A stretch of 64,000 nucleotides of DNA, from positions 65,440 through 129,439 of the IMG/VR virus record IMGVR_UViG_3300009506_000004. One strand, 5' to 3'. The notes under the pieces are model-generated. The model worked only from the letters and a program-made list of their open reading frames with translations. It searched no databases and was not told the origin of the DNA. The stretch comes from a virus. A program made the position numbers and the translations under genes. Each line of letters begins with the position of its first letter. Within the stretch, counting starts at the first letter, position 1. Of this stretch, positions 1 through 64,000 are shown in pieces.

Positions 1-568
1 TCTTTAAACCATCATACGAAAGCATTACTGGGCAAATATTTTCATCCAATCCCCATTTTATAAATTCTTTTCGTATTCCGTATAATGAAGATTTAGGTCC
101 AATCCACCACCAAGGTTTAACACCAGATAATTTCATTACTGCAATAGCTGATAAAGTTTTACCGACCCCTAAACCAGCAGCCCAAATTTGGTAATGATAA
201 GTTAATGCAATATCTGACATTAATTTTTGGTGTGCCATTAAATCAAAATATCCGAAATCGGCACTACCGAATTTCGGATAATCATGTGTTATAATTGGTC
301 TATCAAACCATTCATATGGATTTCCACCACTCAAATAATCAATTTGAAATAAATTTCTATGAGTGTTGGCTATTGTCCAAATTTTTCTAGGGTGACTAAT
401 ATCATTTCCGCACCAATGCGAACCCTGCATTGACTTAATCTCATCTTTAAGAGCAAATGGAAGTTTAAGGAATTCAATTCTCGACCCATCTATCTTGTAT
501 TCTACTGGAAACTTATATGTACCTTTTTTCGTTTCATGAATAAACTTAGTCTTTATAACTTCACACAT
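1..568 (-). CDS. SNF2/SF2-type helicase, N-terminal part (runs off the window)
   Basis: Not in the ORF track. Manual translation from ATG at 568 gives MCEVIKTKF...LMAHQKLM...WAAGLGVGKTLSAIAV...WWIGPKS, i.e. a Q-motif, Walker A and motif Ia. Open to the window edge. Confidence 0.75.
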   Translation of the reverse strand, partial: MCEVIKTKFIHETKKGTYKFPVEYKIDGSRIEFLKLPFALKDEIKSMQGSHWCGNDISHPRKIWTIANTHRNLFQIDYLSGGNPYEWFDRPIITHDYPKFGSADFGYFDLMAHQKLMSDIALTYHYQIWAAGLGVGKTLSAIAVMKLSGVKPWWWIGPKSSLYGIRKEFIKWGLDENICPVMLSYDGLK

Positions 569-571
569 TAA

Positions 572-1438
572 TTAAACCTTTGCAAAATTACTATGATATT
601 TCTCAGCTGCTTTTTTGTAAGTTTTAGCTGCTTCTTCTATGTCATCAAAAAGACCTAAATGTTTTTGTTTACTGTTTACTTGAATTTTCACTTGCCATTT
701 ATTACGATGCCAACTAACACCTTTATGACCACTAGTATTATTTTTCTGTTTTCCTCTATTCATTTTATTTTGTGAACGAGTAGCAGATCTTAAATTTTCT
801 CTTCTATTGTCTAATTTATCACCATTTATGTGGTCAATATCATTAGATAAATCTAATCCCATCCGTTCTGCTATTTCTCTATGCATAAGAATGGTTCTAT
901 AAGCATAACGATTATAACACCAACTAAATTGACTAAGATCATAGTCTTCTTCAGAAACAATAGCAAATTTATTTTTAGGTAGTAAAATTTTCTTTCCAAG
1001 TAGTAAAATTACATTATTTGTAGCAAATTCTCCAAAATATTTTTCAGCAGCTTCTTTGTAAGCTTTAGCTGCTTCTTCTTTATCTTCAAAACAACCTAAA
1101 TGTTTCTTTTTACCATTTATTATAATTCGTGCCTCCCATTTATTACGATGCCAACTAACACCTTTATGACCACTAGTATTATTTTTAGGTTTTCCACTAT
1201 TCATCATATTTTGAGAACGAGTAGCAGACCTTAAATTTTCTCTTCTATTATCTAGTTTATCACCATTTATATGATCAATTTCGTTTGATAAATCTAATCC
1301 CATTCTTTCTGCTATTCCTCTATGCATAAGAATATTTCTACGAGCATAATCTTTATAACACCAATTAAATTGACTAAGATATTCAAAATCTTCTTCAGAA
1401 ACAATAACAAATTTATTTCTAGATAATTCAATCCTCAT
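572..1438 (-). CDS. Tandem HNH-AP2 homing endonuclease (two HNH+AP2 units)
   Basis: IDHINGDKLDNRRENLR followed by NTSGHKGVSW...HLG.F...EEAA..Y..AA occurs twice. Confidence 0.9.
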   Translation of the reverse strand: MRIELSRNKFVIVSEEDFEYLSQFNWCYKDYARRNILMHRGIAERMGLDLSNEIDHINGDKLDNRRENLRSATRSQNMMNSGKPKNNTSGHKGVSWHRNKWEARIIINGKKKHLGCFEDKEEAAKAYKEAAEKYFGEFATNNVILLLGKKILLPKNKFAIVSEEDYDLSQFSWCYNRYAYRTILMHREIAERMGLDLSNDIDHINGDKLDNRRENLRSATRSQNKMNRGKQKNNTSGHKGVSWHRNKWQVKIQVNSKQKHLGLFDDIEEAAKTYKKAAEKYHSNFAKV

Positions 1439-1926
1439 TTTAAAAATTTCACATTCCCAAAAACAGTATCATGAATAAAATTATCAAGGTCATATTTTGC
1501 AAATTGAGAATAGCATACTTTTCCCCACTCTTTTACAGAATTATTATAATCAGTAGAATGTTTTAATGCCAATGACCATTGTTCTCCATCACCTGTAAAA
1601 ATTACGGATAGTATACCACGATTCTCTTTACTTTGTAGGCAACGTAAATTATGTGGAAAACCCATCACATCTATTATATCAAATTCTGGACCAGCGCATA
1701 ACATTCCAAAATGCATCATCCCAAATAAATTACTTAATTCGTCGATCTTTGAGGTATTACCGCAGTCATTAAATAGTTTAAAATAAGCTAATAAATAAGC
1801 ATATTTGCTTTTTGGTCTCTTACAATTTTGGAGTGTTGCAGCTGTATTTATACCTATTAACTGTTCACAAAAGGAGTGGAAAGAATCATTCAAAGTACTT
1901 ATAGAAATCATTTCAGCATGTATCAT
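1435..1926 (-). CDS. Hypothetical protein
   Basis: 163-aa ORF overlapping both neighbours, as expected in an operon. Confidence 0.6.
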   Translation of the reverse strand: MIHAEMISISTLNDSFHSFCEQLIGINTAATLQNCKRPKSKYAYLLAYFKLFNDCGNTSKIDELSNLFGMMHFGMLCAGPEFDIIDVMGFPHNLRCLQSKENRGILSVIFTGDGEQWSLALKHSTDYNNSVKEWGKVCYSQFAKYDLDNFIHDTVFGNVKFLK

Positions 1927-2272
1927 TACGCCACCGCCAATAATCCGTATAAATACGTGAATGTTCTATACCCCACGTATCTGAGTGTTGTCCATCATGA
2001 TCACCTTCTTCAAATGGTCCATTTCTATGGTTATCAAGTATATGTCCTAATTCATGTAAAATCGAATCCACTAATCTATTTGCATCAACCCTTCTAGACA
2101 ACCAAAGTATATATGTACCGTCTGGTCTTGGATCAAATAATGCATCGCATTCCTCACCTTTATAAATAATTTTAGGTTTAGTCCTAAACCTAATAGTTAA
2201 ACCAGGAAAATATTTTTTAGCCCATTTTACTGTCTCTTTAACAATATTATTTTTTATAGCTAATTTTCCCAT
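1913..2272 (-). CDS. HExxH zinc metallopeptidase-like protein
   Basis: ILHELGH motif with a downstream H...W segment, SprT/ImmA-like. Confidence 0.6.
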   Translation of the reverse strand: MGKLAIKNNIVKETVKWAKKYFPGLTIRFRTKPKIIYKGEECDALFDPRPDGTYILWLSRRVDANRLVDSILHELGHILDNHRNGPFEEGDHDGQHSDTWGIEHSRIYTDYWRWRNDTC

Positions 2273-2287
2273 CTGTTCACCTTAAAA

Positions 2288-2368
2288 GTCTAGGTACAAG
2301 AATTGAACTTGATTTCTTTGTTCCATACACAATATATGCACTGCCCGCACCCAGCGAGTCACCTAAAC
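2288..2368 (-). pseudogene. Degenerate tRNA-like element
   Basis: Acceptor-like TTAGGT/ACCTAG, T-arm CAAG-TTCAATT-CTTG and a CTCGC/GCGGG hairpin; anticodon arm irregular. Confidence 0.35.
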
Positions 2369-2542
2369 TATTTAGTTAAAATTTCAATATCATCAAGACT
2401 ATCAAGCCAAATCAAATCCTCCAAAATATTAGGCAATTCAACAAATTCTCCATTAAGTGCTTGTTGTAAACCTTCTATAACAAGATTCAATGCATCTTGA
2501 TTTTTATAAAGCCATGTTTCATCTATCATATGATTATCTTAG

Positions 2543-2616
2543 TCTAGATGGTAGGACTCGAACCTACGACCCCGTGTGCCCAGGACACGTGTTCTACCAA
2601 ACTGAACTACATCTAG
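2543..2616 (-). tRNA. tRNA-Pro(TGG)
   Basis: Cloverleaf CTAGATG..GTTC/GAAC..CGTGT-CCTGGGC-ACACG..GTAGG-TTCGAGT-CCTAC-CATCTAG; C at position 33. Confidence 0.85.
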
Positions 2617-2867
2617 CTTTCTAGTGATTCTTCTTTTCTTGCTAATCTTATATTAAATGCTGGTGATGAAATAATACCTCGTTTTACAATTAAAGTATCT
2701 GGGCTAGGAGTTTCTAATTTTGTAGCAACATCATCTATTTTTTGTGCTGCTACTGTTTTTGCTTCTTCATCAGATAAACCTAAATCACTAATAAAACTAA
2801 CAAGCACATATTCTTTACCATCATCAGTAGTTACCCAAATTTCATATGGTGTTAATGCTAATGTCAT
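2613..2867 (-). CDS. Hypothetical protein inside the tRNA cluster
   Basis: 84-aa ORF with an AGGAGA RBS. Confidence 0.6.
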   Translation of the reverse strand: MTLALTPYEIWVTTDDGKEYVLVSFISDLGLSDEEAKTVAAQKIDDVATKLETPSPDTLIVKRGIISSPAFNIRLARKEESLES

Positions 2868-2892
2868 ATTTTATATCTCCTATTGTAAATAA

Positions 2893-2961
2893 TGGCAGAG
2901 ACAGGAATTGAACCTGTAAATTCGGCTTATGAGACCGAATGGGATACCAATCCACTCTGCT
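2893..2961 (-). tRNA. tRNA with CAT anticodon (Met/fMet/Ile2 not resolved)
   Basis: TCGGT-CTCATAA-GCCGA anticodon arm, ACAGG-TTCAATT-CCTGT T-arm, GCAGAG/CTCTGC acceptor; short D-arm. Confidence 0.7.
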
Positions 2962-2966
2962 ACAAA

Positions 2967-3102
2967 AGGCGAGAGACAAACCAATACTTTATTATACATA
3001 TATCCTTAGGTCTTACTATAATGTTTGTTGGTCAAGCGATGACTATACAATACCAATAATTCGGACGTAAGTGTCAATTATTTATTGTGTTTTTGCCCGC
3101 CT
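2967..3102 (-). ncRNA. Candidate 136-nt structured RNA between two tRNAs
   Basis: Ends pair (AGGCGGG/CTCGCCT, CAATA/TATTG), internal hairpins present, 4-5 nt from the flanking tRNAs. Confidence 0.45.
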
Positions 3103-3106
3103 GTAA

Positions 3107-3179
3107 AGCCAGTGGTAGGACTTGAACCCACAACCAATCGGTTACAAACCGATTGCTCTGCCAATTGAGCTACACGGGC
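3107..3179 (-). tRNA. tRNA-Thr(TGT)
   Basis: GCCCGTG-TA-GCTC..GAGC-A-ATCGG-TTTGTAA-CCGAT..GTGGG-TTCAAGT-CCTAC-CACTGGC. Confidence 0.9.
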
Positions 3180-3248
3180 ACAGTTATACCATAATATTAA
3201 TCATATCATGGTATAACACAAACAGAAGAACATACATGAACAATTTGC

Positions 3249-3971
3249 TTAAGCAGCAGCTATCAAACCAAGAATCTCAGTAGTCCAGTCTTGACCCTCT
3301 TGTGCATCTGCCTCTTTAAGAAGCTGAATAATTGTTTCTCGACTTGGGTAATTCTCCACATCATTACAAGTATTCACTTCATATTGCCCAGCTGGTGCTA
3401 CACCAAAGGCAGGATCTGAACCACCAGCCTTAAGTACACCAAGAGCAAGCAAAGCAGCAAACCAAAATCGTGGAACCACACCCGCTATTGTTTCTGCAAA
3501 AGCTGGATCTGTTGAACCACCAGTTAAACTACCACCATCAACAGTAGTCAATGCCACATCGCCACGTACTGAATCCCCACTAAATGTAAAAATGGTATTT
3601 GAACCACCACTACCAAATGGACCACCAGTCACTACAATATCACCAGCTATGTAACCAGTAATACCAGCAGCAATAGCAGCAGCATCAACAGCAGCTTGAG
3701 TAACAGTAGCAGTAGCATTATAAGCTAATGTTTCCACATCAAATGTCTGTCCATCAGCTAATTCAATAGTCAAATCCATTGTTCCACCAGTCCTATCTCC
3801 TGCCGAAGCTGTTTGAACTTCATCAACTGGAGCTAAGGTAGTGTTAGGATACCCAACATTACACTTTCTACCAAGTTCTCGCTTTAACTTTTTATAAATG
3901 GGGTTAACATCTTCCCCACTAATATCAAAAGTAACGGCGCGAGAAATTGCATCACCTAAAATTGTCGCCAT
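3249..3971 (-). CDS. Virion-type protein with a DEVQT..GGT..YNAT..VTGGP module
   Basis: Gly/Thr/Ala-rich beta module of the kind seen in phage tail/decoration proteins; located outside the structural operon. Confidence 0.5.
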   Translation of the reverse strand: MATILGDAISRAVTFDISGEDVNPIYKKLKRELGRKCNVGYPNTTLAPVDEVQTASAGDRTGGTMDLTIELADGQTFDVETLAYNATATVTQAAVDAAAIAAGITGYIAGDIVVTGGPFGSGGSNTIFTFSGDSVRGDVALTTVDGGSLTGGSTDPAFAETIAGVVPRFWFAALLALGVLKAGGSDPAFGVAPAGQYEVNTCNDVENYPSRETIIQLLKEADAQEGQDWTTEILGLIAAA

Positions 3972-3984
3972 CTTAAAACCCTCA

Positions 3985-4251
3985 CTAAATTTTAATCTCT
4001 ATACCTTTCTGCAAAGCCATTTTCACAGGCTTACGATCTTTTCTCCATTTTGGCCAAAAAATTGCAACAGCCATTTCTCCTACTTCACGTGGTTTACCCT
4101 GTCGAAAATATTCCACATTAAAAAACTTATTTAATTTATCTGACAAAATTTGTGGATCTACTGGTATTTCATTATAATTATAATACCAAGTTTGAGAAAC
4201 TACAGCAGCATCATAAGTCGTAGGTTTAGGCCATTTTATATAAACAATCAT
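3985..4251 (-). CDS. Hypothetical protein
   Basis: 88-aa ORF co-oriented with its neighbours. Confidence 0.6.
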   Translation of the reverse strand: MIVYIKWPKPTTYDAAVVSQTWYYNYNEIPVDPQILSDKLNKFFNVEYFRQGKPREVGEMAVAIFWPKWRKDRKPVKMALQKGIEIKI

Positions 4252-4263
4252 AATAAAACCTAT

Positions 4264-4295
4264 AAATATAGTACTGGTAAACCAGTACTATATTT
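4264..4295. terminator. Hairpin terminator
   Basis: Perfect inverted repeat AAATATAGTACTGGT-AA-ACCAGTACTATATTT just downstream of 4308..5039. Confidence 0.6.
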
Positions 4296-4307
4296 TTAAT
4301 TATGTAA

Positions 4308-5039
4308 TTAACGAACACGTGTAGAAGTTTCTTTTTCTTCTACTTTTTCTACAACTTCAGGTTTCTTCAAAAATAATGCCAATTTTTCTTGGAATTCTTC
4401 TGGAGAAGGCATCTTATTAAATGGTGTCAAACAATCTGAAGCTTTTGGTGCAAACCACATATATGGACCCTTTTCCACTAACTGGCTACGCAACGTCATT
4501 GGTTTTGGCCCACGTGGTTCTGTTTCATTTGTCAAACCTTTTTCAATCATATCTTGTGATACCGGCATATAAGTATTAATTTTTGCAGATTCCACAAGTC
4601 CGCTAGCATTACCAGCAAAAAATTCATAATAATTACTAGTACTGCGCTCATATACTAAATAAGATGGACCATAAGCACATCCACTATCTTTAGTAGAAGA
4701 TAAAGCTTTGATTCGCTTAAATAAATCAGAATTAACATCATTTGATTCTATTACATTGTCTAGATCTGACATATCTAATGCTTTTGCCTTACGCCACAAA
4801 ACTAATACATCAATGGACAAACCCAAATCAATAACTTCTTCTTTAGAAACAGGTACACCAAAATGACCCTCTTCAACTAACCTCTTTTTAACTGCTTTAC
4901 CACCACTATATAACTGGATACGTTGTAAAAAAGTAATGGCTCGTGATAAATCAGCGCTAGCTACTAAAGCTTGTACACCAAGTTCAGCCAATGCGCCATT
5001 TGAAAATAAATTATCCAATAACATAATTTCATTACTCAT
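4308..5039 (-). CDS. Possible ssDNA-binding/recombination protein
   Basis: 243 aa, replication-module context, charged C-terminus; function inferred only. Confidence 0.4.
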   Translation of the reverse strand: MSNEIMLLDNLFSNGALAELGVQALVASADLSRAITFLQRIQLYSGGKAVKKRLVEEGHFGVPVSKEEVIDLGLSIDVLVLWRKAKALDMSDLDNVIESNDVNSDLFKRIKALSSTKDSGCAYGPSYLVYERSTSNYYEFFAGNASGLVESAKINTYMPVSQDMIEKGLTNETEPRGPKPMTLRSQLVEKGPYMWFAPKASDCLTPFNKMPSPEEFQEKLALFLKKPEVVEKVEEKETSTRVR

Positions 5040-5046
5040 AATCTTC

Positions 5047-6018
5047 TCACTTTATCTTCTTTATCTTTATATTTCTGTTTAATCTTAACTGTCTTAATTC
5101 TTCCAATTCTTGTGAACGATATTTACCTAAAATTTCAAACCTTTCTTTATCACTCAATAATCGTCTTACTTCTCTTACTTTTTTATTTATACTTTCATCA
5201 TGTAAATTTAATGCCCATTTTAAAGCACATTTTGCCCCATCTAATGGGGTTTCAGCATTTTCTTGGACTATTATTTGTGATACATTAGATAACCTATCTA
5301 ACTCAATTAATAAAGAATCCATTGTTTGAATAATAGGTCTTATTGTGTATCTATTATTTGCCCTTAACTCACCAGCTTCTGTTAAAATTTCATTTACTCT
5401 TTTCCCTACGATTAATTCAAACTCACGTCTTGTATATTTTTTAGCTAATCTTAAAAACTTTCTTTGTTCATCATGGTTTTTGAGCCTAGATAAAATTACA
5501 GCTTTACTTAGTGGTAAAGAACCTTGGCGAATCTTGAACTTTGCTTCATAACAAAGTTTAAGTAATTGCAATCTATCAGAAACCCACTTTGGACTCTTCT
5601 TTATTATTTTACCTAAATCTGTCAGAGTAGTAGGTATTCCAGCTTCTTCACGTAAAAGAATCATTTTTTGCATTTGCTCTGCAAATTCTATAGGCTTTGT
5701 TTCATAGCTTATAGCATTAGCCTGAATTTGTAGAACAAGTATATCTTCGTCTTCTACACCTACTTTAATTATACAAGGTATTTCCCCTATGTCAAGTATT
5801 TTGCACACAGAAAATCGCCACATTCCATCTATTATTTCATAATAACCATTTTTATTAGGATGTTTCCTAACAAGAATACTATTTAAAATACCATATTCTC
5901 TGACAGAATCCATTAATTCATAAAATTCAATAGAACTTTCATATACATTCCTAAGCACTATAGTTGGTGGAATCAATAAATCTGTCTTAATATTTGCAAT
6001 TATATTTTGCTCAGTCAT
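5047..6018 (-). CDS. parB: ParB/RepB/Spo0J family protein
   Basis: ELMDSVREYGILNSILVR, YEIIDGMWR and a downstream HTH (LGKIIKKSPKWVSDRL). Confidence 0.85.
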   Translation of the reverse strand: MTEQNIIANIKTDLLIPPTIVLRNVYESSIEFYELMDSVREYGILNSILVRKHPNKNGYYEIIDGMWRFSVCKILDIGEIPCIIKVGVEDEDILVLQIQANAISYETKPIEFAEQMQKMILLREEAGIPTTLTDLGKIIKKSPKWVSDRLQLLKLCYEAKFKIRQGSLPLSKAVILSRLKNHDEQRKFLRLAKKYTRREFELIVGKRVNEILTEAGELRANNRYTIRPIIQTMDSLLIELDRLSNVSQIIVQENAETPLDGAKCALKWALNLHDESINKKVREVRRLLSDKERFEILGKYRSQELEELRQLRLNRNIKIKKIK

Positions 6019-6225
6019 TATAATCGGTTCTTATTCAAACGTCAAAATAACCTCAAAATTAATTTTCCTCGAATTTTTGAGGCATTTTTGCCTGTTATTT
6101 TATCACATGTGAGGTTTGAGATTTAAAGTTGGTCCCCGTGCCTCAATATATACAAATGATCAATTTTTAAAATATATACAGCAAATGTTGCCCCCACCAG
6201 CATCAAACTCAAAAAATTTTATTAT

Positions 6226-6253
6226 TTGACACCTTTTTAAAATATGCTATACT
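6226..6253 (+). promoter_or_regulatory. Sigma70-type promoter for the primase operon
   Basis: TTGACA-N16-TATACT with TG upstream of the -10; AGGAG RBS before 6293. Confidence 0.7.
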
Positions 6254-6292
6254 TGTAAAAGGCATTTTGTAGTTTTAAAAAGGAGCATATTT

Positions 6293-9061
6293 ATGATTCA
6301 ATCCACTGTCAGCCAAGCATTGTCATCGTTTCTTAAAAGTATACCATATAACTATGCTATAGATATTACTAATAGGTACTCTATAGACATGGAAGTACAA
6401 ATAATGGTGGATCCAATTAGGGGTAAACCCGTTTGGAAGGATGGTTCTATTGTTAGAAATACATGGACACCAGATTCTGATACAGATGATGGCGAACATT
6501 TAATCCAAAAATATGGATCATATCAATTTTTTCATATAAGGATACCAAGAAACTCTATGTCTAATCCAACGTATACCGACATACCAATGAAATACCCATT
6601 AGGTGAACATGTTGAATGTGTTGGAATGACTGGTTGGAATTGGGGTAAACGCCAATCAGAATGGGTAGCTTTTGATGTTGATGCGATAACTGGTCATGCT
6701 GTAGGTGTAGGGATTAACAATGAAATTATGGCTGAAGTAAAAGAACGTGCTTGTTCTATACCTTGGGTCCAAGTTAGAAAATCAACTGGTGGTGGTGGAT
6801 TACATTTTTATGTTTATTTTAATCCTAAAAAATTACCTGAAACAGAAAATCATACAGTTCATCAAGCTTTAGCAAGATGTGTTTTGGGTCTTATGGAAAA
6901 AGAAACTGGTTTTGATTTTAGAGGTAATATGGATGTTCTTGGTGGTAACATGTGGATATGGCATAGGAAAATAAATTTAGAAAATCGCGGTTTAGAATTA
7001 ATAAAAAACCATGATGATTATTGCCCTGAATTACCTAACAATTGGAGAGATAATCTAGAAGTCATACATGGAAAAACTACTAAAATTAGAGTACATGGTA
7101 TAAATGATAAAGATTATGTAGCATTTGAAAATCAAGCATCATCTAGAACAAAAATTATTATAGATGAAGTACATAAACAAATTGAAGAAAATATTGCAGA
7201 TTTAGGTTACTCAATAGTTTGGATCCCAGACCATCACTGTTGGCAAACACATTCTAAGGCATTTGAAGAGTTACATGAAAAATATCCAGAAGAATATTTA
7301 GGTATTTATAAAACTTTGTCTAAGGGTGAAAATAAAGGTAAACCAAATTCATTTGTTTTTCCTATGCAAAACGGTGGAATGAAAATAGTACGTTTTGGTA
7401 AAGGTACTAAAGAACATGAGACATGGATTCAAGATGGTTTAGATTGGACATGGACATATTTTAACAAATCTTCTACGCTTTATCAAGCAGCTGCGTTTTT
7501 TGATGGTTCTGAAGATCCTGATGGTAAAGGCTGGATATTTACTGATATCGAAAATGTAAAAAAAGTAACTGCATCATTAGGTGATAGATTACCATTAGAG
7601 GATTCTTGGGTTGATATTTTTGGGGAAACTCCTAGAAATATTTTACTTAGATCTAATAAAAACAATCAACTCGTAGTAGAAATGGATAAAAATCCAGATG
7701 AAAAAACTCCAAAAGGTTGGATTGATAAAGGCAGAAAATTTATTAAATTGCTAAGAAATGCATCAACTAATCCTATAAAAAATGAAGAAAATTTAGATAT
7801 AGATAACAGGGTTCGTGCAGTTGTAGACACAAATAATGAATTTTCTCAATGGATGTTATTAAATGAAGATGGAGATTGGATAGTTCAAACAAAAGACAAT
7901 GTACGTTCTGCTTTAAGAATTTGGTCACCTGGAGAAGGCGAAGATTTATTAGGACGATTAATTATAAGAAATTGGAAAGTTGTCAATGTACCTTTTCAAC
8001 CAGAATATTTAGGTCATAGACTTTGGAATAGATGCGCACCACATTTTAATATAATGCCAGGTGAATCTGGTTCACCACACCCTAACTGGGATTCTATACT
8101 AGAACATTGTGGACAAGATTTAGATAATGCAATAAGTACAAATATGTGGTGTAGAGAAAATGGTATTATGAACGGTGCTGATTATTTAGCTTATTGGCTT
8201 GCATTTGTTTTTAGGGATCCTTATTGTAAATTACCATATTTATTTTTCTATGGTCCTCAAAATAGTGGTAAATCAACTTTCCATGAAGCTGTTAGTCTTT
8301 TGGTGACCCGTGGTGTCCAAATAGCAGATGAAGCACTTAGAAATGCTAATGGATTCAATGGTGAATTAGCTGGTGCTGTTTTATGTATAGTTGAAGAAAC
8401 AAATCTTTCTACTACAGGTAGTATGGCATATAATAGGATGAAAGCTTTTGTAACAGGTGAGTACATTTTAATACACCCAAAAAGATTACAACCTTATATG
8501 GTAAAAAATACTACACATTGGATCCAATGTGCTAATTGTAGAAGTTATGTACCAATTTTTCCAGGTGACACTCGTATTACTATCTTTTTAGTTCCTATGC
8601 CAGACGGACCAGAAATTCCTAAGGATTTACTAATGGAAAAATTAAAACTTGAATCACCAGCATTTTTAAGAACTTTATTAGATATAAAATTACCACCCCC
8701 ACCAGGAAGATTACGGTTACCAGTAATAGCTACTGAGAGCAAAATAGAAGCTGAAAGAGAAGTTGAAAGTTTAGTTGATAAATTTTTATTTTCAAAATGT
8801 TATTATATTCCAGGGGCTATAGTAAAATTCTCAGATTTTTATACAAAAATGTGTGAATGGATGTCCAGAGATCAAGCATTTATATGGACATATCATAAAG
8901 TATGTAATGAGTTTAGAATAAGAGATTTTTTTCCTTATGTATTTGGGAGAGCTTTAAATAATATATCGTGTATAGGAAATTTATCGTTTGATCCAAATCA
9001 AGAGCATTCAGCATCTTGGATACGGAAAAAACAAAGATTAGAAAGAGAAGAAAATGAGTGA
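6293..9061 (+). CDS. AEP primase(-polymerase) fused to an SF3/D5-like helicase
   Basis: FDVD and STGGGGLHFY primase motifs; Walker A GPQNSGKST, Walker B LCIVEE, motif C WIQCAN. Confidence 0.85.
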   Translation: MIQSTVSQALSSFLKSIPYNYAIDITNRYSIDMEVQIMVDPIRGKPVWKDGSIVRNTWTPDSDTDDGEHLIQKYGSYQFFHIRIPRNSMSNPTYTDIPMKYPLGEHVECVGMTGWNWGKRQSEWVAFDVDAITGHAVGVGINNEIMAEVKERACSIPWVQVRKSTGGGGLHFYVYFNPKKLPETENHTVHQALARCVLGLMEKETGFDFRGNMDVLGGNMWIWHRKINLENRGLELIKNHDDYCPELPNNWRDNLEVIHGKTTKIRVHGINDKDYVAFENQASSRTKIIIDEVHKQIEENIADLGYSIVWIPDHHCWQTHSKAFEELHEKYPEEYLGIYKTLSKGENKGKPNSFVFPMQNGGMKIVRFGKGTKEHETWIQDGLDWTWTYFNKSSTLYQAAAFFDGSEDPDGKGWIFTDIENVKKVTASLGDRLPLEDSWVDIFGETPRNILLRSNKNNQLVVEMDKNPDEKTPKGWIDKGRKFIKLLRNASTNPIKNEENLDIDNRVRAVVDTNNEFSQWMLLNEDGDWIVQTKDNVRSALRIWSPGEGEDLLGRLIIRNWKVVNVPFQPEYLGHRLWNRCAPHFNIMPGESGSPHPNWDSILEHCGQDLDNAISTNMWCRENGIMNGADYLAYWLAFVFRDPYCKLPYLFFYGPQNSGKSTFHEAVSLLVTRGVQIADEALRNANGFNGELAGAVLCIVEETNLSTTGSMAYNRMKAFVTGEYILIHPKRLQPYMVKNTTHWIQCANCRSYVPIFPGDTRITIFLVPMPDGPEIPKDLLMEKLKLESPAFLRTLLDIKLPPPPGRLRLPVIATESKIEAEREVESLVDKFLFSKCYYIPGAIVKFSDFYTKMCEWMSRDQAFIWTYHKVCNEFRIRDFFPYVFGRALNNISCIGNLSFDPNQEHSASWIRKKQRLEREENE

Positions 9062-9515
9062 AATAGAATTAAAAGAATCAAATCCAAAAGAAGCAAGTGG
9101 TGATACTAAGTGTCCATTAGCATTAGTACCTGATACAATAGATGTTGAAGTAGCTATGGCATATTTAGAAGGTGCTCTTAAATATGGTAGGTATAATTGG
9201 CGTATAAAAGGTGTACGTGCATCAACTTATGTATCTGCTGCTAAGCGTCATTTAAGTAAATGGTTTAATGGTCAAGAATGTGATCCATTAACAAAAGTTA
9301 AGCATTTAGCAAATGCCATTGCATGTATTGGTATTATATTAGATGCAGATTTGTGTGGAAAATTGGAAGATGATAGACCTCCTTCTATCCCAATAGATAA
9401 ACTTATGGAAGACCAAAAACCACTAATTGAGCACTTAAAAAAGTTATATGGAGAATGTAACCCAAAACAATATACAATAGCTGATAGTGAGAATGATCAA
9501 AATGATTATGAATGA
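9054..9515 (+). CDS. dATP/dGTP diphosphohydrolase domain protein (DUF5664-like)
   Basis: K.PLALVP...EGALKYGRYNWR...AAKRHL..W..G..CDP....HLANAIAC. Confidence 0.85.
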   Translation: MSEIELKESNPKEASGDTKCPLALVPDTIDVEVAMAYLEGALKYGRYNWRIKGVRASTYVSAAKRHLSKWFNGQECDPLTKVKHLANAIACIGIILDADLCGKLEDDRPPSIPIDKLMEDQKPLIEHLKKLYGECNPKQYTIADSENDQNDYE

Positions 9516-10122
9516 ATTAAAATCTTTATCTAATTTATATGGTAACCCATTAGCATCAATAGATGTTGAAACTACTGGCAGAGTAGGTGGCTATCATGAA
9601 ATTATTCAAATTGCAATAGTTCCTATGAATATGGATTTAACTATTGCTAATGTATCACCATTTAATTTTTATATAAAACCAGAATACCCAGAACGCGCAG
9701 AAAATGAAGCTACAAGAATACATGGTATTGATATTTTTGATTTACAACTTAATGCGCCATCTTCCAGCAAAGTATTAGAATATTTAATAGATTGGTTTAA
9801 AAATTTACCAATTAGTTTCAATAAACGGCTTACACCATTAGCCCATAATTGGGCTTTTGAACGGAGTTTTCTTTTACCGTGGATGGGACCTGAATTTATG
9901 GATTCTATTTTTACTCCATATCCACGTGATACTATGCTCTTAGCTAATAGTTTTAATGATAGAGCTGCTTTAATAGGTGCAAAAATTCCATTTCCAAATA
10001 TTGGATTAAAAGCTATGTGTAGAATTTTTGGTATAGATCACCAACAACACCATAATTCTTTAAATGATGCAATAGTTACAGCTAAATTATATTCCAAAAT
10101 GATATATAGCTCATTTAGATAA
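9487..10122 (+). CDS. DEDDh 3'-5' exonuclease (DnaQ-like)
   Basis: DVETTG, AHNWAFE and HNSLND motifs. Confidence 0.9.
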   Translation: MRMIKMIMNELKSLSNLYGNPLASIDVETTGRVGGYHEIIQIAIVPMNMDLTIANVSPFNFYIKPEYPERAENEATRIHGIDIFDLQLNAPSSSKVLEYLIDWFKNLPISFNKRLTPLAHNWAFERSFLLPWMGPEFMDSIFTPYPRDTMLLANSFNDRAALIGAKIPFPNIGLKAMCRIFGIDHQQHHNSLNDAIVTAKLYSKMIYSSFR

Positions 10123-10131
10123 AATAAAACT

Positions 10132-10455
10132 TTATTCTCTATATTTACATTCTTTACAAATATCGAAAGATACTTGGTCACCTCTATAATTACATTCACC
10201 ATTTTTGCATATATGCATAGGTTTATAAGTACCATCACGATCAAGCATTATTCCAGTAAGCCTATATGAACATCCTACACCATTTGGTTTAAGAATTCTT
10301 TCATTATCTTGATCTGGTTCATATCCTTGAATCTTTAAAATAGTTTGCCCCTCTAAAAATTCAATAGATCCATCCCCATGTAATGTAGGCATATTAGTTT
10401 TTATTACAGTTTTAACTGGAATTTTAGACGGACTACCACATCCTCCACATGCCAT
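10132..10455 (-). CDS. Small Cys-rich tail-associated protein
   Basis: MACGGCG start, several CxxC motifs; last gene of the virion operon. Confidence 0.55.
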   Translation of the reverse strand: MACGGCGSPSKIPVKTVIKTNMPTLHGDGSIEFLEGQTILKIQGYEPDQDNERILKPNGVGCSYRLTGIMLDRDGTYKPMHICKNGECNYRGDQVSFDICKECKYRE

Positions 10456-10466
10456 AATTTAACTCC

Positions 10467-13400
10467 TTATGTTGGTAAATCACATGCATCACCAGCTGCT
10501 AATTGAAATACAGACCACGAACCATCATTTCCAGCTTCATACTGATGGCCAATCATGCCACCTTCTTGTCCGGGTTCTGGCATTTCACAACCAGGTTGTA
10601 TGTAGTCAAATTTTGTATAATAAACAGGATGATTAGCCCCTACAGTAGTTTTACTATCTATCAAAGATTGTAAAGCTTGTGCAGCAGCATCACGAGCAGA
10701 AGCTGAATCAAAATGTAATGTCTCAGTAGGCTCGGCTACTTGGTTACCTACCCAACAGCCATATTTCTCTGGTTCACTACAATAACACCAACCATTTGGC
10801 CTATTACATAAATATGGTGGTAATGGTTTTCTATCATCACACCATTCACCATTAGCTATACGGACAGTTGTTACTGTTATTGAATAAATTGTTAATGACC
10901 AAAAACATTTATTTTGTTTACGTAATTCTTCATCATCTGGTAATTCATCGGCATATTCTTTCTGCTTATCACCATCATCAGTTTCTGTTCCACCAGTATC
11001 ATTAAGGCTACCAGCCCCATCACCAGTACCTGCTCCTTGAGTGGAACCAGTACCAGTATTACCAACACCAGTTAGTTGATTTTGTAAAGCACTATTAGTA
11101 CCTTCTTGTTGAATGTTATTTGCGTCAGCATTTAATTTTGTTTGACTATATTCATTAACAGGTGACTGTTGCGGTGGAACTTCTGTATTATCATTATGTA
11201 TAGGAACAGTTGGTGTAGTATCATCAATATCAGATGGTTGCTGGTCACCATGATCTGGCCTACATCTCCCTTGTAGATCAATTGGTCTAGTATAAGTTGC
11301 TCCACCACTAATACTACTACAAGGTGAGTCACTACCAAAACTAAAACCTTGAGTTAATTGTAATGGGCTTCCTAAAACATGGCCGCTTGGGGCATCAACA
11401 TCAACATTAGGTCCAGAACCACCAGCATTGCCAAATTGTAAATCTTCATTAGTTGGATGAAGTGTATCTATTGATATTTGTGACGGGTAATGAAATGGAT
11501 AGGCTGTCATTTCCCCAGCTCTTACTGGAGTTTGAAGTACCAAATCAATAGCATGATCTTCTGAATTATAGACAGCTGTTTCAACTCTACATTTAATTAT
11601 TTCATCAGCTATATCCGGTAAATTTACATAACATCCGTCTATTGATTCAAGTGCTAATTTACTTATTGGGACTTGGCACATAATTCTTTTCCAAGTATTA
11701 GCCATTCTAATTAACCAAAAAGTAGCTGACTTAGTTACTAATTTTTGAGTGTTAAAACAATAAAAATCAAATGTTTCTTCTTGTGTCCCGTATTTTCTAA
11801 CATTATATCTAACAATAACTTTATACGGATCCTCTAAGTCAAGCGATGGTCGCCATTCAGCTATGAGTTTAGTAACTAAATCTTCTGTATTAGTATGATC
11901 CATTATTAATGAATTAGCTAACACATCACTTTCTGTTATTATACCATCTTCTGCTGGTTCTTCTGATAAATATGTTAAATGAAATTGGTCATTTCTTAAT
12001 GTTAAAGCACATCTATTTTGGAATGACATCTCTTGTAGTAATTGTAATATATTTTTTCTACCAGGAACCCTAAAATTCATAGGATATTTTACCATTTTTG
12101 TCCTGACTTCATCAAAACTATCATCCCATGTAAAATTAGTGTATTTGTTAATTAACCATTTCATTATATCAACCATATTTGGTCCTATGGTTGATGTTAA
12201 TGTTACATAAATATCATCCTCCCATCCATCACCGCGAGAAGATAGTGATTGTGTTAACACAACTTCAGATACTAAATATTCCTGGAAATTAGAATTTCTA
12301 GCATACCAATATGTATTTGGTACAGTTGTAAATTGACGTAAGTTACTGACACTAAACGTTTTCCATGCTTTTAAATAATGGACTGTAGAAGGTAATAAAT
12401 TTACAATATATACATATTCATCGTCACCAATTAATGTAACTTCTGATCCTGGGTCAGCCCAGAAAAATCCTACTTCTCTAAAACTCGATAAATAGTTCCA
12501 TGCTTCTTGCTCTAAACTAGTGTCATTTGCACCAACTAAATAAGCAGAGGAAGTCATAGAAATTTGCCAACCACTACATTCTGGTGGGAGCACACATGAC
12601 TGAATATATGGGTCAGTATTAGCACTATTATCAGTACCATAACCTGTATCACAACCGAAATTTTTGATTTCAGGTATAGGTACTGTTTCTAAAGCTGGAT
12701 GTATATATCGTTCAACACGGAAAGTATCACCATAGAATTTACCACTAACTTTAGCACCTGCAATATTTAAAGTAATAAATTTCTGCTGTGGAAACTTAGA
12801 GCCATTTATTATTTCTATTTCTTCATATTCATATTGTTGTTGCACAGCTAAATTTAATTCAGCTTCACAATAAATAGCTCTTTTTTTACATTCACATCTA
12901 GCATCTGTATTATATTGAGCTTCAATCTTTAATGGAGCAGCACCCCATACATTAGTAGCATGAGCCCATGAAGTTCTAAACCCTATGAATATAACTGGGC
13001 AGCAAACTTGCCTTGCTTGCTCAGCTCTAGGAGCAAGCATATAATCATGTATACCAAATCCAGTTTTTAAAATACCTGTCCTGGGGGATCTAGTTTTTAA
13101 AGCTGGTGAATTTTTTACTCTACCAAAGATAAGTGGCCATGGTTGACCTTGTAGATATTCTGGTACATATGTAAAATCACCCTCCTCCATTGAAAAACCA
13201 ACTTCAGCATCTTCAATCCTTGTAATAATATCAAAAGATACTGTTCTATCACCTTCATTCCATTGCATTGGGCTAGAAATTTGCCCCTTAAATATTAAAA
13301 ATTTGTCATCTAGTGATAAACCTGTAAACCATTGATAAACCCAACATGGTTGCTTATGAATATCATTTTGATTTATTATATTTTTTATTGTACCATCACT

Positions 13401-13646
13401 ATCATCTATTGTTATAGATATTTGCTGTGAATCACCTGAAGTACCACTTTGAACACCTTGTACTACGACAGAATTATCTAAATCACTAACGGCTAAAATT
13501 TTGCCTTCATTAGCATTTAAATCTTTATCAGAATAAGTATATATTGAGCCGCCATCAACCCATTGAACTTGAATAATTATAGCTGGTTCTACTCCTAAAC
13601 TTTGCTCTAAATATTCTTGTGCATTATCAGAAATTTGCCTAACCAT
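10467..13646 (-). CDS. Tail tip / baseplate hub protein
   Basis: 1059 aa downstream of the tape measure; GQPWPLIFG and hub-like segments; Cys-rich C-terminus. Confidence 0.7.
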   Translation of the reverse strand: MVRQISDNAQEYLEQSLGVEPAIIIQVQWVDGGSIYTYSDKDLNANEGKILAVSDLDNSVVVQGVQSGTSGDSQQISITIDDSDGTIKNIINQNDIHKQPCWVYQWFTGLSLDDKFLIFKGQISSPMQWNEGDRTVSFDIITRIEDAEVGFSMEEGDFTYVPEYLQGQPWPLIFGRVKNSPALKTRSPRTGILKTGFGIHDYMLAPRAEQARQVCCPVIFIGFRTSWAHATNVWGAAPLKIEAQYNTDARCECKKRAIYCEAELNLAVQQQYEYEEIEIINGSKFPQQKFITLNIAGAKVSGKFYGDTFRVERYIHPALETVPIPEIKNFGCDTGYGTDNSANTDPYIQSCVLPPECSGWQISMTSSAYLVGANDTSLEQEAWNYLSSFREVGFFWADPGSEVTLIGDDEYVYIVNLLPSTVHYLKAWKTFSVSNLRQFTTVPNTYWYARNSNFQEYLVSEVVLTQSLSSRGDGWEDDIYVTLTSTIGPNMVDIMKWLINKYTNFTWDDSFDEVRTKMVKYPMNFRVPGRKNILQLLQEMSFQNRCALTLRNDQFHLTYLSEEPAEDGIITESDVLANSLIMDHTNTEDLVTKLIAEWRPSLDLEDPYKVIVRYNVRKYGTQEETFDFYCFNTQKLVTKSATFWLIRMANTWKRIMCQVPISKLALESIDGCYVNLPDIADEIIKCRVETAVYNSEDHAIDLVLQTPVRAGEMTAYPFHYPSQISIDTLHPTNEDLQFGNAGGSGPNVDVDAPSGHVLGSPLQLTQGFSFGSDSPCSSISGGATYTRPIDLQGRCRPDHGDQQPSDIDDTTPTVPIHNDNTEVPPQQSPVNEYSQTKLNADANNIQQEGTNSALQNQLTGVGNTGTGSTQGAGTGDGAGSLNDTGGTETDDGDKQKEYADELPDDEELRKQNKCFWSLTIYSITVTTVRIANGEWCDDRKPLPPYLCNRPNGWCYCSEPEKYGCWVGNQVAEPTETLHFDSASARDAAAQALQSLIDSKTTVGANHPVYYTKFDYIQPGCEMPEPGQEGGMIGHQYEAGNDGSWSVFQLAAGDACDLPT

Positions 13647-13657
13647 TATATACTCCT

Positions 13658-14050
13658 CTAATTCTGCTGGAAACCTTCAAACTCAACTTGAATTTGATGT
13701 TGAGAATAATTTCCTGGAGAGGCTACAGCTCTACGTATTGACTCAAATTCAAATGGATTTGATGTAAAATAACCAATATAAATTTTATTTAAATGATCAG
13801 TTATTTTAATTTGTTCTGAGTTAAAAATATCAAAAAAAGCTTGTAGTTCCAAAGATTTTGCTTGCGAAAGCACAAAAGTCCAAACCATTTTCTTTCTAGA
13901 ATCTCTAGACTTGACATAAATATATCTAGTACCATCTTTTGCAAATTTTTTATCTAGTGAACAAGTTGGTGATATAGAATCTCCTAATTGTGGATTTGGT
14001 AAAAAAGTTGTTAAACTTATAGCAGGATAAGGTGCTTGTAATATAAACAT
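13658..14050 (-). CDS. Distal-tail-like protein
   Basis: LPNPQLGD motif; paralogous to the C-terminal domain of 14050..15498 (LRTPNFGD). Confidence 0.55.
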   Translation of the reverse strand: MFILQAPYPAISLTTFLPNPQLGDSISPTCSLDKKFAKDGTRYIYVKSRDSRKKMVWTFVLSQAKSLELQAFFDIFNSEQIKITDHLNKIYIGYFTSNPFEFESIRRAVASPGNYSQHQIQVEFEGFQQN

Positions 14051-15498
14051 TATGGTGAAACCTTTACTACATCAGCAGATTGAGAAAGAATTAATGTATT
14101 GCAAGCATATAATTCCAAATAACTATTAATAACTTCTAATTCTAGTGATAAATCATTTAAATTAGTACCATTACGTATTACAGGATTATTTGGTGTAGTT
14201 ATAATTCCAATCCAGATTCTACCAGTCCAATCTCTAAAACTTACTAATTGACCGAGAGTTATTTCTAAGAAGTTTAATATATCATAAACTTCACTATCTT
14301 TGATTCCACTAAAATCCATTACAATGGATCTTTGTTTTGGCCAAGTAGGATCTCTAAATATTCTTAAAGATCCACCACGTGATTCCCTGTTTATTCTATT
14401 ATATTGACTTCTGTCTCTGTCACCAAAATTAGGTGTTCTTAATATTATTAATTCAGTAGCAAGGCAACTAGAACCAGCTGGATAATAAAATTCAACATCA
14501 TTGTGAACAATTATATCTGGTGGTATAGGTCTAATTAATGGTGAACCATTACCACCAGAAAATGGAGAGTATAATTCAGTAACTTTACAAGTACCTTGTG
14601 TGCTTATTATTTCACCATTCCTTAATTGAAACCAAGTAAAATTATGGTTAAAATTAATTGTATTACTTGCTGTTAAACTTCTCCAATGATTACAAATTAC
14701 AGATTGCTCAAATTCAATAGTTTGAGTTACAGATTTACCAGCATTACCATAAGATGATTGTGTAAATACAATAGTATTTTCAGCCGTTAATTCTATTGGA
14801 AATATAGCACTTTGTACAAATGTTAAAGTACTAGTTGCTGTTAAAGCAGTTGCACTAGCTTTTAATATATATCTGTTATTAGATTGAGAAAACTCTATAT
14901 CATTTGATGCTGTTAAAGGTATAGCATCAGTGTACTGAGTAAATCTATTACTATGTTGTATAATTAAGAATTCATTATATGCTGTTCTAGTCAGTAAACC
15001 AGGCGCAGCAGATTGAATAAAGTTAACTGTATTACTAGCTGTTAATTCCCTAATACCTGAAATTTGTGCAATTTGTACAAAATTAATTTGATTATTAGCA
15101 GATAGGTTTAATATATTTTTAGCATTACTTTGGCTAAATTCAATGGTATTACTAGCAGTTCTAGTAAAAGGCCCTCTGGCGCTTTGAGAAAATTCAATAT
15201 AACTTTCAGCACTATAAGAAAATGAACCAGTGCGATTGGCAACATGTGCAAAAGTTATATTACTAGTAGCAGTTCTATCCTTATATTTTTCTCTTTCATT
15301 TGTTTGTACAAAAGTAATAGTACTACTTGCAGTAAGATTAAATATAGTTGCTTCTGACCTTGAAGCACCATAAGCTAGTGTTAATGATTTTCCTAATACA
15401 GATAAGGAAATACCAGGGATTGATGTCAATTTACCACTATCGTTTCCTACTTGTGAAAATTGAATCGTACTTGTAGATGTTCGGTCGTAAATTGACAT
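14050..15498 (-). CDS. Tail protein with TASNTI.F.Q repeats and a distal-tail-like C-terminal domain
   Basis: More than ten degenerate repeats of LTASNTIEFSQS. Confidence 0.65.
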   Translation of the reverse strand: MSIYDRTSTSTIQFSQVGNDSGKLTSIPGISLSVLGKSLTLAYGASRSEATIFNLTASSTITFVQTNEREKYKDRTATSNITFAHVANRTGSFSYSAESYIEFSQSARGPFTRTASNTIEFSQSNAKNILNLSANNQINFVQIAQISGIRELTASNTVNFIQSAAPGLLTRTAYNEFLIIQHSNRFTQYTDAIPLTASNDIEFSQSNNRYILKASATALTATSTLTFVQSAIFPIELTAENTIVFTQSSYGNAGKSVTQTIEFEQSVICNHWRSLTASNTINFNHNFTWFQLRNGEIISTQGTCKVTELYSPFSGGNGSPLIRPIPPDIIVHNDVEFYYPAGSSCLATELIILRTPNFGDRDRSQYNRINRESRGGSLRIFRDPTWPKQRSIVMDFSGIKDSEVYDILNFLEITLGQLVSFRDWTGRIWIGIITTPNNPVIRNGTNLNDLSLELEVINSYLELYACNTLILSQSADVVKVSP

Positions 15499-15520
15499 AC
15501 AATCACCTGTTTATATTATA

Positions 15521-15560
15521 AAAAGAGTCCGGAATAGCACATTACTATTCCGGGTCTCTT
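15521..15560 (-). terminator. Intrinsic terminator
   Basis: AAGAG-CCGGAATAG...CTATTCCGG-CTCTT hairpin with a U tract on the minus strand. Confidence 0.6.
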
Positions 15561-15583
15561 AGCAAAGAAATTAACAGTATATA

Positions 15584-16198
15584 CTAAGCACTAACAGTGT
15601 ATGTAATTTTTAATTGGTCCCCGTTCACAACAGCAGTATCACCTTGATCAAATAAAGCAGTAGCCCAAAGTGTGCCATCAGATGCATGGTCACCTTTAGT
15701 ATCAGAATTAACTCCACCACCAACAAGACCTAATCCCTTAACTGTTCCAGATCCAGTAATATCAAAAACAACTTGTGTACTGTTTGATATAGACTGACCT
15801 GAAGCTGGGTCTGGGCTCCAAGCTGGTCTAGTTACTGTACTATCACCATTACCAGGATCTGTATAAGATTTAAATTCATCCCAGCCATTACCAGCTTGAT
15901 CAATATTGTCATATGTATCAGCATCATCTAATGCTGTAAAGTTTGCATTGTCAATTAACAACATATACCATGTTGTGATTTGTGTAGCTGCATCAAAGTA
16001 AATATCAAATATTGAATCTTTACCTTCATCTGTTATTCCATTAGGACCCATATAAGTGGCAATCCATAATCCTTGCCTGTAATGTTCGACATTGGCCCAA
16101 CCGCGTAGGGTAAATAATGAACGTGTACGACCAGCAAGTTTACCACTTCTCCCTTTAGCAACAGAGGCTTTTTGATGAAAATTTACCTTTGTTATCAT
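15584..16198 (-). CDS. Minor structural protein
   Basis: NGITDEG...GDQLKITYTVS pattern typical of tail-associated proteins. Confidence 0.65.
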   Translation of the reverse strand: MITKVNFHQKASVAKGRSGKLAGRTRSLFTLRGWANVEHYRQGLWIATYMGPNGITDEGKDSIFDIYFDAATQITTWYMLLIDNANFTALDDADTYDNIDQAGNGWDEFKSYTDPGNGDSTVTRPAWSPDPASGQSISNSTQVVFDITGSGTVKGLGLVGGGVNSDTKGDHASDGTLWATALFDQGDTAVVNGDQLKITYTVSA

Positions 16199-16222
16199 AA
16201 ATCTTTCTCCAATAGCCGTGAG

Positions 16223-19200
16223 TTATCTACCTAATTTAGAAGAAGTGCCACGTCTATACTCACGGCGAAGTTCTGACAAGACACGTCTGGCAGTAGCATC
16301 AGGTGATGCTGTGCCTATAACTTTAATATCACCAATATTAACACTATTATTTACTACAGTTCCACCTTCGGCTCTATAAATTGGGTTAACACCAGCATTC
16401 ATTGCAATTAATTGAGAAGCAAATTTCTTAGAAGCATTAGAATTAACAACAAATTCTCCAGGTGTCAACATAGCAGGAACAGTATCTGTTCCTCTAGTAA
16501 ATCCACCAATACTTCTATAAAGTACTGGTCCACCAAACATTTTAGATTGTCCACCATTCGCTTGTGCTTGGTTTAATTCTCTTTGTTTATCAATGGCTTT
16601 TTGAATTTGCCCTACTAAATTGACATAACTTTGAGAAAGGTTATTATTAACTGTATCAGTACTTAGCTGAATAGCACCAGTTAATTCACCTTGCCTATTG
16701 ATTGGTTCATTTAATGCTTCACTTATACCACCAATTTTTTCATTTAGTGATCCTTGTTTTTCAAGTGAATCTTCTATTAATTTAATTAAATTTATATAAG
16801 ATTCTTCTTCAGCTTGGATACGTCTTAATTGAGGTTTTTGACCAATAGTTTCATCTTGCGCTTTTTGTAATGCTTTTAATTGATCTAATATTGTACCACG
16901 AACAGCGGTTTCTCCCCATGGAGTTAATCCAGGGATATCAGCAACTTTATTTAATTGGTCAATTAATCTAGCGGCATTTTGAAGATCTTCATCAGAAATA
17001 ATATTCTTATTGGGATCTATAATTTTAGCAAATTTTTGCTCTATACGATCAATACCTCTAGTAATATTTGTAGTATCAATACCAAATTTTTCAATTGTTT
17101 GCCCAGTTTCCCTAGCATGACTAAGTGCTTTATTCCATGAACTTTCAACTTTACTTCTTGCATTTATTTCATCTTGAAGTTGGGTATTTATATTTCCTTG
17201 TTCTTGTTCAAGTTCTTTGGATGCCTTTAAAGCAGCCTGACGTATTTGGTTAATACCAGCCAAAGGTTGTGCTGGATCAAATGTAAATTCTAAACCTAAT
17301 TGTTCAGCTTTGCTAACTATAAATTCAACAGGAACTTGAGCTACTACATTACTAGCAGCTTGTGAAACAGTATCTTTTAAATTCTGTTGAGTTTTAGTGG
17401 GGTCAAAACTTAATTGTCTAAGTTGTTCATTGACTTTAACACCTAAATCAGCAACACCCATTATTTCAGCAAAACTTAAATCTTCTCTGCTTAGAGCAGA
17501 TTGCTGAATTTTATCAAATGCTTCCTTAGCATTTTTTATTGCTGCATCACGCTCAGCTTGAGGAAGTAAAGAACCACCATCTTGAAATAGACTAAGGTTA
17601 TCTTTAAGTTGTTTTACATTTTCTTTAAGATCTGCAAGTTTTTGTTTTTCTTCAGCTTGTCTACTAGCAGCAGTAGCTGTTGCTTTATCATCTAAAGCTT
17701 GTTGTGCTTGTTTTGTTTTTAGTTGTTCTTTAAGAACAGCATCTAAAGCTTTTTCAGCTTTATAGAGTTGAGCACGATTACCACTTTTCTCTGCTGTTTG
17801 AACAGCTTCTTCTGCTAATTTTTCAGAATACTCAAGAAGTTTTACTCTTTCTTCTAATCCTTTTTGTGTAGCTGGAGTTTGTCTAGCTTTAGATAAAGCT
17901 TCTTCGGCTCTTTGAGTTTGTTTAAAGGCTATAGTTAAATCATCTAAATGTCTAGTTCTTCTATTAAATTCATTGTCGTCTATTTTTTGGCGAATAGAAG
18001 CTTGGTCATCAAGATTTTTAGTTCTCCTGTTTTCTGCTTCAGAAATTCTTTTATCTATTGCATTAACATATGTTGTTCTAGCAGAGACTAAATTATCTAA
18101 AATATCACTAGTTGTTTTTACAAAAGAATCATTTTCTTGTCTTATAACCTCTCTTGCTTCATTTGCTGCTTCTTGAAGTTTATTAAAAGCTTCGTCACCT
18201 TTTTTACCAAGTTCATCTAAAGATTTTAAAGCTTCTGTAGTGTCTTTACTTATTTTTTCAATATTATCAAGTTTTATTTTATCTAATCGTTCAAATTCGT
18301 CATTAAACTCAGCTAAAGTACTCTTTTTATCTAAAAATCCTATTAATTCACCAAGGGCATAACCTATACCACCAGCTAATAATAAAGTACTTGCAGCAGC
18401 TGATGCAGCACCTACCTGTACAGTAAATAAAGCTTTCCCAGCCAATGTGGCTTTAGCTGCATATGCTGTTAAAGAAGCAACACCAATACCAACTAAAGTC
18501 CCAGAAAGATTGTGAACTGCTCCTGAAACTAATCCTAAACCTTTTGTTATAATAGGTAAAGCATTTTGAGCAAGTACTAAAAATTCATTTTTTAATTGTT
18601 CTAATGCTTTTCTGAATTTAACAGCATCTTGTTCATTAAATTTTTCTAAAACTTTATCTAAATAGGAAGTTGCTTCATTAGCTGCATCACCAATTTTCTT
18701 AATATTTTCAGCTAATAATTCACTTTGTGAAGATAAAGCTTCAAAAGCTGTTCTAGCACGAATATTTGTGAAAAATTGAGCAATTCTAGAAGAATCACCT
18801 TGTGCTTGTGCAGCAATAGCTTGTATTACACCTTGTAATCCACCAAATTTTTGAATAGCCTCTTGAATATTAGCTACTTTAAATACTTCAGTAAATAATT
18901 TTTGTAATTCTTTTGTTGGCTTCTGTAATTGGTTAATAATAGCGCGTAATTGTGTTAATGCTCTAGTAGGTGAGACACCAGCTCTCGTAATGGTAGCTAA
19001 AGAAGCCCCAACTTCATTAAAAGAAATTCCAGCACTTCGCGCTAATGGTGTTACATTACCTAATTGATCAGCTATATCTTTTAATCTTGTGCGACCCAAT
19101 TCTATTGTCTTGAATAAAGCAGCAGATACTTGGTCAGAAGATTGAACACTTAAATCATAAGAATTTAATACAGAAGATAATGCGCCAACAGCCTCAGAAA

Positions 19201-19828
19201 CTTCAGAAGATGATATTCTAGCAAGTTTTAGAGAAGAAGTAAATAATGCATTACTGTCAGCTGATCCTTTTACTTGGTTAGAAAATTCTTGATATTTAGC
19301 TTCAGCTAAATCAAGTACATCAAAACCAAATTGATTTGATAGATTTATTAAATCAGTATTTAGATTATTTACTTCTGAATCAAAATTTTGAATACCTCTT
19401 GGCGAAATAGCAGCAGCTTCAGCAAGAGCTATTCCAAATTCTTCAGCAGTTCCAATGGCTTCTCTAAATTGTGATTGTAAAGCATTTAATGATCTTACTA
19501 TACCTTGAGCTAAAGCAATTCTTCCAATTGTTTGCCAAGATAATAAAAATCCACGAGAAGCTTGTGTAGCTCCTTGAGTCTTTTTAGTAACATTATCAAT
19601 TATTTTTCCTGCTTTATTTAATTTACCAGCAGCCTTAGCTGTGCTGTCTATTTGCTTACTTAAAGTAGAAAAATCATTTGATAATTTGTTAGCATTAAAC
19701 TTTTTTAATGCATCAGCTGACCTAATTAAAGCATTATTTAATCCATTTAATGCATTTATTACTTGATTAATACCTTGGATTGCACCACTAGCATCAAAAC
19801 CTAATGACTGTATAATTTGATCGCTCAT
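16223..19828 (-). CDS. Tail tape measure protein (TP901-like)
   Basis: 1201 aa, helical; TP901-like core (LGNVTPLA..AGISFNEVGA); C-terminal GTDTVPAMLTPGEFVVN. Confidence 0.9.
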   Translation of the reverse strand: MSDQIIQSLGFDASGAIQGINQVINALNGLNNALIRSADALKKFNANKLSNDFSTLSKQIDSTAKAAGKLNKAGKIIDNVTKKTQGATQASRGFLLSWQTIGRIALAQGIVRSLNALQSQFREAIGTAEEFGIALAEAAAISPRGIQNFDSEVNNLNTDLINLSNQFGFDVLDLAEAKYQEFSNQVKGSADSNALFTSSLKLARISSSEVSEAVGALSSVLNSYDLSVQSSDQVSAALFKTIELGRTRLKDIADQLGNVTPLARSAGISFNEVGASLATITRAGVSPTRALTQLRAIINQLQKPTKELQKLFTEVFKVANIQEAIQKFGGLQGVIQAIAAQAQGDSSRIAQFFTNIRARTAFEALSSQSELLAENIKKIGDAANEATSYLDKVLEKFNEQDAVKFRKALEQLKNEFLVLAQNALPIITKGLGLVSGAVHNLSGTLVGIGVASLTAYAAKATLAGKALFTVQVGAASAAASTLLLAGGIGYALGELIGFLDKKSTLAEFNDEFERLDKIKLDNIEKISKDTTEALKSLDELGKKGDEAFNKLQEAANEAREVIRQENDSFVKTTSDILDNLVSARTTYVNAIDKRISEAENRRTKNLDDQASIRQKIDDNEFNRRTRHLDDLTIAFKQTQRAEEALSKARQTPATQKGLEERVKLLEYSEKLAEEAVQTAEKSGNRAQLYKAEKALDAVLKEQLKTKQAQQALDDKATATAASRQAEEKQKLADLKENVKQLKDNLSLFQDGGSLLPQAERDAAIKNAKEAFDKIQQSALSREDLSFAEIMGVADLGVKVNEQLRQLSFDPTKTQQNLKDTVSQAASNVVAQVPVEFIVSKAEQLGLEFTFDPAQPLAGINQIRQAALKASKELEQEQGNINTQLQDEINARSKVESSWNKALSHARETGQTIEKFGIDTTNITRGIDRIEQKFAKIIDPNKNIISDEDLQNAARLIDQLNKVADIPGLTPWGETAVRGTILDQLKALQKAQDETIGQKPQLRRIQAEEESYINLIKLIEDSLEKQGSLNEKIGGISEALNEPINRQGELTGAIQLSTDTVNNNLSQSYVNLVGQIQKAIDKQRELNQAQANGGQSKMFGGPVLYRSIGGFTRGTDTVPAMLTPGEFVVNSNASKKFASQLIAMNAGVNPIYRAEGGTVVNNSVNIGDIKVIGTASPDATARRVLSELRREYRRGTSSKLGR

Positions 19829-20370
19829 TAGCCCACCCTAATTGCTTTAAATTTAAGTGTTTTCCAAGGAGAAGGTAAACCCATTACTGTCTTTGTATAT
19901 TCCCTAAAAGCTTCAGTTCCTTTTTCTTGAAAATGATAAGGACCAGGTGTTTTTAAATTTGAAAACACTCTTCCAGCTTTTCTATTTGTATTAGCATTGT
20001 TATATTCATTAAATATTAAATGCTCTAAAGTAGTGCTATATTTAAAAGTTACAATACCACTTTTAACATTTTTTGTATCTACTTCACCTTCACTTTTAGC
20101 AAACCCAACACTTTCACCAAGAGCATATTTCCCATCTGGTGTAACAATTGGGTTTATAGATATAGCGAAGCCGATAGATCTAGCTAATTTTAAAAATGTT
20201 GCTTTTGAAGCACCAGACCAAACAGGTATTACTGATAGTGCTGTAGCATTTAACCAAGCTATGCCAGCTAAATGAATTTCATCTATTAGCATTGCTGCTA
20301 GAAGTTTTTCCCATTTTTGGTAATCAATTCTAATTTCTTTAAATCTGGCTGTAAATTTTGGGTTTTTCAC
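19828..20370 (-). CDS. Tail completion-like protein (HK97 gp10-like)
   Basis: IPVWSGASKA resembles the PVdTG motif; tail-gene context. Confidence 0.45.
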   Translation of the reverse strand: MKNPKFTARFKEIRIDYQKWEKLLAAMLIDEIHLAGIAWLNATALSVIPVWSGASKATFLKLARSIGFAISINPIVTPDGKYALGESVGFAKSEGEVDTKNVKSGIVTFKYSTTLEHLIFNEYNNANTNRKAGRVFSNLKTPGPYHFQEKGTEAFREYTKTVMGLPSPWKTLKFKAIRVG

Positions 20371-20603
20371 TATCTACCTCGTTTACGACCACCTTGATAT
20401 TTTGGCAGTGGCTTAGGCTTGATATTAAAAGCCTCAGATTCCTCAAAACAAAATCTTTGATAGTAAGCAATAATTAAGGCTTGTGTCCATGAATCACAAT
20501 CATCCCATGATTCTTTGACACCAGGTGGTTTTACTCCTAGTTGGGCACATGCACGCCAAATTAAGAAGTCTGTGCTTGGGTATTTTGGCCAGAGGTATTT
20601 TTT
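20370..20603 (-). CDS. Tail assembly chaperone -1 frameshift extension (gpGT-like)
   Basis: The -1 frame is open from the slippery A AAA AAT (20597-20603): KYLWPKYPSTDFLIWRACAQLGVKPP...GRKRGR*. Its TAG overlaps the next GTG start. Confidence 0.75.
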   Translation of the reverse strand, partial: KKYLWPKYPSTDFLIWRACAQLGVKPPGVKESWDDCDSWTQALIIAYYQRFCFEESEAFNIKPKPLPKYQGGRKRGR

Positions 20604-21064
20604 TCCGCCACTGCCTGACCAAGTAGAAAAACCTGCCTAGCTGCTTCTAATTTTTCTTCATCTAAAGAATTGGCTTCCATAACAGTATTTTTTATAATAT
20701 TTATTTCTATAGCAGAAAAACCAGAATCTTTTAATTCTTGCTCATATTGTAACCAAGTAGATGGGTTATCAAGTTTAACTGTTTCCCATTCAATATTACT
20801 TGGTTTCAATGATTCTAAAATAACCCAAGCTATACGTCTAGTATTATAATTAATAACTTGCTGTTTATATCCATCATCATCAAGATTATTTATTTTTTCC
20901 CCATTTTTTAAGATAACAGGTGGAATTGGATAATGTAAATAATCATCTAATTTTGAAAAATCAGACACAGACTCAGCTACAATAACAATTGGTTCACTGT
21001 TTTCTCGTGGAAATACAACAGTTTTTTTATTTTTTCCTTTAATTTCTTTGCCATTAATCTTCAT
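20561..21064 (-). CDS. Tail assembly chaperone (gpG-like)
   Basis: Follows the tail tube genes and carries slippery sequences near its 3' end. Confidence 0.75.
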   Translation of the reverse strand: MKINGKEIKGKNKKTVVFPRENSEPIVIVAESVSDFSKLDDYLHYPIPPVILKNGEKINNLDDDGYKQQVINYNTRRIAWVILESLKPSNIEWETVKLDNPSTWLQYEQELKDSGFSAIEINIIKNTVMEANSLDEEKLEAARQVFLLGQAVAEKNTSGQNTQAQTS

Positions 21065-21083
21065 ATTTTTTCCTTTAATAAAG

Positions 21084-21120
21084 AAATAACAGAGACAGAA
21101 ACTTTCTGTCTCTGTTATTT
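21084..21120 (-). terminator. Intrinsic terminator after the tail tube genes
   Basis: AAATAACAGAGACAGAAA-C-TTTCTGTCTCTGTTATTT perfect hairpin. Confidence 0.75.
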
Positions 21121-21124
21121 ATAT

Positions 21125-21862
21125 TTACGTACGTGTTAATGTAGGTTTAACTGCATTACAACGACCAGTCATAGATAATGTTGAAGCAGATAAATCAGCT
21201 TCAAATGTATCATATCTAAAATCAGGTAATAATGTTGTTTCTGTTTCTGCCCCACCACATGGTGGAACATGATCAACTTCTAAATCTACTGCGTATGGTT
21301 CACATGGATCACTAGAACTTGAAACCCATTCAGAAGCGCCACCTGTACCATTTAAAGCATCAAAAGGTGTAATAGTCTCAGATGTCCCTGTAGTGATAAA
21401 TTCGTAAACACTATCTAAAGTAACATCTAGGGGTTGCTGGTCACCTTCACGAACAGTATCAAGATTACCGCGATCAAGTAAGTATTCAAATTCTCGATTG
21501 ACTGTCCAAACAAGATTCCCATCACCCATTTTTACTTCAATTTGCTGATTTAAAAATGTGACTGTATCATCATTAGCATAAGTACCAGCACCTAAAGCAG
21601 GTGAGAAATCTATATTTGTAGTTGCACCAGTGGATGGTGTACGGTCTGTAACAGTATGCACTTGTGTAACAGTTTCACCAGTTAAAGTAAATCTTGCTCC
21701 AATAGGAACTTGTGTTGTTACTGCACTATTTAATGATACAGTATCAATATCAAATTCGGTATCAGTAGCAGCTGGTGGAGTTGAAGGCTCATTAACTAAA
21801 GCCGTACCAGATAAGCCATCTTTGATGCGAATTGTTGCATCACGAAGTTCAATTCTTGCCAT
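21125..21862 (-). CDS. Tail tube protein, paralog 2
   Basis: Position before the chaperone and tape measure; N- and C-terminal parts nearly identical to 21875..22603. Confidence 0.75.
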   Translation of the reverse strand: MARIELRDATIRIKDGLSGTALVNEPSTPPAATDTEFDIDTVSLNSAVTTQVPIGARFTLTGETVTQVHTVTDRTPSTGATTNIDFSPALGAGTYANDDTVTFLNQQIEVKMGDGNLVWTVNREFEYLLDRGNLDTVREGDQQPLDVTLDSVYEFITTGTSETITPFDALNGTGGASEWVSSSSDPCEPYAVDLEVDHVPPCGGAETETTLLPDFRYDTFEADLSASTLSMTGRCNAVKPTLTRT

Positions 21863-21874
21863 ATTATCCTCCTA

Positions 21875-22603
21875 TTATGTAGTACGTGTTAATGTAGGTT
21901 TAACTGCATTACAACGACCAGTCATAGATAATGTTGAAGCAGATAAATCAGCTTCAAATGTATCATATCTAAAATCTGGAAGTAATGTTGTTTCTTTTTG
22001 AGCACCACCACACGGAGGAATATGCTCTACTTCAATGTCAACAGCATATGGTTCACAAGGATCACTAGAACTTGAAACCCATTCAGAAGCATCACCAGTA
22101 CCATTTAGAGCATCATACGGAGTGATAACTTCAGATGTGCCTGTAGTTATAAACTCATAAACACTATCTAAAGTAACATCCAAAGGTTGTTGGTCACCTT
22201 CGCGAACAGTATCAAGATTACCTTTATCAAGCAAATATTCAAATTCTCGATTGACTGTCCAAACAAGATTCCCATCACCCATTTTTACTTCAATTCGTTG
22301 ACTCTGAAATGTAATTACTGCATCATCAACAACACCAGTCGCAAGTGCTGGTGTAAAAGTAATATCAGTTGTTGGACTTGAAGCTGTTGGTGTTCTAGCT
22401 GTAACTGTATGTACTGGAGAACCAGTCTCAGCAGCAATAGTGAACCTTGCACCAACTGGTACTAAATCAGTGTCTTCAGTATTCAACACTATTGTATCAA
22501 TACCAATAGTTGTACCAGTTGGAGTGGTTTCATCAACAGCAGCAGTACCAGAAAGACCATCCTTAATTCGGATAGTTGCATCTCTTAATTCAATTCTTGC
22601 CAT
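21875..22603 (-). CDS. Tail tube protein, paralog 1
   Basis: Acidic beta-rich protein between the terminator-like gene and the chaperone. Confidence 0.75.
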   Translation of the reverse strand: MARIELRDATIRIKDGLSGTAAVDETTPTGTTIGIDTIVLNTEDTDLVPVGARFTIAAETGSPVHTVTARTPTASSPTTDITFTPALATGVVDDAVITFQSQRIEVKMGDGNLVWTVNREFEYLLDKGNLDTVREGDQQPLDVTLDSVYEFITTGTSEVITPYDALNGTGDASEWVSSSSDPCEPYAVDIEVEHIPPCGGAQKETTLLPDFRYDTFEADLSASTLSMTGRCNAVKPTLTRTT

Positions 22604-22620
22604 TTTTATACCTCTCCCAC

Positions 22621-23115
22621 TTAGGGATAGATGTCCATTTCAAGATTAACGTCCACTGAGAATTGACGTAACCTGTCTTCAGGGTTAATCTCTCCAAAGT
22701 GGAAAACTTTAATACCCTCTTTTCGCCCACGCCTAAGAGTAAGGCACCCAATCAACGATTGGTCATCATCTACCCCACTGCCATACTTATAAACTGGTAT
22801 TGCTTGAGCGGCAACTTGGGCTATGTCACCAGCCATTTGTGTACCATAGTATGCGTTAGGTTCAATGCCACCCATGTGAGAATAAATTAAAATGTTGGCA
22901 TCTACTTCAAAACGCCAATAATTATGACTTAATTCTTTTATAGATGGCCCATTAATACGAATTTCCACACGATTAGTTGAAGTCATGAAATCTGTAGTTC
23001 GTTCATCTACACCTTCAATTAAAGATTTATAGCCTTTTGTAATAGCACAACTTTTAAAATGATCTCCAACTGACGCCTGCACCCACCTTGGCCAATTTTC
23101 ATTATAAGTTGTCAT
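22621..23115 (-). CDS. Tail terminator-like protein
   Basis: Size and position immediately upstream of the tail tube genes. Confidence 0.55.
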   Translation of the reverse strand: MTTYNENWPRWVQASVGDHFKSCAITKGYKSLIEGVDERTTDFMTSTNRVEIRINGPSIKELSHNYWRFEVDANILIYSHMGGIEPNAYYGTQMAGDIAQVAAQAIPVYKYGSGVDDDQSLIGCLTLRRGRKEGIKVFHFGEINPEDRLRQFSVDVNLEMDIYP

Positions 23116-23708
23116 TACACTACTCCACTAGCTAATTGTTGGAAGTCCAAGATACTATAACCAGTAAGATTGTGGATCTGTTCTGGTATGACGCCAATCA
23201 ATTCTGTACCCATTACTTCCCAAAGTGTATCAAATTCGTTATCTTTTACTTGTTTTATTTCATATTTTTTACCACCATAAACAATCCAATCATCTTGAGC
23301 AATTTCATATCCTATCGGCAAATCTCTAGGGTCTATATAAAACCATCTTGAAGCACGATCATACGTTCCACCATAAACAAATTGCTTATCAGATGAAATC
23401 ATTGATATAGTTTGTGTTTGTGTACGTTCTATTTTTACTGGTAGTATAATAACACGTGAAATAGTAATAACTGTTCTACCAGGCCAAGTTTTAACACCTG
23501 TTTTTGTATCAGTAGTTGGATTCCCTTGCCTATACAAGAAAATAGAACCACCATACAATCTCTTTAACTTATATATTGTATTTCTAATGCGTATTGTCAC
23601 GTATCTACCTACTATCCTAGAATTTGGTGCAACTGCTTGTGGTACTAATCCTGATGGTAGTAAACCACTTCCAGGGCTTATGCCATAGCCATACATTACA
23701 ATTGTCAT
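23115..23708 (-). CDS. Head closure / head-tail joining protein
   Basis: DDWIVYGGKKYEIKQV motif typical of head-closure proteins. Confidence 0.6.
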   Translation of the reverse strand: MTIVMYGYGISPGSGLLPSGLVPQAVAPNSRIVGRYVTIRIRNTIYKLKRLYGGSIFLYRQGNPTTDTKTGVKTWPGRTVITISRVIILPVKIERTQTQTISMISSDKQFVYGGTYDRASRWFYIDPRDLPIGYEIAQDDWIVYGGKKYEIKQVKDNEFDTLWEVMGTELIGVIPEQIHNLTGYSILDFQQLASGVV

Positions 23709-24949
23709 AGCACTTCCATTTTATTTCTTCTCTCGGCACCTTGTCCACGATATTTCTGAGAACCATCTACATCTTCGTATATATCAGCCTGAAGTAATGG
23801 AGAACCATCATCATCATAAACAATAAGCTTACCAGTATCAGGATTTGTTTCTAATCTATTTGTAGTAATCTTTCTGGTCATTTGTACGTCTGTTCCGTCA
23901 ACGAAGCCACATTTTACTACTGTTGTTCCATTACTTCCATCAGTTAATAATCCTGTTCCTCTTATAACTATATGGCCACCTGTACATGTTTCATCTAAAA
24001 TAAGACATCCAGGATCCATATCAACTGATGCATAACACCCAGCTGTGAAATTTTCAAATTTTATTATACCAGAATAATTTCTTAAATTAAAATTAACATT
24101 AGAACCAAAATCAATAATAGGTGGTATATCTTCTGATATTTTACTTACACATGAATAAAAACTAACAATAGCATCATTATCAATTACTATATCAGATTCA
24201 ATGTGACATTCTCTAAAAATACCATCTAATCCAACCAAAATACCTAAAGTACATTGATCTGCTTCTATTTGGCCCTCCATTGTTCCTTCAATAGATATAT
24301 TATGGAAATCACAATTATTTACATCAAAACCACCTATATTAATAGTGTCAGAAATTTCACCACCAGTCCCTTTAAATGACCAATTTGTAATATTTCTGTC
24401 TAATGTAAAACTTCCTCTGATATTAAATGCTCTTAATTTATCTCTTACAGCTATAGTAAAAGCATCTGCTATATTATCTACAGGATTAGTTGGTGTTCCA
24501 ACACCTTCGGCTGTACCAGGTACACCATTAAATTCATCTACATAAACAGCTTGTAATAATTGAGTTAAATCTAATCTAGCAACAGAAGCATCAACTAAAT
24601 TAGAAACTCTGTGTGTTACAAGAACTGTATAAGTACCAAGAGTAGGAATAACTGTAGATTCACCATAAGGATCAGTATATAAATTACCAACGATTAATAA
24701 TTCATGATCAGCTTCTTGTGGTCTTATTTTCCACCCATTTATTAAAAAGTAAGTTGAACCAAGATTTTGAACATCAGAAATTGGGTCACCACCTACAGCT
24801 CTTAATGCAGGTGCCCATTTCATATTGTCATCAAGTTGTACCTCTTCCTTCCAATCAGAATATAAATCTACTTGTACATCCAATTCAACAACACCCGGCT
24901 TCAAAATGAATATCCGGTTTTCCCAGTCTGCTGTCCATTTTGCTGCCAT
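23705..24949 (-). CDS. Virion structural protein with a beta-helix-like centre
   Basis: DLYSDWKE N-domain related to that of 30548..32647 (LYSFFKEEW); GTPTNPV motif. Confidence 0.6.
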   Translation of the reverse strand: MAAKWTADWENRIFILKPGVVELDVQVDLYSDWKEEVQLDDNMKWAPALRAVGGDPISDVQNLGSTYFLINGWKIRPQEADHELLIVGNLYTDPYGESTVIPTLGTYTVLVTHRVSNLVDASVARLDLTQLLQAVYVDEFNGVPGTAEGVGTPTNPVDNIADAFTIAVRDKLRAFNIRGSFTLDRNITNWSFKGTGGEISDTINIGGFDVNNCDFHNISIEGTMEGQIEADQCTLGILVGLDGIFRECHIESDIVIDNDAIVSFYSCVSKISEDIPPIIDFGSNVNFNLRNYSGIIKFENFTAGCYASVDMDPGCLILDETCTGGHIVIRGTGLLTDGSNGTTVVKCGFVDGTDVQMTRKITTNRLETNPDTGKLIVYDDDGSPLLQADIYEDVDGSQKYRGQGAERRNKMEVL

Positions 24950-24961
24950 TTAATTGATTCC

Positions 24962-27004
24962 TTATGGGTTAGAATAATTTCTATCAAATTGTTGTTGAAT
25001 AGGAATAGAAGTGTTTACAGTAGGCATTAGGTAATTTTCTATTCTAATTGGAACATACTCAATATGATGGATTATAATATCAACATATGAATTTGTATCA
25101 GCTGTAAATGTAAAACTAGTACCAGAATTTTCAACACCATCTACTTCTGTTGTAGTCCCGGCCTCATAAACTCTTACTTCTGTATTTGCTATTAAGCCAG
25201 TTAATGTAACATCAGCAGTACTATTTACTGTAGTAGAACCACCACCTGTATCATCTATTTCATCTTCATCAATATTACTTTCAGAGGCGTTAATCGTTAC
25301 TGTACTAGCACTACTATTCTCACCATGCCATTTAGGTGTACCAGTACTTCCAAAGCCAAAGAAATTTAATCTACTAGCTGTATAGGAGCCAGATGATGGG
25401 AAATGAGTATGATGTTCAATATTATTAGAAATCCAAGCTTGCCCTAAAGCAGGCCCACTTGATACAGTAGATGTATTTCTAGCTCTAACATAATATATTG
25501 GAATTTTAGCTTCAACATCCCAATCATATGTTCCCCAATCTGATGGCAATGTCCAAGATACAGTTTGTGAACCACTAACTGTGAACCCAGTAGTATTATC
25601 AGTAACACCACTTAAAGCTGACCAACTTGATCCATCCCAATATTCCCATGTTATAACATTACTTGCTCTAGTAGTTGTAGTATTTACTGTTATTTCAGTA
25701 AATTTTCTCTCACTACCAAAACTAATATAATCACCAGAATAATAAGGTAAAGCAACATCGTTGGATGTAGAATTATTAATATCTGTTGTGTCTTCATATA
25801 CAGGTGGATAAGCTGCTGTACTGTATATCAAACAATATTTAAGTGGTATATCAGTGTCTACATCTGCTATAAAATTAATTTGTTTTATTTGATGGCTACT
25901 AACAAATTCTAATCCTCTATCAGGAACTGGGCCAATAATTGTATTATTCAAAAATTCAACAGTATTTGGTTGAATTTCGCCACATTTAATAAATGTACAA
26001 CCAATTATGTCTGTTATTGTTGACCCAGCAAATTGAGAAACACCCAATCTCTTAAAAGTTGTACCGTAAAAATTACAACTATCAATATCAGAATTATCTG
26101 TTTCTTGGTCTATTTCTATATAGTCACCATCACTTGAGATAACACCACCTAAAATACCCTTTCTGTCGTCACCAGATCCAATTACTTCCCCTAATTGAAA
26201 ATCAGTCGTACCAGTGGAATTTCCTTGAAATACTAACTTAAAACAACCATTTTGTGATAAAGAGCCACCACGAAAATCATTATTTCTAACAAATATTTTT
26301 GCATTAGTATTATCTGTAAAATCAACACTATTTGATCCGGATCCATCACCAAAAATTAATTCACCAGTTAATAAATAACCACCTCCAGATAATGTTTGTA
26401 AAATTCCATATTTATTAGAAGTACTTTCATCATCAGCTGCAATTTCCTCAAAACCCTTCCCCGGAGTAGTATTTGTTCCTGTTATAATTAACCCTCTACC
26501 AAATCTAATTGCATCAATGAATACATTATCAGCTCTATTAGGTTTAGCTGAAGAATATGTTGATAAACCTATTCTTCTAACTGAATTCCAAGCAAAAGTA
26601 CCACCACCGGCATTATAAGGATCTGTATTAGTGTCTACATATACATATTGCCAAGCTGGAGAAGGTACATAACGATAAGTACCAGGTACTCCTCTTCCTA
26701 TACGGTAATAAAGCCATGCACTAGCACTATCATAAAAAATTAAATCTATTGTTGTAATTTTGGCTATTTCCATTAAACGATACCAAATTCTTACAACAGT
26801 ATCTGTTAAATCTACATTACTTCCATAATCATATACTAATTCAGATGTACCAGCAGCATCCACTTTACCAGAATAACATGAAGAACCTTGTAAATATTCA
26901 TCTGTGTTATATGCAGCAGTAATATTAGTTGCATACCAGGTACCAGATTCACTAGATTCAGCTAATGTCCAATTTGTTAAGTTTGGTGTAATAGTAAGTG
27001 CCAT
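24962..27004 (-). CDS. Fibre/receptor-binding-like structural protein (680 aa)
   Basis: S/T/G-rich beta protein with a WEYWDG..W module; ends QQQFDRNYSNP. Confidence 0.7.
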   Translation of the reverse strand: MALTITPNLTNWTLAESSESGTWYATNITAAYNTDEYLQGSSCYSGKVDAAGTSELVYDYGSNVDLTDTVVRIWYRLMEIAKITTIDLIFYDSASAWLYYRIGRGVPGTYRYVPSPAWQYVYVDTNTDPYNAGGGTFAWNSVRRIGLSTYSSAKPNRADNVFIDAIRFGRGLIITGTNTTPGKGFEEIAADDESTSNKYGILQTLSGGGYLLTGELIFGDGSGSNSVDFTDNTNAKIFVRNNDFRGGSLSQNGCFKLVFQGNSTGTTDFQLGEVIGSGDDRKGILGGVISSDGDYIEIDQETDNSDIDSCNFYGTTFKRLGVSQFAGSTITDIIGCTFIKCGEIQPNTVEFLNNTIIGPVPDRGLEFVSSHQIKQINFIADVDTDIPLKYCLIYSTAAYPPVYEDTTDINNSTSNDVALPYYSGDYISFGSERKFTEITVNTTTTRASNVITWEYWDGSSWSALSGVTDNTTGFTVSGSQTVSWTLPSDWGTYDWDVEAKIPIYYVRARNTSTVSSGPALGQAWISNNIEHHTHFPSSGSYTASRLNFFGFGSTGTPKWHGENSSASTVTINASESNIDEDEIDDTGGGSTTVNSTADVTLTGLIANTEVRVYEAGTTTEVDGVENSGTSFTFTADTNSYVDIIIHHIEYVPIRIENYLMPTVNTSIPIQQQFDRNYSNP

Positions 27005-27013
27005 TTATCACTC

Positions 27014-29074
27014 CTACGGATTATCGTAATTTCTATCAAATTGTTGCTGAATTGGGATAGTTGTATTTATTGTAGGAATTGTATATCCTTCTATTCTAAT
27101 TGGAACATACTCAATATGATGTATAATAATATCTACATCAGAACTAACATCTGCACTAAATGTAAAACTAGTACCAGAGTTTTCAACACCATCTACCTCT
27201 GTTGTAGTTCCGGCTTCATAAACTCTTACTTCTGTATTTGCTATTAAGCCAGAAAGTGTAATATCAGCTGTGCTGTTAACAGTAGTAGAACCACCTCCAG
27301 TATTTTCTATTTCATTTTGAGCAATATTACTTTCAGAAGCATTAATTGTAACTGTACCAGCACTACTATTCTCACCGTGCCATTTAGGTTCACCAGCCGG
27401 GCTAGTACCGATGAAATTCAAATTACTAGCAGTAAATGTTCCTGATGATGGAAAATGGACATGATGTTCTACAACATCATTTAAGAATACTTGTGCTAAT
27501 TTAGGGATATTAGATAAAGCAGATGATATTCTTGCACGGATATAATATAACGGTGTTTCTAAATCAATGGCTACTTTTGCCCAATCACTTGGAGGATCGA
27601 AAGTAACATCTTGTAAACCACTTACACTAAAACCACCAGTATCATCTACCAAACCACTGAGAGGTTCCCAAGAATCACCATCCCAATACTCCCATACTAT
27701 TAAACCATCAGCTCCAAAACTCCAGCCACTATTACCACCTTGATCAAGGACTGTGCCATCAGTAGCATCTATTGCAGAAGTAACATATGTACATACAGAA
27801 TCTAAAACATTACAATATGATGCTGACCCGGTTATTCCACTTGCTAAATTAAAATTTAAATTATCAATATTTAATTGAGTACCATTAACTCCACCTAAAG
27901 TTAATATGCCTCCATCTAAATCAAATGTTCCATCATTCATATCATAATCAGTACCATTATGAAATCTAAATCCAGTAGATCCATTTATGCTTACATTTCC
28001 ATCACTCCAAACTGTATATCCAGCTAGGTCAAAATCACCATCTATACCAGTGAAAGAATCTGTATATAAATCTGAAGCAAGTGTCAAACTACCACCAGAT
28101 TTATTTACTTCAATATCATCTAAAATACTCCCATAATTATCAGTAAATATTTGATCATTAGTACCAGAAAAAATTATAGTACCTGTTCCTTTTGACCAAT
28201 AACTATCAGTAGAATTATAATCAATATAAAGATCACCTTGAAATTCTAAATCTGGATTATTGATAGAACAATTAAAATGTACTTCATTAGAACCAGATAC
28301 TAACCCTATTCTGCATTCATCTGTAAAAATGGGACAAGTTGAACCAACTCTAATTTCTACATCAGCATCATTTCCTTGTGTACTAAACCATATAGGTATA
28401 TTTATTGTCCCTGTTCCACTTAGCAAAAATGGACTTGATGCATCATCGCCCCAAATAGAATATGTTATAGCTGCATCACCATTTAAACTACCATTTACAA
28501 CAGCTTCTTTTAGGATAATTATACCAGGTTCTTCTGGTGGATCGGTGTTATTACATATTAAGATTGCATTATTTTCTATAATTAATTTATTTATTATTTT
28601 TATACCAACTCCAAAATCTAAATAAGTAGCACCATTAACTATGGTTAAATCATATAAAGCATTAGTTTTCCCACAATTATGTGTATTATAAGAACCTGTT
28701 AATCTTATATGTGATGTACCATAAGTCCAGGTACCTTGAGTATAACAATAAAAATTTCCACCTACTGTTAATGTACAATTACCTAAATCTACAGCAGAAG
28801 TAGAACCAGCAAAATTACAACTATCAATTATATTATGACTATAAGAAGAATCAGCAAAATCTAATAAACCATCAAAACTTGTTATTACAATTTTATAACA
28901 ATCTATTGCTATATCAGTAATACAAGTTCCACTACCAGTATAAGATCCATCAAATGTAGCTGTATCTGCTGTCCCAGGTACACCAGCACCACCCGAACCA
29001 CCAGATGATGTTGACCAATTACCTGAATTATTCCAATAACTACTTGATGCACCAACCCAATATAATATAGCCAT
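27014..29074 (-). CDS. Chimeric structural protein: inserted MAILYWVG..GWSF module fused to the C-terminal third of a 24962..27004 paralog
   Basis: The last 232 aa align to the C-terminus of 24962..27004. Confidence 0.7.
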   Translation of the reverse strand: MAILYWVGASSSYWNNSGNWSTSSGGSGGAGVPGTADTATFDGSYTGSGTCITDIAIDCYKIVITSFDGLLDFADSSYSHNIIDSCNFAGSTSAVDLGNCTLTVGGNFYCYTQGTWTYGTSHIRLTGSYNTHNCGKTNALYDLTIVNGATYLDFGVGIKIINKLIIENNAILICNNTDPPEEPGIIILKEAVVNGSLNGDAAITYSIWGDDASSPFLLSGTGTINIPIWFSTQGNDADVEIRVGSTCPIFTDECRIGLVSGSNEVHFNCSINNPDLEFQGDLYIDYNSTDSYWSKGTGTIIFSGTNDQIFTDNYGSILDDIEVNKSGGSLTLASDLYTDSFTGIDGDFDLAGYTVWSDGNVSINGSTGFRFHNGTDYDMNDGTFDLDGGILTLGGVNGTQLNIDNLNFNLASGITGSASYCNVLDSVCTYVTSAIDATDGTVLDQGGNSGWSFGADGLIVWEYWDGDSWEPLSGLVDDTGGFSVSGLQDVTFDPPSDWAKVAIDLETPLYYIRARISSALSNIPKLAQVFLNDVVEHHVHFPSSGTFTASNLNFIGTSPAGEPKWHGENSSAGTVTINASESNIAQNEIENTGGGSTTVNSTADITLSGLIANTEVRVYEAGTTTEVDGVENSGTSFTFSADVSSDVDIIIHHIEYVPIRIEGYTIPTINTTIPIQQQFDRNYDNP

Positions 29075-29076
29075 AA

Positions 29077-30423
29077 TTAAATTCTCACAGTACTAGTATT
29101 TATACCTAATTTTGAAAAATGACTACGAGAGCCAAAAACAATATGCCCTAGATATGAACTATCTGCTACAATAACATCATCTGATGTAGAATCATTTGCT
29201 TCATCAGTATATTCAGTATATGCACTAGTTACAGTACTGTAATGATATACTTTTCTAATTGGTTGATCTTCAGTTGTGCCAGCGATGAAATCAATTTGTT
29301 TTATTTGATGTCCACTTACAATTTCTAATCCACGATCAGGAACTGGGGCAATAATTGTGTTATTTAAAAATTCAACAGTATTTGGCTGAATTTCATCACA
29401 CTTAATGAATGTGCAACCAATGGCTTCTTGAGTTGTTGAACCAGCCATTTTTATATTACTAGCATTTTCAAATGTTACACCATACAAATTACAACTATCA
29501 ATATCTGAAGAATCTGTTTCTGAATCAAAAGTAAATTTTTCATCTTCAGAAACAAATGTTGGGCCTAAAGCACCTTGTCTATCGTCACCTGTCCCATTTA
29601 ATACACCTAATTCAAAATCAGTAGTCCCTGTAGCATTTCCTACAATTGAAATATTATAAATTCCAGTATTATCTAAAGTACCAACTATTTTTTCGTTGGT
29701 TCTCATAAAAATAACAGGTGCATCTGTATCTGTAAAATCTACACTACTTGACCCAGAAGAATCACCAAAAATTAATTCACCAGTTAAAAGATAAGCACCA
29801 CCTTCTAATTTTTGCAAAATACCATATTTATTAGAAGTGCTTTCATCAGTATCTGCAATTTCTGCAAATCCTTTTCCAGGAATAGAATTCGTACCAGTAA
29901 TAATTAACCCACGACCATATCTTATAGCATCAATAAAGACATTATCTGAACGCGCTGGTTTAGTAGTCATAAAGCATGACATACCAATTTTTCTTAATGT
30001 ACTAAAGCTAACAGTACCACTACCAGTATCAAAAGGTGTATTTACATCAACTACATAGTAATTCCAACCTTCTTTAGTTACATCATTACCACCAACATAC
30101 CATTCTCCCCAGTTCCCAGATCCATCAACCACGTAAATACGTATACCACCATTAGCTTTAGAATAATATTTATTTATTTCGCCATGTCTAGCCCAAATTC
30201 TAATAACTTGATTTGAAAGGTTTTGATTACTCCCATAATTATAAATCATATAAGAGCGAGTGGCAGCAGTTTTTACAGTACAAGACCAACAAGATGATCC
30301 TTGTACATATTCATCTGTGTTTTGCCCCCAACCATTATTAACTTGTAAAACTTCCCAAGAACCTGATTCACTAGATTCAGCCAATGTCCAATTTGTTAAA
30401 TTTGGTGTTATAGTAAGAGCCAT
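29077..30423 (-). CDS. N-terminal two-thirds of a 24962..27004 paralog
   Basis: Probable start ATG 30423 with a GAGGA RBS; MALTITPNLTNWTLAESSESG is identical to the paralog's N-terminus. Confidence 0.7.
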   Translation of the reverse strand: MALTITPNLTNWTLAESSESGSWEVLQVNNGWGQNTDEYVQGSSCWSCTVKTAATRSYMIYNYGSNQNLSNQVIRIWARHGEINKYYSKANGGIRIYVVDGSGNWGEWYVGGNDVTKEGWNYYVVDVNTPFDTGSGTVSFSTLRKIGMSCFMTTKPARSDNVFIDAIRYGRGLIITGTNSIPGKGFAEIADTDESTSNKYGILQKLEGGAYLLTGELIFGDSSGSSSVDFTDTDAPVIFMRTNEKIVGTLDNTGIYNISIVGNATGTTDFELGVLNGTGDDRQGALGPTFVSEDEKFTFDSETDSSDIDSCNLYGVTFENASNIKMAGSTTQEAIGCTFIKCDEIQPNTVEFLNNTIIAPVPDRGLEIVSGHQIKQIDFIAGTTEDQPIRKVYHYSTVTSAYTEYTDEANDSTSDDVIVADSSYLGHIVFGSRSHFSKLGINTSTVRI

Positions 30424-30547
30424 TGGTTCCTCATTTGTTTTTACATTTGCATATTGTTTTAAAATTAATCCAGATTTTGCCGATAAGTTTTTCTTTTTAC
30501 GGGGCATAATTCGACAAAATTGGGCTAGAAAACTAGCTCAATTCCTT

Positions 30548-32647
30548 TTATGGATTAGAGTAGTTACGTTCGAGAGCAGCAACAACACTGAATGATTGCC
30601 CAACAGCACGTTGTATAGTACCAGATGTTTCAACAAATTGAGCAGTTTCTAATCCGATAGCTCTAATTATTATAGCAGCATCTGTCCCGGATGTTCTCCC
30701 ACCTTGGACATTGTTGTCATAATCAAAATCAAAATTAATTTGTGAAGCACCAATAGAACCAGCTATATCTTGGTCATCGTTATCATCAACAATTATTGCA
30801 TCAGCGCTATTAATTGGGTTTTTGTCTAAACTAGAAGAGGCTGGTGATTCATTACTTACTGTATCTCCATTAATTTTATTTACGGCAGCAGTCCATGGTC
30901 CAGTACCTGCTGGTGCTCCAGTTAATTGCCAAATTCCATTATTATTTGGATCAGCATAACCGTCTAATTTAATATAATCACCATTAGATAATTCTGCAAC
31001 TAAATCAGTTATACTTGAATTCAAAGTAGCAGTACTTCCACTAGCACCTGATAAACTAAACCCAGAATTAGTAAATCTTTCAGTATATTCATAAAATACC
31101 CAATACTCACCAGATGAATCATTAACTAAGTTAGTATTAAAGTTAATAGTACCAGCTGCAACGAATGGATAAGTTCGTTCTGTTCCGGTATTATCAACAA
31201 ATACTAACCTGTTTGTATCATTAGAACTAAACCCTTCAATAACAACACCAGAGCCACCGCCGTTTGGATTACTTGGAATTTTAGGACCACATTTAAGTGT
31301 ATCACCAACAAAAACCAGTAATTCGTCAGCTGTTTTACCAACAACTGTTTGGTCGGTACTATCAATATCAGAAGCTTGTCTTAGTAAATATTGAACTTTT
31401 TCGTATATCTCTTCTGCTGTTGCAGAAACTGGTGTAGAACGTTGAAGTGTAAACGAAAGATTAGATTCAGAACCACTTAAAGCAGCACTTAAAGTGACAG
31501 TTGTACCAGAAGCTGTTGTTACATTATGGATACCTTTATCAGTACCCTCATGGATTACTAATGTTCCGCCATCATAAATACTAGATGGAATTCCACCTTC
31601 AGTAGTAGTAAAAGTTGTAGTACCAGCAGATGCACCATCAACACCAGAAAAAGTACCAACATCAACTACAATACCAAAATTTCTAGCTGTACCTACTAAA
31701 TCAATATCTCTTGAAAAAGCTTGATCAAAATATCTTACAACAATTTGTGTATAAGGTGAATTTGAAGATATATTAGCATCAGTTTCAGAAATTTTTAAGT
31801 CAGTAGCATTTGCAAGAGGAAATCGATAAGCCTGATATGTTAATTCAGTAACACCAATATCACTTAATTCTGATTGATCGAATAATTTACCATTAGTATC
31901 AGCATCACGAATGCGGAGGAATAATTTAAGTTTATTCCTAAATTCTCTAGCAAATGTAACTGTAGTATCACCAGTGTCGGCTGTTAACCCAGTTGTAGTA
32001 ATAACACTAGCTGAAATATCAGTAATAACATATGTACCGTCATTAGCTGGGTTATCAGCATTAGATACTTCAATACGTCCACCAATTTTATACCCTTCTG
32101 TTAACCAACTACCAGCATCATTTCGTGTAATTGTCGTAGTAGTAAAATCAAAACCTGTACTAGTATCAGCGGGTGTGATATTATTATATGTTTCTACAAC
32201 TTCATTAACTGGGCCAGCTCTATCAAAATCTACAGGAGCTGAAGTATCGGTTGGATCATCACCTTGCTGATAATAAGCTGTATCATTATCTTCATCTTCA
32301 AATGAACCAAGAGTAATAACGCCAGAAAATTCTTTCTTTAATATATCATATTCGTCAATTTCTCGCCAACCGGCTGTACGAATTAATTTCCTTGTTGTAT
32401 CATTGTATGGCTCCCAATCTTCAATCCATTCAAATTGCTCCGGTGTAATAGCAATTTGAGGAAATGGGTGGGGAATAAGCGTAGCATCAGATTTCCATTC
32501 TTCTTTAAAGAAAGAATATAATGCTTGTAAAGTAACACCATCACTAGTTAAGTTACCAGCTATATTTAATGTAACTTTCCTAGTCGAAGTATTAATTGTT
32601 ACTTCAGTGCCTTGATTAAGGTCATCGGGGTCAACTATAATTGCCAT
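30548..32647 (-). CDS. Virion structural protein (collar/fibre base-like)
   Basis: 699 aa, acidic and T/S/G-rich; ends ERNYSNP. Confidence 0.65.
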   Translation of the reverse strand: MAIIVDPDDLNQGTEVTINTSTRKVTLNIAGNLTSDGVTLQALYSFFKEEWKSDATLIPHPFPQIAITPEQFEWIEDWEPYNDTTRKLIRTAGWREIDEYDILKKEFSGVITLGSFEDEDNDTAYYQQGDDPTDTSAPVDFDRAGPVNEVVETYNNITPADTSTGFDFTTTTITRNDAGSWLTEGYKIGGRIEVSNADNPANDGTYVITDISASVITTTGLTADTGDTTVTFAREFRNKLKLFLRIRDADTNGKLFDQSELSDIGVTELTYQAYRFPLANATDLKISETDANISSNSPYTQIVVRYFDQAFSRDIDLVGTARNFGIVVDVGTFSGVDGASAGTTTFTTTEGGIPSSIYDGGTLVIHEGTDKGIHNVTTASGTTVTLSAALSGSESNLSFTLQRSTPVSATAEEIYEKVQYLLRQASDIDSTDQTVVGKTADELLVFVGDTLKCGPKIPSNPNGGGSGVVIEGFSSNDTNRLVFVDNTGTERTYPFVAAGTINFNTNLVNDSSGEYWVFYEYTERFTNSGFSLSGASGSTATLNSSITDLVAELSNGDYIKLDGYADPNNNGIWQLTGAPAGTGPWTAAVNKINGDTVSNESPASSSLDKNPINSADAIIVDDNDDQDIAGSIGASQINFDFDYDNNVQGGRTSGTDAAIIIRAIGLETAQFVETSGTIQRAVGQSFSVVAALERNYSNP

Positions 32648-32662
32648 TTATTTTATATCTCC

Positions 32663-32965
32663 TTACTGCTTTGAAATTAAAGCAGCTACAGCTGTTACTG
32701 CTGTACCAATAACTGTTGTAAATACAAACCAAAGAACTGCCTTAAAGCACGCATGGGATCTTTTTAATCTATCAACATCAGTGACCAGACCTGTTCTTTT
32801 ATCTGTACCTCTTAAGACATCTTTTATGTCTAAAATATTACTATGTAGACCTTCAAGAATTACACTTTGCCTAGCTTGTTCTATATGAAGGTCAACTAAA
32901 GTTGGGTTCTTTTGTACTGACATTGCATAACCTCTGCCCCATTGGGGTTTCTTTCTTATATTCAC
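32663..32965 (-). CDS. Small protein with a coiled coil and a C-terminal TM helix (holin/XhlA-like)
   Basis: GLVTDVDRLK followed by AVLWFVFTTVIGTAVTAVAALI. Confidence 0.5.
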   Translation of the reverse strand: MNIRKKPQWGRGYAMSVQKNPTLVDLHIEQARQSVILEGLHSNILDIKDVLRGTDKRTGLVTDVDRLKRSHACFKAVLWFVFTTVIGTAVTAVAALISKQ

Positions 32966-32980
32966 TATGTAGTGAATATA

Positions 32981-33012
32981 AGAAAGAAACCCCTCCTAAG
33001 AGGGGCTTCTTT
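32981..33012 (-). terminator. Terminator after the capsid gene
   Basis: GAAACCCCTC-CTAA-GAGGGGCTTC with a U tract on the minus strand. Confidence 0.7.
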
Positions 33013-33022
33013 ATTTATTTAA

Positions 33023-35325
33023 TTAACCGAGCAATAGAACGGCAAGGTTGTCGTCAAGGACAGCTGTTCCGCACAGCAAATCCAACACAACCTTAGTTCC
33101 ACCAGCATCGATATCATACTGCATAGTAGCGCGCATCGCAATGTCATTATAAGATGAAACAAAGGATCGAGCACCTTCAGACGCATCCGGTCGCGCTAAT
33201 GGTCGAGTGACCAACGCAAACGAATTACGATGAAATGCAACATTGAAATCACCAGCTGGGCCAGGGAAGGCACCATCGCCATCAGTTAACGCAAGATCAA
33301 GGGGTCGATCTAACAGAACCTTAACCTCAGTTGCACTAACTGTAATGGTTTCAATGACAGAATATGTATGACGTGTCGTAGGTGTTGTACCAAATGCAAT
33401 GAGCTGGCCAACTACAGGTGGTTTTCCAGATGTAAAACCATCAATACTAATATACTTAGCATAACCAGCAGAGTAGTTACCATTAACATCAGCCATCATA
33501 TAAACCGTGATAACAGCACCACTTTCAACATCATACTTAATAGCTTCGTTAAGTGTGGCAGCAGTTGTATCAGTTGTGTCATCAACTTCAGCTGTGATCC
33601 AAGTTGGCTGATCATTACCGGCCAGATTGGCAAATTCACCAACGTTACAAACATAATCTGTAACATCAAACGCTGTCAACGAACCAGTTGTACCCGCAGC
33701 AATAGCCGCAGTAGTAGCACCAAGAACTGTGTCACGCGAAGCAGTTGATAATACACCATTCACATTCTGGTCCATGAATGTGTCAAAACTACCAATACGG
33801 CCTAACAAAGCCTCTTCCAGCGCTGTTCCACCGTCACCACGTTTTTCTGAACTAACAAAAAGTTCAGTCTTTAGCATAGCTGTTTCGGACCCTGGAGCCA
33901 AAACTAACTTACGACCCGATGTATGGGCTAATGTTCGGTTTAACTTCTCTCGGGCTTCCAGCACAGTATCCCAAGCATTGCTGGATGTAAGATTAAGTAA
34001 CCGCCCAACACGATCTTCAGGGTCACCGATCAGCGCATGAGCCATACGACCGACTATAGCACGATCAATACCATTACCCATGGCTTTCATACCTGGGACT
34101 AAATGAACCTGAATAAGATCTTGCAAAGACTTCGACCGCTCACCATCCTTAATAACAAAACCAGCATACATATGCTGATTAAGTGGAACTTGTACGTTAG
34201 TAACAACAGCATCATTATACTCAGTTGTATCAGAATCTGTCTTTCGATACACCTTCATATCAGCTGGCTTACGTGTATTAACCACGTCACCATAATCTTT
34301 AACTTCCATCGAGAAATCCCGATGAACTAACATACCCATAATCATGTTCTCTTCGAGAACAGCAATAGACTCCCGTGCCCAAACTTCTGGGACAAGCATT
34401 TATGTTAACTATATATTTCTATATAGATCAGACTATATCTTCATCAACCAATTATAGCAAGATTGCAATTTATGTTTTGTAATTTCATTTTCTTGTTCTA
34501 GTATTGTATTACATTTTCTACATACAACACCTAATACTTTATTGTCTACGTGATGTATATAAGGTAATGTAAGAATATTATTACAACAATCACAATTTTT
34601 TGAATTTCTCAAAATTGATACTTGTTCAAATGTTAAATTATAAACATATGTTTTGACAAGTATTTTATAGCAATCTTTACATGTTGCATATAAACCATAT
34701 TTTCCACTTTGGTATTTTTGTTTATAGAAATTCTTCTTTGGTTTATATTGTTTGCAGCATTTGCATAATCGTTGAGTTGCGCGTGTAGTCGTTGAGGGGT
34801 CAGGTTCCTTTTGCTGACTTCCCTGCTGATTGACTCTATTGAATAGATTTTTACGATCTTTTTGTATAAATTCTAAACAGGACTTTATACGGTGTAAATC
34901 TTCTTTTGTTTCTTGTCCTAATGTTATATTACAATAATGACAAAGAATACCTTTAACCTTATGCTCAACATGATGAAGATTCTTTTTTAAATTTGTTAAA
35001 TCTTCACCACAACACATACATAAAGATTCTTTTCTAAAATTTATTACTTGTTCGCATGTAATACCAAGTCTATTAGCTGCTTTTTTAATAGACCAGCATT
35101 GTTTACAAATATTTCTATATTTTTTTGAATCTTTTCTAAAATGATATTCTTTAATAGATTTATTTTTTTTACATTTTGAACAAATTTTAAATATCGTACT
35201 ATTCACTTATCAAGTTGTTCCAGCATATAGCGCAATTCTTATTAGAAATCGCTTTCTAATAGGCCCATGTTCTAAGCGTCGTTATCATTGGCATAAGAAG
35301 CCAAAATTGTGTAAAAATAAAACAT
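33023..35325 (-). CDS. Major capsid protein (P22 coat/gp5-like, HK97 fold), spliced: exon 1 35275-35325, exon 2 33023-34396
   Basis: Exon 1 MFYFYTILASYANDNDA (GGGAG RBS) joins in frame to LVPEVWARES; GDVVNTRKP, NVAFHRNSFALVTRPLARP and LDLLCG are P22-coat-like motifs. Confidence 0.9.
34397..35274 (-). ncRNA. Group I intron (878 nt) in the major capsid gene
   Basis: 5' exon ends in U and the intron ends in G. P TATGCTGGAA (about 35218-35227), Q AATCAGCAGG (about 34822-34831), R TCAACGACTAC (34785-34795), S AAGATATAGTC (34431-34441). P3 TTGCGC/GCGCAA; P2 with a GCGA loop; P9 with a GAAA loop. Confidence 0.92.
34433..35206 (-). CDS. Intron-encoded homing endonuclease, two Zn-finger/endonuclease VII-like units
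   Basis: CxxC...HHV..KV.G..CxxCN..L twice, each preceded by CxxCK..K....(F/Y)..CKxC. Confidence 0.8.
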   Translation of the reverse strand: MNSTIFKICSKCKKNKSIKEYHFRKDSKKYRNICKQCWSIKKAANRLGITCEQVINFRKESLCMCCGEDLTNLKKNLHHVEHKVKGILCHYCNITLGQETKEDLHRIKSCLEFIQKDRKNLFNRVNQQGSQQKEPDPSTTTRATQRLCKCCKQYKPKKNFYKQKYQSGKYGLYATCKDCYKILVKTYVYNLTFEQVSILRNSKNCDCCNNILTLPYIHHVDNKVLGVVCRKCNTILEQENEITKHKLQSCYNWLMKI

Positions 35326-35393
35326 TTTTCACACTCCCATATTAAATAAGTATCATTACTCAAATTACGCCCCAGCAGAAGTGTATTTGGGAT

Positions 35394-36254
35394 TTAACGT
35401 CTTTTATAATTCAAACCTAAAGCGGCTGGGTTCTCTTTTCTAAGTTTGAACCATTGTTCGTCTGTTAATCGTTTATGATCAACATTCCCAGACCCGATAT
35501 TACCACCATCGGTAGCGTTTTGGGAGCCAATACCTTCTCGAATATTATTCTTGAAGAAATTGCCCCATTGTGAAGGATTCTTTTTCATATACTCAACGGC
35601 TTCATCAGGCGTCATTTGAAGTCGTTCAGATACACCAGTATCCTCATTTTTAACTGTCATCGTGACCATAGGAATCAGTTGGCCAGTTGGCTGTCCTTTT
35701 GCATCTTTAGCTTCTACTAATTCTGTTTGACCACGTAATTGAACAATAATTTGCGAAGGATTAAAAGCCTCATGCTTAATAGCAGCAGATTGAAGTGCTT
35801 GGAAAATAGTAGATTCAGTATATCTATCTTCCCAAACTTTAGCTGCTTTTGTTGCTTCTTCTAATTGCTGCACATATTTATCTTCTTTTTGTTTATTATC
35901 GTAAGCAATCTGTTGTTCCTTTGTACGATGTCTAGCCTGAAGATCATCTAATTCCTTCTGTAATTTTTCTTTTTCTTCTTTACTAACATTTTGATTTCTC
36001 AAAAGTTCTTGATAACTAGTTTCTAATGAAGAATATTTATCTTGATGTTTTCTACGGTCTTCAGCTAAGAACTTATTGACATCATCTTGTGTGAATGTTT
36101 TACCAGAATCTGTTCCTTTACCAGAATCTGTTCCTTTACCAGAATCTGTTCCTTTACCAGAATCTGTTTCTTTACCAGAATCTATTCCATCACCAGAATC
36201 TGTTCCATCACCACTGCCTTCATAAGAAGCTAATATTTCATACCAAAATAACAT
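35394..36254 (-). CDS. Capsid scaffolding protein
   Basis: KTFTQDDVNKFLAEDRRK motif and coiled coil; upstream of the capsid gene; probable start MLFWY after a GGAGG RBS. Confidence 0.8.
   Translation of the reverse strand: MLFWYEILASYEGSGDGTDSGDGIDSGKETDSGKGTDSGKGTDSGKGTDSGKTFTQDDVNKFLAEDRRKHQDKYSSLETSYQELLRNQNVSKEEKEKLQKELDDLQARHRTKEQQIAYDNKQKEDKYVQQLEEATKAAKVWEDRYTESTIFQALQSAAIKHEAFNPSQIIVQLRGQTELVEAKDAKGQPTGQLIPMVTMTVKNEDTGVSERLQMTPDEAVEYMKKNPSQWGNFFKNNIREGIGSQNATDGGNIGSGNVDHKRLTDEQWFKLRKENPAALGLNYKRR
36101..36213 (-). repeat. 18-bp coding tandem repeat (GTDSGK)n
   Basis: ACCAGAATCTGTTCCTTT, about six degenerate copies. Confidence 0.85.
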
Positions 36255-36322
36255 AAATTCCTCCAATTGGAGTATAAATGACCCCACACTAAGAATTAGT
36301 TTAAGCGCGGTGGGTAATCGCT

Positions 36323-36856
36323 TTAAACTCTCATTAAACGAACGTGATCATCATCACGTAAAAATGGACGTAGATATTTCCAAGCTGTAGCAGATGGTAC
36401 ACCATTCATGAAATGTTCAAGTGGCTCTTGGTCCCTTGCAAAACTTGTCCTTACAGAACCAATTCCATGGTTTCTAATTGACATATTTTCCAATTCGATG
36501 TCTGGGTCTACGCCATCTAATAATGCATAAGCTATTTCATAACATGCCCATAGAATTCTTTCAGGAACTATAGTATCTGCACCACGTGGGAATTCAAGTT
36601 CCTGTGAAGCTTCAGCTGCTTGTATTTCATCACTTGTTGAATCTGGGTCATCTTGTAAAATTTCCCAGACAGTGTGTTTATAACCTTTAAAAGATAAACT
36701 ATCAATTATTCTTGTAGCAGCTAATAATGCTTTAGGTTTCTCAGTAGCACTAGCTTGACTCCAAGCAGTTTCATGAAGACGATCATTAAAATAAGATTCA
36801 GCTTGTTGTATAGTAGCATATGCTTCTGGCATAATTTCACCTAATGAGCACACCAA
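36323..36856 (-). CDS. Head-tail adaptor-like protein
   Basis: YAT...AESYF..RL...W...ALL.ATR.ID...Q.LEFPR pattern. Confidence 0.75.
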   Translation of the reverse strand: MVCSLGEIMPEAYATIQQAESYFNDRLHETAWSQASATEKPKALLAATRIIDSLSFKGYKHTVWEILQDDPDSTSDEIQAAEASQELEFPRGADTIVPERILWACYEIAYALLDGVDPDIELENMSIRNHGIGSVRTSFARDQEPLEHFMNGVPSATAWKYLRPFLRDDDHVRLMRV

Positions 36857-37140
36857 GAATAAGTTGTGCCACCTAAATTACACATTTGATAAATATCAGC
36901 CGGGTCATCAATTTCTAAAAAAATTTCGTCCCCAGCTTTTAATTGAAAACCAATAGTTGTACTATTTATATTTGATTTACCAACCCACATATCTTGGCTA
37001 CTATCTGTATTTTTTACTAATACCCCTTTATGTGCTTTTGCACTTTTAACATTGTCTAATTGCTGGGGAGTAGTTAAAGTAGTACCATTTCCAGATTGAA
37101 AAGAATTGCTAAATTTTATCGTTTCATTAAAAGAAGACAT
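36841..37140 (-). CDS. Small beta-sandwich virion protein, paralog A
   Basis: MSSFNETIK...VKNT..MWVG...GFQL; paralog of 37149..37448. Confidence 0.65.
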   Translation of the reverse strand: MSSFNETIKFSNSFQSGNGTTLTTPQQLDNVKSAKAHKGVLVKNTDSSQDMWVGKSNINSTTIGFQLKAGDEIFLEIDDPADIYQMCNLGGTTYSWCAH

Positions 37141-37148
37141 TTTTCACC

Positions 37149-37448
37149 TTAATAAGCCAGCCAAGTATAAGTTGTACTTAATGCAGAACCAATTACATAA
37201 ACATTTGCTGGATTATCTATTTGAAGTTCTACTTGTTCATTAGCTCCAAGTTCTAAACCAAAACTAGACGATACATTAGCTTTTCCAACATAAAGTTTAT
37301 TAGTAGCATGAGTATTTTTTATTACTAATTCTTTGTGTATTTTTGCATCGCGTACACTATCAAGTTTTTCAGCTGTTGCATTTCCAACTGATCCCATTCC
37401 ACATTGAAATGAATCAGTCATTTTAATTGTTTCATTGAAAGATGACAT
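37149..37448 (-). CDS. Small beta-sandwich virion protein, paralog B
   Basis: Same length (99 aa) and motifs as 36841..37140. Confidence 0.65.
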   Translation of the reverse strand: MSSFNETIKMTDSFQCGMGSVGNATAEKLDSVRDAKIHKELVIKNTHATNKLYVGKANVSSSFGLELGANEQVELQIDNPANVYVIGSALSTTYTWLAY

Positions 37449-39230
37449 TTATTTACCCTTGCCACGAATTGGCTTTTTAGTTGTATCATTTAATGTAGTA
37501 TCAGTAGCTTCGTCTCTTTCTTCTACAGCATCTTTAGGATTAGTTTCCATATCTTTAACACCGCGAGCACCAGCATTTTCTATTGGAGGTGCTTGTGCTT
37601 GCTGAATACGAGCTACACGTTTAGCATGATCTTTATTAGCTTTGGGTACTTCAATTTCACCATCAAAACCAAGAGCATTAGATAATGTTACATCTGAAGC
37701 TAATCCTTCTTCTTTAGCTAACCTAACAACATCAGGACTACTTGTAGAATAATTAGCTGTATCAATTTCCTTGTTTATTTTTGCTAATAAGTCTGGTGTT
37801 ATTCTCCCACCCATTAATGAAGCTGTAGCATCTTTTGCTAATTCTTTTTTAGCTGTAGTACTAGGAATAGAAAACATTAAACCTGTTAATTTATCAGCTT
37901 CAGTAATTCTATCACCCATTGATTTTAAGCTATATTGTTCTGGATATTTAATTACAACAGTATCAGAACTATTTTTCCCTTCATAAGCAGCCCAATGATC
38001 AGCTATTTTTCTTTCGGCTGTTTCTAATACAAGCCCAATAAAAGCCAAACCAGCTTCTAACCCTTGGTTATCTATATTTCTGGATTCAGCAGAAGCCCTA
38101 TTACTTCCTAAAGAAATAACGGCTAAATTCACTAATTTTCTAATATCTTCTTCTAATTTTCTTTGTAATTCAATAGAAGCTCTTAAAGGTTCAGAAGATG
38201 GGTGAATAAAGCCTGGACGTTCCGCTTTAATATCATAGTAACGACCATCTACTGCACCAACTCTTATTTGCTTATCGCCAGCAGCTTGCCCACCAGAGGA
38301 TGATGTTCCATCTTCCATAATATCCGATTTAATATGAGAGCCCATGGCTCTAGCATCCTGTTGCTCTGTGTAGAATGGGAAATTTGCTTTGAGAGCATAG
38401 GAAACATCACTAGAAACAAGATTTAATAAAGCTATTTGATGATTAGCTATATCTTTTAATAAACTATCACCAACACTGCATAAAACAAATGGAATTTTCC
38501 TTAATTCAAGTCTTTGTGGCTCAAAAAGCCATGCCTCGCCATTTTGGTCTATTGGCTTACCAGCTGAATCAAAAAATTGATATCTTACATATCCATCATT
38601 TGGGTCAACCCAAACTAATCTGAATCGTTCAAATGATGTTGAAGGTAAGAATACATTCCCATAATGTACATTATAATTAATACACCAATCTCTTAATAAA
38701 ATTGCTTGGTAATCACTTTCTTGGTGTGGTAAAGAAGATCTCCATGATAAAATATCTTCGACTCTATATTGATATAAATATGGTGCGGCATTTTCTGCAT
38801 CAGCTAATGTTGGTCCAGCTGGTGCAATATTATCTACATAAATCCCAACTTGCCCCATAGCTAACATTTCTGGAAGTATTTGAGTACCTATGAAATGGTT
38901 CATACTAGAACCGTGTCTATCAACACCCCCTTTATAACCATTTATTGCTGATTCATATGCTTGACTGCCACCACGTCTAATAATATCTACCATTCTAGAG
39001 AAAATAGAATTTTTAATATCAACCAAAGCTGCTTTTGCAAAACCTGGGACAGGTGTTATATTTCTACGTTTATCAAAATCATCATCATTCTCGCGTTCAG
39101 ACCATTTTTCTAAATAAGTTCTAATAAAGGCATCTCCACCTTCCCAAATATATCGCCATTTACTCCAATCTGGTAGATTGTAGATATATTGTGGATGCCT
39201 TAGACTTGGGATGGTAATTGTTTGTGCCAT
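37449..39230 (-). CDS. Portal protein
   Basis: 593 aa directly after the terminase; HPQY...W...YL...E....F..R and IPFV motifs. Confidence 0.85.
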   Translation of the reverse strand: MAQTITIPSLRHPQYIYNLPDWSKWRYIWEGGDAFIRTYLEKWSERENDDDFDKRRNITPVPGFAKAALVDIKNSIFSRMVDIIRRGGSQAYESAINGYKGGVDRHGSSMNHFIGTQILPEMLAMGQVGIYVDNIAPAGPTLADAENAAPYLYQYRVEDILSWRSSLPHQESDYQAILLRDWCINYNVHYGNVFLPSTSFERFRLVWVDPNDGYVRYQFFDSAGKPIDQNGEAWLFEPQRLELRKIPFVLCSVGDSLLKDIANHQIALLNLVSSDVSYALKANFPFYTEQQDARAMGSHIKSDIMEDGTSSSGGQAAGDKQIRVGAVDGRYYDIKAERPGFIHPSSEPLRASIELQRKLEEDIRKLVNLAVISLGSNRASAESRNIDNQGLEAGLAFIGLVLETAERKIADHWAAYEGKNSSDTVVIKYPEQYSLKSMGDRITEADKLTGLMFSIPSTTAKKELAKDATASLMGGRITPDLLAKINKEIDTANYSTSSPDVVRLAKEEGLASDVTLSNALGFDGEIEVPKANKDHAKRVARIQQAQAPPIENAGARGVKDMETNPKDAVEERDEATDTTLNDTTKKPIRGKGK

Positions 39231-39242
39231 TAATTTTCTCCA

Positions 39243-40952
39243 TTACAAAAATTTCCCAATATTTTGATTAGTTGCAATAGAAGCAGCACATGGCAATGCC
39301 ATTTCTGCGTAATTTAAAGCATGTGCATAATGATCGGGATGACCATAGTTTTTATATGCAGCTACTGGATTACCATATTGGTCCTCTTCATATACTCTAT
39401 GCAAAGCTTTTACATGGTCTGCAAAGCCTCTTGGAAGATCCATCGGAGTTTCTATAGCACCAGAATGAAATCTCCCCAAACTAATATCCAACCAATTTGT
39501 TCTATCAACAGTGGCTACAGGGGCAGATGATCCATCATCTTCTATAGTCATTTCTTTTCCTGCTCTACCCTGACGATATCTATTTAACCAAACATAACCA
39601 GGAAATCTTCTAGCAAAACGTCTTGCTTCTTGTGGACCAGGATCCATATCAACCATACAAGCACGTATTTGCCATTCCCGCATTAATCTATCTGGGATTG
39701 TATCAAAATCTTCTTCGTGAAAACGACCAGCATCTAATATTCTACATTCAGCTGAAGTATTTAAATCAACACAAAATTGTGGATAAAACCATTCACAAAT
39801 AACATAATGACACCATGTACCTCTATCAAGACCCATAGTAATCATACGGTTTTCGCCAGATTTTACAGATAATTGTTTACAGTTATACTGTTTAATTGCA
39901 TTATTTATCATTTCATCAGTTACTTGTGATTGTTCCTCTACAAAAGGTTCACCGAGAACTGATTTATGAAATTCTTGCCTTGCAAAACTATTTGTTTGTG
40001 ATTTAAAATAATCAATTACAACCTCAGCTGGAGCTACAGTGTAACTATATAGTTGATTAATTTTAAAACCACGTCTATTTTTATCTGTTCCAGTAACAGT
40101 AGGTTCCCAATAACCAGTATTTACTAAAGTAGAAAGTTTATCATCTTGATTTATGGAACCATTTTCCCTATAAGAATGTTTATAACCATATTTACACATT
40201 GTACACTGATAATATGATTTATAACAATCTGGGTCATTCATATCCTCCCCACAAATTTTTATTGAATCTGGGAAGATAAATTCATCTGTTCTACCACAAC
40301 CAGGGCATTTAAAACGAAAATGTTCTTGGGTACTTTTTGCATATTCTAAACTAACCCCACGGTCTGGGAATGTAGGGGTACTAATCATCCAAATTTTCTT
40401 TTCTAGTTGACCCCTTAAACGATGAAAAGCCAATTCAATTTGAGATTTGTCCATTTCATCTAATTCATCAAGAATAAGCACAGCAACTGGTAAAGATTTA
40501 AGATTCGCATCACCTCTACTACCACGGATATAAAGTGATACATTATCTGACATTTTCAGCCCAACATTATTAGTATCAGTAAAAATACTTTTCAAGTATG
40601 GACTTAATCTTAAAGCTGGATTGAATCTTGACTTAGAAAAATCTGAAGCATTTTCTAATGTTGGTAAAACATAAAGAACACTTTTTCTCAAAACATCAAC
40701 TGTGTATAAGGCTATATTTATACCTACTTCTGTAAAACCAGCTTGTGCTGATTTCATAGAAATATTCCACATAGCTTGACTATCATGTAGTTCTCTGCAC
40801 CAAGGATGGTATTTATAACTATAATTACCTGCAAAAGGTTCACCCATTATCCGTCGTTTTTCAGACCATCTAGAAGGTGTAGTAATAGATACACTTTCTA
40901 GCTGATTTCTTAATTCCTCTCGGAACCAATTCATCATTGACGACATGGACAT
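39243..40952 (-). CDS. terL: Terminase large subunit (lambda GpA-like ATPase domain)
   Basis: KSAQAGFTE, LILDELD, ISTPT, CPGCG/CTMC; nuclease motifs MGLD and DHYAHA. Confidence 0.92.
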   Translation of the reverse strand: MSMSSMMNWFREELRNQLESVSITTPSRWSEKRRIMGEPFAGNYSYKYHPWCRELHDSQAMWNISMKSAQAGFTEVGINIALYTVDVLRKSVLYVLPTLENASDFSKSRFNPALRLSPYLKSIFTDTNNVGLKMSDNVSLYIRGSRGDANLKSLPVAVLILDELDEMDKSQIELAFHRLRGQLEKKIWMISTPTFPDRGVSLEYAKSTQEHFRFKCPGCGRTDEFIFPDSIKICGEDMNDPDCYKSYYQCTMCKYGYKHSYRENGSINQDDKLSTLVNTGYWEPTVTGTDKNRRGFKINQLYSYTVAPAEVVIDYFKSQTNSFARQEFHKSVLGEPFVEEQSQVTDEMINNAIKQYNCKQLSVKSGENRMITMGLDRGTWCHYVICEWFYPQFCVDLNTSAECRILDAGRFHEEDFDTIPDRLMREWQIRACMVDMDPGPQEARRFARRFPGYVWLNRYRQGRAGKEMTIEDDGSSAPVATVDRTNWLDISLGRFHSGAIETPMDLPRGFADHVKALHRVYEEDQYGNPVAAYKNYGHPDHYAHALNYAEMALPCAASIATNQNIGKFL

Positions 40953-40957
40953 CCCCT

Positions 40958-41497
40958 TTAATCAATTTCACAATCCTTATCTAAGTCTCCACAAGTAACT
41001 TCTGGAAAAGATTCTGATTCTTTATAACTAATAGTTCCTAAACCAATAACTTTTATTGATTTATTTAATCTATTTATTTCGGATTCGGATTCGGATTCGG
41101 GTTCGGATTCGGGTTCGGATTCGGATTCGGGTTCGGATTCGGATTCGGGTTCGGGTTCGGGTTCGGGTTCGGGTTCGGGTTCGGGTTCGGGTTCGGGTTC
41201 GGGTTCGGGTTCTGGCTTAGATGATGGTACTGTATGAATGGCACCATCATAAGTAACCCATGCTCCTCTACCACTATCTAAATCTTTTTCCCATGTCCAA
41301 TTTACACCCAACATATTTCTGCCGCTATCTAAAGCACAAACAATAATTCTAGGAAATGTAGAACAATCCGGTACATTTATATAATCAATTGCTTGAGTAG
41401 CATTGATTATAGTATTATCATATGCAAATAAAATTTTAATCAACCCAAAATGATTCAAAAGTACAGGAGGGGGAATAAGCCTCATATTATACCTCAC
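40958..41497 (-). CDS. Protein with a long (EP)n/(ES)n linker
   Basis: 179-aa ORF in the operon, upstream of terL. Confidence 0.65.
41078..41212 (+). repeat. Hexamer tandem repeat TTCGG(G/A), about 22 copies
   Basis: Directly visible; encodes the EP/ES tract on the minus strand. Confidence 0.9.
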
Positions 41498-41738
41498 TTA
41501 TTTTTTCAATACGTTTTTGTAAATCTTTTAAAAGTAACAATGGTTTTCCAGGAATTTTTAATTTAGAAAATCTTTCTATAATAGAAATATAAATATCTAG
41601 GCCATTCACTACTGTGTCCCATAAATTACTATATTCTTCTATAGGGTGTAATTCTATTATATGTGTAGGAGGTATAAATTTAGGTTTTGTATGATTTAGC
41701 TTTGGTCCACGTTCATTTAGTGGATCTTTGCGTACCAT
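41487..41738 (-). CDS. Hypothetical protein
   Basis: 83-aa ORF coupled to its neighbours. Confidence 0.55.
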
Positions 41739-41937
41739 TACTTACCTTTACCGCCTTTTCTTCCACCCTTTTTTCCGCCACATTTATTTATTTTCATTTT
41801 TTCCTCTTAATTCTGAAAATTTAGATAAAATATTAATAAACATATTTTTAGGTTTTTCACTTTTGACTTTTTTAGTATTATTAGTAAAAGTTGGCCGCCC
41901 TAAACAACATGCTGAAATTTTTATTACTTTTGACATT

Positions 41938-42111
41938 TTACAGATGAGGCTTCCTACCTGTTTGGTATGATCTTGCTAGTTCTTGATTTATTGCTCTTTG
42001 TTTAGCTTTCTTTCTTGAAGCTTCATTTCCTGGAGTATAGGCATAAGCTTTTCCATGCTTACCTGTTTTATAAGCAGGTTTTCCATTTACAGTTGTTCTA
42101 ATAATAGGCAT
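41938..42111 (-). CDS. Small basic protein (57 aa)
   Basis: MPIIRTTVNGKPAYKTGKHGKAYAYTPGNEASRKKAKQRAINQ...; GGTGA RBS; below the ORF-track cutoff. Confidence 0.6.
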   Translation of the reverse strand: MPIIRTTVNGKPAYKTGKHGKAYAYTPGNEASRKKAKQRAINQELARSYQTGRKPHL

Positions 42112-42240
42112 TTTATCACCAAAATAGGTAGCGATTTTTATCTACTAAAGTTTAAAACTATTAGTAGATAAAAATCTTGTTGATTTAATTTGCGCCCTCG
42201 GGCTCTTATTAATATTAAATCAAATTTCTACCTTTATAAA

Positions 42241-43101
42241 TTACGGTGCTTCAATGAATACAGCTTCTTCTAATATCTTTATTAAATAAGGGAAATCCTT
42301 TTGGGAAGCTGCATTTCTTTCAAATTTTACACCAATATCTTCAATTCTAATTGTAGAAAAATCTTCAGGCATTGGTTCACTTTCTACCATAGCCCAATAA
42401 ACACCAGCTTCTTTAGCCCATCGTACCATTCTCCTTACAGGGACGATAAGATTAAATTGTTCACCAGCGCCACGAACTAGCATCCCGACATATTTACCGT
42501 CTTTTAAATAAACTCCACCACCAGACGATCCAGGAAATGCAGTAACAGTAGTTTGGTCATAAACTATTTGGTCAATTAAACGTCCATGCTGAGAAATAAC
42601 ACCAGATGTTATAGAATTAGAACCCATTTCTCCTAAAAGAGAGCCACAATGCCATAGATCACTTCCGATACTAGGAGGCTTTTCTTCAAGATAAAATTGA
42701 ACACTACCTTTTGTTACAAAATTCTTAGAACGAATTTTAAGTAAAGCTAAATCTTCCTTTTCAGAATATTTTATAACTAAAGCATTCCATTCAGTTTTAC
42801 CAACTGTACGACCATCTTCTATAATATGCTTAATGACCATAGCATCCTTAAATTCAACTACAGTTCTTCGGGTACCTGTAGCAGGGTCAGTTACTTGCTT
42901 TTCAAATCGTAATCCATCAACTACGTGACCAGCTGTCCAAACGAATGTTTTACCATCACGTTGATAAAGAACACCACTCCCTTGACTCATACCAGCTCCA
43001 ATTGTTACTGAAATATCTTGAAGATATTCAGCAGTCTCATTAGCTAAGCAAGCAGTGGCAAAAAATAACATTAAAAATAAAGCTGTTAACTTTGTCTTCA
43101 T
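42241..43101 (-). CDS. Secreted trypsin-like (S1) serine protease
   Basis: Signal peptide; TAGHV, DLALL and GSSGG catalytic triad motifs. Confidence 0.9.
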   Translation of the reverse strand: MKTKLTALFLMLFFATACLANETAEYLQDISVTIGAGMSQGSGVLYQRDGKTFVWTAGHVVDGLRFEKQVTDPATGTRRTVVEFKDAMVIKHIIEDGRTVGKTEWNALVIKYSEKEDLALLKIRSKNFVTKGSVQFYLEEKPPSIGSDLWHCGSLLGEMGSNSITSGVISQHGRLIDQIVYDQTTVTAFPGSSGGGVYLKDGKYVGMLVRGAGEQFNLIVPVRRMVRWAKEAGVYWAMVESEPMPEDFSTIRIEDIGVKFERNAASQKDFPYLIKILEEAVFIEAP

Positions 43102-43400
43102 ATTGACCTTTCTTTTTTACAATCATTGATTCCCTTCATTTTCAAAAGTTGTTCTTTTGTTTGGAAACCAACAAATCTTGAAATTTCTTTTTTCTTAACA
43201 TAAATTATTGTTGTGGGAATAGCTGAACATTTAAATTCTTCAAATAATGGGTCAGATGGTAAGTATTTTTTTATTCGATGTGTCTTGCTAACATCATTAA
43301 TTATTGGCTCATATCGCTTGCAAGGTACACAAGTAGAAGGATCAGTAAACACTAGAATAGTATTATCTGGTGGACCATTATCAAAGAATAAATAATCCAT
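43098..43400 (-). CDS. Thioredoxin-like protein
   Basis: CVPC active site, cis-Pro motif AIPT, RFVG. Confidence 0.8.
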   Translation of the reverse strand: MDYLFFDNGPPDNTILVFTDPSTCVPCKRYEPIINDVSKTHRIKKYLPSDPLFEEFKCSAIPTTIIYVKKKEISRFVGFQTKEQLLKMKGINDCKKERSI

Positions 43401-43403
43401 AAC

Positions 43404-44357
43404 TCACCATGAAAAATCTAAATCATCAGTCTTAAAACCAGACCCAATTAATGCAAATGCATCATTTTGTTTGCACATTTTTGTTACAATATTAGCATCA
43501 ACCCATCCCACAAATCCGGCTATATTCATTGGCATTGACTTAGGCCAACGATTTTCTGGATTAGGTGTAGAATTTGGACCCCAACTTTGTGCTATTAAGG
43601 CACCCGGCTTATCAAACCTTACACCAATCCAAACCATAAGATGATACCAAATTCCACTTGGTGTCCAAAAGCCGTCCTTATTAAGTTTCATATCCCCAAA
43701 ACCTTGGCTACTACCTACAATTACTGGTACTTGTAGCCCAGATATAGCTTTAGCAACATCATCAAAATCATTACATTGAGAATATTCTTTAACTGGGTGC
43801 TCTTTTGCTAATTGGTCCATTTTTCCTTGGTCATTTTGTCCGCCATTTCCAAATGCACCCCAAGATTTAGCCTTATTGCCAGAGTATATTCTCAAATCAT
43901 CATCAGATTGGCCAGTGATTTCAGAATAATTTTTTCTTAAAAGTACTCCCCAATCTCTAACCCATTTAGCAGCAGCCGCACCATAAGAACCGTCTTGGTA
44001 ACCACCATAAGCTTTAGCACCATCGCCCGGATATCCTCGTGCCTCTACACGTGAGCCACCATATATTGGTTCTGTAGCTACTTCTTCTGGGCACATTTCA
44101 TCATCACCAGAACGGTAAGCAGCTTTGTCATTCAAAATTGTACAAGCTAATTCTGTTCCCCAGCTAACACAATCACCAATTGCTTGATTACCTCGCTGAT
44201 AATTTGGTCTCCTAGAAATCAAATAATTATAGAGAAAAGTATCTTTTTCTTTAAATTCTTGATCACCCCAAGCAACTGAAAAGACAGGGTGTTCACTAGC
44301 TAATAAACACTTTTCAATGCCAGGATAATGTGGAACCCATCCAAAATTATTACTCAT
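43404..44357 (-). CDS. Papain-like (C1) cysteine protease
   Basis: NQAIGDCVSW (oxyanion Gln and catalytic Cys), WYHLM (His), QSWG. Confidence 0.8.
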   Translation of the reverse strand: MSNNFGWVPHYPGIEKCLLASEHPVFSVAWGDQEFKEKDTFLYNYLISRRPNYQRGNQAIGDCVSWGTELACTILNDKAAYRSGDDEMCPEEVATEPIYGGSRVEARGYPGDGAKAYGGYQDGSYGAAAAKWVRDWGVLLRKNYSEITGQSDDDLRIYSGNKAKSWGAFGNGGQNDQGKMDQLAKEHPVKEYSQCNDFDDVAKAISGLQVPVIVGSSQGFGDMKLNKDGFWTPSGIWYHLMVWIGVRFDKPGALIAQSWGPNSTPNPENRWPKSMPMNIAGFVGWVDANIVTKMCKQNDAFALIGSGFKTDDLDFSW

Positions 44358-44366
44358 ATATGTTTC

Positions 44367-44609
44367 CTACGCGAAGAAAGCCATTATAGCGGCGATAAAT
44401 GCAAGAATTTCCTCTTGATGAGCCAAAATCCATTCAAGCCAATCAGTAAATGATCCCTTTTTACCGTTTGCTTCACACCACTCATTAAACATATCGTCCA
44501 ATGAATCAGAGACAAAAGCCCTAGCTTTTCTATTACGAAAACACTCATTGGCTTTACTATCTGGATGCTGTAAAGCTAAAAATCTAAGTCCTAAAGCTGT
44601 TCTTAACAT
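44367..44609 (-). CDS. Small protein with an amphipathic/hydrophobic C-terminus
   Basis: FTDWLEWILAHQEEILAFIAAIMAFFA. Confidence 0.6.
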   Translation of the reverse strand: MLRTALGLRFLALQHPDSKANECFRNRKARAFVSDSLDDMFNEWCEANGKKGSFTDWLEWILAHQEEILAFIAAIMAFFA

Positions 44610-44620
44610 ATTATTTTCCT

Positions 44621-45316
44621 TTACATAAAATTATTGCTGTAATCTAATAAACCTTGTGCAATTGCTAAATAAGCACTGCGAAGAGTTTGGATATTTTTTA
44701 ATTCACTTTCATGTTCTTCCATTACCACTGCAATTTCTCTGCCCCATGGTAACCAATCTTCATAATTTTCCCCTAAAGCTTCTTTTAAATTAGATTTTAC
44801 AGAGAAAATTAAATCTTGTGGTTCAATAATCCTTGGATCTAATCCAGTTTTAATAGCTTCTGCCATTTTAGGTGCTAAATTACGATATTCTTCTGGTACT
44901 TTTGATACAGATGCTTTTGCTATCTCGCGCAAATTAAAAATATCTGGGTTAGGTGGATCGGGTGGATCGGGTGGATCGGGTGGATTGGGTGGATCGGGTG
45001 GATCGGGTGGATCGGGTGGATTTCCTACATCAATATTAAATCGTATGACTTTAAAACTAGCATCAGCATTAATAATTAAAACTAAGCCATTAATAGTCCT
45101 TGGTTTAAGGCCAGCCCCTAGAACAAGTACATGTCCATTTTCAAAAATATCAAATCGTTCTTTTTCATCATATATCACCCAGTAAACAATTGATTCTGTA
45201 TCTATACTTGCTACAATATAGTCACCTGGGCTTATCTTTTCTGGGTATATTTTAATTTCTTGTCCATAAGTAAATGAACTAAATAGTAATAGTAATGGAC
45301 ATAAATATTTGAACAT
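44621..45316 (-). CDS. Secreted two-domain protein with a (PDP)n linker
   Basis: Signal peptide; 9-bp GGTGGATCG repeat at about 44947-45020. Confidence 0.7.
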   Translation of the reverse strand: MFKYLCPLLLLFSSFTYGQEIKIYPEKISPGDYIVASIDTESIVYWVIYDEKERFDIFENGHVLVLGAGLKPRTINGLVLIINADASFKVIRFNIDVGNPPDPPDPPDPPNPPDPPDPPDPPNPDIFNLREIAKASVSKVPEEYRNLAPKMAEAIKTGLDPRIIEPQDLIFSVKSNLKEALGENYEDWLPWGREIAVVMEEHESELKNIQTLRSAYLAIAQGLLDYSNNFM

Positions 45317-45319
45317 AAA

Positions 45320-45502
45320 TTAACCTTTCTTCTTTCGTAAACCAGAGAGGGTCTTTGCTAAATTACATTGCTTAGTTGACTGAGCAGATAAATTACTACC
45401 AGAACAATATTCACTAATACTCTTATTGGCAGCTTTTGCTTTCTTTGTTAATGCTCCGGGTCTTTTAATAGCTTCTTGTATCCATTTTCTTTTCTTTGCC
45501 AT
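45320..45502 (-). CDS. Small basic virion-associated protein
   Basis: KWIQEAIKRPGAL...LAKTL pattern. Confidence 0.6.
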   Translation of the reverse strand: MAKKRKWIQEAIKRPGALTKKAKAANKSISEYCSGSNLSAQSTKQCNLAKTLSGLRKKKG

Positions 45503-45503
45503 C

Positions 45504-45716
45504 TTATTTTTCTCCCGATGTTATTACACCAGTAATAGGCTCTTTAGTTATTAATCTTAAAATTATATTTAGCACACCAATAACTGTGCCACCAATAGCT
45601 ACAACACTTGGATTATTTACAAATAAATCACTGTTAATTAAATAAGTACAAATAGCTACAATAGCAGTAATTAAATTAACCCAAAATACCTTAGATTTTA
45701 ATAAACTTTTACCCAT
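45504..45716 (-). CDS. Holin-like protein (two TM helices)
   Basis: KSLLKSKVFWVN...NIILRLITKEPI. Confidence 0.7.
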   Translation of the reverse strand: MGKSLLKSKVFWVNLITAIVAICTYLINSDLFVNNPSVVAIGGTVIGVLNIILRLITKEPITGVITSGEK

Positions 45717-45717
45717 A

Positions 45718-46269
45718 TTAATTTTCTTCTTGTCTACCAGCTGTTTCTAAGGCACCAAAAACTCTTTCGCATATTCTATCAATTATTTGATCCCTATCTT
45801 TAACATCATTTAGCTCATCCTTCAAAATTAAAGCAAGTTCTTTGGCAAAAACTCTTAATTGATCTTTTCCAAGAACTAAACCTAATTGCTGCTGTAATTT
45901 CTGCAAAGAAATTGACATTGATTCCAGCCGTAAAATCAATCCTTGCACATCCTTAATTGCTGCTATTTCTTCTGAAAAAGTTTTAGCTAAATTTAAACGA
46001 CGTTCTAATAAAGCTCTAGTTAATTGAATATCTTCTCTTAAATCTAAATAATTTTGGTCTTTTAACCTTCTCTGAAAGCTAGCATTTATTTCTTTATTCT
46101 GAATAAAATAGGAATATAATTCTTTTTTTTCTTCATTTCTACTAGCAGTACCATGACTATGAAAATCACAATATTTACTAGCACCTACAGCTAAATAACG
46201 ACATTGACCATCATTAGTTATACCTTGGCAACGGTTTGGGTCTCCTGGAGTACATCTTTCATCTTTCAT
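45718..46269 (-). CDS. Terminase small subunit-like protein
   Basis: First gene of the packaging operon; N-terminal C..C..C..H motif and helical DLREDIQLTRALL. Confidence 0.55.
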   Translation of the reverse strand: MKDERCTPGDPNRCQGITNDGQCRYLAVGASKYCDFHSHGTASRNEEKKELYSYFIQNKEINASFQRRLKDQNYLDLREDIQLTRALLERRLNLAKTFSEEIAAIKDVQGLILRLESMSISLQKLQQQLGLVLGKDQLRVFAKELALILKDELNDVKDRDQIIDRICERVFGALETAGRQEEN

Positions 46270-46378
46270 GCTACTTCCTCCGTATAAATATTTTTACCCC
46301 TATAATACTCTATAGACTCAAAATTAGCACTTTGTAGACGCGGCAACAATAAATTTTCTCAAAATTTTAATAAAATTA

Positions 46379-46406
46379 TTGACTTTTTGACTGAATATGG
46401 TATAAT
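46379..46406 (+). promoter_or_regulatory. Sigma70-type promoter of the accessory operon
   Basis: TTGACT-N16-TATAAT with TG upstream of the -10. Confidence 0.7.
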
Positions 46407-46417
46407 TTAATAGAATT

Positions 46418-46900
46418 TTGCTATATAATTTAATGACATGGATGAATAATATGGATACAAAAGCCAATATAATGGCTATTTTTAAAAATGTCCCCCGATT
46501 GGGGGATAGCTGGAAATATATACCATTATCGAATTTACCTATTAATACAAAAATAATAATTGTATTAAAAGACACCCCCTTTGTTGAAAATGAAGAAAAC
46601 TTAATTTTGATTCCAAGTGGAAGATACGAATTAACTGTAAAAATATGGCCAACCGTTTTATTTAGTCCTTATAAAAACAAGTCTATACTTATAAAACCAT
46701 ATTTTCGCATATTAGCACCAACTGCACCATTAGTAGCTAACTTTGATAAAAAATTAGTAACATATAAATTGACAACTGCTCCCGTATATTCTATAATTGT
46801 AGAAGGCACTAATATTAGACTTAATGCAAATGATAAACCTAAACAAAAACGAAAATTTAAGAGATATGGCTATAGACCATTAATAAGGAGAAAATTTTGA
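46418..46900 (+). CDS. Hypothetical protein (start probably at 46451)
   Basis: First ORF after the promoter; overlaps the next start. Confidence 0.6.
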   Translation: MLYNLMTWMNNMDTKANIMAIFKNVPRLGDSWKYIPLSNLPINTKIIIVLKDTPFVENEENLILIPSGRYELTVKIWPTVLFSPYKNKSILIKPYFRILAPTAPLVANFDKKLVTYKLTTAPVYSIIVEGTNIRLNANDKPKQKRKFKRYGYRPLIRRKF

Positions 46901-47409
46901 ATTTTATAAAACATTTAATAGATGCTTATGACCTAGCAAGAATGAGCCCTGATCCATCAAATCAATGTGGTGCAGTTCTCTTAAAAAGAAGAAAAAATGG
47001 AAGTTTATACCAAATAGCTGAAGGTTACAACCATTTCTATGATGGAATAGAACCAGAAGTAAGTGATCGTAATAAAAAACTCCAACGAATAGAACATGCT
47101 GAACGCGATTGTATTTATTATGCAACTAAATATGGACGCACTACAATGGGGGGAATTTTAGTTTGCCCATGGGTAGCTTGCTATGATTGTGCCAGAGCTA
47201 TTATCGGTAGTAGAATTGATATAGTAGTCTATCATCATGAACGATATCAATTAACCCCAGAACGATGGTTAGATTCAATAAATGAAAGTCTTAATTGGAT
47301 GAGAAATTCTGGAATTTTATTATTAGGAGTTAAAGGTCCAATCAATGCAGAACCTATTTTAGTGAATGGTCAACTTTGGTCACCTAAGGATTTAAAATTT
47401 ATGGAATAA
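46897..47409 (+). CDS. dCMP deaminase family protein
   Basis: SPDPSNQCGA, GYN, HAE and CYDCARAI zinc motifs. Confidence 0.9.
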   Translation: MNFIKHLIDAYDLARMSPDPSNQCGAVLLKRRKNGSLYQIAEGYNHFYDGIEPEVSDRNKKLQRIEHAERDCIYYATKYGRTTMGGILVCPWVACYDCARAIIGSRIDIVVYHHERYQLTPERWLDSINESLNWMRNSGILLLGVKGPINAEPILVNGQLWSPKDLKFME

Positions 47410-47412
47410 ATA

Positions 47413-48281
47413 ATGAACATACAAAAAGAAATCGAATTACTAAAAGACAAAAATATCCCCGTTTTTCATGATAATTTTGATATTGTAGTGTGTTTGCGGA
47501 GTATAATGAATCAAATAATTAATTGCTTTGCAACAACTAATCAACAAAATACGGTTAAGCTTTTACTTAGAATGATGGCACATTCACAATATTATTTTAA
47601 TTATTATAAAATGGCAACTATTGTTAAAAGAAGAAAAACTAGATCTCTTGGAGAAGCTATTTTGTTTGCTGACCAAGCTATTAAAAGAGCAGAAGAAGCT
47701 ATAGTCCGTGAAGGCAGAGGGGATGCTAAGTCTCATATAATGACACTTCAAGGCATATTGTTAGGGGCTATAGAACAATTTGAAAAAGAAAGCTAAGAAA
47801 CTTGTAATAAAACGGCTTATAGAAAAACCAGCTGACTTTAATGGTGATGATTTTGAATCAGGTCATTGGATTATAGATAGAAATAATTCTATAATTTATA
47901 TAGGTCCATATGATACTAGAGCAGAGGCAAAAGAAGACTTAATAGGTTTAGAAAGATTTTGGAATGAAGACTGATTTAATTGCTGCTGAAAAATTCTTAG
48001 AAAAAGCTTCAATAGACCTAAAACTTAATTTACCAATAGAAGAAATAAAAAAATTAGCTGATTATATGGTTGAAAAAATTGTTAATGAACAAACAATAAA
48101 ACAAAGAATATGTAGCATAGAAACTTGCCTAAAAGATTTAGAAAGAGAAAAAATAGTATTATTACAAGAAAAAGAAAATTTACAAAAATCTTGCCCGCAT
48201 TTAACAACTAATAATTTAACAGATAATGGTGAAGGTGTTTGTTATTCTTGTGGTTTAAAAATTACGGAGACAAAAACATGA
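47413..48281 (+). CDS. Three small hypothetical genes (47413-47796, 47780-47974, 47964-48281)
   Basis: Overlapping co-oriented ORFs; GPYDTRAEA motif in the second, CPH..CYSCG in the third. Confidence 0.55.
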
Positions 48282-48350
48282 TTTTAATTAGCCCACCAAT
48301 TGATATTCTTATTGGTTCTTGTCTTGGCCTATTAGTTTGGGAGATATATA

Positions 48351-48869
48351 ATGTATTGTTCAATAGATATTGAGACAACCGGGTTAGATCCAAATAAACA
48401 TCAAATTTTAGAATTTGCTGCTGTATTATGGACCTGTGATGATATTATGCAATGCCCATATTTCTATAATATTATAATACCAAAAGGTGATATTATAGGG
48501 GAACCATATGCATTAATTATGAATATGCGTATTTTAAAAGCTATTATAGCTGGGAATGGGGTATCATTAGTACAAAATTTTGGAGATTTTACACATTGGT
48601 TGGAATATAATGGTATAAACCCGCATAAAAAAGCTTATGTTATTGGTAAAAACTTTGGAAATTTTGACCTCCAGTTTTTGAATAAAATCCCAGATTGGCC
48701 TGGAAGTTATTTCCATCATAGGATTTTAGATGTAGGTTCATTATACGCAACACGTGATGGTATACCTAGTACTGATTATCTCCCAAAACCACCTATAACT
48801 GAAGAGCCACATTACGCATTACATGATGCTAGATTAGACCTTTTTGCTGTTATGAAGAAATTAAAATGA
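48351..48869 (+). CDS. DEDDh exonuclease
   Basis: SIDIETTG, GKNFGNFD and HYALHDA motifs. Confidence 0.88.
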   Translation: MYCSIDIETTGLDPNKHQILEFAAVLWTCDDIMQCPYFYNIIIPKGDIIGEPYALIMNMRILKAIIAGNGVSLVQNFGDFTHWLEYNGINPHKKAYVIGKNFGNFDLQFLNKIPDWPGSYFHHRILDVGSLYATRDGIPSTDYLPKPPITEEPHYALHDARLDLFAVMKKLK

Positions 48870-49453
48870 TAGTTATACTTTTAGTCCTTATAATTTGTTC
48901 TACTACTTATGCAACTCCTCCCTTGTATGCTGTTAGAATTTGTTGTTATGATAATGATGATGCTATAATAGATAGTTGTGGTAGTGGTTCTCTCATAAAT
49001 AAAGAATATGTGATAACAAACCACCATGTAATAAAGGATGCAAGACTTGTAAGAGTTTTATTTAAAGATTGGCAATACGTCCCTGGAAGAATCGTTAAAA
49101 AAGATGCAAAAGTTGATTTGGCTTTAATTAAAATTCCAGAACAATCCAGAACTACTATTAGTTTTGCACCAAAGACAAGTAAAGGTGATATAGTTACATT
49201 ATTTGGATATGGACAAGGTTTACCGGGAAAAGGAGTAGGTATTATAAATAGTTTTGTACGTCGTACACAAAATGGACCATTAATAAATATGGAAATTGAT
49301 GGTTATGCAGTACGCTCTGGAGATTCTGGTGGCCCCGTAATAGATAGTAAAGGTAGACTATCTGGTGTTATTTTTGGTGCTACTAAAGATGAAAGTTATG
49401 CTGTTCGTATTGAAACTGTCAAATCTTTTATAAAAGGATATATTGATGATTAA
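48866..49453 (+). CDS. Secreted trypsin-like serine protease
   Basis: Signal peptide; TNHHV, DLAL and GDSGG motifs. Confidence 0.9.
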   Translation: MIVILLVLIICSTTYATPPLYAVRICCYDNDDAIIDSCGSGSLINKEYVITNHHVIKDARLVRVLFKDWQYVPGRIVKKDAKVDLALIKIPEQSRTTISFAPKTSKGDIVTLFGYGQGLPGKGVGIINSFVRRTQNGPLINMEIDGYAVRSGDSGGPVIDSKGRLSGVIFGATKDESYAVRIETVKSFIKGYIDD

Positions 49454-49784
49454 TTGGACACCAATTTTAATCGAGCTATCCAATTTGACAAAAAATCATT
49501 TAAAAGGTAAACTTGTAGGAGACGGAGAAGGAATACAGCGAAGATATGATGTACTATTAAAACCAGATTTTATTTACCAAGATGGTATTGGTTCATATTT
49601 ATGGTGTAATTATTTATATAACTTAATAGAAAGAGCACTAGAAGAAGCAAAACATCCATTAAGCTTACCAAAAACAGTGCTATTAACACCTGTTATTGCT
49701 TATGTTGAAATACCATATTTAAGAATTGCTGTTCATAATGAAAAAAAGAAAGGTATGATGCTTGGCATTGAAACTGTATCATGA
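49443..49784 (+). CDS. Possible miniature capsid-fold paralog
   Basis: Weak by-eye match to the capsid C-terminus (PLSLP vs PLARP; LRIAVH..GMMLGIETV vs MRATMQ..GTKVVLDLL). Confidence 0.35.
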   Translation: MMINWTPILIELSNLTKNHLKGKLVGDGEGIQRRYDVLLKPDFIYQDGIGSYLWCNYLYNLIERALEEAKHPLSLPKTVLLTPVIAYVEIPYLRIAVHNEKKKGMMLGIETVS

Positions 49785-50095
49785 AAGAATTATTAACTGA
49801 ATTAGTTAGACGTATTATAGAATATATGGATGGGTCTCCAGTCGGCAACATGGGATCTTTAAATTCCATTAAGGTATCTTTTAAAAAAGATTTATTGATA
49901 GAAGATATATGGCTTCATCATATACTCCCAGTAATAGTAGATTTACAAATGTATTCTAAAGGAAAGTATATGTCTGCTCCACCTATGGATATTGAAAGTG
50001 ATTTTCTTAAGAAAACACCAAATCTATCCATTAAAATATCAGAAGATACAGTTTTTTCTGAAAAATATATATTAGAGTTTAGGAGTATTTTTTAA
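49781..50095 (+). CDS. Miniature capsid-fold paralog (putative)
   Basis: LNSIKVSF..IEDIWLHHILPVIVDL vs capsid LNQHMYAGF..LQDLIQVHLVPGMKAM. Confidence 0.45.
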   Translation: MKELLTELVRRIIEYMDGSPVGNMGSLNSIKVSFKKDLLIEDIWLHHILPVIVDLQMYSKGKYMSAPPMDIESDFLKKTPNLSIKISEDTVFSEKYILEFRSIF

Positions 50096-51052
50096 TGGTA
50101 AATATTTGGTGTGCTATCATATTAGCAGTGGGTATGTTTGGTATCGGAAATGGTTTAGTTCGTATTGCTGAATCATTAGAGCATATAAGAATCGTTTTTC
50201 CAAAATCTAAATTTACTTTTATGGTTTCTAAACAGAAAGATGAGGTAACAGGTGAAATCAATACACTATTGTTCTGAGTCAATCACACATATTGATGATT
50301 TAGATAAGATTTTGCGTCTTAAATGGTTTGGTTTTAGATTTAAACTTACACCTATTGATGATGATTATTGTAAAATAACAATTATATTTGATCCGAGAAA
50401 TTAATAAAATGAAACTTTTTAATGTATTATTAAATTATGAGTTACCTATAGATTTAAGTTTAGTTAATGCAGGTTTATTAGTTGACCTTAATTTAGTTGG
50501 AAATCTTAGCATAGCATGGGATCCAGATGGGCCAACAATGCTAACATTAACTTACGAAGATTTCAAAACATGTATAATAAACAGACATATTGATAAAGCC
50601 AAAATAAAAGAAGTTTTAGAGGAAAAATATGGAACTAAAATTTTTGGGGAGTATAATTAATGTACATAAGTTTAAATATATTAAATAATGCTGTTGTTGA
50701 GAATCCTGATGGCAGTAAACAATCAGTACAAGGATTACTTAAACTTAATATAAATGTTGACAATATTAATTTTATTATAAAACCACTTGGGCAGCCAGCC
50801 CTTGTTGTATCCAATGGTGTAAATTTTATAGCAACAGATAACATACCAGAAAATATTATTGGATTACATAGATTTCAAATTAAGGAAGGTGGGTTTGTTT
50901 GGCTTAGTCCAAAACATATAGTCTATTATGCAAGCACTGACGAAATAGGAATCTATCTTATAGGTTTTACTGGTGGAAATAGAGTTTCTATTAAGGCAAC
51001 TGGCCAAGAAGTTCATGATATGATTTCTGTAAGTATAATAACAACACCATGA
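50095..51052 (+). CDS. Small hypothetical genes (50095-50277 membrane protein; 50388-50660; 50660-51052 with an internal duplication)
   Basis: Co-oriented ORFs; 50660 contains two FlbD-like IN.D.I / LSPKHI units. Confidence 0.55.
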
Positions 51053-51294
51053 AAAGAAGAAATTTTTTAAAATTAGCGTCATTAGCTCCTTTAGTATTTT
51101 TAACACCATTACCTAAATTAGCACCAAAACCACAAGGAACACTTTGGACTACACACCAATTTGAAGAAAATGTAGTTATTAAAAATGGTGGACCATTAGA
51201 ATGGTGTATAGCAGAACGCTGGGCTGAAGAAAGTTTAAGTATATTAGAAGAAAATATGATAATATCAGAATTAATTCATAGGGATTTTATATGA
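51049..51294 (+). CDS. Tat-signal protein carrying a copy of the major capsid N-terminal segment
   Basis: MKRRNFLK twin-arginine motif; ERWAEESLSILEENMIISELIHRDF vs capsid EVWARESIAVLEENMIMGMLVHRDF (16/25 identical). Confidence 0.85.
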   Translation: MKRRNFLKLASLAPLVFLTPLPKLAPKPQGTLWTTHQFEENVVIKNGGPLEWCIAERWAEESLSILEENMIISELIHRDFI

Positions 51295-61034: not shown

Positions 61035-61476
61035 ATACCACCCCAATGGGTGGGTAGTTTTGACCTTTGACCTTCGTTTTGACCTTTTGCCGAGATCTCA
61101 AAAACATGAATTTTACCCTATTTTTTGAGGCATTTTTGACTGATCATTATACACGTAAGAGGTAGTTTTGAGGAAATTTTCCGTAACGCCCCAAATATCA
61201 GTATATACTTCTCCCAATTTTTTAAAAATATACAGCAAATATCGCCTCTACCTGCATCAAAGTCACAATCTGCAAAAATAGGCTGTTTTTTATAGATCGT
61301 ATACCAAAAAGTACCGTTTTTCTTTGACCCTAAAAAAAGCCTACCCCAAAAAATAGTCACTATGGGAAGGGTACCTACCCCCAATTCTTGCTACCACCAA
61401 TGGGAGAAAAATGGCCCATTTTGAGAACCCTCCCTCAAAAAACTACCGATCTGTAGTCAATTTGAATCCATGCCCA

Positions 61477-62248
61477 GATATGTTTACCTAAATATCCTTT
61501 GAAGGCCGCCCTTGCCCTGCCCCGCTCAGTACATGAGTGAATTTTCCAAGAAAAGATATATTTACCTAGATATCCTTTGAAGGATCCCCGCCACTCGTTT
61601 CCCTTTCCCCTTTCCCCTCGTTCCCAAGTACATGAGTGAATTTTCCAGGCACATAAAAGGGATCATCAAAAGATATATTTATCTAGATATCCTTTGAAGG
61701 ATTCCCGCCCCTTGAAACTATTACTCAATAGCTATCATTTTTAAGCCCTATTTCGCGTCCAAATGAGCCGAGAGGTACTAGGACACCACTCCTCCTCTTT
61801 GCGCTCATTTTAGGACGCAAAAAGTGCGTTTTTACTTTGTTTTCTCACCTATGTTGACTACCCCCGCCCCCTGCCCAATAGTGAATTTCTCAGGCACAAA
61901 AAATATGTCTATCTAGATATCCTTTGAAGGATCCCCGCCTCTCGTTCCCCGCCTCTCGTTCCCCGCCTCTCGTTCCCCGCCAAGTACATGAGTGAATTTT
62001 CCAGGCACATAAAAGGGATCATCAAAAGATATGTTTATCTAGATATCCTTTGAAGGATCCCTGTCCCTTGTTCCCTGTCCCTTGTTCCCTGTCCCTCGTT
62101 CCCTGTCCCTCGTTCCCCGCCTCTCATTCCCCGCCTCTCGTTCCCCGCCTCTCGTTCCCCGCCTCTCGTTCCCCGCCAAGTAGTGAATTTTCCAGGCACA
62201 TAAAAGGGATCATCAAAAGATATGTTTATCTAGATATCCTTTGAAGGA
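61477..62248 (+). repeat. Array of GATAT.TTTA.CTAGATATCCTTTGAAGG units separated by pyrimidine-rich microsatellites
   Basis: Six units (61477, 61555, 61672, 61902, 62028, 62219) and a seventh at about 63420; an extended unit of about 66 bp at 61635, 61991 and 62182. Confidence 0.9.
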
Positions 62249-62251
62249 CCA

Positions 62252-62278
62252 AATAAAAAGGGGAGGCATTGCCTCCCC
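62252..62278 (-). terminator. Intrinsic terminator
   Basis: GGGGAGGC-AAT-GCCTCCCC plus TTTTTATTT on the minus strand. Confidence 0.85.
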
Positions 62279-62295
62279 AAGGAACCACACAACCA

Positions 62296-63163
62296 CTAGT
62301 CAAACACAATAACCGCCACGGTCTTGTTACCACTCCAGTAAACAGATCCGCCAAAGTCGTACTCCTCACCTGTATCGGGATCCACCCAGAACCCCTCCTC
62401 CTCAAGAATATCGCGCACCTTGTACACTTCTTCGCTAGCTTCTGTTAGCTCCGTTGGCGCACCACTCAGCAAACGGCGCATTAGGTGTGCCACCTTATGG
62501 TCAAGATCAAGGGCATCATAGAGCATATCTGCCTCTTGTTCTAGCTCCTTGATCTGCTTACGTAGTTCGTCGATTCTACTCATGTCTGTAGCTCCTATCT
62601 GAATTGTTCTAAGTGATTTGATCCCTTCTCGAATTACTTGACGTACTCTATCGCCTACCTTTACTGCCTTGTCCATTTGTGACTCTGTTAACTGAGATGC
62701 CAGATACAGATCGTTGATTACTTTAGCAACCTTTACATAGTCACTAAAAAGATCCTTTGTTTGCAACATTGTATCAACCCTCTATGAAATACCGCCCCTC
62801 CCTAACTATCACCCGCTCCCCCTTGCCCACCGTAGGACGGCCTATTTGTATCTCCCCCTCCTTCACCTTACGAGCTATGTCAAGGTAGTTAAACCCGTAG
62901 GTCCGATAATACCGTTGTGCGTGTTGCAACGACAAAAAGTGCTTTGTTCCGACCAGCATGGTACCCTACCTCCAATAGACTATCTCGTTGACTTCCTGTG
63001 TTGTTAACGTAGGTTGCGACCAATTAGACAGAGTCAACGTACGTGCCGTTAAGTCGTCTCTGCTTTCCACCTCATTGTAATATCGGGTGGCGATAACACA
63101 TACCCTACGTGACCACTCTGGGTGGGTGTCAACGATATTCGGGAATAGCTCGCTAAATCTCAT
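62296..63163 (-). CDS. Early operon hypothetical genes (62296-62769, 62774-62959, 62966-63163)
   Basis: Co-oriented, higher-GC ORFs between the promoter at 63284-63311 and the terminator at 62252. Confidence 0.7.
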
Positions 63164-63174
63164 GTGTTTGCTCT

Positions 63175-63261
63175 TCAGTATGGCATTCTCGGCGACAACG
63201 TTGTCTGCGCCAAGGCCCCGATGATGATTGCGACAGCAAAAGCAGCAAGGATTGTAATCAT
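63175..63261 (-). CDS. 28-aa hydrophobic peptide
   Basis: MITILAAFAVAIIIGALAQTTLSPRMPY; GAGGAGA RBS. Confidence 0.75.
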   Translation of the reverse strand: MITILAAFAVAIIIGALAQTTLSPRMPY

Positions 63262-63283
63262 TTTTTTGTTTCTCCTCTATTTA

Positions 63284-63311
63284 AATCTACGATCTGCTTT
63301 CAGTTTGTCAA
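63284..63311 (-). promoter_or_regulatory. Early promoter
   Basis: TTGACA-N10-AGATCG-TAGATT. Confidence 0.75.
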
Positions 63312-63452
63312 GTGCCCCAAAAAATATTTTTTAAAAAAAGGATATTTGTACCCATTTATCCGGCGCTTTATCCGGCGCTTTATCCGGCGCTCAAGGGTGC
63401 ATAAATCGGATCATCAAAAGACATATTTATCTAGATATCTTTTGAAAGAGCA

Positions 63453-63483
63453 AATAAAAAGAGGGAGGCACAAGCCCTCCCCC
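63453..63483 (-). terminator. Probable terminator
   Basis: GC-rich imperfect hairpin with a U tract on the minus strand, downstream of 63539..63721. Confidence 0.55.
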
Positions 63484-63538
63484 TATATCTTTTGTCTGGC
63501 TTCCGGCCCGCGACCTACGGCCCGCGACCTACGGCCCG

Positions 63539-63721
63539 CTAGTCTATTAGTTCGTATTTTATCTCCCAACCGTCAAATCCATTTATTTCAATTAACGCTT
63601 CTGCGGTTTTTTCCGATTCTTCCAGTTTGATTCGTTGTTCTGGTGTTTTACACCATTCCGGATAATACTGATCTTCGCCAAATGACACCTCTAATGTCGC
63701 TATAATCCTAAATTTCTGCAT
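63539..63721 (-). CDS. Early hypothetical protein
   Basis: 60 aa with a GAGGAG RBS. Confidence 0.7.
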   Translation of the reverse strand: MQKFRIIATLEVSFGEDQYYPEWCKTPEQRIKLEESEKTAEALIEINGFDGWEIKYELID

Positions 63722-63770
63722 TTTTAGCTCCTCATAGATCCGCTTAGCAACGGCGCTGTTTGTCTACTCA

Positions 63771-63798
63771 AGACTAGCTCGCTATTTGCCCCTGTCAA
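63771..63798 (-). promoter_or_regulatory. Early promoter
   Basis: TTGACA-N16-TAGTCT. Confidence 0.65.
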
Positions 63799-64000
63799 GA
63801 AAAATCTCAAAAGATATCTTCATCTTTTTGTCTTTTTGTTTGTATCGCCTTAACTAGTCTGCCGAGTCTACAGCAAAGTAGGTCAGCATTAAGGGCTATC
63901 GTACCCCACCGATCACTATCCGATACCTCCCCTTTGCGGCCACATACATCAAATGGCCCGTCGTAGTCTGCGACCATAACCGCAAGCCGATCAACAGTGC

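What the first reader, a model, noticed from the sequence alone, without database searches (positions are those of the whole stretch)
34397..35274. Group I intron whose endonuclease ORF reads straight through the ribozyme core
The 257-aa ORF has two endonuclease VII-like units. The first lies between core elements P and Q, the second between R/P3' and S. The linker VNQQGSQQKEPDPSTTTRAT is the Q-R-P3' catalytic core read in frame, and the stop codon lies inside S. The core is therefore dual-coding, and two loop insertions are fused into one protein. Established: intron ORFs usually occupy a single peripheral loop. Inference: translation and splicing compete, which could gate capsid production.
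Basis: partly seen in the sequence, partly recalled or inferred. Interest (0 to 1): 0.78.

Follow-up and report, generated by a model that had tools for sequence, protein, structure and literature searches.

The report
Capsid intron with threaded two-unit endonuclease
A phage's main capsid gene is split by a self-splicing-type intron whose single DNA-cutting-enzyme gene sits in two separate RNA loops and is read straight through the ribozyme's catalytic core, an extreme form of a known but uncommon overlap.

Summary
Window 35274-34397 (minus strand, 878 nt) is a group I intron in a P22-type major capsid gene.

The 257-aa ORF (35206-34433) holds two homologous zinc-ribbon plus endonuclease-VII-like HNH units (35% identical, E 1e-15). 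Unit 1 fills the loop of a P5 extension and unit 2 the P8 loop. Codons 118-146 are P5b'-P5a'-P5'-P4'-P6-P7-P3'-P8 read in frame, and the stop codon lies in the P7 3' strand.

In 15 related introns, 97.1% of 821 pair cells form pairs, and 37 of 55 pairs change on both sides. Rfam aligns a sister intron end to end at 84.9 bits, with insertions in P5 and P8, and an ORF-less sister at 71.4 bits.

ORFs that read through core helices are already in print ('core creep'; a Synechococcus L1917 ORF runs P6-P7-P3-P8-P9). I found no description of two complete nuclease units joined by the core. Earlier notes of this scan report the same threaded layout on other DNA.

Splicing, cleavage and any gating of capsid production remain untested. 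Verdict: new variant of a known kind, interest 0.6.

The parts
35275..35325 (-). Major capsid gene exon 1 (17 codons, ATG at 35325)
   Evidence: its peptide matches the uninterrupted N-termini of 33 of 36 related capsid loci
34397..35274 (-). Group I intron, 878 nt. It begins with an in-frame TAG and ends in a G (34397)
33023..34396 (-). Major capsid gene exon 2 (457 codons plus stop), P22 coat family
   Evidence: (PF11651, E 4.1e-26)
34433..35206 (-). Intron ORF, 257 aa counted from the GTG at 35206; two-unit HNH / endonuclease-VII-like protein
35262..35278 (-). P1: last four exon bases (35278-35275) with the guide sequence (35265-35262); U-G wobble at the splice site
   Evidence: (the U-G pair is present in 15 of 15; the guide covaries with the exon between insertion sites)
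35242..35259 (-). P2 hairpin
   Evidence: (7 of 7 pairs change on both sides)
35195..35235 (-). 5' strands of P3 (35235-35230), P4 (35225-35220), P5 (35215-35212), P5a (35204-35199) and P5b (35198-35195). P5a is where sister introns carry the ORF's Shine-Dalgarno-like stretch
34856..35194 (-). Nuclease unit 1 (codons 5-117), which fills the P5b loop
34777..34855 (-). Central ribozyme core read in frame as the protein linker (codons 118-144): 3' strands of P5b, P5a, P5 and P4, the P6 hairpin (34824-34795), the P7 5' strand (34790-34786) and the P3 3' strand (34782-34777)
   Evidence: third codon positions are as conserved as first and second; residues 126-141 have pLDDT below 50
34444..34775 (-). 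P8 (5' strand 34775-34757, 3' strand 34466-34444) enclosing nuclease unit 2 (codons 147-254)
34431..34435 (-). P7 3' strand ('S'), which contains the ORF's TAG stop (34435-34433)
34409..34426 (-). P9 hairpin. The P9.1 and P9.2 hairpins of the sister introns are missing here

Best explanation
The feature is a mobile-type group I intron inserted after codon 17 of the phage's only P22-type major capsid gene.

Its ribozyme has the usual P1-P9 helices, but two of its hairpin loops each hold one copy of a roughly 113-residue module made of a zinc ribbon and an HNH (endonuclease-VII-like) domain. The loops are the tip of a P5 extension (P5b) and P8. One reading frame starts beside P5b. It runs through unit 1 and leaves the loop through the 3' strands of P5b, P5a, P5 and P4. 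It then continues through P6, the P7 5' strand, the P3 3' strand and the P8 5' strand, runs through unit 2, and stops in the P7 3' strand. About 86 nt of catalytic core therefore also encode the flexible linker of a two-domain nuclease.

Shown here: the exon junction, the helices with covariation, the homology of the two units, selection on both as protein, and RNA-type constraint on the linker codons.

Inferred:
1. The intron self-splices, so that capsid protein can be made.
2. The protein is a homing endonuclease whose two HNH centres cut the two strands of intron-less capsid alleles. It would act as a single-chain counterpart of a dimer.
3. In the folded ribozyme the ribosome-binding stretch (in P5a) is paired, and a ribosome crossing the core unfolds P4-P6, P3 and P7. 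Translation and splicing of any one RNA would then exclude each other.
4. The layout arose when like introns carrying the unit in different loops recombined in their shared core, followed by read-through ('core creep').

The confidence given (0.85) is for the anatomy: a group I intron with a two-unit ORF threaded through its core. The four inferred steps are each less certain.
For: Junction: 33 of 36 related capsid loci are contiguous across it; 2 are interrupted and 1 is too distant to judge.

Rfam RF00028: the window gives only a local 28.1-bit hit to J8/7-P7'-P9. The sister intron in L052 is aligned over all 253 model positions at 84.9 bits (cut-off 50), with the two long insertions in the P5 and P8 loops. 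An ORF-less sister (L050:2891-3176) scores 71.4 bits.

Covariation in 15 aligned introns (14 with ORF, 1 without): 97.1% of 821 cells are paired, against 78.3% in shuffles (0 of 500 reached it) and 32-41% when partners are slid. 37 of 55 pairs change on both sides. Among the helices that span the insertions, this holds for 5 of 6 pairs in P3, 4 of 6 in P5a and 3 of 5 in P7.

P6 folds in 15 of 15 introns. A P8 duplex closes unit 2 in 15 of 15; it is more stable than the shuffled mean in 14 of 15, by under one shuffle s.d. in three of those.

The window's intron, with the two loops cut out, folds unconstrained into P1, P2, P3, P4, P5, P5a, P5b, P6, P8 and P9 at the comparative coordinates (z -3.4).

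Unit 1 against unit 2: 35% identity over 113 residues, E 1e-15.

The protein family has 65 members. 60 of 65 match Pfam Endonuclease_7. The His-His, Asn and Cys residues of both units are at least 90% conserved.

Codon positions: in the units, third positions are less conserved (0.58-0.59) than first and second positions (0.69-0.76). In the core segments they are as conserved (0.87).

AlphaFold2: mean pLDDT 92.1, pTM 0.81, with only residues 126-141 below 50.

The distribution is sporadic, with five insertion sites within about 40 codons and guide sequences that match each site.
Against: The window's own intron does not reach Rfam's cut-off (28.1 bits against 50).

It lacks the P9.1 and P9.2 hairpins of its relatives, and P1 has only three exon pairs plus a C-C mismatch.

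At the position where six sister introns have ATG, the window has ATA. Its P5a strand is not Shine-Dalgarno-like, and the in-frame GTG 12 nt upstream has no evident ribosome-binding site. The endonuclease may therefore be poorly expressed or on its way to decay here.

The window's ORF scores 20.8 bits against the Pfam Endonuclease_7 cut-off of 23.6.

Fold matches are weak: Hpy99I at Z 4.9, and T4 endonuclease VII at Z 3.6, rmsd 4.3 over 72 residues.

No splicing, cleavage or expression data exist.

A related two-unit protein stands free, without any ribozyme, in L053. The direction of evolution is therefore open.
Confidence: 0.85

Rival explanations
1. The ribozyme is intact but the endonuclease gene is silent or decaying in this phage. 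The frame is still open only because too little time has passed, and the core overlap has no present regulatory role.
For: ATA stands where the sister introns have the ATG. The Shine-Dalgarno-like stretch in P5a is degenerate. The only in-frame start is a GTG without a clear ribosome-binding site. The peripheral P9.1 and P9.2 hairpins are deleted.
Against: All 257 codons are open. In this copy every residue that is at least 90% conserved across the 65-member family is present. The family as a whole shows protein-type selection in both units.
Confidence: 0.2
2. The intron no longer splices. Capsid protein is made from the AUG formed by the last three intron bases (34399-34397), which is in frame with exon 2, and so lacks the first 17 residues.
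For: All three introns at this exact site (window, L007, L049) end in ATG in frame with exon 2. The window's Rfam score is low.
Against: Every core helix of the window's copy is fully paired. The 17-residue leader is conserved in 33 of 36 relatives. No ribosome-binding stretch precedes that AUG.
Confidence: 0.05
3. The P/Q/R/S-like words in the linker are chance matches. The whole ORF would then lie in one loop of a differently folded intron, or the ORF would be a free-standing gene between two capsid gene pieces.
For: Rfam finds only the last 33 nt in the window itself.
Against: Compensatory changes occur in P3, P4, P5, P5a and P7 across 15 introns. Rfam's end-to-end alignment of L052 places its insertions in the P5 and P8 loops. 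An ORF-less sister has the same core. Third codon positions in the linker are RNA-constrained.
Confidence: 0.02

Closest known systems
Synechococcus sp. C9 / S. lividus 23S rRNA group I introns with LAGLIDADG ORFs (Haugen et al. 2007, PMC1995217, passage read; Table 1 of Edgell et al. 2011, PMC3073962, read)
   Same: The ORF leaves a peripheral loop and is read through core helices. The L1917 ORF starts in P6, passes P7, P3 and P8, and stops in P9; an 81-nt overlap is listed for the S. lividus LSU intron. The authors point out the double constraint on these nucleotides.
   Different: That case is a single-motif LAGLIDADG enzyme in a bacterial rRNA gene. The overlap is described there as an extension from a loop, not as two complete, mutually homologous nuclease units in two loops. 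Here the loops are P5b and P8, the enzyme is a tandem HNH, and the P4-P6 3' side is also translated.
Phage T4 td intron with I-TevI, and the 'core creep' idea (Edgell, Chalamcharla and Belfort 2011, PMC3073962, passages read)
   Same: Both are phage group I introns in a protein gene, with an in-frame stop at the intron start. The ORF end contributes to P7, and the ribosome-binding site is sequestered in RNA structure. In both, endonuclease translation has to be kept from disturbing folding.
   Different: I-TevI (GIY-YIG) lies in one loop (P6) and overlaps the core by only 20 nt at its 3' end. Here about 86 nt of core lie inside the ORF, plus the P8'-J8/7-P7' end.
Bacillus phage SPO1 DNA polymerase intron with I-HmuI (Table 1 of PMC3073962, read)
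   Same: Both have an HNH endonuclease in the P8 loop of a phage group I intron.
   Different: I-HmuI is a single HNH unit with a 9-nt overlap with P8 only. That I-HmuI is a nicking enzyme is my recollection, not something I read here.
Capsid-gene introns of Cluster J mycobacteriophages (Pope et al. 2013, PMC3706429; search listing and start of abstract only)
   Same: A phage capsid gene interrupted by a spliced intron.
   Different: I did not read the details. I saw no indication of a threaded two-unit ORF.
Double-motif LAGLIDADG enzymes derived from single-motif homodimers (PMC8393795, passage read)
   Same: Two homologous nuclease units in one chain, allowing monomeric action on non-palindromic sites. 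This is the analogy I propose for the tandem HNH.
   Different: It is a different fold, and those two motifs are not described as separated by ribozyme core.

Membership tests
Group I intron (Rfam RF00028) | Score at or above the curated gathering cut-off (50 bits) | tested here: not met
   The window gives a local 28.1-bit hit only. Sister introns reach it: L052 at 84.9 bits and the ORF-less L050:2891-3176 at 71.4 bits. The other 8 hits (7 ORF-bearing introns) score 26.7-44.7 bits. L007, L043 and L049 give no hit at E<=0.01.
Group I intron | 5' splice site after a U that forms a U-G wobble in P1 with an internal guide sequence | tested here: met
   The U-G pair is present in 15 of 15 introns. 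The guide changes with the exon between insertion sites. In the window: 35275 with 35265.
Group I intron | Terminal G at the 3' splice site | tested here: met
   G at 34397. All 15 aligned introns end in G at the boundary fixed by the exon reading frame.
Group I intron | P3-P8 and P4-P6 domains with the P3/P7 pseudoknot, supported by covariation | tested here: met
   pairs with changes on both sides number 5 of 6 in P3, 2 of 6 in P4, 3 of 4 in P5 and 3 of 5 in P7. P6 and P8 were checked per sequence. The window's own fold recovers them.
Group I intron | GTP-dependent self-splicing | not testable with these tools
   No RNA run holds the region.
HNH / His-Me finger, endonuclease VII family (Pfam PF02945) | Score at or above the Pfam gathering cut-off | tested here: not met
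   The window's ORF scores 20.8 bits against a cut-off of 23.6. 60 of 65 family members match at E<=0.01, with the best at 3.9e-10.
HNH / His-Me finger | His-His, Asn and four-Cys zinc site in a beta-beta-alpha fold | tested here: inconclusive
   The residues are at least 90% conserved in both units. The AF2 model is confident. Fold matches are weak: Hpy99I at Z 4.9, rmsd 2.7 over 47 residues; T4 endonuclease VII at Z 3.6, rmsd 4.3 over 72 residues.
Homing endonuclease | Cleaves the intron-less allele near the insertion site and drives intron gain | not testable with these tools
   The only support is indirect: sporadic presence (2 of 36 loci) and five insertion sites.
'Core creep' ORF-ribozyme overlap (Edgell et al. 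2011) | The ORF contributes nucleotides to core helices, and the ends of the overlap vary between lineages | tested here: met
   One search gives the overlap. The stop position varies: the P7 3' strand in the window and L007, and P9 or nearly the 3' splice site in L034, L040 and L045.

The most novel reading that the evidence does not exclude
The ribozyme core is an obligatory, co-evolving inter-domain linker of a single-chain, two-active-site HNH homing enzyme. The enzyme was built by recombination between sister introns that carried the same nuclease module in different loops. Because the ribosome must unfold P4-P6, P3 and P7 to make the enzyme, and the folded ribozyme hides the ribosome-binding site, each capsid pre-mRNA makes either endonuclease or, after splicing, capsid at any one moment. 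The element thereby sets the timing or yield of capsid protein.
Probability: 0.25. Interest if true: 0.75.

Novelty: new variant of a known kind. Interest (0 to 1): 0.6.

Why it matters
Textbook mobile group I introns keep their endonuclease gene in one peripheral loop, so that protein and ribozyme evolve almost independently. Here about a tenth of the intron, including the strands that build the catalytic site, must satisfy RNA pairing and an open reading frame at once.

The family offers a natural series for studying how such double constraint evolves: at least 14 ORF-bearing introns at five sites of one capsid gene, an ORF-less sister, a free-standing sister gene, and 65 proteins.

It also offers a candidate single-chain double-HNH nuclease, which could be of use as a non-palindromic cutter.

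It is a tractable case for asking whether translation of an intron gene and splicing of an essential late gene interfere with each other.

For annotation, it shows that standard covariance-model scans miss such introns (28 bits here) and that gene callers truncate the capsid gene.

Tried and rejected
Rfam and similarity searches
- Rfam at gathering threshold on the whole window found only three tRNAs. On the 1.1-kb region it found only the 33-nt 3' core.
- blastn of the region and of the ORF-less sister against 50,697 phage records gave only matches of 82 nt or less, mainly to the J8/7-P7'-P9 region, shared with many phage introns. There is no close characterised relative.
- tblastn of the capsid protein against those records gave only relatives at 30% identity or less.
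- The ORF occurs once in its own 129-kb genome, and no second RF00028 hit is there.

Looking for a single-unit ancestor
- I asked whether one-unit HNH relatives sit in one loop of a like intron.
- A motif scan of 75 metagenome loci found no ordered core.
- Rfam on 40 of those 75 loci (L054-L093) gave two group I introns of other kinds: L069, and L074. In L074 a one-unit ORF reads from upstream through P3, P4 and P5 and stops in P6 of an intron in a uracil-DNA-glycosylase-like gene.
- No direct ancestor was found. The other 35 loci were not scanned with Rfam.

Expression and splicing
- No RNA holder was listed.
- Laying contigs of four DNA runs showed no contig bridging the intron and no intron-less joint.
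- Neither result is evidence for or against splicing.

Structure
- Foldseek against PDB gave no match at E<=0.001.
- VIA-align gave only Z 4.9 or less to nucleases.

Literature
- Seven searches, with passages of PMC3073962, PMC3984707, PMC1995217, PMC8393795 and PMC11835236, found core overlap but no two-unit, two-loop ORF.
A table there could list such a case.
- Two papers are recalled only, not seen: Gibb and Edgell 2010 (I-TevI translation against splicing) and Robbins et al. 2007 (I-TevIII dimer).

Left out
- L044 and L048 were left out of the alignment because the contig end cuts their 5' part.
- Complex prediction, the protein atlas and the representative-protein search were not used.
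Full report
What is there

The window is the second half of a complete 129,439-bp virus record with terminal repeats. On the minus strand, downstream of a scaffold-like gene (35394-36287), lies a P22-type coat protein gene (PF11651, E 4.1e-26). Its long ORF (34399-33023) lacks the conserved N-terminus of its relatives. A 17-codon piece (35325-35275) lies 878 nt upstream.

I fetched 36 related capsid loci from IMG/VR. In 33 of them the homologous 17-odd residues run straight into the residues that open exon 2 here. Two loci (L007, L034) are interrupted, and one (L038, 27% identity) is too distant to judge. The 5' splice site follows the U at 35275, the intron is 35274-34397, and its last base is a G.

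Is it a group I intron?

Rfam's RF00028 model does not find it at the curated threshold. With lax filters it matches only 34443-34411, which is the J8/7-P7'-P9 part, at 28.1 bits against a cut-off of 50. The case therefore rests on relatives.

The protein of the intron ORF has 65 relatives in the large protein collection, and none of them is named. DNA for 13 further complete introns with such an ORF was recovered from viral and metagenome contigs, together with two introns cut by contig ends. All of them interrupt the same capsid family, within its first 40 or so codons, at five sites:
- After the 17th codon: window, L007, L049.
- Two bases further on: L043, L050.
- After the Trp-Ala a few codons on: L052, and a second intron in L050.
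- After Glu-Gly-Leu: L051.
- After Glu-Glu-Asn-Met-Val/Ile: L034, L040, L045, L046, L047, the second introns of L043 and L051, and the truncated L044 and L048.

The second intron of L050 (2891-3176, 286 nt) has no ORF at all.

Run on these loci, Rfam aligns the ORF-bearing intron of L052 over all 253 model positions at 84.9 bits. It places two long insertions at model positions 80/81 (P5 loop) and 208/209 (P8 loop). It scores the ORF-less intron at 71.4 bits. The other 8 hits, from 7 ORF-bearing introns, score 26.7-44.7 bits, some aligned only in part. L007, L043 and L049 gave no hit at E<=0.01.

Covariation

I aligned 15 introns with 10-nt exon flanks. I wrote down P1, P2, P3, P4, P5, two further helices of the P5 arm (P5a, P5b), P7, P9 and P9.1 as column pairs. 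The count gave these results:
- 97.1% of 821 cells form standard pairs. Shuffles gave 78.3% (0 of 500 reached the observed value). Sliding the partners by 1-3 columns gave 32-41%.
- 37 of 55 pairs show changes on both sides.
- The covariation score is 0.599, against 0.194 in shuffles and 0.076-0.099 when slid.

They are well supported:
- P3: 5 of 6 pairs with double changes, 100% paired.
- P4: 2 of 6.
- P5: 3 of 4.
- P5a: 4 of 6.
- P7: 3 of 5.

P1 keeps its U-G wobble in 15 of 15, and the guide changes with the exon between sites.

P6 and P8 vary in length and were not aligned by column, so I checked them per sequence. P6 folds as a hairpin in 15 of 15. A P8 duplex joins the bases right after P3' to those right before J8/7 in 15 of 15. 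It is more stable than the shuffled mean in 14 of 15 (L051b is not), and in L034, L046 and L043b by less than one shuffle s.d..

I also cut the two loops out of the window's own intron by coordinates and folded it without constraints. It gives P1, P2, P3, P4, P5, P5a, P5b, P6, P8 and P9 at exactly the comparative positions (-68.4 kcal/mol, z -3.4). P7 is a pseudoknot and cannot appear in such a fold.

How the ORF lies in the ribozyme

- The 5' strands of P3 (35235-35230), P4 (35225-35220), P5 (35215-35212), P5a (35204-35199) and P5b (35198-35195) precede or just overlap the start of the ORF.
- Unit 1 (codons 5-117, 35194-34856) fills the P5b loop.
- Codon 118 opens the P5b 3' strand (34855-34852).
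- Then come the P5a 3' strand (34846-34841), the P5 3' strand (34836-34833) and the P4 3' strand, the classical Q element (34829-34824, codons 126-128).
- The P6 hairpin follows (34824-34795).
- The P7 5' strand, or R (34790-34786), falls in codons 139-141.
- The P3 3' strand (34782-34777) falls in codons 142-144.
- The P8 5' strand begins at 34775.
- Unit 2 (codons 147-254) fills P8.
- The P8 3' strand, J8/7 and the first bases of the P7 3' strand (34435-34431) encode the last residues and hold the TAG stop.

One refinement: 'between P and Q' means the tip of a three-helix P5 arm.

Is it a real protein, and are the linker codons RNA-constrained?

- The two units are 35% identical over 113 residues (E 1e-15).
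- 60 of 65 family members match Pfam Endonuclease_7 at E<=0.01. The window's own score is 20.8 bits, just under the 23.6 cut-off.
- In both units the four-Cys ribbon, the Cys pairs, the His-His and the Asn are at least 90% conserved.
- Across the 14 ORF-bearing introns, third codon positions are less conserved than first and second positions in unit 1 (0.58 against 0.69 and 0.76) and in unit 2 (0.59 against 0.70 and 0.73). This is the mark of selection on protein.
- In the P5b'-P4' segment (0.87 against 0.89 and 0.93) and in the J6/7-P7-P3' segment (0.87 against 0.80 and 0.71), third positions are as conserved as the others. This is the mark of selection on RNA.
- AlphaFold2 with the 65-sequence alignment gives two confident domains (mean pLDDT 92.1, pTM 0.81). 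The only stretch below 50 is residues 126-141, which are the P4'-P6-P7 codons.
- Fold searches give only weak matches to beta-beta-alpha-metal nucleases: Hpy99I at Foldseek E 0.056 and Z 4.9; T4 endonuclease VII at Z 3.6, rmsd 4.3 over 72 residues.

Mechanism, and what is inferred

All 15 aligned introns have an in-frame stop within the first three codons after the 5' splice site (read). Ribosomes coming from exon 1 therefore do not enter the ribozyme.

In the sister introns a purine-rich, Shine-Dalgarno-like stretch forms the 5' strand of P5a, and the start codon follows P5b directly. In the folded ribozyme both are paired or flanked by helices. A ribosome that does start must melt the 3' strands of the whole P4-P6 domain, P7 and P3. 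Mutual exclusion of translation and splicing on one RNA is thus a reasonable inference. It is in line with what the reviews say of overlapping ORFs (PMC3984707 and PMC3073962, passages read). Nothing here tests it, and 'gating capsid production' is a further step.

In this window the usual ATG is ATA, the P5a strand is not purine-rich, and the only canonical in-frame start is a GTG 12 nt upstream. P9.1 and P9.2 are also missing. The ribozyme core is intact, but the endonuclease may be weakly expressed here.

That both HNH centres are conserved suggests a single chain that cuts both strands. This is an analogy with double-motif LAGLIDADG enzymes (PMC8393795, passage read) and has not been tested.

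Origin

One-unit relatives of about 115 residues are common in the metagenome scan. Among the 40 of 75 such loci scanned with Rfam, I found none in one loop of a like intron. Two other kinds of intron turned up.

A two-unit relative stands as a free gene near the terminase gene of a related phage, and its linker shows no core (L053).

Several capsid genes carry two of these introns only about 60 nt apart, with near-identical cores (L043, L050, L051). Recombination in the core between introns that hold the unit in different loops, followed by read-through, is therefore a plausible route. It is an inference.

Comparison with what is known

ORF-core overlap is established. Edgell, Chalamcharla and Belfort 2011 call it 'core creep' and tabulate overlaps of 9-81 nt (PMC3073962, passages and Table 1 read). 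Haugen et al. 2007 describe an ORF that starts in P6, passes P7, P3 and P8 and stops in P9, and call this uncommon (PMC1995217, passage read).

I did not find two complete, homologous nuclease units in two different loops joined by the core. I searched seven times and read passages of five papers. Supplements were closed.

Earlier notes of this scan report the same threaded idea on other DNA: LAGLIDADG domains in L6 and L8 of capsid introns, HNH genes in tRNA introns, and a two-insertion ORF with its start locked in P5 in a tail-tube gene. Those are unchecked AI notes. They suggest the layout is recurrent in phage introns rather than unique to this window.

Verdict

The regulatory reading is untested. 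The feature is a new variant of a known kind. Interest is 0.6.

Noticed in passing
L050:2891-3176: An ORF-less 286-nt sister intron (RF00028 71.4 bits) lies only about 20 nt downstream of an ORF-bearing one in the same capsid gene. L043 and L051 also carry two introns of this family about 60 nt apart.
   Followed up: partly
L053:951-1703: A two-unit HNH relative (250 aa) stands as a free gene between a peptidase-like gene and small genes upstream of a terminase like the window's. Its linker shows no ribozyme core, and Rfam finds no intron there.
   Followed up: partly
L074:1-840: A different group I intron (RF00028 83.3 bits) lies in front of a uracil-DNA-glycosylase-like ORF. A one-unit endonuclease-VII-like ORF reads from upstream through P3, P4 and P5 and stops in P6.
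   Followed up: partly
window 34397-34399; also L007 and L049 3' splice sites: All three introns at this exact site end in ATG, in frame with exon 2. Unspliced RNA could therefore in principle give a capsid protein lacking the 17-residue leader. No ribosome-binding stretch is evident.
   Followed up: no
window 2543-3179 (minus): Three tRNA genes (Rfam 64.9, 61.9 and 38.3 bits).
   Followed up: no
window 36841-37140 and 37149-37448 (minus): Two adjacent 99-aa ORFs that both begin with the same nine residues look like a tandem duplication, just upstream of the head genes.
   Followed up: no
window 36076-36256: The scaffold-like gene (35394-36287) has a run of short Asp/Ser/Gly/Lys/Thr-rich peptide repeats near its N-terminus.
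   Followed up: no
window 34518-34668 and 34702-34852: Two 151-nt contigs of a soil metagenome run from a different study (X3) are identical to these parts of the intron ORF and core. The cover is very low.
   Followed up: no
P0056: In one database protein the gene caller fused capsid exon 1, up to the Trp-Ala site, in frame with the intron and its nuclease ORF. Such introns cause mis-annotated chimeric proteins.
   Followed up: no

What the first reader, a model, noticed from the sequence alone, without database searches (positions are those of the whole stretch)
51049..51294. 81-aa Tat-signal protein ending in a 64%-identical copy of the capsid N-terminal segment
MKRRNFLKLASLAPLVF is a canonical RRxFLK Tat motif. 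The C-terminal ERWAEESLSILEENMIISELIHRDF matches capsid EVWARESIAVLEENMIMGMLVHRDF at 16 of 25 positions. The DNA is clearly diverged and most substitutions are conservative, which suggests selection on the peptide rather than a recent duplication. A capsid fragment has no obvious reason to be exported.
Basis: seen in the sequence. Interest (0 to 1): 0.85.

Follow-up and report, generated by a model that had tools for sequence, protein, structure and literature searches.

The report
Tat-signal protein carrying capsid docking helix
An uncultured marine-sediment phage encodes an 81-residue protein that joins a twin-arginine export signal to a copy of the helix its capsid protein probably uses to dock the scaffolding protein, and it belongs to a small conserved family that my literature searches did not find described.

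Summary
ORF81 (51049..51294, +) starts MKRRNFLK and ends in a segment matching the capsid N-arm at 16 of 25 residues (BLASTP E 1e-10). This is the only significant match inside the genome.

The decisive result came from an exhaustive phmmer search and a profile search. These found about 30 proteins with the same build: an RR signal, a linker, and the capsid N-arm motif. R3, R4, F6, W58 and L66 are invariant in the 14-row alignment.

The family forms a nested deletion series:
- Tat signal plus the capsid core without its insertion domain (P0015, P0118).
- N-arm fused to the capsid C-terminal strands.
- N-arm alone, which is the ORF81 form.

Three distinct IMG/VR phages of this capsid lineage carry the gene, with G+C from 34% to 60% and no shared neighbouring genes. 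The copy is old. It is no closer to its own capsid than to other capsids.

Best reading: a Tat-targeted mimic of the scaffold-docking helix of the capsid. What it binds, and where, is unknown. Export is not shown. ORF81's own Tat HMM scores fall below the curated cut-offs.

The scan had already noted this locus on this same window (e1-6158984), not on other DNA.

The parts
51049..51294 (+). ORF81 (P0002), 81 aa: Tat signal, linker and capsid N-arm-like helix
   Evidence: family membership
51049..51114 (+). Residues 1-22. Twin-arginine motif KRRNFLK (residues 2-8), then a 13-residue uncharged stretch, LASLAPLVFLTPLP. No clear AxA cleavage site: KLA is followed by Pro.
   Evidence: Sequence. R3, R4 and F6 invariant, L7 at 90% or more. 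TIGR01409 E 0.063, below cut-off. h-region figures.
51115..51201 (+). Residues 23-51. Linker, low confidence in the model. The GTLWTT.QF stretch is shared with P0004, P0007, P0005 and P0008.
51202..51288 (+). Residues 52-80. Single helix homologous to the capsid N-arm. W58 and L66 are invariant; E56, A59, L63, E68, H77 and D79 are at 90% or more.
   Evidence: AF2 helix 52-80, with pLDDT of 10-residue blocks 74, 92, 79
33023..34396 (-). Major capsid gene, exon 2. The ORF as called runs 33023..34399 (P0001, 458 aa). P22-like coat protein.
   Evidence: PF11651 4e-26; phrog_283 7e-51; AF2 model pLDDT 81.9; Foldseek top hits Sf6, P22 and CUS-3 coat proteins
34313..34393 (-). Capsid N-arm coding segment (P0001 residues 3-29) that ORF81 residues 54-80 match
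   Evidence: model helices 4-18 and 21-24
34397..35274 (-). Group I intron in the capsid gene. It carries an endonuclease VII/HNH ORF (34433..35206) and sits at the N-terminal edge of the N-arm.
   Evidence: RF00028 partial match, 28.1 bits (gathering score 50), E 1e-4, at 34411-34443; sequence; phrog_2633 7e-18; relatives' uninterrupted N-termini
35275..35325 (-). Capsid exon 1, 17 codons ending ANDNDA
35394..36287 (-). Scaffolding protein, with a conserved basic C-terminal end. Candidate natural ligand of the N-arm.
   Evidence: phrog_206 1e-9; 30-row alignment with D270, Q278, R283, P287, L290, G291 and L292 invariant
52335..52505 (+). Phage-encoded TatA-like protein, 56 aa. Context for a Tat theme.
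   Evidence: PF02416 2e-9, above cut-off. Found only in G000 of the 5 records searched. No TatC in the phage.

Best explanation
ORF81 is a real gene. It is the shortest form of a conserved phage protein family that descends from a paralog of the P22-like major capsid protein.

Shown:
- The family joins a twin-arginine signal peptide to the capsid N-arm.
- Longer members still keep the capsid core without its insertion domain, or only the capsid C-terminal strands.
- The one piece present in every member is the N-arm helix, and it keeps the same key residues that are invariant in the capsids.

Inferred, first step. The protein is recognised by the host Tat translocase. This phage's own TatA may assist. 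The helix then ends up at or beyond the inner membrane, either free or tethered by an uncleaved signal. In P22 and in phage 80alpha the N-arm helix is where the C-terminal helix of the scaffolding protein docks. The exported helix would therefore act as a mimic of that docking site and bind whatever carries a scaffold-like docking motif.

Inferred, my committed guess for the role, with low confidence. It acts as an envelope-located decoy against incoming phages of the same lineage, that is, exclusion of kin. The runner-up is capture of the phage's own scaffold at the Tat translocase, giving membrane tethering or co-export.

The confidence given below is for the identity and the mimic logic, not for the role.
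For: Homology of the segment:
-.

Family:
- The exhaustive search gave 17 hits at E 0.001 or better, the query itself among them. Thirteen of the 14 short or medium ones have RR plus the N-arm.
- The profile search gave 108 hits. A regex count finds both modules in 29 of 114 stored proteins. P0118 is a further member.
- Invariant R3, R4, F6, W58 and L66.

Deletion series:
- P0015 aligns to capsid residues 2-187 (35% identity, E 3e-39) and 386-456 (44%, E 2e-16), skipping the insertion domain.
- P0038, P0045, P0083, P0004, P0007, P0005 and P0008 fuse the N-arm to the capsid C-terminal strands, and most of these end ...LG or ...LD as the capsid ends ...LLG.

Tat signal:
- TIGR01409 matches 12 of 14 members at E 1 or better (best 1.4e-4).
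- PF10518 matches 6 of 14, and the Rieske Tat-signal family PF10399 matches 5 of 14.
- P0010 carries a precomputed PF10518 hit.
- All 31 listed members have RR followed by F or L and an uncharged stretch; 30 have the RR within the first 11 residues, and P0089 has it at residue 21.
- The phage encodes TatA and two more RR-signal ORFs.

Selection:
- The gene is present in G000 (34% G+C), G006 (60%) and G007/G008 (56%). It is the only ORF of window 43-64 kb with a homolog near theirs.
- It is an old paralog: 16/27 identical to its own capsid against a median of 17/27 to 83 distinct capsid N-arms.

Structure:
- Helix 52-80 is the only confident element of the model.
- It aligns to capsid model helices 4-18 and 21-24.

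Docking role of the N-arm:
- PMC9965877, passages read: P22 scaffold R293 and K296 contact coat D14, E15 and E18 in the N-arm helix.
- PMC5644958, passages read: the 80alpha scaffold C-terminal helix contacts the N-arm helix.
- The scaffold of this lineage has a conserved basic C-terminus.
Against: - ORF81's own Tat HMM scores are below the curated cut-offs.
- It has no good signal-peptidase site, since Pro follows KLA (the cleavage rule is recalled, not from a call).
- There is no RNA or protein evidence that it is made.
- The host is unknown, so a host TatBC is assumed. The phage has no TatC.
- TatA is absent from the other carriers G006, G007 and G008, so TatA is not part of a conserved system.
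- The gene is sporadic. It is in 3 of 25 large records of the capsid lineage, and in 2 of the 7 that are at least 90% complete.
- The scaffold is a cytoplasmic protein, so an exported mimic has no obvious access to it.
- The docking role of the N-arm is taken from P22 and 80alpha. Their sequence identity to this capsid's structural model is only 11-14%.
- Nothing here identifies a ligand.
Confidence: 0.55

Rival explanations
1. The protein acts in the cytoplasm before or instead of export. The N-arm helix captures the phage's own scaffolding protein or procapsids. The Tat signal then holds the complex at TatBC on the membrane as an assembly site, or carries the partner across as a hitchhiker.
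For: - The natural ligand of the N-arm in P22 and 80alpha is the scaffold C-terminus.
- This lineage's scaffold C-terminus is strongly conserved.
- Tat carries folded proteins and complexes (recalled knowledge).
- The acidic residues E56, E60, E61, E67 and E68 are kept.
Against: - ORF81 lies in the accessory block on the strand opposite the structural genes, among a deaminase, an exonuclease and a secreted protease, not in the head module.
- Only 2 of 7 near-complete relatives carry the gene, so assembly does not need it.
- No tool result supports binding.
Confidence: 0.2
2. ORF81 is a decaying remnant of a longer Tat-capsid paralog. It is still an open frame but no longer does anything.
For: - It is the shortest architecture in the series and stops one residue after HRDF.
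- No RNA holder or protein data exist.
- The family is rare.
Against: - Every invariant or nearly invariant family position is intact in ORF81.
- The frame keeps ATGA overlaps with both neighbours.
- Other members end within about 15 residues of the same motif: P0016 (81 aa), P0023 (83 aa), P0026 (77 aa), P0111 (63 aa) and P0114 (68 aa).
- Third codon positions are saturated while the peptide is kept.
Confidence: 0.07
3. The N-terminus is an ordinary Sec signal or membrane anchor, and the RR pair is incidental. The protein is simply a small membrane protein that happens to derive from a capsid.
For: - ORF81's Tat HMM scores are below cut-off.
- The uncharged stretch could span a membrane.
Against: - RR followed by F or L is invariant in all 31 listed members, although the rest of the signal varies freely.
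- Twelve of 14 members hit TIGR01409.
- The stretches are only moderately hydrophobic, with mean Kyte-Doolittle values of 1.1 to 2.2.
Confidence: 0.08
4. The likeness to the capsid is chance or a recent intragenomic duplication or gene conversion, perhaps linked to the homing endonuclease beside the capsid N-arm.
For: A homing-endonuclease intron sits exactly at the edge of the capsid N-arm coding DNA.
Against: - E 1e-10 pairwise and 3.8e-7 genome-wide.
- DNA identity is only 47/81.
- 43 of 83 distinct capsid N-arms from other phages are closer to ORF81 than its own capsid is.
- Family members in other phages share the signal and linker.
Confidence: 0.02

Closest known systems
N-arm of P22-like (HK97-fold) coat proteins: P22 gp5, Sf6 and CUS-3; PF11651, phrog_283
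   Same: Residues 54-80 are homologous to the N-arm of this phage's capsid and are modelled as the same helix. The capsid model's best structural matches are the Sf6, P22 and CUS-3 coats. In P22 this helix binds the scaffold C-terminus (PMC9965877, passages read).
   Different: ORF81 has no HK97 core, no Pfam capsid hit and a Tat signal in place of the capsid's short N-terminal extension. It cannot form a shell.
Twin-arginine (Tat) signal peptides, TIGR01409 and PF10518, including uncleaved signal anchors of the Rieske type (PF10399)
   Same: KRRNFLK at residues 2-8 followed by an uncharged stretch. The family hits TIGR01409 in 12 of 14 members, PF10518 in 6 of 14 and PF10399 in 5 of 14.
   Different: - The passenger is a 29-residue helix derived from a capsid, with no sequence match to a cofactor enzyme family.
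- ORF81 itself scores below the cut-offs.
- No clear cleavage site.
SaPI1 CpmB and the phage 80alpha scaffold (mimicry at the scaffold-capsid interface)
   Same: A small accessory protein whose active part copies one side of the scaffold-to-N-arm interface (PMC5644958, passages read; abstract start seen).
   Different: CpmB copies the scaffold side, acts in the cytoplasm inside procapsids and belongs to a pirate element. ORF81 copies the capsid side, carries an export signal and belongs to the phage itself.
Small exported superinfection-exclusion proteins of phages, such as T5 Llp and T4 Imm/Sp (recalled, not from a call)
   Same: A small protein from an accessory region, predicted to sit in the envelope, with a sporadic distribution among relatives.
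   Different: No sequence relation was looked for or found. None of those is derived from a virion protein, as far as I recall. The exclusion function here is a guess.
Encapsulins and other exapted HK97-fold proteins
   Same: The long members P0015 and P0118 are an HK97 core without the insertion domain, about encapsulin size. Encapsulins appear among the capsid model's structural matches.
   Different: Encapsulins are cytoplasmic and have no Tat signal, as far as I recall. The short members, ORF81 included, have lost the fold.

Membership tests
Tat signal peptide (TIGR01409 / PF10518) | Twin-arginine consensus (S/T-R-R-x-F-L-K) close to the N-terminus | tested here: met
   K-R-R-N-F-L-K at residues 2-8. 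R3, R4 and F6 invariant and L7 at 90% or more in the family.
Tat signal peptide (TIGR01409 / PF10518) | Moderately hydrophobic uncharged stretch after the motif | tested here: met
   13 uncharged residues after K8, mean Kyte-Doolittle 1.66. Family range 1.1 to 2.2.
Tat signal peptide (TIGR01409 / PF10518) | Score above the curated HMM cut-off | tested here: not met
   ORF81 scores 13.7 bits against TIGR01409 (cut-off 16.7) and 11.2 bits against PF10518 (cut-off 22.7). Relatives do better: 12 of 14 match TIGR01409 at E 1 or better, best 1.4e-4.
Tat signal peptide (TIGR01409 / PF10518) | Signal-peptidase (A-x-A) site after the hydrophobic stretch | tested here: inconclusive
   In ORF81 only KLA followed by P is available, which by the recalled rule is a poor site. 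Several relatives have VSA, ADA, SVA or GVA sites by eye. No predictor was available.
Tat signal peptide (TIGR01409 / PF10518) | Export that depends on TatC and on the RR pair | not testable with these tools
   Needs an export assay.
P22-like major capsid protein (PF11651, phrog_283) | HK97-fold core: E-loop, P domain with spine helix, A domain | tested here: not met
   No Pfam or PHROG hit for ORF81. The model has one helix only. Only the 27-residue N-arm is shared.
Tat-signal capsid N-arm proteins (family defined here) | RR signal, linker, and N-arm motif (I/V)PE.WA.E.L.(I/V)LEENM....(L/I).HRDF in one short protein | tested here: met
   Full-length matches 1-80 to P0005, P0008, P0010, P0011, P0016, P0017 and P0018, and 1-76 to P0004. 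Alignments. ORF81 scores E 5e-25 against the family profile, which was built with ORF81 included.
Tat-signal capsid N-arm proteins (family defined here) | Encoded in phages of the same capsid lineage, apart from the capsid gene | tested here: met
   G000, G006, G007 and G008 each carry both genes, 17 to 36 kb apart.
Superinfection-exclusion proteins | Blocks entry of a second phage; made early or from the prophage | not testable with these tools
   Only the position in an accessory block and the sporadic distribution are known. Some relatives are classed as proviruses.
Scaffold-interface mimics (CpmB-like) | Binds the partner at the scaffold-to-N-arm interface | not tested
   No usable result. 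The one complex job gave no verdict (see Tried and rejected).

The most novel reading that the evidence does not exclude
Phages of this lineage have taken one face of a virion assembly interface, the scaffold-docking helix of the capsid, and send it out of the cytoplasm by the Tat pathway. There it works as a decoy that binds a scaffold-like docking motif on a protein released by incoming kin phages, or it carries the phage's own partner across the membrane. This would be a new class of factor: an exported capsid mimic. The deletion series from a full HK97 core to a single helix would record how it evolved.
Probability: 0.25. Interest if true: 0.9.

Novelty: new variant of a known kind. Interest (0 to 1): 0.72.

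Why it matters
Capsid proteins are thought of as strictly cytoplasmic building blocks. This family has about 30 members, spans genomes of very different base composition, and keeps exactly two things: a twin-arginine export signal and the capsid helix that in model phages docks the scaffold. That means this interface has a second, selected use outside shell building.

If the helix is exported, it points to an unrecognised envelope-side step in phage competition or assembly. It would also give a compact, testable pair: a 29-residue peptide and its unknown ligand.

The nested deletion series is a rare natural map of which part of an HK97-fold protein is enough for a derived function.

Four literature searches found nothing on Tat-signal capsid derivatives or phage TatA. 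A 2026 Tat review mentions phages only in other contexts (passages read).

Tried and rejected
Complex prediction. I submitted scaffold residues 200-297 (alignment A3) with ORF81 residues 45-81 (alignment A2). The verdict was 'no answer', score 0.00, and the controls were not run. I count this neither for nor against binding.

Searches that found nothing useful:
- A near-length word-index search for ORF81 found only itself. That was misleading, since the exhaustive search found the family.
- tblastn of ORF81 in the GenBank phage collection gave only E 6 noise. The capsid there has only distant relatives at 21-30% identity.
- A single-protein scan of IMG/VR found one locus (L003) sharing only the signal, residues 1-29, attached to an unrelated 150-aa ORF upstream of terminase-like ORFs (so named by eye).
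- A subfamily alignment (A7) scanned against IMG/VR again found only G007 and G008 among 80 loci. By regex, the other matched frames in the newly fetched loci (L129 to L199) were 60 long capsid frames and 9 short or cut capsid frames.
- The genome-contig scan gave 7 loci. All are capsid genes or decayed capsid genes in MAGs labelled Planctomycetota, Anaerolinea, Saccharibacteria and an archaeon. None is of the Tat type.
- The ESM Atlas gave no hit at 0.9 or above. The nearest feature clusters include Tat-signal proteins, which I treat as leads only.

Sequencing runs:
- No RNA holder is listed.
- The two full holders may be the source samples.
- Two runs of another study, labelled soil metagenome, hold identical 151-nt contigs from other parts of 50000-52600. 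None lies on ORF81, and no variants appeared, so no population test of selection was possible.

Other points:
Sequence does not support the idea; structure was not tested.
- Conserved neighbours: none.
- P0003 (1309 aa) and P0006 (691 aa), hits with 6 and 12 matched stretches, were not examined.
- dN/dS could not be done, because no DNA was available for close pairs.
- Supplements of the cited papers were not opened.
Full report
WHAT IS THERE.
The window is the second half of a 129,439-bp IMG/VR virus record with direct terminal repeats and 34% G+C. ORF81 runs 51049..51294 on the + strand. It uses the first start codon of its frame and overlaps both neighbouring ORFs by ATGA. Its product begins MKRRNFLK and ends ...ERWAEESLSILEENMIISELIHRDFI.

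The capsid gene (33023..34399, minus strand; P0001) is a P22-like coat protein:
- PF11651, E 4e-26.
- phrog_283, E 7e-51.
- AF2 model with mean pLDDT 81.9.
- Best structural matches are the Sf6, P22 and CUS-3 coats.

The supporting statistics are:
- BLASTP gives 16/27 identical, E 1e-10.
- The match is the only second hit in a six-frame search of the genome, E 3.8e-7.
- It is the only significant hit among the 630 ORFs, E 1.1e-6, with the next best at E 0.7.

RR.FLK is expected 0.046 times by chance in those ORFs and occurs twice.

A CORRECTION ABOUT THE CAPSID.
Relatives' capsids start about 15 residues earlier, with an extension that ends ANDND. In this phage those codons lie 878 nt upstream, at 35275..35325. 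The stretch between them holds an endonuclease VII/HNH ORF. It ends with a partial match to the 3' part of the group I intron model (RF00028, 28.1 bits, below the gathering score of 50, E 1e-4).

The capsid-like part of ORF81 and of its family runs two or three residues across that junction. The family therefore descends from an uninterrupted capsid gene.

THE FAMILY.
The word-index search found nothing but the query. The exhaustive phmmer search of 1.84 billion representatives found 17 proteins at E 0.001 or better. I set aside the query itself and two long repetitive hits that I did not examine. Of the remaining 14, 13 have an N-terminal RR motif and the N-arm motif, and the 14th lacks its N-terminus.

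A profile of 14 short members found 108 proteins of 44-240 aa. I then ran a regex count over 114 stored proteins:
- 29 have both modules.
- About 8 more look like members with miscalled starts.
- The other roughly 77 are partial capsid genes.

R3, R4, F6, W58 and L66 are invariant. L7, E56, A59, L63, E68, H77 and D79 are kept in at least 90% of rows. The positions kept in the capsid-like part are the ones that are invariant or nearly so in 27 capsids: P4, W7, E10, L15, N18, L24, R27 and D28, and also E5, E17 and F29.

A DELETION SERIES.
- P0015 (387 aa) and P0118 (405 aa, 73% identical over residues 1-130) have a Tat signal, a roughly 60-residue linker, and capsid residues 2-187 and 386-456. 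They lack the insertion domain.
- P0014 (241 aa) keeps less.
- P0038, P0045, P0083, P0004, P0007, P0005 and P0008 join the N-arm directly to the last 35 or so capsid residues, and most of these end ...LG or ...LD as the capsid ends ...LLG.
- Most others stop within about 15 residues after HRDF.
- ORF81 stops one residue after HRDF.

The N-arm is the only capsid piece present in all of them.

IS THE SIGNAL A TAT SIGNAL?
Family level:
- TIGR01409 matches 12 of 14 members at E 1 or better (best 1.4e-4).
- PF10518 matches 6 of 14 (best 2.2e-6).
- The Rieske Tat-signal family matches 5 of 14.
- All 31 listed members have RR followed by F or L and then an uncharged, moderately hydrophobic stretch. 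In 30 of them the RR lies within the first 11 residues; in P0089 it is at residue 21.

ORF81 itself:
- The motif is textbook, but the HMM scores are under the cut-offs (13.7 against 16.7 bits; 11.2 against 22.7 bits).
- I see no good cleavage site, so an uncleaved anchor is possible.

Context in this phage:
- It encodes a TatA-like protein 1 kb downstream (PF02416, E 2e-9).
- It has two more RR-signal ORFs: 53108..53587, with a lipobox-like Cys, and one outside the window.
- It has no TatC.
- TatA is absent from the other carriers, so it is not a conserved partner.

DISTRIBUTION AND AGE.
In IMG/VR the gene occurs in G000, G006 (136.5 kb, 60% G+C) and G007/G008. G007 and G008 are one phage: 1 difference in 20 kb, 56% G+C.

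Among 25 large records of this capsid lineage it is in 3. Among the 7 that are at least 90% complete it is in 2. It always lies 17-36 kb from the capsid gene.

Of all ORFs in window 43-64 kb, ORF81 is the only one with a homolog near the gene in those phages.

The two copies in the window are 47/81 identical in DNA, with third positions at 12/27. ORF81's segment is 16/27 identical to its own capsid against a median of 17/27 to 83 distinct capsid N-arms, and 43 of the 83 are closer than its own capsid. The same holds in G006 and G007.

It is therefore an old paralog kept by selection. It is neither a recent copy nor the product of gene conversion.

HOW IT MOST LIKELY WORKS.
The ORF81 model has one confident element, a helix at residues 52-80. 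This is the counterpart of capsid model helices 4-18 and 21-24.

The docking role comes from two model phages:
- In the P22 procapsid the N-arm is an alpha-helix. Its D14, E15 and E18 hold R293 and K296 of the scaffold's C-terminal helix-loop-helix (PMC9965877, passages).
- In 80alpha the scaffold's C-terminal helix also lies on the N-arm helix (PMC5644958, passages).

This lineage's scaffold has a strongly conserved basic C-terminus, and ORF81 keeps the acidic residues E56, E60, E61, E67 and E68.

The inference is that the family presents the scaffold-docking helix on a Tat signal. Which ligand it meets, and on which side of the membrane, is open. I rank the options as follows:
1. An envelope-side decoy against kin phages. 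It is an accessory gene, sporadic, and set among exported proteins.
2. Capture of the phage's own scaffold at the translocase.
Neither option has direct support.

COMPARISON AND NOVELTY.
ORF81 is not a capsid protein, since it has no core fold. It looks like a Tat substrate but fails the curated score on its own. It resembles CpmB-type interface mimics in logic only, and from the opposite side of the interface.

Four full-text searches found no description of a Tat-signal capsid derivative or of phage TatA. A 2026 Tat review mentions phages only in other contexts (passages).

I file it as a new variant of a known kind, namely exapted capsid proteins or phage accessory Tat substrates. There is a real chance that it is a new kind of factor.

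LIMITS.
- Most members are known only as proteins from short metagenomic contigs.
- The host is unknown. MAG titles place decayed and intact capsid genes of the lineage in Planctomycetota, Anaerolinea and others.
- There is no expression evidence.
- Earlier notes of this scan on this same window (e1-6158984, e1-6158989, e1-6158986) gave leads on TatA, the intron and the lipoprotein. I tested the first two in part. Sequence comparison gave no support for the tail-tube likeness of the third.

Noticed in passing
window 34397-35325 (-): The major capsid gene is split by an 878-nt group I intron that carries an endonuclease VII/HNH ORF (34433..35206). Exon 1 (35275..35325) encodes 17 residues ending ANDNDA, and exon 2 starts at 34396 with LVPEV. 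The Rfam match is partial: 28.1 bits against a gathering score of 50.
   Followed up: partly
window 52335-52505 (+): The phage encodes a TatA-like protein of 56 aa (PF02416, above cut-off). It is absent from 4 related large records, three of which carry the Tat-N-arm gene. The phage has no TatC. My searches found no paper on phage-encoded TatA.
   Followed up: partly
window 53108-53587 (+): 159-aa ORF with RRDLLK followed by a lipobox-like ISSC, so a candidate Tat lipoprotein. It has no Pfam or PHROG hit and no sequence likeness to any other ORF of the genome, so the tail-tube likeness noted earlier is not seen at sequence level.
   Followed up: partly
L212 270-764 (-), which is genome 58569-59063, outside the window: Third RR-signal ORF of the phage (164 aa, ...ERRNFLK..., with SNA then E after the hydrophobic stretch). 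No Pfam hit.
   Followed up: partly
window 48866-49453 (+): Trypsin-like serine protease (PF13365, E 6e-20) with a hydrophobic N-terminus that looks like an ordinary signal peptide. It lies in the same accessory block as a dCMP deaminase (46897..47409) and an RNase T-like exonuclease (48351..48869).
   Followed up: no
L003 4759-5211 (+): Another IMG/VR phage has a 150-aa ORF whose first 29 residues are 52% identical to ORF81's signal (MKRRNFLK...). The rest is unrelated. It sits just upstream of two ORFs that look like terminase subunits by eye.
   Followed up: partly
G010 (record of L054): 11091-11198 and 6842-6916 (+): Two further ORFs (open frames of 158 and 246 aa) in a related 101-kb phage match only the Tat-signal part of the family profile. 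RR-signal proteins may be common in this phage lineage.
   Followed up: no
L125, L126, L127 (MAG chromosomes or contigs): Capsid genes of this lineage cut to open frames of 237, 183 and 225 aa, in MAGs labelled Planctomycetaceae and archaeon. They look like decaying prophages.
   Followed up: no
window 44621-45316 (-): 231-aa ORF with a hydrophobic N-terminus and a long PPDPPDPPDPPNPPDPPDPPDPPNP repeat.
   Followed up: no
window 35394-36287 (-): The N-terminal part of the scaffolding protein carries tandem GKGTDS/GKETDS repeats that are not in the consensus of its relatives.
   Followed up: no
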